Source: Eledone cirrhosa
Taxonomy: Eukaryota
Reading direction: 5' to 3'
Length of the DNA: 64,000 nt
Assembly: GCA_964016885.1 (NCBI GenBank)
Contig: OZ024756.1
Span: forward strand, 8,494,001 to 8,558,000
Shown: positions 1-64,000 of the stretch, piece by piece
Layout of the letters: the number at the start of each line of letters is the position of its first letter
How positions within the stretch are numbered: the stretch's first letter is position 1
Translations under genes and position numbers: made by a program
Notes under the pieces: model-generated
What the model was told of the DNA's origin: nothing
What the model saw: only the letters and a program-made list of their open reading frames with translations
Database searches by the model: none

Positions 1-364
1 GATTGATGTCCAGCGTCTTTTGCAGCTATTGGGATATAAAAACTTATTGGTTTTTATGACCTTAACTGAAGTTGATAGCAGTCGCCGCATTTTGACTGCT
101 TGATCTCCATATGAGGGAATAAACTCTGTGAGTGAACATTGCTAATTTTCTCCCTCATATCAAGAATATGAAGACAATTCATTTTCACCTGATGAGATTA
201 GTGATAATTGATCATGACTTCACGATCGATCTAAGTCTTATTGAAACATGTGTCGTGATTAAAATGATTGGAAAATTTACCTTGCCTTCGGATTTTCATT
301 CATATATATATAGAAAAGATGAATATAAAATGAAAGTGCTTTTTTTTAAAAAGGAATTTATTAG

Positions 365-668
365 GTATTGACATATGTTTCTGTAACAGACGGAATACCT
401 ATGTATCGCTGCTTGCGTAATCATATAATTGTTTCTACTTTTGGCACAAGGCCAGCAAATACCCAGTACATTACTGGTACTTTATTTTATCGACCCCGTA
501 AGGATGAAAGGCAAAGTTAACCTCGGCGGGATTTGAACTCAGACCGCAAAGGGACGTAACTATGTTGGAAAGCATGGCGTCCGACTCTCTACCGATACTG
601 CCAATCCACCAATGTTAGCAAGTATTCGATAGCAAATGTATAATCAGTTGTCACTTCTTCAGAGATAT
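365..668 (-). ncRNA. Hammerhead ribozyme remnant interrupted by a SINE
   Basis: Minus strand has CUGAAGA (662-656) and GAAA-cauaug-UC (381-370) with palindromic stem III. Stem II gugaca/uguuac brackets the SINE at 425-610. Stem I is poor. Confidence 0.5.
425..610 (-). mobile_element. tRNA-derived SINE with Nin/Deu-like central domain (family S1)
   Basis: Minus strand has an A-box-like tggcagtatcgg, B-box gagttcaaatcc and the domain gcctttcatccttacggggtcgataaaa..gtaccag. Many copies occur in the window. Confidence 0.8.
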
Positions 669-1378
669 TGGATAAATTGGAAAAAATCAGAAAAATTGAA
701 ATATTTATATTAGTTGTAATAAAGAAGGAAGAGGGGGGATAGTATATGACAGATGGCAATTCAATTTACTGGTAAACAAGTATATAAAGGGTTTCTTTTG
801 AGAATACAATGAGTATATGGTTTATTTTATCTAAATAAGAATTTTTGGGAGTGCCTATTTTAATCTATACTTGACCAATTGAACAATGGACAGGGCTGGT
901 CGTTTGGTGTAGTAGTATTAATTATAAAGTGTCAATTAAGGAAGAGGGAGATTTCGACTGCTACTGAATAACAACAATGCTGGTAGCCTGCTGGTATATG
1001 CATTAGGGAATTGAATTAAGAAATCTCATTTTATCTATAGCAGTTTATATTAAATGATAAAGAATAGAAGAGTTGATAGAATTAAGACTAATAGAGAATG
1101 TTAATATGTATTTTGACAATCAAACGGAGATGGAGACAGACGTTCAATCCTGGTAGTATTTGTAATATGAAAATGTAGATTTTAAGCGATGGTTACAGTA
1201 TAACGATCGCTCTATTCTCTTATTTAATAAAATGTTTTTGGATTTCATAATACAAAATAATTCCATATTACATAATTTACAAAATTCCTGTCCGTGGGAA
1301 ATGGAGGGGCAGCTGCTATTATCTCCCATTTTAGGTTAAATTGTTGGTTATTTTCGCGCAGCTGCCAAGCCTTGTCTG

Positions 1379-1495
1379 CGAGTGTTGTTACATAACGCTG
1401 GTTTACATGTTTTATCGAGTAACGATATAGACATCGCCTTTATAGACATCGTTACTCGATAAAACATGTAAACCAGCGTTATGTAACAACACTCG
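1379..1495. repeat. Perfect 48-bp inverted repeat with 21-bp spacer
   Basis: 1379-1426 is the reverse complement of 1448-1495. The motif tagacatcg is duplicated at the centre. Confidence 0.9.
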
Positions 1496-1610
1496 AGCAT
1501 TATAATAAATGTTCGGTAAATCCATACGTACATATATATATGTGTGCATGTATGTATATATATACATACTACTGTACGTCTGTATACATATATGTATGTA
1601 CGTATACATA

Positions 1611-1668
<58 letters not shown>

Positions 1669-1675
1669 CATATAT

Positions 1676-2070
1676 CATCATCATCGTCATTTTACATCCG
1701 CTTTTCCCTGCTTGCAAGGGTTGGACGGGTCCTTTTCAGCACCGCATCTCTCCACTTGTCACGGTCCTTCGGCATCTCCTCCGTGAGTTTCAGCAATCTG
1801 AGGTCTGCTCTCACCACCTCCCGCCATGTTTTACGTGGTCTACCTCTACTGCGTCTTCCTTCTACTGGGATTTCTTGGCACTTCTTTACCCAGCGGTCAA
1901 CCTCCATGCGCACCACATGTCCATACCATCTCAGCCTTCTCTCCTGCACACCACAACTTATCCCTCTTATACCCAGTTTCTTTCTCAACTCGTCTATGCT
2001 TGGTCGTTCACGCACTTTGACATTGCACATCCATGGAGCATGCTTGATCCTCTCCAGAGCATCCCCTTTA
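1676..2070 (-). mobile_element. RTE LINE 3' fragment (family A)
   Basis: ORF 1692-2030 reads RRLRWYGHVVRM...GRRSRGRPRKTW and is followed by a (TGA)n tail. Confidence 0.9.
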
Positions 2071-2079
2071 TCTTTGTAG

Positions 2080-2154
<75 letters not shown>

Positions 2155-2159
<5 letters not shown>

Positions 2160-2799
2160 AAAATTAAGATAAATTAAATGAATTTAATCTAAATCAAAAT
2201 TATGGGTGTCATGCCAGAAAGACATGCGCCATATCACCCGCAAAATAAGCTCTAACGAGTAGGTCCGAGCACTTTATAATAACTAGAGATTGATTAACAT
2301 ATAAATAAACATGAATAATCACAGGAGATAATTTTTACAAGTGTGTAACCACACATAGCTAGGTAGGTAACTATATAAAGTTGACCAGAACTTCAAAAAT
2401 AGATACATTATAATATGATTAATCTTCCCTGTATATATTCCATTAAAGAAATATATTTCACCAATTAATCAGATGGTAAACCACAGAAGTGGAGACTTGG
2501 ATTTTCAACAAGGAAGAAGTTACAGCAATCCGTGTTTACACTTCAAGTTCAAATCAGCGACTGGCCAGCACGTGTTGTATTTCATACTAGCTTCGTCCCA
2601 GTGGCGTGAATAGGGTTATCGACAACTAGAAACAGCAGTCGAGTCCTTTCAACAAAGTTAGCTCTACAATTAAGGAGCCGTATTTATATATCTATATCCA
2701 AAATTAAGATAAATCAAATGAATTTAATCTAAATCAAAATTATGGGTGTCATGCCAGAAAGATTATTCATGTTTATTTATATGTTAATCAATCTCTAGT

Positions 2800-2805
<6 letters not shown>
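2155..2805 (-). mobile_element. Non-coding PLE-like mini element (540-bp unit, partial tandem plus short inverted arm)
   Basis: 2155-2222 repeats at 2695-2762 (offset 540). 2761-2805 is the reverse complement of ~2275-2320. Both ends lie in (TA)n. Strand inferred by analogy with the large PLE. Confidence 0.6.
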
Positions 2806-3188
<383 letters not shown>

Positions 3189-3260
3189 TTACGCATATAT
3201 CTATATCCATATGTATAGAGTACCCCCTTGATTTGTAGTCTGCCCAGTCTCAGCACTGCA

Positions 3261-3340
<80 letters not shown>

Positions 3341-3348
<8 letters not shown>

Positions 3349-3896
3349 ATACTTTGGGAGGGTCATGTAGCCAATAAGAAACACACGCACCAGTTGCTTT
3401 CACTTCAATTTATTATAATAAATTTATAAATTTAGGAATTTATAAATTTCCGGTTGGTTGGTTGGTTGGTTCCACAACCAGATTGTTGTTTATATATTGT
3501 CAAAGTTCTTTCGTCACACATTCTGTGACCTCTTCAGTGACTTGGGATTCTTTTCTTTATTTTTGTGCCTCTCCTTTGTTCTGTCCTACACCATCTTGTC
3601 GTGGGACAGAACAAAGGAGAGGCACAAAAAACAAAGAAAAGAATCCCCAGTCACTGAAGAGGTCACAGAATGTGTGACGAAAGAACTTTGACAATATATA
3701 AACAACCATCTGGTTGTGGAACCAACCAACCGGAAATTTATTAATTCCTAAATTTATAAATTTATTATAATAAATTGAAGTGAAAGCAACTGGTGCGTGT
3801 GTTTCTTATTGGCAACATGACCCTCCCAAAGTATAACAATATCGGTTTCAACACACGTTTTCAGATAAAGAATCTTGCTAAACAAATTCAGAAACG

Positions 3897-3900
<4 letters not shown>
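3341..3900. mobile_element. Palindromic HHR mini element (PLE pLTR fold-back)
   Basis: Arms 3341-3587 / 3604-3842, with the right arm extended to ~3900. (TA)n on both sides and an HHR in each arm. Confidence 0.85.
3650..3692 (+). ncRNA. Minimal type I hammerhead ribozyme (mirror copy 3499-3541, minus)
   Basis: guca-CUGAAGA-g-gucaca/ugugac-GAAA-gaac-UU-ugac. Cleavage triplet CUU. Confidence 0.75.
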
Positions 3901-3943
<43 letters not shown>

Positions 3944-4127
3944 GATAAATCTACCAAGAGTTTACGGTAGTGTCCAATCCGTATGAAGAACTCAATGTAT
4001 TCCGGATATCATGGAAAGAAGAGATGCAATGAAAATCCACTTTCGGTGAAAGACAAACGGTATACAGAGTCAAGATAAAATATTAAACAAATAATGAATA
4101 AACAATTCCTTATATTAAACAAAAAAA

Positions 4128-4282
4128 TTCATTATTTAACGATCGTTTCTAGGGTATATATGTGTTATAATTGGTATGCATATTCAACAGATCTATGTAC
4201 AAAATTATACAAAATTATACAAATTATCAAGATTAAATATACATACCTAACACATATATACGCCGTCTTCAGAAATAATGAA
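4128..4282 (-). ncRNA. Type I hammerhead ribozyme of the PLE pLTR (left arm)
   Basis: Reverse complement of 16672-16826. Confidence 0.85.
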
Positions 4283-5108
4283 GTATATTTATTGATAATA
4301 ACAACAATTCAAAATATCAGTTCAAAATTGACCAATGAAAACACAAAGGGTTAAAAGCAGTTCGGTGTGTGTATATACATGTAAAATCCTTACACATATT
4401 TTACAAAAATGTGTGTATAATTTGTATACGCATACTAAAAAGATGGATGCAAACACAAAATTTCAAGGTTAATATCTCTGTAAGCTTAATGCGCTGATAA
4501 GATGCGCATTGATACTTATGGAGTCAAGCATATAAATATATTTTTTCATACTCACACATATCAGTATAATCACACATACATGCGCGTATATGCATAAATA
4601 TACACATAACCACGAACATACAAACACACACACTCCCCCACTCACATTTATATATGTGGATATAAAATCATAAGCACATAGAAATTAAATCACTCACATA
4701 AAACACTGGCACACACATTTCAAGATCAAGATACAGAAATTAGGTGGGAGGGGGGGGAGGGGTCAGTATTCAATTGTCTGAGCAGACTGCCTAATATAAA
4801 TGTATCTATAAATTAAGAAAAATAAAAAAAAATAAAACAATAAAATATAATAACTATAATATAATATATATACACATACAGATATATAAACACACATACA
4901 TACATGTACGCACACATAGAGATATTTACGCATACACACATACACACATACATATACAGTCATACACACACATACACTTACACGAACATACACATACACA
5001 TATAAAAAGATATATATATACACACACACACACGCGCAACACATACACACATACACATATATATAAAAAAAATAGATAATAAAGATATATATCCACATAT
5101 ATATACAT

Positions 5109-5159
<51 letters not shown>

Positions 5160-5250
5160 CATATACACATACATACACATACATCTAAATATACATACAC
5201 ATACATACACACATACATGTACATACATGTACATACATATACGCACATCG

Positions 5251-5300
<50 letters not shown>

Positions 5301-5643
5301 TCACATAGACATATAGATACATACACACACAACTTACATACACACGTATATATATATATATATATAGATGTACCTTCATACATAGAATTAGATATATAAT
5401 CATACATACATATGCACCTACTTATACTCATATATATAAATACATACGCTTCCATAAATGTGTATATACATAAAAAACAATACAACCTCACCAAACTCAG
5501 ACATACAAATAAAGATAATAATAAAAAATAATAATAAAAAGGCATATGTATATACATACACACACGCATTAATAGATATATATATATATATATACACATA
5601 CATACACATATATATATACATACACACACACATATACACACAC

Positions 5644-5684
<41 letters not shown>

Positions 5685-5690
5685 TAGACT

Positions 5691-5727
<37 letters not shown>

Positions 5728-6168
5728 ATATATATCCACACACACATACCACCATAAAAACACATACAAACACCCACATGTATATATATATATATATATA
5801 TATCCATATACACACACGTACATATATATACATACATATACATACATATATATATATACACACACACATAAAAAACAGACATGCACATATATATATATAT
5901 ATATATATTTTATTACTCTTATATATACACATATTATATATACATACACAACCTCACTTATACACATATACACATAAGTTATATTATAATAATAAAGAAT
6001 AATATACATATATATATATACATATACATATATATATATATATATATATACATACATACATACACATACATACATACACATAAATATATACATACATAAA
6101 TACACACATACTAATAAAGACATATATTCACACATAGACACCTATATATATATATATATATATATATC

Positions 6169-6219
<51 letters not shown>

Positions 6220-7359
6220 ACACACACACACACACACAGACACACATACACACTCACATATATATATATATATATGTGTATGTGTGTGTGCGCACATACA
6301 CATATATACACACACACATACAAACACACACAAACACATACATATGCATACGTGCACACACACACACATATATCACATAGATACGAAGATAAACATATAA
6401 ATAGAGAGACATACATATATATACACAACACACATACACATACATACATACACGCATATACATATACATACATATATACACATATATATATTCATATATA
6501 TACAAGCATACACATACATACACATATATACACATACATACACATATACATACAACACATTCACATATACACACATATATAATGCATATATATACATATA
6601 TATACATACATATGTATGTACAATCATATATACACACACAATCTTACATTCATATTTGCATGCTCATATATGTATTTTTATATTTAGATATAAATACCCA
6701 AACCTATATAGACACCTACCTACATATATATTCATACATAGATGCTTACAAATACAGATGATAATAGTATGGGGGAAAGGGGGGGTTTGGAGAAGGGGAT
6801 CAAAGTAAATATATGTTTCAAGAAACATATAATATTTTCCGTATCTTAATTCAATGTATGTTCTTACATATTTTCAGTGCTAGGAAATACGAAATCTATG
6901 CATCTCAAAATAAATAAGTATACCATTAATCATATGTTAACTAAACCAAAGATAGCCAACATATTGATTTCTAAGGTGTAAATTAGTTAGGTTTATAATA
7001 TTTGAAGCAGAATTTTGAAGTCAAACAGTAGTAGATTATTAATTACAGTATAACTAAATTAAAGTTAATAACGTTATGGTATCAATATTAGGAGATGAAT
7101 TTAGTAATAGGGAAAAGAAACCCAAATAAAAATAAAATAAAGTATTACATCGGTAGTAGCATATAAATTATATGTTAACTAAATTAAAAATTATATATTT
7201 ATTTCAATAGTATACGTTAATTAGTATATGTTAATTAGGTATACAATACATAAAGCAGATATTGTATTTCATCAATAGCATAATATAATTATATGCAAAT
7301 AGAAATCAAAATTAATACGCATACATATACATATACCTACAACACATATACATACATAT

Positions 7360-7400
<41 letters not shown>

Positions 7401-7940
7401 CACATATACACATACATACATACATACAGATACACATACACAACACACACATATACATACACATATACATATACATATCTTTTTCAAAAAATTGCACAGA
7501 ATATATTAACTAGGTATATATCCAAAACACATCTCATTCTATGATTACATGACATTCTGCAATTCGTCTGTATAAGGATACTAATTTTAAGCAAATTAAA
7601 ATTAAAATTTTTAGGTTGATTAAAACTAAAACCAAATAATAAATATATTTCCAAAATGTATATTAATTATGTCTATAATACTAAAAATTATTTCTCCGTC
7701 ATTGGAAACATGATATTATTTTGCTATATTTTATCTGTAAAAGAATTATAATAAAATAAAAGGTTTAAATAAATTAAAATTAATCTATAAATTAAATTAC
7801 TAAGTATATATTAGTAATATTTAAAGGTTTTTCACAATTTATGATTACATAATATTTTCTCATCTGTAATAAAATATTAATTAAATTAAATTTATAGGTT
7901 AACTAACATTTAAATTAAATTAATTTCTAGAATAATGTTA

Positions 7941-10382
7941 TTAATTAGGTTTATAATATTTAAATGTTTTTTTTAGTTTATGATTACACGATATAATTAA
8001 TTCCTGTCGTTTATTTAATAAGATATCCTTAGACTTCATTATTTCAAATAGTTCTTGGGAACATAATCTACATTCTTTTCTATTATTTTGATAAGGGGTG
8101 GCTCTTTTGAGCACACTCCAGGTCAAATCATATTTTATATTCTTATTTTTATAACTATTGATTTTTTCTGCTAGAGATGTTGTATTAGCCAGTGCGGCAT
8201 TTTTAAAACTATGCTTGTGGGTATTAAACCTTGTCTTAAAATTGTTAGAGGTAGCTCCTATATATGAGCAAATAGAATCTTTAGTTTTAACATTACATTT
8301 ATAGACTATGTTGTTAACAAGACAATTCCCTTTTAATGGGCAGTTTGTTTTGTTTCTACAGTTACATCCTTTCGTTAATTCTGTATTTGAGGAGATATTA
8401 TTGTTAATTTGATGTACTGGTGGTATACTTATGGTTTTCTTACATTTATATGCATTATATGCACTTATATTTTGTTTTATGTTATTTGTTGTAGAGTATG
8501 AGAATTTAACTGTAGACCTATTTAAGATTTGATGGTATTTGTGGTTTGGCGGGAAGTTTTTCTCAAGGATATAAAAAAATTTTTTAGCAATATTATCCTT
8601 AACTTGTAAATTAAAAGGAGCATTATACCAAGTAACTCGTCTATTACGGTTTCTATGTTGTTTATTATTTTTATTATTTTTATAGGTTGTATCATGATTT
8701 TTACTAGGAGGATTAATGTTAATGATCTCACCACAACTATTTTTAGTTATATTTGTAGATTTAGGTGTTTTATCTTTTTTATTAGGAGTTTTATTATTAA
8801 TATTTATTATAGTTGTATGATGAGTAGTTTTTTGAGGGTTACTATACTTTATATTAGAAGATTTAGTATTTTGGGGTATATTGTGGGTGGCATTTAGGTG
8901 TGTACTTTTCATTTGGTGTTTGTTGGTAATATTATGCTGTATGCTTTCAGTATTTTTAGTAGAAGGTATATACTCTAATCTATTTTTGTGGCCACTTCTA
9001 TCTAGAGCTTCATTATAAAAGGTCGCATTTTTATCAAATACATCTTGGTTAGAAGAAAGGTTAGAAATTCTAAGTGATATATTATATGCAAGGTTTTTAA
9101 GGATAGATTTAGGGTGATTAGATTGTGAGTGTATGTAATGTAAGTTTTGGTTAGGTTTATGGTAAGGTTGGTATATACCCGTAGCTAAATCTAAAGTTAT
9201 ATCTAGGAAATTTACTACTTTACTTGTTTTTTCAAAAGTAATATTAAGATTATAATAGTCTTTAAGGAAAGTTCTAATATGTTTTTTGTTTTTTTCGATT
9301 TCTGAAAGGCTAAGGTTGTTAGAAAGAAGAAGACAGTCATCACGATATAAACCACCTTTGAGGTGGGGAAAAGAGGCATTTATGTTGAAAAGGAGAAAGA
9401 GGCCCACAAGATCAGTAATTTGGGCGGAATCGCTTGAACCCATAGTAATATCAAAAAGATTACTGTATGTGTTTCTGGTCCAGTATTCATTCTGAAATTC
9501 AATAAGTGTTAGTCTAGCATGTGTAATAATGTTAATGTCATCCGAAGTTAAATTAGATCTATTTTTAGCAAATATTAATGCTTTGTTCAGGAGTATAGGT
9601 GATATAGAAGAATAGTAATTATCTATATCAAATTGTAGGAAAGAAGCAGAAGATTTACACCTAATATTTTTAAACCAGTTAATTACCTGGGAGGTGTTTT
9701 CCCAGAGTGGTAAAATAACGTGTTTTCTTATTTGTGGGATGACTCTATCTAAAATTTTTTTGCTAATTATTCCAATATCTGATTTGGAGGGACATATAAG
9801 TCTAATAGAAGGATTAGAGTTAAAGTTAGATTTGTGATCTTTCAGGTTGAAGTGTGGTCTTTTCAATGCCAAAGGTTCAGTTCTATCTTCAATGTTTAGT
9901 TTTTTTACTATGTTGTGTGTTTTGTTGTTGATGTTGGTGAGTGACACATTATTAGATTTTTTATAATTTTTTCTGAGTTCTTTATATATGAACTCATTAT
10001 AATGTTCAATATCCATATGATACAAGTTACCAGTTTTGTCCGAGTGGACATGGATTTTTTTAGACTTTTTTAGGTCCAATAGGGTAGAATCAAGGTCCTT
10101 TTGAAAGACGGATTTATACTTTTTAAATTTGAGGTGTTTAATTAAATTAAAAAGGTCTTTCTCGAAGTCTTCAAGTAAAAAGTTGTGTGGTGGATTCTTG
10201 TAAGTATTGAAATCATACATATATTTCCGATCTGCTTTTTTAGATTTCCTATCGAAGTGGTAGGCTCTCCATCTAACCCTTCTGATAAAATTATTAGTTT
10301 TCTGAATCATAAGGAGTAAGAAGTCGTCCTTAGAAGGTATTGGTATGTTTTTTAAGGAGGTTCCTAAATATTGTTTTTCCAT
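7941..10382 (-). CDS. PLE polyprotein: reverse transcriptase + GIY-YIG endonuclease, 813 aa, uninterrupted
   Basis: First ATG at 10382 (MEKQYLGTSLKNIPIP). RT motifs SDKT, FDIDNYY, MGS and YRDD. Linker WYNAPF, then CNC-x5-CPLKGNC, IVY...YIG-x-T-x3-K-x-R-x3-H and C-terminal CxxC...LLN...CxH. The KNIPIP/RxRW/DKT motifs resemble the Naiad clade. Confidence 0.95.
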   Translation of the reverse strand: MEKQYLGTSLKNIPIPSKDDFLLLMIQKTNNFIRRVRWRAYHFDRKSKKADRKYMYDFNTYKNPPHNFLLEDFEKDLFNLIKHLKFKKYKSVFQKDLDSTLLDLKKSKKIHVHSDKTGNLYHMDIEHYNEFIYKELRKNYKKSNNVSLTNINNKTHNIVKKLNIEDRTEPLALKRPHFNLKDHKSNFNSNPSIRLICPSKSDIGIISKKILDRVIPQIRKHVILPLWENTSQVINWFKNIRCKSSASFLQFDIDNYYSSISPILLNKALIFAKNRSNLTSDDINIITHARLTLIEFQNEYWTRNTYSNLFDITMGSSDSAQITDLVGLFLLFNINASFPHLKGGLYRDDCLLLSNNLSLSEIEKNKKHIRTFLKDYYNLNITFEKTSKVVNFLDITLDLATGIYQPYHKPNQNLHYIHSQSNHPKSILKNLAYNISLRISNLSSNQDVFDKNATFYNEALDRSGHKNRLEYIPSTKNTESIQHNITNKHQMKSTHLNATHNIPQNTKSSNIKYSNPQKTTHHTTIININNKTPNKKDKTPKSTNITKNSCGEIININPPSKNHDTTYKNNKNNKQHRNRNRRVTWYNAPFNLQVKDNIAKKFFYILEKNFPPNHKYHQILNRSTVKFSYSTTNNIKQNISAYNAYKCKKTISIPPVHQINNNISSNTELTKGCNCRNKTNCPLKGNCLVNNIVYKCNVKTKDSICSYIGATSNNFKTRFNTHKHSFKNAALANTTSLAEKINSYKNKNIKYDLTWSVLKRATPYQNNRKECRLCSQELFEIMKSKDILLNKRQELIISCNHKLKKTFKYYKPN

Positions 10383-10809
10383 TGTGATATGGATGATGGA
10401 CAATTGAAAGAGCTCAACTAAATGTATATGGGTTTACAAAATCATACATATATATATGTTTATACATAAATATAAAATTAATACACACATACAGTACAAA
10501 AATACGAATATTTCCGTGAAAATAGGAGCAAAATTATGTAGATAAATCTACCAAGAGTTTACGGTAGTGTCCAATCCGTATGAAGAACTCAATGTATTCC
10601 GGATATCATGGAAAGAAGAGATGCAATGAAAATCCACTTTCGGTGAAAGACAAACGGTATACAGAGTCAAGATAAAATATTAAACAAATAATGAATAAAC
10701 AATTCCTTATATTAAACAAAAAAATTCATTATTTAACGATCGTTTCTAGGGTATATATGTGTTATAATTGGTATGCATATTCAACAGATCTATGTACAAA
10801 ATTATACAA

Positions 10810-13012
10810 AATTAAACACCTCAAATTTAAAAAGTATAAATCCGTCTTTCAAAAGGACCTTGATTCTACCCTATTGGACCTAAAAAAGTCTAAAAAAATC
10901 CATGTCCACTCGGACAAAACTGGTAACTTGTATCATATGGATATTGAACATTATAATGAGTTCATATATAAAGAACTCAGAAAAAATTATAAAAAATCTA
11001 ATAATGTGTCACTCACCAACATCAACAACAAAACACACAACATAGTAAAAAAACTAAACATTGAAGATAGAACTGAACCTTTGGCATTGAAAAGACCACA
11101 CTTCAACCTGAAAGATCACAAATCTAACTTTAACTCTAATCCTTCTATTAGACTTATATGTCCCTCCAAATCAGATATTGGAATAATTAGCAAAAAAATT
11201 TTAGATAGAGTCATCCCACAAATAAGAAAACACGTTATTTTACCACTCTGGGAAAACACCTCCCAGGTAATTAACTGGTTTAAAAATATTAGGTGTAAAT
11301 CTTCTGCTTCTTTCCTACAATTTGATATAGATAATTACTATTCTTCTATATCACCTATACTCCTGAACAAAGCATTAATATTTGCTAAAAATAGATCTAA
11401 TTTAACTTCGGATGACATTAACATTATTACACATGCTAGACTAACACTTATTGAATTTCAGAATGAATACTGGACCAGAAACACATACAGTAATCTTTTT
11501 GATATTACTATGGGTTCAAGCGATTCCGCCCAAATTACTGATCTTGTGGGCCTCTTTCTCCTTTTCAACATAAATGCCTCTTTTCCCCACCTCAAAGGTG
11601 GTTTATATCGTGATGACTGTCTTCTTCTTTCTAACAACCTTAGCCTTTCAGAAATCGAAAAAAACAAAAAACATATTAGAACTTTCCTTAAAGACTATTA
11701 TAATCTTAATATTACTTTTGAAAAAACAAGTAAAGTAGTAAATTTCCTAGATATAACTTTAGATTTAGCTACGGGTATATACCAACCTTACCATAAACCT
11801 AACCAAAACTTACATTACATACACTCACAATCTAATCACCCTAAATCTATCCTTAAAAACCTTGCATATAATATATCACTTAGAATTTCTAACCTTTCTT
11901 CTAACCAAGATGTATTTGATAAAAATGCGACCTTTTATAATGAAGCTCTAGATAGAAGTGGCCACAAAAATAGATTAGAGTATATACCTTCTACTAAAAA
12001 TACTGAAAGCATACAGCATAATATTACCAACAAACACCAAATGAAAAGTACACACCTAAATGCCACCCACAATATACCCCAAAATACTAAATCTTCTAAT
12101 ATAAAGTATAGTAACCCTCAAAAAACTACTCATCATACAACTATAATAAATATTAATAATAAAACTCCTAATAAAAAAGATAAAACACCTAAATCTACAA
12201 ATATAACTAAAAATAGTTGTGGTGAGATCATTAACATTAATCCTCCTAGTAAAAATCATGATACAACCTATAAAAATAATAAAAATAATAAACAACATAG
12301 AAACCGTAATAGACGAGTTACTTGGTATAATGCTCCTTTTAATTTACAAGTTAAGGATAATATTGCTAAAAAATTTTTTTATATCCTTGAGAAAAACTTC
12401 CCGCCAAACCACAAATACCATCAAATCTTAAATAGGTCTACAGTTAAATTCTCATACTCTACAACAAATAACATAAAACAAAATATAAGTGCATATAATG
12501 CATATAAATGTAAGAAAACCATAAGTATACCACCAGTACATCAAATTAACAATAATATCTCCTCAAATACAGAATTAACGAAAGGATGTAACTGTAGAAA
12601 CAAAACAAACTGCCCATTAAAAGGGAATTGTCTTGTTAACAACATAGTCTATAAATGTAATGTTAAAACTAAAGATTCTATTTGCTCATATATAGGAGCT
12701 ACCTCTAACAATTTTAAGACAAGGTTTAATACCCACAAGCATAGTTTTAAAAATGCCGCACTGGCTAATACAACATCTCTAGCAGAAAAAATCAATAGTT
12801 ATAAAAATAAGAATATAAAATATGATTTGACCTGGAGTGTGCTCAAAAGAGCCACCCCTTATCAAAATAATAGAAAAGAATGTAGATTATGTTCCCAAGA
12901 ACTATTTGAAATAATGAAGTCTAAGGATATCTTATTAAATAAACGACAGGAATTAATTATATCGTGTAATCATAAACTAAAAAAAACATTTAAATATTAT
13001 AAACCTAATTAA
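10810..13012 (+). pseudogene. 5'-truncated inverted copy of the PLE ORF
   Basis: Identical in translation to the minus-strand protein from IKHLKFKK onward. The first ~40 aa of the 773-aa track ORF come from antisense pLTR sequence. Confidence 0.9.
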
Positions 13013-13552
13013 TAACATTATTCTAGAAATTAATTTAATTTAAATGTTAGTTAACCTATAAATTTAATTTAATTAATATTTTATTACAGATGAGAAAATA
13101 TTATGTAATCATAAATTGTGAAAAACCTTTAAATATTACTAATATATACTTAGTAATTTAATTTATAGATTAATTTTAATTTATTTAAACCTTTTATTTT
13201 ATTATAATTCTTTTACAGATAAAATATAGCAAAATAATATCATGTTTCCAATGACGGAGAAATAATTTTTAGTATTATAGACATAATTAATATACATTTT
13301 GGAAATATATTTATTATTTGGTTTTAGTTTTAATCAACCTAAAAATTTTAATTTTAATTTGCTTAAAATTAGTATCCTTATACAGACGAATTGCAGAATG
13401 TCATGTAATCATAGAATGAGATGTGTTTTGGATATATACCTAGTTAATATATTCTGTGCAATTTTTTGAAAAAGATATGTATATGTATATGTGTATGTAT
13501 ATGTGTGTGTTGTGTATGTGTATCTGTATGTATGTATGTATGTGTATATGTG

Positions 13553-13593
<41 letters not shown>

Positions 13594-14733
13594 ATATGTA
13601 TGTATATGTGTTGTAGGTATATGTATATGTATGCGTATTAATTTTGATTTCTATTTGCATATAATTATATTATGCTATTGATGAAATACAATATCTGCTT
13701 TATGTATTGTATACCTAATTAACATATACTAATTAACGTATACTATTGAAATAAATATATAATTTTTAATTTAGTTAACATATAATTTATATGCTACTAC
13801 CGATGTAATACTTTATTTTATTTTTATTTGGGTTTCTTTTCCCTATTACTAAATTCATCTCCTAATATTGATACCATAACGTTATTAACTTTAATTTAGT
13901 TATACTGTAATTAATAATCTACTACTGTTTGACTTCAAAATTCTGCTTCAAATATTATAAACCTAACTAATTTACACCTTAGAAATCAATATGTTGGCTA
14001 TCTTTGGTTTAGTTAACATATGATTAATGGTATACTTATTTATTTTGAGATGCATAGATTTCGTATTTCCTAGCACTGAAAATATGTAAGAACATACATT
14101 GAATTAAGATACGGAAAATATTATATGTTTCTTGAAACATATATTTACTTTGATCCCCTTCTCCAAACCCCCCCTTTCCCCCATACTATTATCATCTGTA
14201 TTTGTAAGCATCTATGTATGAATATATATGTAGGTAGGTGTCTATATAGGTTTGGGTATTTATATCTAAATATAAAAATACATATATGAGCATGCAAATA
14301 TGAATGTAAGATTGTGTGTGTATATATGATTGTACATACATATGTATGTATATATATGTATATATATGCATTATATATGTGTGTGTATGTGAATGTGTTG
14401 TATGTATATGTGTATGTATGTGTATATATGTGTATGTATGTGTATGCTTGTATATATATGAATATATATATGTGTATATATGTATGTATATGTATATGCG
14501 TGTATGTATGTATGTGTATGTGTGTTGTGTATATATATGTATGTCTCTCTATTTATATGTTTATCTTCGTATCTATGTGATATATGTGTGTGTGTGTGCA
14601 CGTATGCATATGTATGTGTTTGTGTGTGTTTGTATGTGTGTGTGTATATATGTGTATGTGCGCACACACACATACACATATATATATATATATATGTGAG
14701 TGTGTATGTGTGTCTGTGTGTGTGTGTGTGTGT

Positions 14734-14784
<51 letters not shown>

Positions 14785-15225
14785 GATATATATATATATA
14801 TATATATATAGGTGTCTATGTGTGAATATATGTCTTTATTAGTATGTGTGTATTTATGTATGTATATATTTATGTGTATGTATGTATGTGTATGTATGTA
14901 TGTATATATATATATATATATATATGTATATGTATATATATATATGTATATTATTCTTTATTATTATAATATAACTTATGTGTATATGTGTATAAGTGAG
15001 GTTGTGTATGTATATATAATATGTGTATATATAAGAGTAATAAAATATATATATATATATATATATGTGCATGTCTGTTTTTTATGTGTGTGTGTATATA
15101 TATATATGTATGTATATGTATGTATATATATGTACGTGTGTGTATATGGATATATATATATATATATATATACATGTGGGTGTTTGTATGTGTTTTTATG
15201 GTGGTATGTGTGTGTGGATATATAT

Positions 15226-15262
<37 letters not shown>

Positions 15263-15268
15263 AGTCTA

Positions 15269-15311
<43 letters not shown>

Positions 15312-15654
15312 GTGTGTGTATATGTGTGTGTGTATGTATATATATATGTGTATGTATGTGTATATATATATATATATCTCTATTAATGCGTGTGTGTATG
15401 TATATACATATGCCTTTTTATTATTATTTTTTATTATTATCTTTATTTGTATGTCTGAGTTTGGTGAGGTTGTATTGTTTTTTATGTATATACACATTTA
15501 TGGAAGCGTATGTATTTATATATATGAGTATAAGTAGGTGCATATGTATGTATGATTATATATCTAATTCTATGTATGAAGGTACATCTATATATATATA
15601 TATATATACGTGTGTATGTAAGTTGTGTGTGTATGTATCTATATGTCTATGTGA

Positions 15655-15704
<50 letters not shown>

Positions 15705-15795
15705 CGATGTGCGTATATGTATGTACATGTATGTACATGTATGTGTGTATGTATGTGTATGTATATTTAGATGTATGTGTATGTATGTGTATATG

Positions 15796-15848
<53 letters not shown>

Positions 15849-16671
15849 ATGTATATATATGTGGATATATATCTTTATTATCTATTTTTTTATATATATG
15901 TGTATGTGTGTATGTGTTGCGCGTGTGTGTGTGTGTATATATATATCTTTTTATATGTGTATGTGTATGTTCGTGTAAGTGTATGTGTGTGTATGACTGT
16001 ATATGTATGTGTGTATGTGTGTATGCGTAAATATCTCTATGTGTGCGTACATGTATGTATGTGTGTTTATATATCTGTATGTGTATATATATTATATTAT
16101 AGTTATTATATTTTATTGTTTTATTTTTTTATTTTTCTTAATTTATAGATACATTTATATTAGGCAGTCTGCTCAGACAATTGAATACTGACCCCTCCCC
16201 CCCCTCCCACCTAATTTCTGTATCTTGATCTTGAAATGTGTGTGCCAGTGTTTTATGTGAGTGATTTAATTTCTATGTGCTTATGATTTTATATCCACAT
16301 ATATAAATGTGAGTGGGGGAGTGTGTGTGTTTGTATGTTCGTGGTTATGTGTATATTTATGCATATACGCGCATGTATGTGTGATTATACTGATATGTGT
16401 GAGTATGAAAAAATATATTTATATGCTTGACTCCATAAGTATCAATGCGCATCTTATCAGCGCATTAAGCTTACAGAGATATTAACCTTGAAATTTTGTG
16501 TTTGCATCCATCTTTTTAGTATGCGTATACAAATTATACACACATTTTTGTAAAATATGTGTAAGGATTTTACATGTATATACACACACCGAACTGCTTT
16601 TAACCCTTTGTGTTTTCATTGGTCAATTTTGAACTGATATTTTGAATTGTTGTTATTATCAATAAATATAC

Positions 16672-16826
16672 TTCATTATTTCTGAAGACGGCGTATATAT
16701 GTGTTAGGTATGTATATTTAATCTTGATAATTTGTATAATTTTGTATAATTTTGTACATAGATCTGTTGAATATGCATACCAATTATAACACATATATAC
16801 CCTAGAAACGATCGTTAAATAATGAA
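16672..16826 (+). ncRNA. Type I hammerhead ribozyme with long stem II (right arm)
   Basis: 10-bp stem I uucauuauuu/aaauaaugaa; CUGAAGA 16682-88; stem II guauauauguguua/uaacacauauauac; GAAA 16805-08; palindromic cgaucg. GUU cleavage after 16816. Confidence 0.88.
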
Positions 16827-16879
16827 TTTTTTTGTTTAATATAAGGAATTGTTTATTCATTATTTGTTTAATATTTTAT

Positions 16880-17902
<1,023 letters not shown>

Positions 17903-17904
17903 TA

Positions 17905-18415
17905 TATATATATATATATAAAACTGACGATGTCTGTCTATGTGCGTGTGAGTTTGAATCCCTAAAACTAGAGAAGCACCCAATCGACTTTTTTCAAACT
18001 TTACAGATGTAATACTTATGTTTCAGGGAGTGTTCTGAGCAAAAAAATTTTAAATTTTAAATGCCCTAGGGACCGCATTAGGTGATTTAGCGATCTCTCT
18101 CTATAATTCTTAGTCTTTCTCTTTTTAGATAGATACATACATATAACTTCGCGCCCTTATAATATATGCCTGTATGTCTGGCTGTCTCCAGTTTTTCTGC
18201 CACCCTTGCTCAAGACAAATCTCACACTCATTCCCCAAACAGTTGGTAAGTGCACACAACTTCTTCCTCGCGTTTTAAGCCACAGTGTTGCTTACTTACA
18301 TACCACCAGACCCTTACTTCTTTGCCAGCCATGGTTGTGGCAATACTAAGCTTAGCTAAAGCGGTTATATATTTCACAATACATTATCCCGTGCAACGCC
18401 GGATACCTCTGCTAG
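17905..18415 (+). mobile_element. Non-autonomous Helitron-like element
   Basis: 5' tatatataaaa followed by gtctgtct; 3' hairpin atcccgtgcaacgccggat and terminal CTAG followed by T. The 5' TC is not resolvable in the TA run. Confidence 0.6.
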
Positions 18416-18417
18416 TG

Positions 18418-19098
<681 letters not shown>

Positions 19099-19224
19099 TA
19101 TCCTGTATTTCTAAATGTCCCTGTTAGTCTGTGGCTGGTTGTTACTATTAAAAATAAAAATAAAAATAACAAACTAATTTCAAATAAAAACATAGAAGTC
19201 TTATCTGTAATCTGACATTGTTTG

Positions 19225-19343
19225 AAATTACAAGTGACCTACAATAACTTAAAGTAACCTACAGCGTCACCTGGCCATTTAAATTACAAGTGACATACAA
19301 TAACTTAAAGTAACCTACAGCGTCACCTGGCCATTTAAATTAC
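19225..19343. repeat. 56-bp tandem duplication
   Basis: aaattacaagtgac..ctggccattt starts at 19225 and again at 19281. Confidence 0.9.
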
Positions 19344-19489
19344 TCTCTATATACTATTATATTTTATTGGTAAAGGCTTTACCTCACATAATTACTTCAC
19401 ATAATTATCTAACATAAGACCGAATCTGAGATTTTGATGTAATCCGAATTGAAAGATCACAGCACCGATACTATAGGTATGTGGTTAGA

Positions 19490-19701
19490 ATGTCTCAGGA
19501 AAGAATCGCTGGACAGATTTTACGGGCAAAAGCAACAGGTAGGAGATCGAGGGGGTAGACCCCGAGCAAGATGGTTGGATAACATTCATGAGCTTGGCTG
19601 GTCTTGTTTGGGGATCTAGTTGGAGAGGGTTGCTTCTGACAGGACCCGCTGGAAGGAGTGGTTGAGGACTCTGCCCCTACGACCCAAAGAAGAAGAAGAA
19701 G
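19490..19701 (+). mobile_element. RTE LINE 3' fragment with (GAA)n tail
   Basis: Plus frame reads RIAGQILRAKATGRRSRGRPRARWLDNI...DRTRW and ends gaagaagaagaag. Confidence 0.75.
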
Positions 19702-19779
19702 GCCAAACATAAAGTCAAACGAGCTGCAGTTTGCCCACAACTGCCGTCTAAATAAAACCAATTTCTTCCATGGAAAGAG

Positions 19780-20212
19780 AAAAGGATAGAGAGGCAGAAT
19801 CGACAGCTCTTTGGTGGGATTTGAACTAAGAATGCAGAGAATCACAATGAATACTGCAAAGCAATCTATCTAACGTGTTACCTCTGCCAATTCGCCACCT
19901 ATCTAACATATAATATAATGATATCTAGTATAGGCACAAGGCCAGTCATTTGGGGGAGGGGAAAGTCAATTAAATCAACCCCCAATACGACCCCATAAGG
20001 ATGAAAGGCAAAGTTAACCTTCGCAGGATTTGAACTCAGACCGTAAAGGACCGTAACTCTATGCTGAAAAGCATGGTGTCCGATTCTACCGATACTGCCA
20101 ATCCACCACCCTTCTAACATATAATATAAGATAATATAATATAATTGTTTCTACTTTTGGCACAAGGCCAGCATTACTGGTACTTTATTTTATCGACCTC
20201 GTAAGGATGAAA
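19780..20212 (-). mobile_element. Cluster of three S1 SINE copies/fragments
   Basis: Similar to 425-610 at ~19780-19898, 19925-20110 and 20142-20212. Confidence 0.75.
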
Positions 20213-23200
20213 TGTCGGATCAGTAGATAAGGCAATGATCAAGTAACTGTGAATTTGGTTCATACTACTAGTGGCAAGGCGATCATATCAACTACTGTTG
20301 GATGTTTCGGTGAGACACAACCGCTCTAATACAGAGTACTGCTTTCACGTGTATGGAGTAGCGACCGCAAGTTATATCCAGCTATTGAAAGCTAAATATG
20401 ACACAAATCCTTCGATGTTCATCCTGCAGCGCTCGTCGCGCGGTTAAACAAGGAGCGCGTCCTGCAACGGATTCCCAGATTGAAGTCGAAAAATCAGATA
20501 CTGGGAAACATACACGGAGAAAACAACCAACCCGACTTGTACACGGAAAGAAAGACATCTTTGCTGGTACACTCAATGTTCAAACACTCCAGAAAGACCA
20601 TAAAATCCCTGAACTGATTGCTTCAGCAGGGGCAACCAACTATGATGTTATCTGTCTTCAGGAGCACCGGTTCATACATGAAGAGCTTGTAACAAAGGAG
20701 CAAATATTTGGCAATTGGAGGCTGATAACCTGCTCAGCTTGGAAAAACAACATGAATGCAGCAAATGGTGGAGTTGGAATGCTTTTCAGTCCGCGAGCCT
20801 ATGATGCACTTGCGAGTGTTGAAATGATAACATCAAGGATAATGATAGCTACGTTTAACGGGAATCCTGAAACCACTGTCATCTCTTGCTATAGTCCAAC
20901 AAATGTATGTGACATGGCCGAAGTAGAGAGGTTCTACATGGAACTAACATCACTCACTGGACAAATCCCGAAACATAATGTTCTCATCATTGGCGGAGAC
21001 TTCAACGCGTGTCTTGGACAGCTTGATGGATTCAAATTCTCATACCACTCACAAACCAATAGAAACGGTTGTGTGAGAACAATTTACGATGTCTCAAAAA
21101 AGACCAGGCCAGCGGTGGACTCACAAATCTCCAAATGGCGACAAGACACAACTGGATTATATCATAATCAATCGAAAATGGAAGAACAGCGCAAAAAACT
21201 GCAGAGCATATGACTCATTTGTTAGTATTGACTCGGATCATCGCATTGTCTCGGCTAGGATACGATTAGGTCTCCGAGTGGATAAAAAGAAATCTGCAAA
21301 TGCTACTCCTTACAACTGGGCAGTTCTGAATACCAATCCTGAGACTTACAAAACCTTTGTAACCGATTTGCTGCATTACAAGACTCTGCGCCAACAAAAT
21401 CGTCAAATTCTACATTTAACCACTTTCAAATGGCATTCAAAGAGGCAGCGGCCGACACCATCCCTTTAAAACCGAAGGTTAAAAAACGAAAACCCTGGGA
21501 AACAGAGAGGATACGCCAAAAGCGCAAAGAGTTGCGAAAAGCTGCAGAATTGAAAGACACTCAACGATCTCCAGAAAACATTAGTAACTTCAGTGCTGCT
21601 TGTACAGCACTGAAAAGTGAGTATGAAATTGAGCAAGCCGAATACATGCAGAGAAAGATCAATCATATCTCGAGTACTGTCAGCAATAAGAGGTCTGCTG
21701 AAGCCTGGAAAACTGTCAATGAAATTAGTGGCAGAAAAAGTAGTTTCAGAGCCAAACTGAAAGCCTCCAGCCAAGACGAACGTTTAAAACTGTGGCAACA
21801 ACATTTTCAGAACCTACTTGGCAAAGCACCGCAGATAATCGAAGAAGAAATAATACCCGTTTTTACAGGGGAACACCAAATACAGGAACACCAAATACAG
21901 AAAGGTCCTTTCACTGTGGAGGAACTACAGAAGGCAGTGAAAAGTATTGGTAACGGAAAAGCTTGCGGACTCGACGAGATCCCAGCTGAAGTGTGGAAGG
22001 TACCTGAATTTCACCCAATCCTACTAGAGTTGTGTAATGGTGTCTATAATCAAGACCCCATAGACAAATGGACTGAGGGATGTATACTCCCTGTTCCCAA
22101 AAAAGGCGATCTTGGAATGGCTAAAAACTACCGTGACATAACACTAATGGCAATTGCCGCAAAGATTTACAATCTCATGCTGTTTGACAGAATAAGACCT
22201 GTCATTGACCCCTTGCTGAGAAAAAACCAAAATGGCTTCCGCACCAACTGATCAACATCAGGGCAAATACTTACTATTCGGCGTATCTTGGAAGGCGTAA
22301 AAGCCAAAAACCTCCCAGCAACTCTCCTGATTATTGACTTTTCAAAAGCATTCGATTCCATCCATCGTGGGAGGATGAGAGAGATACTTCTACCCTACAG
22401 CTTGCCAAAGGAAACAGTAAATACCACCATGATGTTATATAAAAACACCCGCGCAATGGTGCGCTCACCTGATGGAGATACCAACTTCTTTGACATCATT
22501 GCCGGAGTACTCCAAGGCATATATTTTTATCATCTGCCTCGACTATGTATTGAGAAAAGCCCTGGACGAAAACTTAGAGCTTGGTTTCACTCTCACAAAG
22601 CGAAAGTGTAGACGCCATGCAGCTCAGAAAATCGCCGATGCTGACTATGCGGATGATTTAGCGGTCCTCGCTGACTACCTTAAGGATTCAACATCACTAC
22701 TTCACAGCATCGAATCAGTTGCAAAGGAAATCGGACTCTATGTCAACGCAGGCAAAACAGAATATATTTGCCTGAACCAAGACTCCTCAGCTGGTATGCG
22801 AAGTCTAAACGGCGATATAATCAAGCAAGTTGGTACTTCAAATACCTGGGTAGCTATATCGCTGGGGAGCATTGAATGCAATGGAAAAGATATGGAAATC
22901 AAACCTGGCAGCCAAACTGAAAAGGAATTTCTTCAGAGCTGCTGTGGAGTCTGTGCTTGTTTATGGCTCTATCACTTAGACGCTAACGTCGAAACTGGAG
23001 AAAAAGTTAAACGGGACATACACACATATGCTCCGCGCTGCTTTAAACATATCTTGGAGGGAACACCCAACAAATAAGGATCTCTATGGCAATATACCAC
23101 CTATCAGCAGGTCAATACGTGGACAGAGACTCAGATTTGCTGGCCACTGTTGGCGCAGCAAGGAAGAAATAGCAGGTGATGTGTTGTTATGGAGTCTATC

Positions 23201-23362
23201 TCATGGAGCAAGAAACGCTGGTGGTCCCAAGAAGACATACGTCAAGCAACTTGAGGACGATACTGGATGCACTGCGGAAGAACTGGCAAATGCTATGAGA
23301 GACAGAGATGGATGGTGGAAACGTGTCGTAGAAAGCCGAGCAGGCTCGACCTGATGATGGTG
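20213..23362 (+). mobile_element. Near full-length RTE-clade LINE (family D), APE + RT, frameshifted
   Basis: APE motifs TLNV, LQE, GGDFNA, LDY and SDH; RT motifs QNGFR, IDFSKAFDS, GVLQG and YADD; RLRFAGH; (TGA)n tail. Broken into six ORF pieces. Confidence 0.93.
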
Positions 23363-23438
23363 ATATGAGTGTATATATATATATATATATATATATATGA
23401 GTGTATGTATAAATATATATATATATATATGTATATGA

Positions 23439-23497
<59 letters not shown>

Positions 23498-23616
23498 CAC
23501 ATATATATATGAGTGTATATATATATATATACGGAGTATATATATATATATATATATACACACGGAGTATATGTATATATACATATATGTGTATATATAT
23601 GTATATATATATATAT

Positions 23617-24149
23617 ACGGAGTAGGCAGACCCAGAAAAACCTGGGACGACTTGATAAATTCCGACCTCACACACTTACACCTCTCCAAGACAATGTCAC
23701 TGGACCGAGATCTTTGGCGCTACACAGTAATACAGAAGACCCGCCTTGCCTAAGTACAAAGCGAAACCTACAGTCAGTAGGCACCTCTTAACCAAAATAA
23801 CCCCCCACCCCCCACCCCCCGTCTCACTACCCCCACCCCATCCACACCACCCCTTTCAATGTAAAGTTATGTTGGTACCACAACATCCAGTCCGAAACAA
23901 ATGAGGTTGTGTAGGTGTCACGACAAAAAAACACAGTCCACGCTGTAATGTGGCCGTGTAGGGAACACGGTAAAAACCTCCCAGTTCCACACTGTAAACG
24001 TGGTTGGTGTTAGGAAGGGCATCCAGCTGTAGAAAACCCGCCAGACAGTTCTATACGAGCAAGACAACCACTCTTGCCTCAAGTGGGAAAACTCCCATCC
24101 AAACCCATGCTAGCGTGGAAGATGGACGTTAAACGTTGATGATGATGAT
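23617..24149 (+). mobile_element. RTE LINE 3' end (family C) with ~400-nt 3' UTR
   Basis: [15 protein letters not shown]...KTRLA, followed by a UTR and (TGA)n. Confidence 0.88.
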
Positions 24150-24540
24150 GTGTGTATGAGTGTATATATATGTGTGTGTGTGAGTGTATATATATATATG
24201 TGTGTGAGTGTATATATATATATATGTGTGTGTGTGTTGTGAGTGTATATTATATGTGTGTGAGTGTATATATGTGTGTGAGTGTATATATATATGTGTG
24301 TGTGAGTGTATATATATATATATGTGTGAGTGTATATATATATATATATGTGTGTGTTGTGAGTGTATATATATATGTGTGTGAGTGTATATATACATAT
24401 GTGTGTGAGTGTATATATATAATGTATGTGTGAGTGTATATATATGTGTGAGTGTGTATATATATGTGTGAGTGTATATAAATATATGTGTGTGAGTATA
24501 TATATATGTGTGTGAGTATATATATATGTGTATATATATA

Positions 24541-24589
<49 letters not shown>

Positions 24590-24624
24590 ATATATATATA
24601 TGGGTGTGAGTATCATCATTCATT

Positions 24625-24886
24625 ATCATCATTTCATTTTACGTCCGCTTTTCCCCGCTTGCAAGGGTGAGACAGGAACTGATTCTGGCATAATTTCTAC
24701 AGCTGGATGCCCTTCCTAACACCAACCTCATTTACAGTAAGTGCTGGGTGCTTTGTTGCCGTGGCACCTCCACGACCACTTCACAGTGGAATGATATGGA
24801 CCCAATCCCTATCATCTCATTTCTACAGCTGAATAAACTGGAGCAATGTGAAATAAAGTGTCTTGCTCAAGGAAACAACACATCAC
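24625..24886 (-). mobile_element. 5'-truncated S2 SINE
   Basis: Matches the reverse complement of 56820-57083. Confidence 0.8.
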
Positions 24887-24892
24887 AGTATA

Positions 24893-25651
24893 TATATGTA
24901 TGTGAGTTACGGCCCTTGCTATTCTGAGTTCAAATCCCGCCAAAGTTAACTTTGCTTTTCATCCTTATGATGTCGATAAAATAAAGTACCAGTAATGCAT
25001 TCGGGTAATTGCTGGCCTTGTGCCAAAGGTAAAAACAATTATTAGTTCAACCCATTACTCCCCCACTTCCTACACTGAACTTGCTGAGCATGCGCAGTTA
25101 GAAGGAAGTATGTAGTGCTTTTTCTTTATAAAACCACTTTGTTTTCTCTCTACCTATCGATTTCTTTCTTTCATATATAAATAGATCTTTGGAAGTATTG
25201 CATATATTGTGTATATACACACATTATAAAGACTCGTCTAAACGTAAGTTGTTTATTTAATATCCCCCAACCCCTACAAAAGAAATTATTTTATATGTCG
25301 TAATTTCATAATTATCTCGCGCGCACATGCAGATGTTTTTTTTAATATTTTCAAATTATAGTTTTTAAATATCAAAATATTGTTTTCTTAATTTTTGTTA
25401 TTGTTGAAACCTGGACAGTTTATTCTATGTTCAAAACATTTTGTGAAGAGAAAGAAAAAATCGCAAAAAGTCAAATATTAAAAGAAACTTATATTTTGAA
25501 ACGAGTTGGAAATAGTTTTAAAATGGGGAAAAAAATGTAATCTCCGATGTTAAAAACACAAATGAGAAGAAACTTTCGAGTAAAAACACTTAAATATTAT
25601 AGAGGAAATGTTTATTCCGTTATTTATAAGTTTGCATCCGTCAATATGAGT
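24893..25651 (+). repeat. ~750-bp segmental duplicate (copy 1): S1 SINE fragment plus unique sequence
   Basis: Near-identical to 47823-48560. Confidence 0.92.
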
Positions 25652-25761
25652 TCATTTATGTGTGTGTGTGAGTATATATGTCTGTGTGTGAGTGTATATA
25701 TGTGTGTTTGTATATATGTATGTGTGTGTGTGTATGTATGCGTGTGTGTGAGTGTATATAT

Positions 25762-26170
25762 ACAGTCAGTAGGCACCTCTTAACCAAAATACACCCCCGT
25801 CCCACTACCGCTACCCCACCGCCATATACACCAGATACAAGTAGGAGTACATCAGGGTTCTCTATGCTGACGATGTAATGTTATGTTGGTAACACAACAT
25901 TCAGTCCTAAATAAATGAGGTCGTGTAGGTGTCACGAGAAAAAAACACAGTCCACGCTGTAATGTGGCCGTGTAGGTAACACGGTAAAAACCTCCCAGTC
26001 CACACTGTAAACGTGGTTGGTGTTAGGAAGGGCATCCAGCTGTAGAAAACCTGCCAGACAGTCCTATATGAGAGAGACACGGTCACTCGACCAACCTTGC
26101 CTCAAGTGGGACAACTCCCGTCTAACCCATGCTAGCGTGGAAGATGGACGTTAAATGATGATGATGATGA
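25762..26170 (+). mobile_element. RTE family C 3' UTR
   Basis: Matches 23769-24149. Confidence 0.85.
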
Positions 26171-26173
26171 TTG

Positions 26174-26207
<34 letters not shown>

Positions 26208-26208
<1 letters not shown>

Positions 26209-27707
26209 GTATACAAAGGTAAAGGGGATGCTCTGGAGAGGAGCAATTATAGGGGTATAAAACTGATAGATCAGGTTATGAAAGTGGCAGAAAGGGTTTT
26301 AGCACAACTGATTAGACAAAGGGTCAAACTAGATGAGATGCAGTTTGGTTTTGTGCCTGGGAAGAGTACAACAGATGCCCTCTTCTTGGTGAGACAATTG
26401 CAAGAGAAGTTCTTAGAGAAGAATAAGCCACTATACTTAGCCTTTGTTGACCTAGAGAAGGCCTTTGATAGGGTACCCCGATCTGTCATCTGGTGGTCCC
26501 TAAGGAAGCTGGGTGTTGAGGAAAGGCTTGTGAGGACAGTGCAAACTTTGTACAGAGGTACTCTCAGTAAAGTCAGGGTAGGAGTGGAGTTTAGTGAGGA
26601 ATTCCAGATACAAGTAGGAGTACATCAGGGTTCGGTCCTCAGCCCGCTCTTGTTCATTATAGTCCTCCAAGCCATAACAGAGGAGTTTAAGACTGGCTGT
26701 CCATGGGAACTTCTCTATGCTGACGATCTGGTTCTTATAGCAGAATCAGTAGAGGAGCTAGAGAATAAATTCTGGCTATGGAAACAGCAGTTGGAAGCAA
26801 GAGGACTGAGAGCAAACCTAGCTAAGACTAAAGTGTTGATGAGTAGAAAAGAGGACAAAACTGATTCCGCCAGGGAAATGGCCATGTTCGATATGCAGAA
26901 AAAGAACTGGCATAAATTCTATAAAATGCACAGAATGCAGATCCTGGGTACACAAGATATGTAGCGGGATAGCAGGCAAACTAACAGGTAGGGAGAAATA
27001 TGTATGCAGTAGATGTACAGGGAAATTAGACAGTAGAAGTCACATTGATAGACACATTTTCAAATGCAGGCGGGTGCTATAGAAGTGGTGGATAGCTTCC
27101 GGTACCTAGGAGATCAGATTAGCATGGGAGGAGGGTGTTCCGAGGCCATAGTATCTAGAATAAGGACGGGTTGGAAGAAGTTTAGGGAGCTGCTTCCTCT
27201 GTTGGCGAAGAAGGGTTTCTCCCTGCGTACGAAAGGCCGGTTGTATGATGCCTGTGTGAGGAGCGCGATGCTGCATGGTAGTGAGACATGGGCAGCAACT
27301 GCAGAGGATATGTGACGGCTGGAGAGAAATGAGGCAAGCATGCTCCATTGGATGTGCAGTGTAAATGTGCGTGAACGACCCACCATAAATGTGTTGAGAG
27401 AGAAACTGTGTCTGAGAGGGATAGAATGTAGTGTACGAGAGAGGAGACTGAGGTGGTATGGACATGTGATGCGCATGGAGGATGACCGATGGGTGAAGAA
27501 GTGCCAGAAAATGCCAGTTTAAGGAAGACGTGGTAGAGGTATACCACGAAAAACATGGGCGGAGGTGGTGAGAACAGACCTCAGATCATTGAAGCTCACG
27601 GTGGAGATGATGAAGGACCGTGACAAGTGGAGAGATGCTGTGCTGAATAAGACCCGTCCCACCCTTGCAAGCAGGGAAAAGCGGACGTAAAATGATGATG
27701 ATGATGA
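26208..27707 (+). mobile_element. RTE family A, RT and C-terminal region, degenerate
   Basis: KGKGD..NYRGIKL, QFGF, DLEKAFDRV, GVHQGS, LYADD, RRLRWYGH and a (TGA)n tail. Confidence 0.92.
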
Positions 27708-27837
27708 TATATATATACACACTCATATATATATGTGTGAGTGTATATATATATATGTGTGAGTGTATATATATATATACATGTGTGAGTGTATATATAT
27801 ACATGCGTGAGTGTATATATATATACTTGCGTGAGTC

Positions 27838-27868
<31 letters not shown>

Positions 27869-27959
27869 GTGTATATATATACATGCGTGAGTGTATATAT
27901 ATATATATATATATATGTGTGTGAGTGTATATATATACATGCGTGAGTGTATATATATA

Positions 27960-28727
27960 TCATCATCATTTTACGTCCGCTTTTCCCTGCTTGCAAGGGT
28001 GGGACGGGTCTTATTCAGCACAGCATCTTTCCACTCGTCGCGGTCCTTCGTCATCTCCACCGTGATCTGAGGTCTGTTCTCACCACCTCCGCCCATGTTT
28101 TTCGTGGTCTACCTCTACCACGTCTTCCTTCAACTGGCATTTCCTAGCACTTCTTCACCCATCGGTCATCCTCCATGCGCATCACATGTCCATACCACCT
28201 CAGTCTCCTCTCCCGTACACTACATTCTATCCCACTCAGACACAGTTTCTCTCTCAACACATTTATGCTGGGTTGTTCACGCACATTTACACTGCACATC
28301 CAACGGAGCATGCTTGCCTCATTTCTCTCCAGCCGTCACATATCCTCTGCAGTTGCTGCCCATGTCTCACTACCATGCAGCATCGCGCTCCTCACACAGG
28401 CATCATACAACCGGCCTTTCGTACGCAGGGAGAAACCCTTCTTCGTCAACAGAGGAAGCAAGATCCCTAAACTTCTTCCAACCCATCCTTATTCTAGATA
28501 CTATGGCCTCGGAACACCCTCCTCCCATGCTAATCTGATCTCCTAGGTACCGGAAGCTATCCACCACTTCTATAGCACCCGCCTGCATTTGAAAATGTGT
28601 CTATCAATGTGACTTCTACTGTCTAATTTCCCTGTACATCTACTGCATACATATTTCTCCCTACCTGTTAGTTTGCCTGCTATCCTGCTACATCTCTTGT
28701 GTACCCAGGATCTGCATTGTGTGCATT
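27960..28727 (-). mobile_element. RTE family A 3' part, inverted relative to 26208-27707
   Basis: Reverse complement of ~26925-27700, arranged tail-to-tail. Confidence 0.9.
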
Positions 28728-45188: not shown

Positions 45189-46221
45189 TCATCATCATCG
45201 TTTAACGTCCATATTCCATGCTTGCATGGGTTTGGAAGGGAGTTTTCCCACTTGAGGCAAGAGTGGTTGTCTTGCTCGCATAGGACTGTCTGGCGGGTTT
45301 TCTACAGCTGGATGCCCTTCCTAACACAAACCACATTTACAGTGTGGGACTGGGAGGTTTTTACCGTGTTGCCTACACGGCCACATTACAGCGTGGAAAG
45401 TGTGTTTTTTTGTCGTGACACCTACACGATCTCATTTGTTTCGGCCTGGATGTTGTGGCACCAACATAACTTTACATTGAAAGGGGTGGGGGTGGTGGGA
45501 CGGGGGTGTATTTTGTTAGAGATGCCTACTGACTGTAGTAGGTTTTACTTTGTATTTAGGTAAGGCTGGATGCCCTTCCTAACACAAACCACGTTTACAG
45601 TGTGGACTGGGAGGTTTTTACCGTGTTACCTACACGGCCACATTACAGCGTGGACTGTGTGTTTGATGTCGTGACACCTACATGACCTCATTTGTTTCGG
45701 GCTGGATGTTGTGGTACCAACATAACTTCACATTTAAGGGGGTGGTGTGGATGGGGTGGGGGTAGTGGGATGGGGGTGTATTTTTGTTAGAGGTGCCTAC
45801 TGACTAGTAGGTTTCACTTTGTACTTAGTTAAGGCGGGTCTTCTGTATTACTGTGTAGCGCCAAAGATCTCGGTCCAGTGACATTGTCTTGGAGAGGTGT
45901 AAGTGTGTGAGGTCGGAATTTATCAAGTCGTCCCAGGTTTTTCTGGGTCTGCCTACTCCTTGGCTACCGTCTATCTTTATTGCTCTGCACTTTGTTATAC
46001 AGCTGTCGTCTTTCATGTGCATCACGGGACCGTACCAACGTAGTCTTCTCTCGAGTAAACATCTGATCCTTCTTATTTCTAATTTCTCCCTTAGTTCGTT
46101 TATGCTTTGCCGTTCATGTATATTACTATTACACATCCAGCGGAGCATGCAAGCTTCGTTCCTCTGCACACAATGCCCAGGTCTCACTGCCATGCAACAT
46201 TGCTGTTCGTATGCAGGCATC

Positions 46222-46222
<1 letters not shown>
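45189..46222 (-). mobile_element. RTE family C 3' end with doubled 3' UTR
   Basis: 45189-45563 matches 42435-42815. A second partial UTR plus ORF end occupies 45564-46222. Confidence 0.85.
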
Positions 46223-46301
<79 letters not shown>

Positions 46302-46332
46302 TTGTGTGTATATATATGTGTGTGTGTATATA

Positions 46333-46363
<31 letters not shown>

Positions 46364-46478
46364 GTGTGTGTGTATATATATATATATGTGTGTATATATA
46401 TACATATATATGTGTGTATATATATATGTGTGTGTGCGTATATATGTGTGTGCGTATATATATGTGTGTGTGTATATA

Positions 46479-46509
<31 letters not shown>

Positions 46510-47028
46510 GTGTGTGTGTATATATATATATGTGTGTGTATATATATATATATGTGTGTATATATATATGTGTGTGTGTATATATATATATATATATGTG
46601 TGTGTATATATATATATATATATGTGTGTGTGTATATATATATATGTGTGTGTATATATATATATATATGTGTGTGTATATATATATATATGTGTGTGTG
46701 TGTGTATATATATATATATGTGTATATATATGTGTGTATATATATATGTGTGTATATATATATGTGTGTGTGTGTGTATATATATATGTGTGTGTGTATA
46801 TATATATATGTGTGTGTGTGTATATATATATATGTGTGTGTGTGTATATATATATATGTGTGTGTGTGTATATATATATATGTGTGTGTGTGTATATATG
46901 TGTGTGTGTATATATATATGTGTGTGTGTGTGTGTATATATATATGTGTGTGTGTGTGTATATATGTGTGTGTGTGTATATATATATGTGTGTGTGTATA
47001 TATATATGTGTGTGTGTGTATATATATA

Positions 47029-47073
<45 letters not shown>

Positions 47074-47822
47074 ATATATATATATGTGTGTGTGTGTGTA
47101 TATATATATATGTGTGTGTGTGTGTATATATATATGTGTGTGTGTGTGTATATATATATGTGTGTGTGTGTATATATATATGTGTGTGTGTGTGTGTATA
47201 TATATATGTGTGTGTGTGTATATATATATGTGTGTGTGTGTATATATATATGTGTGTGTGTATATATATATATGTGTGTATATATATGTGTGTGTGTGTA
47301 TATATATGTGTGTGTGTGTATATATATGTGTGTGTGTGTATATATATATGTGTGTGTGTATATATATGTGTGTGTGTGTATATATATGTGTGTGTGTGTA
47401 TATATATGTGTGTGTGTGTATATATATGTATGTGTGTGTATATATATATGTGTGTGTGTGTATATATATGTGTGTGTGTGTATATATGTGTGTTTATATA
47501 TATATGTATGTGTGTATATATGTGTTTATATATATATGTGTGTGTGTGTGTGTATATATATATATGTGTGTGTGTATATATATATGTGTGTGTGTGTATA
47601 TATATATGTGTGTATATGTGTGTGTATATGTGTGTGTGTATATGTGTGTGTATATATGTGTGTGTATATATATGTGTATATATGTGTGTGTATATATATG
47701 TGTATATATGTGTGTGTGTATATATATGTGTGTATATATGTGTGGTGTGTGAGTGTATGTGTGTGTGTATATATTTGTGTGTATATATATGTGTGTATAT
47801 ATATGTGTGTGAGTGTGTATAT
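46223..47822. repeat. (TA)n(TG)n compound microsatellite
   Basis: Direct inspection. Confidence 0.95.
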
Positions 47823-48560
47823 ATATATGTATGTGAGTTACGGCCTTTGCCATTCTGAGTTCAAATCCCGCCAATGTTAACTTTGCTTTTCATCCTTACG
47901 GGGTCGATAAAATAAAGTACCAGTAATGCATTCGGGTAATTGCTGGCCTTGTGCCAAAGGTAAAAACAATTATTAGTTCAACCCATTACTCCCCCACTTC
48001 CTACACTGAACTTGCTGAGCATGCGCAGTTAGAAGGAAGTATGTAGTGCTTTTCCTTTGTAAAACCACTTTGTTTTCTCTCTACCTATCGATTTCTTTCT
48101 TTCATATATAAATAGATCTTTGGAAGTATTGCATATATTGTGTATATACACACATTATAAAGACTCGTCTAAACGTAAGTTGTTTATTTAATATCCCCCA
48201 ACCCCTACAAAAGAAATTATTTTATATGTCGTAATTTCATAATTATCTCGCGCGCACATGCAGATGTTTTTTTAAATATCAAAATATTGTTGTTTTCTTA
48301 ATTTTTGTTATTGTTGAAACCTGGACAGTTTATTCTATGTTCAAAACATTTTGTGAAGAGAAAGAAAAAATCGCAAAAAGTCATATTAAAAGAAACTTAT
48401 ATTTTGAAACGAGTTGGAAATAGTTTTAAAATGGGGAAAAAAATGTAATCTCCGATGTTAAAAACACAAATGAGAAGAAACTTTCGAGTAAAAACACTTA
48501 AATATTATAGAGGAAATGTTTATTCCGTTATTTATAAGTTTGCATCCGTCACTATGAGTT
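47823..48560 (+). repeat. ~750-bp segmental duplicate (copy 2)
   Basis: Near-identical to 24893-25651, lacking a ~24-bp block. Confidence 0.92.
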
Positions 48561-48567
48561 ATATATA

Positions 48568-49787
48568 TCATCATCATCATCGTCATTTTACGTCCGCTCT
48601 TCCCTGCTTGCAAGGGTGGGAAGGGTCTTATTCAGCACAGTATCTCTCCACTTTTCACGGTCCCCCGTCATCTCCACCGTGAGCTTCAGCGATCTGAGGT
48701 CTGTTCTCACCACCTTCACCCATGTTTTTTGTGGTCTGCCTCTACCACGTCTTCCTTCAACTGGCATTTCCTGGCACTTCTTCACCCATCGGTCATTCTC
48801 CATACCACCTCACTCTATTCTCCCGTACACTACATTCTATCCCTCTCGGGCACAATTTATCTCTCAACACATTCATGCTGGGTCGTTCACGCACATTGAC
48901 ATTGCACATCCAACAGAGCATGCTTGCCTCATTTCTCTCCAGCCGTCGCATATCCTCTGCAGTTGCTGCTCATGTCTCACTACCATGCAGCATCCCGCTC
49001 CTCACACAGGCATCATATAACCGGCCTTTCGTACGCAGGGAGAAACCTTTCTTCTTCAGCAGAGGAAGCAGCTCCCTAAACTTCTTCCAACCCGTTCTTA
49101 TTCTAGATACTATGGCCTCTGAACACCCCCCTCCCATGCTAATCTGATCTCCTAGGTACTGGAAGCTCTCAACCACTTCTATAGCACCACCTGCATTTGA
49201 AAAATGTGCCTATCAATGCGACTTCTACTGTCTAATTTCCCTGTACATCTACTGCATACATATTTCTCCCTACCTGTTAGTTTGCCTGCTATCCTGCTAC
49301 ATCTCTTGTGTACCCATTGTGTGCATTTTATAGAATTTATGCCATTTCCCTGGCGAAATCAGTTTTGTCATCTTAGCTAGGTTCGCTCTCAGTCGTCCTC
49401 TTGCTTCCAACTGCTGTTTCCATAGCCAGAATTTATTCTCTAGCTCCTCTACTGATTCTGCTATAAGAACCAGATCGTCAGCATAGAGAAGTTCCCATGG
49501 ACAGCCAGTCTTAAACTCCTCTGTTATGGCTTGGAGGACTATAATGAACAAGAGCGGGCTGAGGGCCGAACCTTGATGTACTCCTACTTGCATCTGGAAT
49601 TCCTCACTAAACTCCATTCCTACCCTGACTTTACTGACAGTACCTCTGTACAAAGTTTGCACTGTCCTCACAAGCCATTCCTCAACACCTAGTTTCCTTA
49701 GGGACCACCAGATGACTGATCGGAGTACCCTATCAAAGGCCATCTCCAGGTCAACAAAGGCTAAGTATAGTGGCTTATTTTTCTCTA
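48568..49787 (-). mobile_element. RTE family A, degenerate
   Basis: Reverse complement of ~26413-27700. Confidence 0.9.
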
Positions 49788-49807
49788 ATATATATATATA
49801 TATGTGT

Positions 49808-51295
49808 CATCATAGTTTAACGTCCATTTTCCACGCGAGCATGGGTCTGGACGGGAATTGTCCCACTTAAGGCAAGATTGGTTGTCTTGCTCAGGACTGT
49901 CTGGCGGGTTTTCTACGGCTGGATGCCCTTCCTAACACCAACCATGTTTACAGTGTGGACTGGGAGGTTTTTACCGTGTTACCAACACGGCCACATTACA
50001 GCGTGGACTGTGTTTTTTTCTCGTGACACCTATACGACCTCATTTATTTAGGACTGGATGTTGTGGTACCAACATAGCTTTACATCGTAAGGGGTGGTGT
50101 AGATGGGGGTAGGGTAGGGGTAGTGGGGCTGGGGTGTATTTTGGTTAAGAGGTGCCTACTGACTGTAGGGTTCGCTTTGTACTTAGGCAAGGCGGGTATT
50201 CTGTATTATTACGTAGCGCCAAAGATCTCGGTTCAGTGACATTGTATTAGAGAGGTGTAAGTGTGTGAGGTCGGATTTTATCAAGTCGTCCCAGGTTTTC
50301 TGGGTCTGCTTACTCCGTAGCTACCGTCTATTTTGATCACCCTGCACTTTTTTATACAGCTGTCATCTTTCATGCGCATCACGTGACCATACCAACGTAG
50401 TCTTCTCTCGAGTAAACAGCATCTGATCCCTCTCATTCCTAATTTCTCACTTAGTTCATTTATGCTTTGCCGTTCGCGTATATTACTATTACACATCCAA
50501 CGGAGCATGCAAGCTTCGTTCCTCTCCAGTCTGCATAGATCCTCTGCACACAAGGCCCATGTCTCACTGCCATGTAACATCACTGTTCGTATGCAGGCAT
50601 TATACAGCCTGCCTTTTATTTTTAGAGAGAAACCTTTAGCGGCCAATAGTGGTATAAGCTCTCTGAACTTTCTCTATCCCGTTCGGACTCTAGCTACAGT
50701 ACTTTCGGAGCACCCTCCACCACTGCTGATTTTGTCACCCAGGTAACGGAAAGTGTCCACTATTTCTATAGAACCATCTGTGCAATGGAATGAGTTAGTA
50801 TTCTGTTGGCATTTGCTGCTACTTATTGCACCAGAGCACTGGCCACATATAAAATCTATATTCTTAGTTAGCTTACCTGTGATCCCACTACATCTTTTAT
50901 GCAGCCATACTTTGCATTTGGGACATAAAATGGAGTTTCTGCCTACTCCTTTCCTACACACTGAGCATGGCCATTTCCCAGATGGGACCAGTGCCCTATT
51001 CTCCTTCCTACATATTAGGACTTTAGTCTTAGACAAGTTAACTTTAAGACCTTTTGATTCTAGGCCATACTTCCATGTTTGGAATTTCTTCTCTAGTTCA
51101 GCCATTGATTCGGCTATGAGCGTTAGATCATCTGCGTATAGGAGTTCCCATGGGCAGCCGGTCTTTATAGCCTGAAGAGCTAATAAATAGGAGGGACCTA
51201 AGGACGGAGCCCTGAGAAACGCCAACTTTTACGCTAAACTCTTCACTATATTCGTTGTTAATTCTAACCTTGCTGACTGCTTCTTTATACATGGC
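49808..51295 (-). mobile_element. RTE family C, degenerate
   Basis: ORFs 50281-50646 and 50674-51225 (LYADD). Confidence 0.9.
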
Positions 51296-51364
51296 GTGTG
51301 TGTATATATATATATGTGTGTGTGTGTGTGTATATATATATGTGTGAGTGTATGTATATATATA

Positions 51365-51628
51365 TGGCTTTGTGCAGTGCCTTTGCTCACTAGAAAAGCT
51401 TCACGGCACAGGCATTGTTTTATATCTGGAGATCTTTCTGCACTTGTCGTCACATGGTACCATGGGCCCAGCACTGTCAATAATTGTCACAAGTGTAGTG
51501 TTTGTACCAGAGTTTTCAAGTCGCTGGCTGGACTGAAATGTCACACTCGTTCAGTGCATCGGTAGGGGTTCTCCTACATGGATATAAAGTAGTGGCCGTA
51601 CTCGAAAACGAGTTGGCAGCCACCACCA
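51365..51628 (+). repeat. Partial third copy of the 360-bp island
   Basis: Matches 31876-32141. Confidence 0.85.
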
Positions 51629-51638
51629 TATATATATT

Positions 51639-52230
51639 ACGTGCAGAGGACCTGCGCAGACTGGAAAGGAACGAGGCATGCATGCTCCGTTGGATGTGTA
51701 ATAGTAATATACGTGAACGGCAAAGCATAAATGAACTAAGTGAGAAATTAGGAATAAGAGGGATCAGATGCTGTTTACTTGAGAGAAGACTACATTGGTA
51801 CGGTCCCGTGATGCGCATGAAAGACGACAGCTGTATAAAAAAGTGCAGGGCGATCAAAATTGATGGTAGTTATGGAGTAGGTAGACCCAGAAAAACCTGG
51901 GACGATCTGATAAACTCCGACCTTACACACTTACACCTCTCTAAGACAATGTCACTGGACCGAGATCTTTGGCGCTACGCAGTAATACAAAAGACCCGCC
52001 TTGCTTATGTACAAAGCGAAACCTACAGTCAGTAGGCACCTCTTAACCAAATATACACCCCAATCCACTACCCCTACCATATCCTCCCACCAACACCACC
52101 CTCTCTCTGTAAAGTTGGTTCCACAACATCCAGTCCCAATAAATGAGATAATGAGATCAAGATCGTGTAGGTGTCACGAGAAAAAAACACAGTCCACGCT
52201 GTAATGTGGCTGTGTAGGTAACACGGTAAA
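51639..52230 (+). mobile_element. RTE family C 3' part
   Basis: [19 protein letters not shown]...KTRLA, followed by a partial UTR. Confidence 0.88.
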
Positions 52231-52239
52231 AAGTATATT

Positions 52240-52392
52240 TGTTTCAGCTCTTTACATTGTGTTCCCGCCGAAGTCAACTTGACTTTCATCCTCCCTGGGA
52301 GCTCGATAAAATAAAGTATCTGTAAAGTATTGCAGTCGATAAAAATCGATTTTTCCCATCCCCTGAAAGATTGTTGGCCTTTTACTTAAATT
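52240..52392 (+). mobile_element. Degenerate S1 SINE
   Basis: cccgccgaagtcaacttgactttcatcc...cgataaaataaagta. Confidence 0.65.
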
Positions 52393-52394
52393 AT

Positions 52395-52610
52395 ATGTCC
52401 CGGATTCAATCGGAGGTAGCCACAGTAAGGTACTCAATACATTAGAATAGTATTTACAACAAAATTGCTTCTACAGGACTAGAACTGTTTCATTCAAAGG
52501 AAATCATCAGAAAAAACCCGATTATTTTTTTTTTCCTGGTGATTTCCTTCTAATGAAACAGTTCCAGTCCTGTAGAAGCTATTTCTATATTAAATTTTAT
52601 TTGAATATAA
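52395..52610. ncRNA. Minimal inverted pair of hammerheads (same family as 40198-42039)
   Basis: Minus HHR 52469-52513 (CUGAUGA) and plus HHR 52533-52577 (CUGGUGA). The left extension matches 40203-40260. Confidence 0.8.
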
Positions 52611-53177
52611 TTATAGGTATTGTATGAAAATGGATACATGTAAAGATTAGAAAACATTTCTACACTACAAATAAGTATTGTTGATGGCCAACACGTGAGG
52701 TAGTACAGTTGTTGGTTGTGGCTTTTGTTAGGCTTTTAGCTGAATAGTTATATTGCTGTTATTAATATTACATGTTATTTTTATACAGAAAACAACCACT
52801 GTGCCGTCATTAATGTTTTCTTTGTATCACTCCCCCGGACAGTGATCATTGTGTCAATGTAAATATCGACCCTTTGTAGTTAATAAAGAAACTGTTGCGC
52901 CTGTAAATTGGAAGAGGACAGTAAGGGGGGGTGGGGGGCTCTTTCTCCAGCAGGGACCCACAGGGGTCTCCTCCCCTATTTGGGAAATGTTTGAATTTTT
53001 AAAAGTTTATTTTTGTTTTACACACAAAGAACCCCCACTGTATTGTACTGTACCGTCTCTATTGTTTGCTTAATGTCGGCTCTCTGTAGTTAATAAACCA
53101 TTATTGTTATTATTTAGTCAGCTCCCCTCCCTCCCTCTAAAATTGTTGTCCTTGTGCTTCAATCAGGAACCGTTATC

Positions 53178-53310
53178 GGTGGATTGGCAGAATCGGTAGA
53201 GCGTCGGACATGTTTTGCAGTTCCTTACGTTCTGAGTTTCATCCTTACGAGGTCGATAAAATAAAGTAATGAGGTCAATTAAGTCGACTCTCCCCTCCCC
53301 CAAAGTTGTA
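53178..53310 (+). mobile_element. Degenerate S1 SINE
   Basis: ggtggattggcagaatcggtagagcgtcggac...catccttacgaggtcgataaaataaagt. Confidence 0.7.
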
Positions 53311-53485
53311 GTACTAAGATCGAGATATGGCCTAGAGATAGCAGTAATTCTCCAGTTAATATAATGTTTTTGCTGCGGGTGACTATAATATCTTGTTGAG
53401 GCTAACGGCTTTCATTTGCCGCCAGTTTCTTATCTTCTCCCATAATTTGGCAACACTAACATTGAATTATAGAACTTATATATAA

Positions 53486-55855
53486 GAAAAAGTATGACCC
53501 CGACGGCAGAGCTCAAGCTGTTTCGACAGCTATTTCTGGACTAAATTTTTAGCCTGGTAAATAAATAGCCGAACTTGTCAAGGGCTACTTCCTTATATGG
53601 GAAGATTGTAGTTGTCAAGAGGATTGGTCAAAATTTGTTGTAAACACAAATAAGTCTGCCATGGCATTTGGTGGGGAGGTAGGGGTGGCTGAACTTGCCT
53701 GTAGAACAATGAGGGCGTGAGTGGAGCCGGTTAAGCGTTGAAAGTGAAATCTATACAGCAGATTCTAAGGATAGTGTATGAAAAGTTGAAAAATTGTTCT
53801 GGAGAAAATGGAGAATAGGTAAGTCAAATGAGAGTAGGGGACAATAAAAAATAATAGAAAGAAATATAAAAAAATATATATAAAATTAGATAGTGAGAAA
53901 GGAATTTTAAAAAAACCTGGTTAAAAACATCTCCCTCCGCATATCTCGTTTGTCCGCTCATGAGCAGATATTCGACGAACATGCCCCTCATTACAACCAG
54001 GCCCTCAAACGGAGTGGCTTCCGGGAGGAAATATCCTTTTATCCAGCTTCCCTTAGCGGAACCAACAGGCGACACCGCCTCTCACGCAACGTAACGTGGT
54101 TCAATCCTCCCCACAATGCCGAGGTGGCAACACCTATCGGGAAAATCTTTTAGACTCCTCGAAAAACACTTCCCACTACAACACCGCTACCACAACATAA
54201 TCAACAAAAAACACTGTCAAACTCTCCTACAGCACCACACCTAACTTTGCACAAAACATTGTCTCCTCAAACAACAAAAAACTCAACCCCTATGGAAGAA
54301 ACAACCTAGACATCAGTGGAGAGCCGACCAGGAGGTGTAACTGCCCTGATAGATCTACGTGCCCCCCCTCAACAACAAAGGCAGAGAACGTAACGTGATC
54401 TACCAGTGCAACGTGAGGACGGACACCTCCAACAAAGCTTATATAGGATTAACCGCTTGTGACTTTATGACCCGGCTCTACCAACACCAACATACTTTCC
54501 AAAACCCGGTCCGGCGACATGCCACTACACTTTCGGGCCACATCTAGGTCCTCCAAGATAATATAACCTACAATCTCACTTGGAGCTTACTGTCCAGAGC
54601 TAACTCTTACACGGGAGGATGCCGTCCGTTTAACTTATGCTCAGAGGAAACATTACAAATGCTGTTTTCGAAGGACCAACTCCTAAACAAGAAAGACGAA
54701 CTGGTAACTGCATGCAAACAGATTGTGTAGGACTTACTTCGCCCTCAAACCCCATAACGACCCGGGTGGGTAGACAAGGGCTGATACCCCCCACTTGCCG
54801 AATAAGTTAGGGTAAACCCCAGCTTACAGAGGTAGATGTACCTCTTTTCTTTTCCTCTATGTTGTCTTCTTCCCCGTGTCCTATTACTTTTTTCCACCCC
54901 CCGATCTTCTTCCTCGTCTGCTTTTCCCCTTCCGCCTACCCCGATGCAGCCCATCGGGCCTCTAGCCTGAGTACCTCCACCCCTGTAATTTTAAGATAGA
55001 ATTGGCCGATTACGCTTTACTAACTATTTATAGCAGATGTGTTAGACCCCTGTAATTTTGTATCATTTTTGTTACTACTCCAATTCTATAATTTTTTATT
55101 TAGTATTTTCTTTTCTCAACTTATTAACCTGTAATTGTAAGATAGCATTGGCGGAATACGCTTTACTATTTATAGCAGCTGTGTTAAACCCCTGAAAAGT
55201 TTGCATTATATTTTTTCACTACCCACTTCTACAATTTCTTATTTAGTATTTTCCATTCTCAACTTATTAACCTTTTCTATAGCTTTGGCCGTACAAGCAA
55301 CACCTACTAATTATAGCAGCTGTCTCTAGACTCTACTGTTTTTTTTGTTTTTTTTGTTTTTTTTATTCATTTCTCACTATCTAATTTTATATATTTTTTT
55401 ATATTTCTTTCTATTATTTTTTATTGTCCCCCTACTCTCATTTGACTTACCTATTCTGTAACTTCCCTCCTCCATTTTCTCTAGAACAAATTTTCGACTT
55501 TTCATACACTACCCTTAGAATCTGCTGTATAGTTTTCACTTTCAACGCTCGACCGGCTCCACAGCCACCCCTACCTCCCACCAAATGCCATGACAGACTT
55601 ATTTGTGTTTACAACAAATTTTGACCAATCCTCTTGACAACTTCAATCTTCCCATATAAGGAAGTAGCCCTTGACAAGTTTGGCTATTTATTTACCAGGC
55701 TAAAAATTTTAATTTAGTCCAGAAATAGCCGTCGAAACAGCTTGAGCTCTGCCGTCGGGGTCATACTTTTTCCTATTACCCACTCTACTACCCTAAGTAT
55801 TGACTACTCTGGTGTGTTATGGTCCATCTGGTTCCTTACCACATTTCCTTCGTTA
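53486..55855 (+). mobile_element. Second PLE family: degenerate GIY-YIG region with inverted pLTR
   Basis: Remnants YNQALKRSG, VTWFNPP, CNC..CP, VIYQC..YIGLT..RLYQH and LLNK in 53936-54745. Arms 53486-53915 / 55356-55772, with TA ends. Confidence 0.88.
55661..55768 (+). ncRNA. Variant or degenerate hammerhead (core UUGACAA)
   Basis: gccc-UUGACAA-g..ggcuauuu/aaauagcc..-GAAA-cagc...gccg-UC-gggg. The left arm has the same core. Confidence 0.55.
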
Positions 55856-55876
55856 TATATATATATATATATATAT

Positions 55877-56189
55877 TCATTTCATTTCATTTCATTTTAC
55901 GTCCACTTTTCCCTGCTTGCAAGGGTGGCACGGGAACTGATTCTGGCTTGATTTCTACAGCTGGATGCCCTTCCTAACACCAACCTCATTTACAGTGAGT
56001 GATGGGTGCTTTTTTGCCGTGTCACCTCCACGACCACTTTGCAGTGGAATGATAGGGACCCCAGTCCCTATCATCTCATTTCTACAGCTGAGTAAACTGG
56101 AGCAATGTGAACTCACCCGGTCTGAGAATTGAACTCACAACCTTTTGATTGCAAGGCCAATGCTCTAACCACTAAGCCATGTGCCTCCA
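55877..56189 (-). mobile_element. tRNA-derived SINE (family S2)
   Basis: Reverse complement of 56748-57083 with an internal deletion. Confidence 0.85.
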
Positions 56190-56207
56190 TATATATATAT
56201 ATATATA

Positions 56208-56710
56208 TGTTTTGCAAAGTTTTTGTACGAGATCGTGTGTTGAAACAAATATTGTGATATTTGGGGAGGGTCATATTGTTATAATATTGCCAGAAATAAT
56301 AATAAAACAAAGTGGCGTTTTATTATTTCTGGCAATATAAGAATATGACCCTCCCCAAATATATATATTTGTCCTCTGAAACAATGTAAACAAATATTTT
56401 TTTCAAGAATTTTGGTTGTTTATTCTCCAAATATATATATGTATATATATTAGGAGAATAAACAACCAAAATTCTTGAAAAAATATTTGTTTACATTGTT
56501 TCAGAGGACAAAATCACAATTTGATCCTTAAGAACGAGACTTATCAATATTTGAATCAATAGGCCTAGGTGATATTAAAATCGATATATTGTCGGACCTC
56601 AGCTTCAGAACGTAAAAAACAAAGTACACTGTCCTCTTCTCTACTGGCTTATAATTCTCACAAACTAATCTCTACTTCTTGAATGGATTGTACACTCACA
56701 TTTGAGAATT
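56208..56710. repeat. Two small fold-backs (56257-56361, 56368-56512) and a degenerate HHR
   Basis: The first shares gggagggtcat with the 3341-3900 family. Minus strand ~56478-56613 reads guu-CUGAAGC-ugagg...ccucu-GAAA-caaug-UA-aac. Confidence 0.6.
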
Positions 56711-56747
56711 ATATATATATATATTTATTATATATATATATACATAT

Positions 56748-57083
56748 GGAGGCACATGGCTTAGTGGTTAGAGCATTGGCCTTGCAATCGAAAGGTTGTG
56801 AGTTCAATTCTCAGACCGGGTGATGTGTTTTTTCCTTGAGCAAGATACTTTATTTCACATTGCTCCAGTTTACTCAGCTGTAGAAATGAGGACCCCAGCC
56901 CCTACCATTCCACTGCAAAGTGGTCGTGGAGGTGCCACGGCAAAAAAGCACCCAGCACTCACTGTAAATGAGGTTGGTGTTAAGAAGGGCATCCAGCTGT
57001 AGACGTCAAGCCAGAATCAGTTCCCACCCCACCCTTACAAGCAGGGAAAAAGCGGACGTAAAATGATGATGATGATGATGATG
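56748..57083 (+). mobile_element. Full-length tRNA-derived SINE (family S2) with RTE-A tail
   Basis: A box tggcttagtgg, B box agttcaattc, central cttgagcaag..ttgctccagt..cagctg, and 3' end cacccttacaagcagggaaaaagcggacgtaaaa(tga)n. Confidence 0.88.
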
Positions 57084-57489
57084 ATATTTATTATATATAT
57101 ATATATATATTTACATATATATATTACGTGTGTGTAAATGTATATAAATGCAGCATTCTAGGAAGTTGATAAAAATTTGAGGAATTTGTCTGCATTAATC
57201 ATTTTACGTCCATTTTATTCATACTGACATATTACAGAACAAGTCCCTTGTTATAGAACTTTATAGGGCTATTATTCTAGACGCAGGCCCTTGTCCAGGC
57301 TCGGGGTAGGGATGACTCGAGAACATTTTGGGTAGGTACTTTAATTCGCAATAATTTTAAGACGGAGTTTTGTGACAGGCATATCATACACAGTAAATTT
57401 TGCTAAATCTAAGGGTACACAATTGAAAAATAAAAGTGGCAGTGCCATTCAGTGCCTCTTCCACTCCCGGCGATGGTACTCCCCTAGAT

Positions 57490-60400
57490 CAGAGGTTTTT
57501 AAACTTTTGGGATCACACACCCCCACCTCACAGCCACGTAATACCCTCGCCCCACCCCTATTTCCAGAGAGACCTACCTACACACAAATTATAACTAATA
57601 TAATATATCATCATCAAGTCGAGCTTGCTCGGCTTTCTACGACACGTTTCCTCCATCCATCTCTGTCTCTCATAGCGTTTGCCAGTTCTTCCGCAGTGCA
57701 TCCAGTATCGTCCTCAAGTTGCTTGACGTATGTCTTCTTGGGACCACCAGCGTTTCTTGCTCCATGAGATGGACTCCATAACAACACATCACCTGCTATT
57801 TCTTCCTTGCTGCGCCAACAGTGGCCAGCAAATCTGAGTCTCTGTCCACGTATTGACCTGCTGATAGGTGGTATATTGCCATAGAGATCCTTATTTGTTG
57901 AGTGTTCCCTCCAAGATATGTTTAAAGCAGCGCGGAGCATATGTGTGTATGCCCCGTCTAACTTTTTCTCTAGTTTCGACGTTAGCGTCCAAGTGATAGA
58001 GCCATAAACAAGCACAGACTCCACAGCAGCTCTGAAGAAATTCCTTTTCAGTTTGGCCGCCAGGTTTGATTTCCATATTTTTTCTATTGCATTCAATGCT
58101 CCCCAGGCTTTTCCCAGTCTGATGTTAACATCATGTTCTATGGAGGCGATATAGCTACCCAGGTATTTGAAGTACCAACTTGCTTGATTATATCGCCGTT
58201 TAGACTTCGCATACCAACTGAGGAGTCTTGGTTCAGGCAAATATATTCTGTTTTGCCTGCGTTGACATAGAGTCCGATTTCCCTTGCAACTGATTCGATG
58301 CTGTGAAGTAGTGATGTTGAATCCTTAAGGTAGTCAGCGAGGACCGCTAAATCATCCGCATAGTCAGCATCGGTGATTTTCTGAGCTGCATGGCATCTAC
58401 ACTTTCGCTTTGTGAGAGTGAAACCAAGCTCTAAGTTTTCGTCCAGGGCTTTTCTCAATACATAGTCGAGGCAGATGATAAAAATATATGGTGCAAGAGT
58501 ATCCCCTTGGAGTACTCCTGCAATGATGTCAAAGAAGTTATCTCCATCAGGTGAGCGCACCATTGCGCAGGTGTTTTTATATAACATCATGATGGCATTT
58601 ACTGTTTCCTTTGGCAAGCCGTAGGGTAGAAGTATCTCTCTCATCCTCCCACGATGGATGGAATCGAACGCTTTTGAAAAGTCAATAATCAGGAGAGTTG
58701 CTGGGAGGTTTTTGGCTTTTACGCCTTCCAAGATACGCCGAATTGTAAGTATTTACCCCGATGTTGATCTGTTGGTGCGGAAGCCATTTTGGTTTTTTCT
58801 CAGCAAGGGGTCAATGACAGGTCTTATTCTGTCAAACAGCATGAGATTGTATATCTTTGCGGCAATTGCCATTAGTGTTACGCCACAGTAGTTTTTAGCC
58901 ATTCCAAGATCGCCCTTTTTGGGAAAAGGGAGTGTACATCCCTCAGTCCATTTGTCTATGGGGTCTTGATTATAGACACCATTACACAACTCTAGTAGGA
59001 TTGGGTGAAATTCAGGTACCTTCCACACTTCAGCTGGGATCTCGTCGAGTCCGCAAGCTTTTCCGTTACCAATACTTTACACTGCCTTCTGTAGTTCCTC
59101 CATAGTGAAAGGACCTTTTTGTATTTGGTGTTCCTCTGTAAAAACGGCTATTATTTCTTCTTCGATGATCTGTGGTGCTTTGCCAAGTAGGTTCTGAAAA
59201 TGTTGTTGCCACAGTTTTAAACATTTGTCTTGGCTGGAGGCTTTCAGTTTGGCTCTGTCACTACTTTTTCTGCCACTAATTTCATTGACAGTTTTCCAGG
59301 CTTCAGCAGACTTCTTATTGCTGACAGTACTCGAGATATGATTGATCTTTCTCTGCATGTATTCGGCTTGCTCAATTTCATACTCACTTTTCAATGATGT
59401 ACAAGCAGCACTGAAGTTACTAATGTTTTCTGGAGATGGTTGAGTGTCTCAATTCTGCTGCTTTTCGCAACTCTTTGCGCTTTTGGCGTATCCTCTGTTT
59501 CGCATCGTTTTTTTAACATACACGGAGAAAACAACCAACCCGACTTGTACACGGAAAGAAAGACATCTTTGCTGGTACACTCAATGTTCAAACACTCCAG
59601 AAAGACCATAAAATCCCTGAACTGATTGCTTCAGCAGGGGGCAACCAACTATGATGTTATCTGTCTTCAGGAGCACCGGTTCATACATGAAGAGCTTGTA
59701 ACAAAGGAGCAAATATTCGGCAATTGGAGGCTGATAACCTGCTCAGCTTGGAAAAACAACATAAATGCAGCAAATGGTGGAGTTGGAATGCTTTTCAGTC
59801 CGCGAGCCTATGATGCACTTGCGAGTGTTGAAATGATAACATCAAGGATAATGATAGCTACGTTTAACGGGAATCCTGAAACCACTGTCATCTCTTGCTA
59901 TAGTCCAACAAATGTATGTGACATGGCCGAAGTAGAGAGGTTCTACATGGAACTAACATCACTCACTGGACAAATCCCGAAACATAATGTTCTCATCATT
60001 GGCGGAGACTTCAACGCGTGTCTTGGACAGCTTGATGGATTCAGATTCTCATACCACTCACAAACCAATAGAAACGGTTGTGTGAGAACAATTTACGATG
60101 TCTCAAAAAAGACCAGGCCAGCGGTGGACTCACAAATCTCCAAATGGCGACAAGACACAACTGGATTATATCATAATCAATCGAAAATGGAAGAACAGCG
60201 CAAAAAACTGCAGAGCATATGACTCATTTGTTAGTATTGACTCGGATCATCGCATTGTCTCGGCTAGGATACGATTAGGTCTCCGAGTGGATAAAAAGAA
60301 ATCTGCAAATGCTACTCCTTACAACTGGGCAGTTCTGAATACCAATCCTGAGACTTACAAAACCTTTGTAACCCAACTGAGCAACCAATTTGCTACGCTA

Positions 60401-60646
60401 CAAGACTCTGCGCCAACAAAATCGTCAAATTCTACATTTAACCACTTTCAAATTGCATTCAAAGAGGCAGCGGCCTACACCATATAATATATACTATGTA
60501 TAAATATATATTATATATTTTTATTTTACTATATTTGTATATATGTATCATTTCATATTTAATATACTATTACCATCTCTCGCCCCCTCCCCCGGACCTT
60601 CTCAAGGCCCCTTGAGGGGCGGTGGCACTAATTTTGAGAATCTCTG
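57490..60646. mobile_element. hAT/Charlie-like MITE split by an RTE insertion
   Basis: TIRs cagaggtttttaaa (57490) and tttgagaatctctg (ends 60646). The 8-bp flanks ccctagat/ctctagac resemble the NTCTAGAN target. Confidence 0.7.
57609..60481 (-). mobile_element. RTE family D copy with inverted 5' segment
   Basis: 57609-59517 (minus) equals 21478-23360, and 59515-60483 (plus) equals 20507-21462. TSD atataatatat at 57598-57608 and 60482-60492. Confidence 0.92.
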
Positions 60647-61680
60647 CTCTAGACAGATCGGAAGGTGAGAGGGAGACTGCCCCTTTCTTAGATTTTTTTT
60701 TCCATTTTGGCATGATTTCTACAGCTGGAAGCCATTTCTAACGACATCCGACATTCAGACGTGACAATAGGAAGAGTTAACCTTAGAGGACAGAAAGCTT
60801 ACACTTAAGGCTGTATTGCTATGAGACATTTTAGATGCAAATGGACGTATAATAACCTGCCAGAAATAGCAACCACTGTCTTTAAAAAAAGTGTCTTTTG
60901 TATTTTAATTTCGTTATTGAAAATCTTTTGTTCTTTAAAGCATAATTAAAACTTTGGTGGTCCCTTATTTAAAGAATTTTTACTGTTGAAGATGAATTTT
61001 AAAGAGTGTTTATTTATGGAGAATAAAAAGTCATATTGGTTGGAATTTTGCTGTTCCCACCAACCCCCTCACCTGTTTTTTGTCCAGCAAAGGACTCAGC
61101 AATCACTCTTGGGGTAATGTCACACCGGAATACACCCATTACACTCTGTAAGTGGTAGTGCTGGTGCTATGATACCTGGCCCAGTCTGTAAAGTGGTAAG
61201 TGTTAGGGTTATTGTTGCCCTGTTAGGTGGTAGTGGCAATATACCCAGTACACACAGTGAAGTGGTTGGCATTAGGAAGGGCAGCTAGCCATAGAAACCA
61301 TGCCAAAAATGGAATGTATGAGTGTGACAACCCATCTAATACATAAATAATACAATCACACGCACACATATAGACCTACACATGCACATATATAGACATA
61401 TTCACATACATACTCATGCACATATATAGACATATTCACATACATACTCATGCACATATATAGGCACGCATATACATACACCCATCCATACACGTACTCA
61501 TTCAAATACACGTGTACATGCATACACACTCGTGCACTTCCATACACACGCACATCCATATCCATACACATACAGACACAGTCTATTGTTACAGTCTCTG
61601 TTTTCTACTGTTGTCACTTAAACTGATGGTTTTATTGATATTAAGATCTTATCTTTACAGTTGACTCTTGTCATTCAATC

Positions 61681-61768
61681 ATGACTTCACATGAAATAAC
61701 ATCTTTAACAGATGATCAGTTAAGATCTACCCTTGTAGAATACAATGTCACAGTTGGTCCTATCACAG
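61681..61768 (+). CDS. First coding exon of a LEM-domain protein (emerin/LAP2/ANKLE2-like)
   Basis: Acceptor tctttacag ends 61660 and ATG is at 61681. Translation MTSHEITSLTDDQLRSTLVEYNVTVGPIT fits the LEM pattern L(S/T)DxxLxxxLxxY...GPIT. Donor G/gtaagt at 61768/61769 (phase 1). Confidence 0.85.
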
Positions 61769-61915
61769 GTAAGTTTTCCTATCTTTGTTGCTTTCTTAAA
61801 TTAACAGAAAAATAGAAAAACACTCCCTCAGCTGGTGGCAAGTTGTTGTTTTCTTTATTTTTTTTATTTGTGTATTTTCCTAGCTGTAAGATCATGTACT
61901 CTCTCTCTCTCTCTC

Positions 61916-61951
<36 letters not shown>

Positions 61952-62063
61952 TTCAAGAAAAACCAATCTTAAAGAGAGAGATTGAGATAGTAGAGGAGAT
62001 ATGAGAGGAAAGATTTAATAATGTCTTCCTTGTGAAACTTGTGGTCTTGTTTTGCTTAACTAA

Positions 62064-62122
<59 letters not shown>

Positions 62123-62123
<1 letters not shown>

Positions 62124-62340
62124 GTCCCACCCTTGCAAGCAGGGAAAAGCGGAAGTAAAATGATGATGATGATGATATGTGGCATATTGGCAGAGTCGTT
62201 CAAACCTCGAATAGAATGCTTTATGGTATTTACTTCTGCTCTCCGAGTTCAAAACCTGTTGAGGTCCACTTTCATCCTTTCAAGGGTGATAAAAAAAATA
62301 CCAATCTACTGGGGTCAATTCTTCCGCCTCCTAGTAGAAA
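62123..62340 (+). mobile_element. RTE-A tail fragment followed by a degenerate S1 SINE
   Basis: gtcccacccttgcaagcagggaaaagcgg..(tga)n, then ttggcagagtcgtt...ctttcatcctttcaagggtgataaaa. Confidence 0.7.
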
Positions 62341-62584
62341 TCTGATGTACTCAGGCTTGGAGAGGGATGGGCTTTGTCTGGCTTAATATGCCCAAGAAAT
62401 GCCATACAACTTTACGACTCAGGAGTTATGGGATCATATATGTATGTGTGTCTATATATACACACACATATATACAAATAAGTGTTAGATCATGTACAAT
62501 ATGTATGTTCAGCTATCTCTCGAGTTTTCTTTACAATTAAGTTGTCCTCCTCGAGCCTGCAAATTTTGAACTGGACATCAACAT

Positions 62585-63106
62585 AGCATGTTGCTACTTA
62601 AAGCTGGGGTATTGACCACATGGCGGGCTGGGAGCCTGTATCTCTTGGAGTGGTCATCTGTCAGCCATGTTGCTACTAAAAGCTGAGGTATTGACCACAT
62701 GGCGGGCTGGGAGCCTGTATCTCTTGGAGTGGTCATCAGTCAGCCATGTTGCTACTTAAAGCTGAAGTATTGACCACATGGCGGGCTGGGAGCCTGTATC
62801 TCTTGGAGTGGTCATCAGTCAGCCATGTTGCTACTTAAAGCTGAAGTATTGACCACATGGCGGGCTGGGAGCCTATATCTCTTGGAGTGGTCATCAGTCA
62901 GCCATGGCTACTAAAAGCTGAGGTATTCACCCGACTGGGCTGGGAGCCTGTATCTCTTGGAGTGGTCATCAGTCAGCCATGGCTACTAAAAGCTGAGGTA
63001 TTCACCCGACTGGGCTGGGAGCCTGTATCTCTTGGAGTGGTCATCAGTCAGCCATGTTGCTACTAAAAGCTGAGGTATTCACCCGACTGGGCTGGGAGCC
63101 TGTATC
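62585..63106. repeat. Minisatellite, 79/75-bp unit, ~6.7 copies
   Basis: agccatg recurs at 62663, 62742, 62821, 62900, 62975 and 63050. Confidence 0.95.
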
Positions 63107-63660
63107 TTGCTTACATACATTTTTGCAACCCTACTGAGTGCACAGACAGACCAACAGTCCACAACTCTCTTAGATATAACCCTGTGCAGTACCAAGTGCA
63201 TTCTATCGTGACACCAGCATCAGAATGGCTGTTATGAATTAGCAAAGCAAAGAGTAAAAGAAAATGGTATGTTTGGCAATGAACTGAAAGTTTTTTGTTG
63301 GGATGCTGTCATTGATGCCATTGTGGCCAGCAGCACTAGTTCTGACATGTCACTGTTGTATTGGATGATGTTCCCTGCAAAATACAGCATGGTCATAATG
63401 CATTGTGTAATGGTTTGGATGTTTGGTGTACGATGTTGTTGGTTCCTGTGTTGTGTCCTTGAGCAAAACACTTTATTTCATGTTGTTCCAGTACCCTCAA
63501 CTGAGATGAGAACCAGTGAGTTATGTACTGTCACTTTGTGTCGAGGAAACTGGAGATAAGCCTTTGGCTTAGAACAGCTTTTATTATAGGAATACATTTG
63601 ATCAGATCTAACATGAGGCTAAACTACATCAATACAATAGATTGAGTCTATGCCTGCTTA

Positions 63661-64000
63661 GGTTGGACAGGTCCTTCTCGGCATCTCTCCACTTGCCTGC
63701 ATGGGTTGGACAGGTCCTTCTCAGCACAGCATCTCTCCACTTGCCTACATATGTTGGACAGGTCCTTCTCAGCACAGCATCTCTCCACTTGCCTGCATGG
63801 GTTGGACAGGTCCTTCTCATCACAGCACCTCTCCACTTGCCTGCATAGGTTGGACAGGTCCTTCTCATCACAGCACCTCTCCACTTGCCTCCATGGGTTT
63901 GACAGGTCCTTCTCATCACAGCACCTCTCCACTTGCCTGCATGGGTTGGACAGGTCCTTCTCATCACAGCAGCTCTCCACTTGCCTGCATGGGTTGGACA
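63661..64000. repeat. 48-bp minisatellite derived from an RTE-A 3' end, running off the window
   Basis: Unit ggttggacaggtccttctcagcacagcatctctccacttgcctgcatg matches 1719-1759. Confidence 0.9.

Follow-up and report, generated by a model that had tools for sequence, protein, structure and literature searches.

The 13-kb mirror-image insertion described here is a very young Penelope-like retrotransposon (PLE) of the Hydra clade, lodged within (TA)n in the window, the 64,000-nt stretch of Eledone cirrhosa DNA that was analyzed. The fixed ends A and B seen in family reads and the paired hairpins of relatives give good support to double priming at two signals within the RNA. We give roughly even chances to the full scenario, a single recent insertion in which both target strands were primed at hairpin-marked internal sites of an uncleaved, longer-than-unit RNA, and we favor this linear template over a circle; a circular RNA may have been the template but need not have been. 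The layout of the insertion has been published (PMC8557442, PMC3846280) and is ordinary in itself; its unusual trait is size, with a 6.6-kb unit, 6-kb arms, and bloated RNA loops. The locus comprises the following features.

3899..3940, no strand: left (TA)n target tract
3938..10814, minus strand: left arm, 1.04 units (6877 nt), 3' end outward at fixed end A (3938-3941)
3938..4074, minus strand: one-sided tail of 134-137 nt between end sites A and B, containing h1
3987..4070, minus strand: hairpin h1, ACUC/GAGU stem with a UU bulge and a structured loop of ~70 nt
4128..4282, minus strand: predicted type I hammerhead, stem I 4282-4273/4137-4128, CUGAAGA 4272-4266
4283..7940, minus strand: 3' UTR, 3658 nt, 24% GC
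7941..10382, minus strand: intact ORF of 813 aa with RT, CxCX5C linker, and C-terminal GIY-YIG endonuclease
8658..8957, minus strand: in-frame N/K/T-rich insert of ~100 codons between thumb and linker
10409..10529, minus strand: hairpin h2, GCUC-CUA/UAG-UU-GAGC with a structured loop of ~105 nt
10535..10814, minus strand: inner partial pLTR carrying end sites A and B, h1, the cut, and the hammerhead's 3' half
10810..10814, no strand: head-to-head junction with a 5-nt microhomology, AATTA
10810..16879, plus strand: right arm, 0.92 unit, 3' end outward at fixed end B
16672..16826, plus strand: second complete predicted hammerhead, cut after 16816
16877..16986, no strand: right (TA)n tract with TAAAT interruptions every 30-32 bp

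The sequence-only reading had described a left arm longer than one unit, offset by 6597, joined through aatta to an inverted 6.07-kb right arm, and both statements hold base by base. Positions 3938-4217 equal 10535-10814 with 0 mismatches at an offset of 6597 nt, the unit length (the repeat is counted from 3941, as 3941-4217, if the 3 bases common with the TA flank are excluded), and the reverse complement of 4075-10143 matches 10810-16879, which is 5'-truncated at ORF codon 81, at 99.85% identity over 6073 alignment columns, with AATTA at 10810-10814. The 2 substitutions and 4 small indels that separate the arms all lie in microsatellite or homopolymer runs; since most family reads are several percent off the window, an identity this high points to one source for both arms. 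At least 5 matching bases occur in 1.1% of random inverted joints (100,000 trials, non-microsatellite part), and among the reads and contigs listed none spans the inner junction. The few A/T bases said to be shared by each outer end and its flank proved to be three (TAT), and their distances past the hammerhead site, 196-200 and 63 nt, agree with the earlier 196 and 63; no target-site duplication is resolvable, the target being (TA)n. Elsewhere in the window we noted a near-perfect palindrome with a 3-nt center (28932-29386) and at least three smaller head-to-head hammerhead insertions.

The outer ends A and B are the two fixed ends of the family, not random permutation points. Independent public reads pass into (TA)n from the position equivalent to 10535 at end A (651/9870 reads of run X15) and from that equivalent to 4075 at end B (417/6921 in X16 and 343/6355 in X17), without circular permutation; many further read ends and loose ends in X15-X17, at 4104, 4172, 4309, 4326, 8503, and 10701, are located on AATT or variant CATG and were set aside as restriction-library artefacts. 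The two fixed ends back one part of the sequence-only reading, priming from both target strands, as does the Poseidon element, for which cutting of both strands and their extension from two internal sites have been shown in vitro (PMC11167929).

Hairpin h1 begins 4 nt after end site B and has a further copy at 10584-10667, while h2 begins 5 nt after end site A and is confined to the inner 5' UTR; both are situated between the hammerhead and the start codon. The minimum-energy fold contains h1, and the forced form of h2 lies 0.3 kcal/mol above the minimum. Among relatives, twin hairpins are present in 24 of 29 cut-to-ATG regions (0/29 on the opposite strand, 0/580 shuffles), and the 3' ends fall within -8..+6 nt of a hairpin in 15 of 18 cases and off the hairpin in 3. 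The present element has both hairpins at the same offsets, and in one of them A-U replaces G-C as a compensatory change. Because h2 lies outside the copied 3' end, it could act only on RNA. Loci L049 and L060, whose folds are doubtful, were left out of the hammerhead-distance set. The sequence-only reading did not mention the hairpins. An 11-mer that follows both ends, TTTCACNGAAA, was rejected as a signal: its choice was post hoc, random window pairs gave 45/4000, and it lies within the hairpin loops. The viral contigs searched contained no relative, and the literature covered, with few subscription papers, contained no work from 2021 on linking the tail or RT initiation of Hydra-type PLEs to a hairpin and nothing relevant on twin priming in Penelope.

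The predicted hammerhead at 4128..4282 combines a 10-bp stem I, a 116-nt stem II region, and a palindromic stem III, with cleavage predicted at 4138/4137. It is the minimum-energy fold (z -6.5), and read variants within it change the pair 4261/4154 from G-C to A-U and N17 between U and A. Our own motif scan placed cores at 4272 (minus strand) and 16682 (plus strand), with cuts after 4138 and 16816, and found 6 distinct cores in the window versus 0-1 in each of 10 shuffles. Since the inner repeat (10535-10814) breaks off within the stem II loop, without the CUGAAGA half, two complete hammerheads are present at the locus, not three. Rfam returned no hammerhead at gathering score and none among the best 150 of 220 matches at E≤10; those matches are mostly chance miRNA-type hits to microsatellites and hairpins. 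Another core candidate, CUGUUGA near 4190, was discarded because it does not adopt a hammerhead fold and reads do not keep it.

We posit that the endonuclease of the element nicked both (TA)n strands, as the target preference of Hydra elements and the biochemistry of Poseidon suggest, and that the protein bound h1 and h2, so that copying would begin 4-5 nt upstream of each hairpin with ~3 bases pairing with the DNA end. The top strand would then be extended from site A over 6877 nt and the bottom strand from site B over 6070 nt of the same sequence, which would require strand displacement or a second RNA of the same source, whereupon both 3' ends would anneal at the AATTA microhomology and, probably in this order, each would template the second strand of the other. 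L1 twin priming is similar in that both target strands prime cDNA and microhomology joins the pieces; L1, however, inverts non-overlapping parts of one RNA, whereas in this insertion each arm is a copy of one and the same 6-kb stretch, begun at two fixed sites.

The RNA that was copied probably arose by read-through of a tandem source copy and kept its hammerhead uncut. We count for an uncleaved linear RNA that (i) copying crossed the cut site three times without a scar; (ii) summed contig depth, which is not a copy number and whose step could mark shorter or diverged subfamilies, is high across the cut and then steps down (244k to 36k) at 4290-4325, immediately upstream of the hammerhead; (iii) a few fold-back joints lie at 4279/4280; and (iv) 5' starts lie 9-11 nt upstream of the hammerhead core in two relatives. 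The left arm ends short of the 4290-4325 boundary, reads also diverge at 4377 and 4384, as such subfamilies would, and no pile-up or indel at the cut appears among the top read rows listed, below which the loose-end tables have a further 575 and 501 rows that could include a pile-up. The position of h2, beyond end A and thus outside the 3' end of every insertion, weakens a plain pLTR–ORF–pLTR transcript as a sufficient template: a linear source would have to be longer, a tandem of at least two units, or be primed via a read-through (UA)n tail. Both pLTR copies carry the same variants that are seldom seen in family reads (e.g., 4054, 4127, 4154), and a step regenerating one from the other is therefore needed, as a circle would provide. 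The geometry gives no support to a circle in particular: an uncleaved read-through RNA of ~1.06 units accounts for it, and the ends are fixed.

Double priming at h1 and h2 could also have used a 6597-nt circle, generated when the hammerhead cleaved the RNA and the ends were ligated, with the left arm as 1.04 rounds; we regard this as possible, though clearly less probable than the linear template. The idea, which the sequence-only reading shared, is the published proposal of Cervera and de la Pena 2014, put forward for PLEs (PMC4209133), and much at the locus fits it: the hammerhead is intact, with its 10-bp stem I and covarying stem II, the cut site has no scar, the pLTR copies agree completely, down to their rare variants, and, with the start signals placed downstream of the cut, a circle would restore the signal lost at each insertion. 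Small retrozyme circles have also been shown in animals (PMC7229834). Yet a circle has no end near 4280-4310, the place of the depth drop and the fold-back joints, and the surplus of the left arm over one unit is only 280 nt; in addition, animal PLE hammerheads cleave weakly (PMC4209133), and Poseidon works with uncleaved RNA, no RNA-seq reads ending at its cut (PMC11167929). A more elaborate form, a circle copied from both chromosome ends by a telomerase-like enzyme gripping the twin hairpins past the ligation point, is a slightly more tentative suggestion. If true, the circle reading would account at once for four features of PLEs: their hammerhead, identical pLTRs, tail, and head-to-head arms.

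Single priming at A, with a cDNA that folds back at AATTA/TAATT to serve as its own template and is then cut or resolved at B, would yield the identical junction sequence; self-priming has been suggested for inverted PLE junctions (PMC3846280), endonuclease resolution has been credited with the tail (PMC8557442), and the palindrome at 28932-29386 also speaks for it. We nonetheless think it unlikely: the B hairpin sits at the same offset as that of A, which is not in the cDNA and works only as RNA, a 5-bp stem on a 666-nt loop is weak, and both Poseidon start sites are active on both strands in vitro. End-to-end jumping is known for the RTs of R2 and group II introns. If an RT started in the 5' part of a cleaved linear monomer, reached the cut end, and jumped from there onto the 3' end of this or a different RNA, identical pLTRs would be regenerated with no need for ligation. 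Such a jump, which we hold to be a little less probable still, is opposed by the three identical unscarred passages over the cut, by the lack of any indel there among the read rows listed, and by the 5' ends of relatives, 0/9 resolved ones being at the cut (11/20 loci were left out: 5 with no match, 1 at a contig start, and 5 with cross-family matches only); all three support the earlier argument that a cleaved linear monomer would serve poorly as template. An assembly or library chimera, whether a fold-back read or a collapsed repeat, might be suspected since no spanning read is among those listed and long palindromes are prone to assembly error, but it is very improbable: the right arm halts exactly at the second fixed end and a different flank follows, whereas a fold-back artefact would carry on through the tail and flank of the left side; 6 differences separate the arms; and the window holds the smaller head-to-head hammerhead insertions mentioned above.

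PLEs are the sister group of telomerase, and the best fold matches to the predicted structure of the 813-aa protein, which is confident, are telomerase RTs; Pfam and PDB sequence searches with the protein gave no match. Its motifs are of RT-GIY-YIG type (YRDD at 346, VY...YIG at 692-709) and of Hydra-clade type (RWR at 37 for the RWK motif, DKT at 115 in place of DKG), with CNCRNKTNC at 673 as the CxCX5C linker and, for CxxC and CxH around conserved E and N, CRLC at 771 and CNH at 799; a scan for a CCHH pattern found none in the ORF. The N/K/T-rich insert is nearly absent in homologues and disordered in the structure model. By these motifs, the element belongs to the Hydra-clade PLEs; a comparison by eye also matches its protein to those of Hydra-1_Obim, Ajap, and Crog. 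Like Hydra-1_Obim and Penelope-13_HM (PMC8557442), it has a C-terminal GIY-YIG and RW[K/R], DKT, CxCX5C, CxxC, and CxH motifs; like other Hydra-clade PLEs, it carries a hammerhead in the 3' pLTR, targets (TA)n, as seen in both flanks and in family reads, and joins a partial tandem to an inverted 5'-truncated copy (966 nt in Penelope-13_HM) (PMC8557442). The partial tandem pLTR, the inverted 5'-truncated copy at the 5' end, and the one-sided tail are the insertion architecture of EN+ PLEs (PMC8557442, Fig. 2 legend), and the hammerhead core, for which cleavage is predicted, is laid out as in File S2 of the same paper, with a much longer stem II. The Naiad/Chlamys type, which needs an N-terminal endonuclease, DKA, and no canonical hammerhead, does not fit, and a non-LTR retrozyme, built of small non-coding tandem units, is ruled out by the intact ORF and the 6.6-kb unit.

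Expansion sets this element apart from its clade. Hydra-clade units, generally under 3 kb as a descriptive trait, measure <3.1 kb in the table of PMC8557442 and 2362-2759 nt in 10 metagenome relatives, against 6597 nt here; the 3' UTR, with TA/CA microsatellite blocks at about 4860-6640 and 7320-7480, reaches about 3670 nt versus a median of 156, the stem II region 116 nt versus 10-25, the hairpin loops ~70 and ~105 nt versus 6-17, and the tail 134-137 nt versus 30-40. The 100-aa N/K/T insert and the 6-kb inverted arm are further distinctions. Poseidon_Ac, of another clade, likewise has two internal RT starts downstream of the hammerhead that bound the tail, and an AT-rich target, and it accepts unprocessed RNA, hammerhead mutants being without effect; its starts, however, lie in an AC-rich stem-loop inside the ORF (PMC11167929), whereas those here lie in the 5' UTR, 137 nt apart, each before its own bulged hairpin. 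The Penelope elements of Adineta vaga (PMC3846280) also combine direct with inverted pLTRs, have a one-sided tail and N-rich inserts that stay in frame, are joined through microhomology, and place a long spacer ahead of the 3' pLTR (0.9-1.5 kb in Pen1); they belong to another clade, their inverted parts as described are mostly pLTR-sized, and the authors preferred self-priming. With the elements of the circle proposal (PMC4209133) and retrozymes (PMC7229834; bioRxiv 10.64898/2026.07.22.740005), ours shares a type I hammerhead and a palindromic stem III, and more-than-unit copies (PMC4209133, PMC7229834); circles have been shown for retrozymes of 170-400 nt that are non-coding, whereas this element codes, and in the literature covered no circle has been demonstrated for an autonomous multi-kb PLE.

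The route to tandem and inverted PLE insertions and the role of the hammerhead are stated open questions (PMC8557442, PMC11167929), and the literature covered holds no assay in the Hydra clade. At this locus a very young ORF is still intact, and the positions of two candidate start signals in the RNA match both insertion ends, which makes internal initiation, double priming, and the choice between circle and linear RNA directly testable in vitro. The hairpin signals have been kept despite a 5- to 10-fold expansion of their loops, which suggests that the enzyme reads a short bulged stem; if it does, retrotransposon-based gene insertion would gain a cis-signal that is compact and portable.

The locus is a real, very young and oversized Hydra PLE insertion of known layout; its arms were delimited by self-comparison and base-level alignment, and its hammerheads, missed by an Rfam search, were found by a custom scan, one complete in each arm:

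3938-10814, minus strand: left arm, 1.04 units of 6597 nt
10810-16879, plus strand: right arm, reverse complement of 4075-10143
10382-7941, left arm: intact 813-aa ORF
4272-4266, left arm: CUGAAGA of a hammerhead with a 10-bp stem I, a 116-nt stem II region and a palindromic stem III, predicted to cleave after 4138

The direct repeat of 3938-4217 at 10535-10814 (0 mismatches in the base-level alignment) bears out the sequence-only reading that the left arm exceeds one unit, and the alignment likewise contains the proposed 5-nt microhomology, AATTA, joining the inverted right arm head to head; at least 5 matching bases are expected by chance in 1.1% of random joints. Each outer end runs into (TA)n with 3 bases common to both, the few shared A/T bases already noted. 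The right arm differs from the left by 4 small indels and 2 substitutions, every one within simple repeats, and its ORF lacks codons 1-80. No spanning record for the inner junction was found among the matches listed, nor any further copy of the family in the 64-kb window. The locus follows the standard EN+ PLE layout (PMC8557442, PMC3846280), in which a partial tandem is accompanied by a one-sided tail and an inverted copy that lacks its 5′ part. With the circle model stated outright in PMC4209133, layout and model are already published; what differs here is scale. The unit spans 6597 nt versus 2362-2759 in 10 Hydra-type loci, the stop-to-hammerhead distance is ~3670 nt versus a median of 156 (54-1135; 45 of 78 loci), and a stem II region of 116 nt compares with 10-25 in relatives, a hammerhead set that leaves out L049 and L060 as doubtful. 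In two metagenome loci (L018, L073), part of a Hydra ORF on the minus strand faces a plus-strand copy head to head.

Pfam and PDB sequence searches with the 813-aa protein gave no match; 116 database proteins match it, mostly at 31-48% identity and almost all unnamed. Its AlphaFold model is confident (pLDDT 85.6), and the modelled fold finds telomerase RTs as top structural matches. The protein carries RWR, DKT, CxCX5C, CxxC and CxH and, by motif pattern, no CCHH, the set given for the Hydra clade by Craig et al. (PMC8557442), and it resembles printed Hydra proteins compared by eye. Residues 476-575 form an N/K/T-rich insert that the model leaves disordered and that 60 aligned homologues almost entirely lack. 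Among the read variants listed, 19 of 30 in the ORF are synonymous, which fits a lineage under selection.

The outer ends are fixed positions of the family. In the public DNA record set X15, 651 of 9870 aligned reads pass from 10535, equivalent to the left outer end (end A), into (TA)n; 417 of 6921 reads in X16 and 343 of 6355 in X17 leave 4075, equivalent to the right outer end (end B), for (TA)n, an exit not among the six rows listed for X15. Judged by their many differences from the window, these reads are likely from other individuals. Both exits coincide exactly with the outer ends; by this comparison of copy ends, random circular permutation is refuted, and a chimera is made less likely. 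At 4377-4384 many reads depart into other sequences, pointing to subfamilies with a common hammerhead and tail and differing 3′ UTRs.

Both ends are marked by bulged RNA hairpins, a twin signal that we did not find in the published literature searched. Among 78 Hydra-type metagenome loci, from the best 80 of 373 relatives, two GCUC...GAGC hairpins occur in 24 of 29 with a contiguous cut-to-start-codon stretch and one in the other 5, compared with 0/29 on the opposite strand and 0/580 shuffles; the pattern was composed after inspecting those regions, and some of the 29 are one family. Where an element end is readable inside the contig, it lies within -8 to +6 nt of a hairpin at 15 of 18 loci, the exceptions being L007, L062 and L065. 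Both hairpins are present in the window element, their loops much enlarged: h1 (3987-4070) starts 4 nt past end B with a compensatory ACUC/GAGU stem, and h2 (10409-10529) starts 5 nt past end A, its fold only 0.3 kcal/mol above the minimum. Since h2 lies outside the copied 3′ end, it would act on RNA if it sets end A. An 11-mer, TTTCACNGAAA, lies within both enlarged loops (4041-4051, 10511-10521 and 10638-10648, minus strand; ~1% by chance) and may mark an additional binding site or be left over from the copying of one hairpin into the other. Several 5′ ends of relatives also fall at hairpin-marked sites, often beside TA (L011:3168, L023:965, L031:981, L033:286), and L031 resembles a monomer that runs exactly from first site to first site.

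We posit that the locus very probably arose by double target-primed reverse transcription from the two hairpin-marked internal sites, the two cDNAs then being joined at AATTA. Anolis Poseidon has both strands cut and extended, and its reverse transcription has two internal starts that bound the tail, on unprocessed RNA (PMC11167929); together with the fixed ends, this upholds copying from both target strands. Fold-back self-priming of the cDNA would be improbable and an end-to-end jump slightly more so; an artefact is the least credible origin, both outer ends being read-supported fixed positions.

The template must extend across the hammerhead cut (4138/4137), which was traversed three times without a scar, with no depth fall and, among the matches listed, no indel there. 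None of nine resolved 5′ ends of relatives (20 loci examined) lies at the cut: they fall at +93, +91, +32, +32 (one of these two depending on an 86% match), +123, -41, -43, -202 and -89, and that of the locus at -80. A cleaved linear monomer is thus a poor template, as had been argued. The hammerhead itself is the minimum-energy fold (z -6.5); its stem II pair 4261/4154 varies on both sides from G-C to A-U (two frequent read variants, unphased), its cleavage base alternates U/A among reads, and the inner repeat (10535-10814) lacks the core.

Of the proposed multimer or circle, the crossing of the cut stands and the circle is not favoured: a linear RNA running across the cut has about an even chance, a circular one being rather unlikely. 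Between 4276 and 4326, immediately upstream of the hammerhead, summed X1 contig depth drops from 244k to 36k; the measure is weak, and the step could mark diverged subfamilies. Fold-back joints at 4279/4280 (two contigs and six reads), the 5′ ends of two relatives 9-11 nt ahead of the core and the left-arm limit within that boundary also support the linear template, as does weak cleavage by animal PLE hammerheads, reported in PMC4209133. A circle would spare what loss of h2 from every insertion's 3′ end imposes on linear RNA, namely a tandem source of at least two units or read-through (UA)n-tail priming. Moreover, copies of the element's repeated terminal part have family-rare variants in common, so some regenerating step is needed, and RNA circles are demonstrated for small retrozymes in PMC7229834. 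The value of the locus is that both the circle model and double priming at paired RNA hairpins could be tested cleanly on it.

At least three further head-to-head insertions with hammerheads, all smaller, lie in the window, among other related features:

3341-3898: short head-to-head hammerhead arms, CUGAAGA at 3537 (-) and 3654 (+), 56-nt one-sided tail
18714-19098: head-to-head insertion, long stem II loop, one arm truncated inside that loop
28932-29481: head-to-head insertion, near-perfect palindrome, 3-nt centre, 95-nt one-sided tail
16987-17902: 631-nt unit, ~1.47 direct copies, apparently ORF-less; canonical hammerhead of type I with its core at 17316 (-) and a long stem III
53482-55876: older fragment of Hydra type, whose endonuclease region (54128-54715) shares 31% identity with the 813-aa protein
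1159-1281, minus strand: C-terminal protein fragment, 68% identical to the 813-aa protein
44911-44959, minus strand: lone hammerhead directly ahead of a TA-rich tract
16877-16988: right (TA)n tract, TAAAT at 16891, 16923, 16955 and 16985 (period 32, 32, 30)

The 3341-3898 pair, of a different family, adjoins the locus on its left at the same TA-rich spot. The older fragment has an inverted end 85% identical and a tail terminating in (TA)n. The 16987-17902 element, likely a non-autonomous PLE or a retrozyme, has an upstream copy that is also truncated within the hammerhead. The TAAAT at 16985 is the end of this neighbour; the remaining three may have arisen by slippage or be left from repeated abortive priming.
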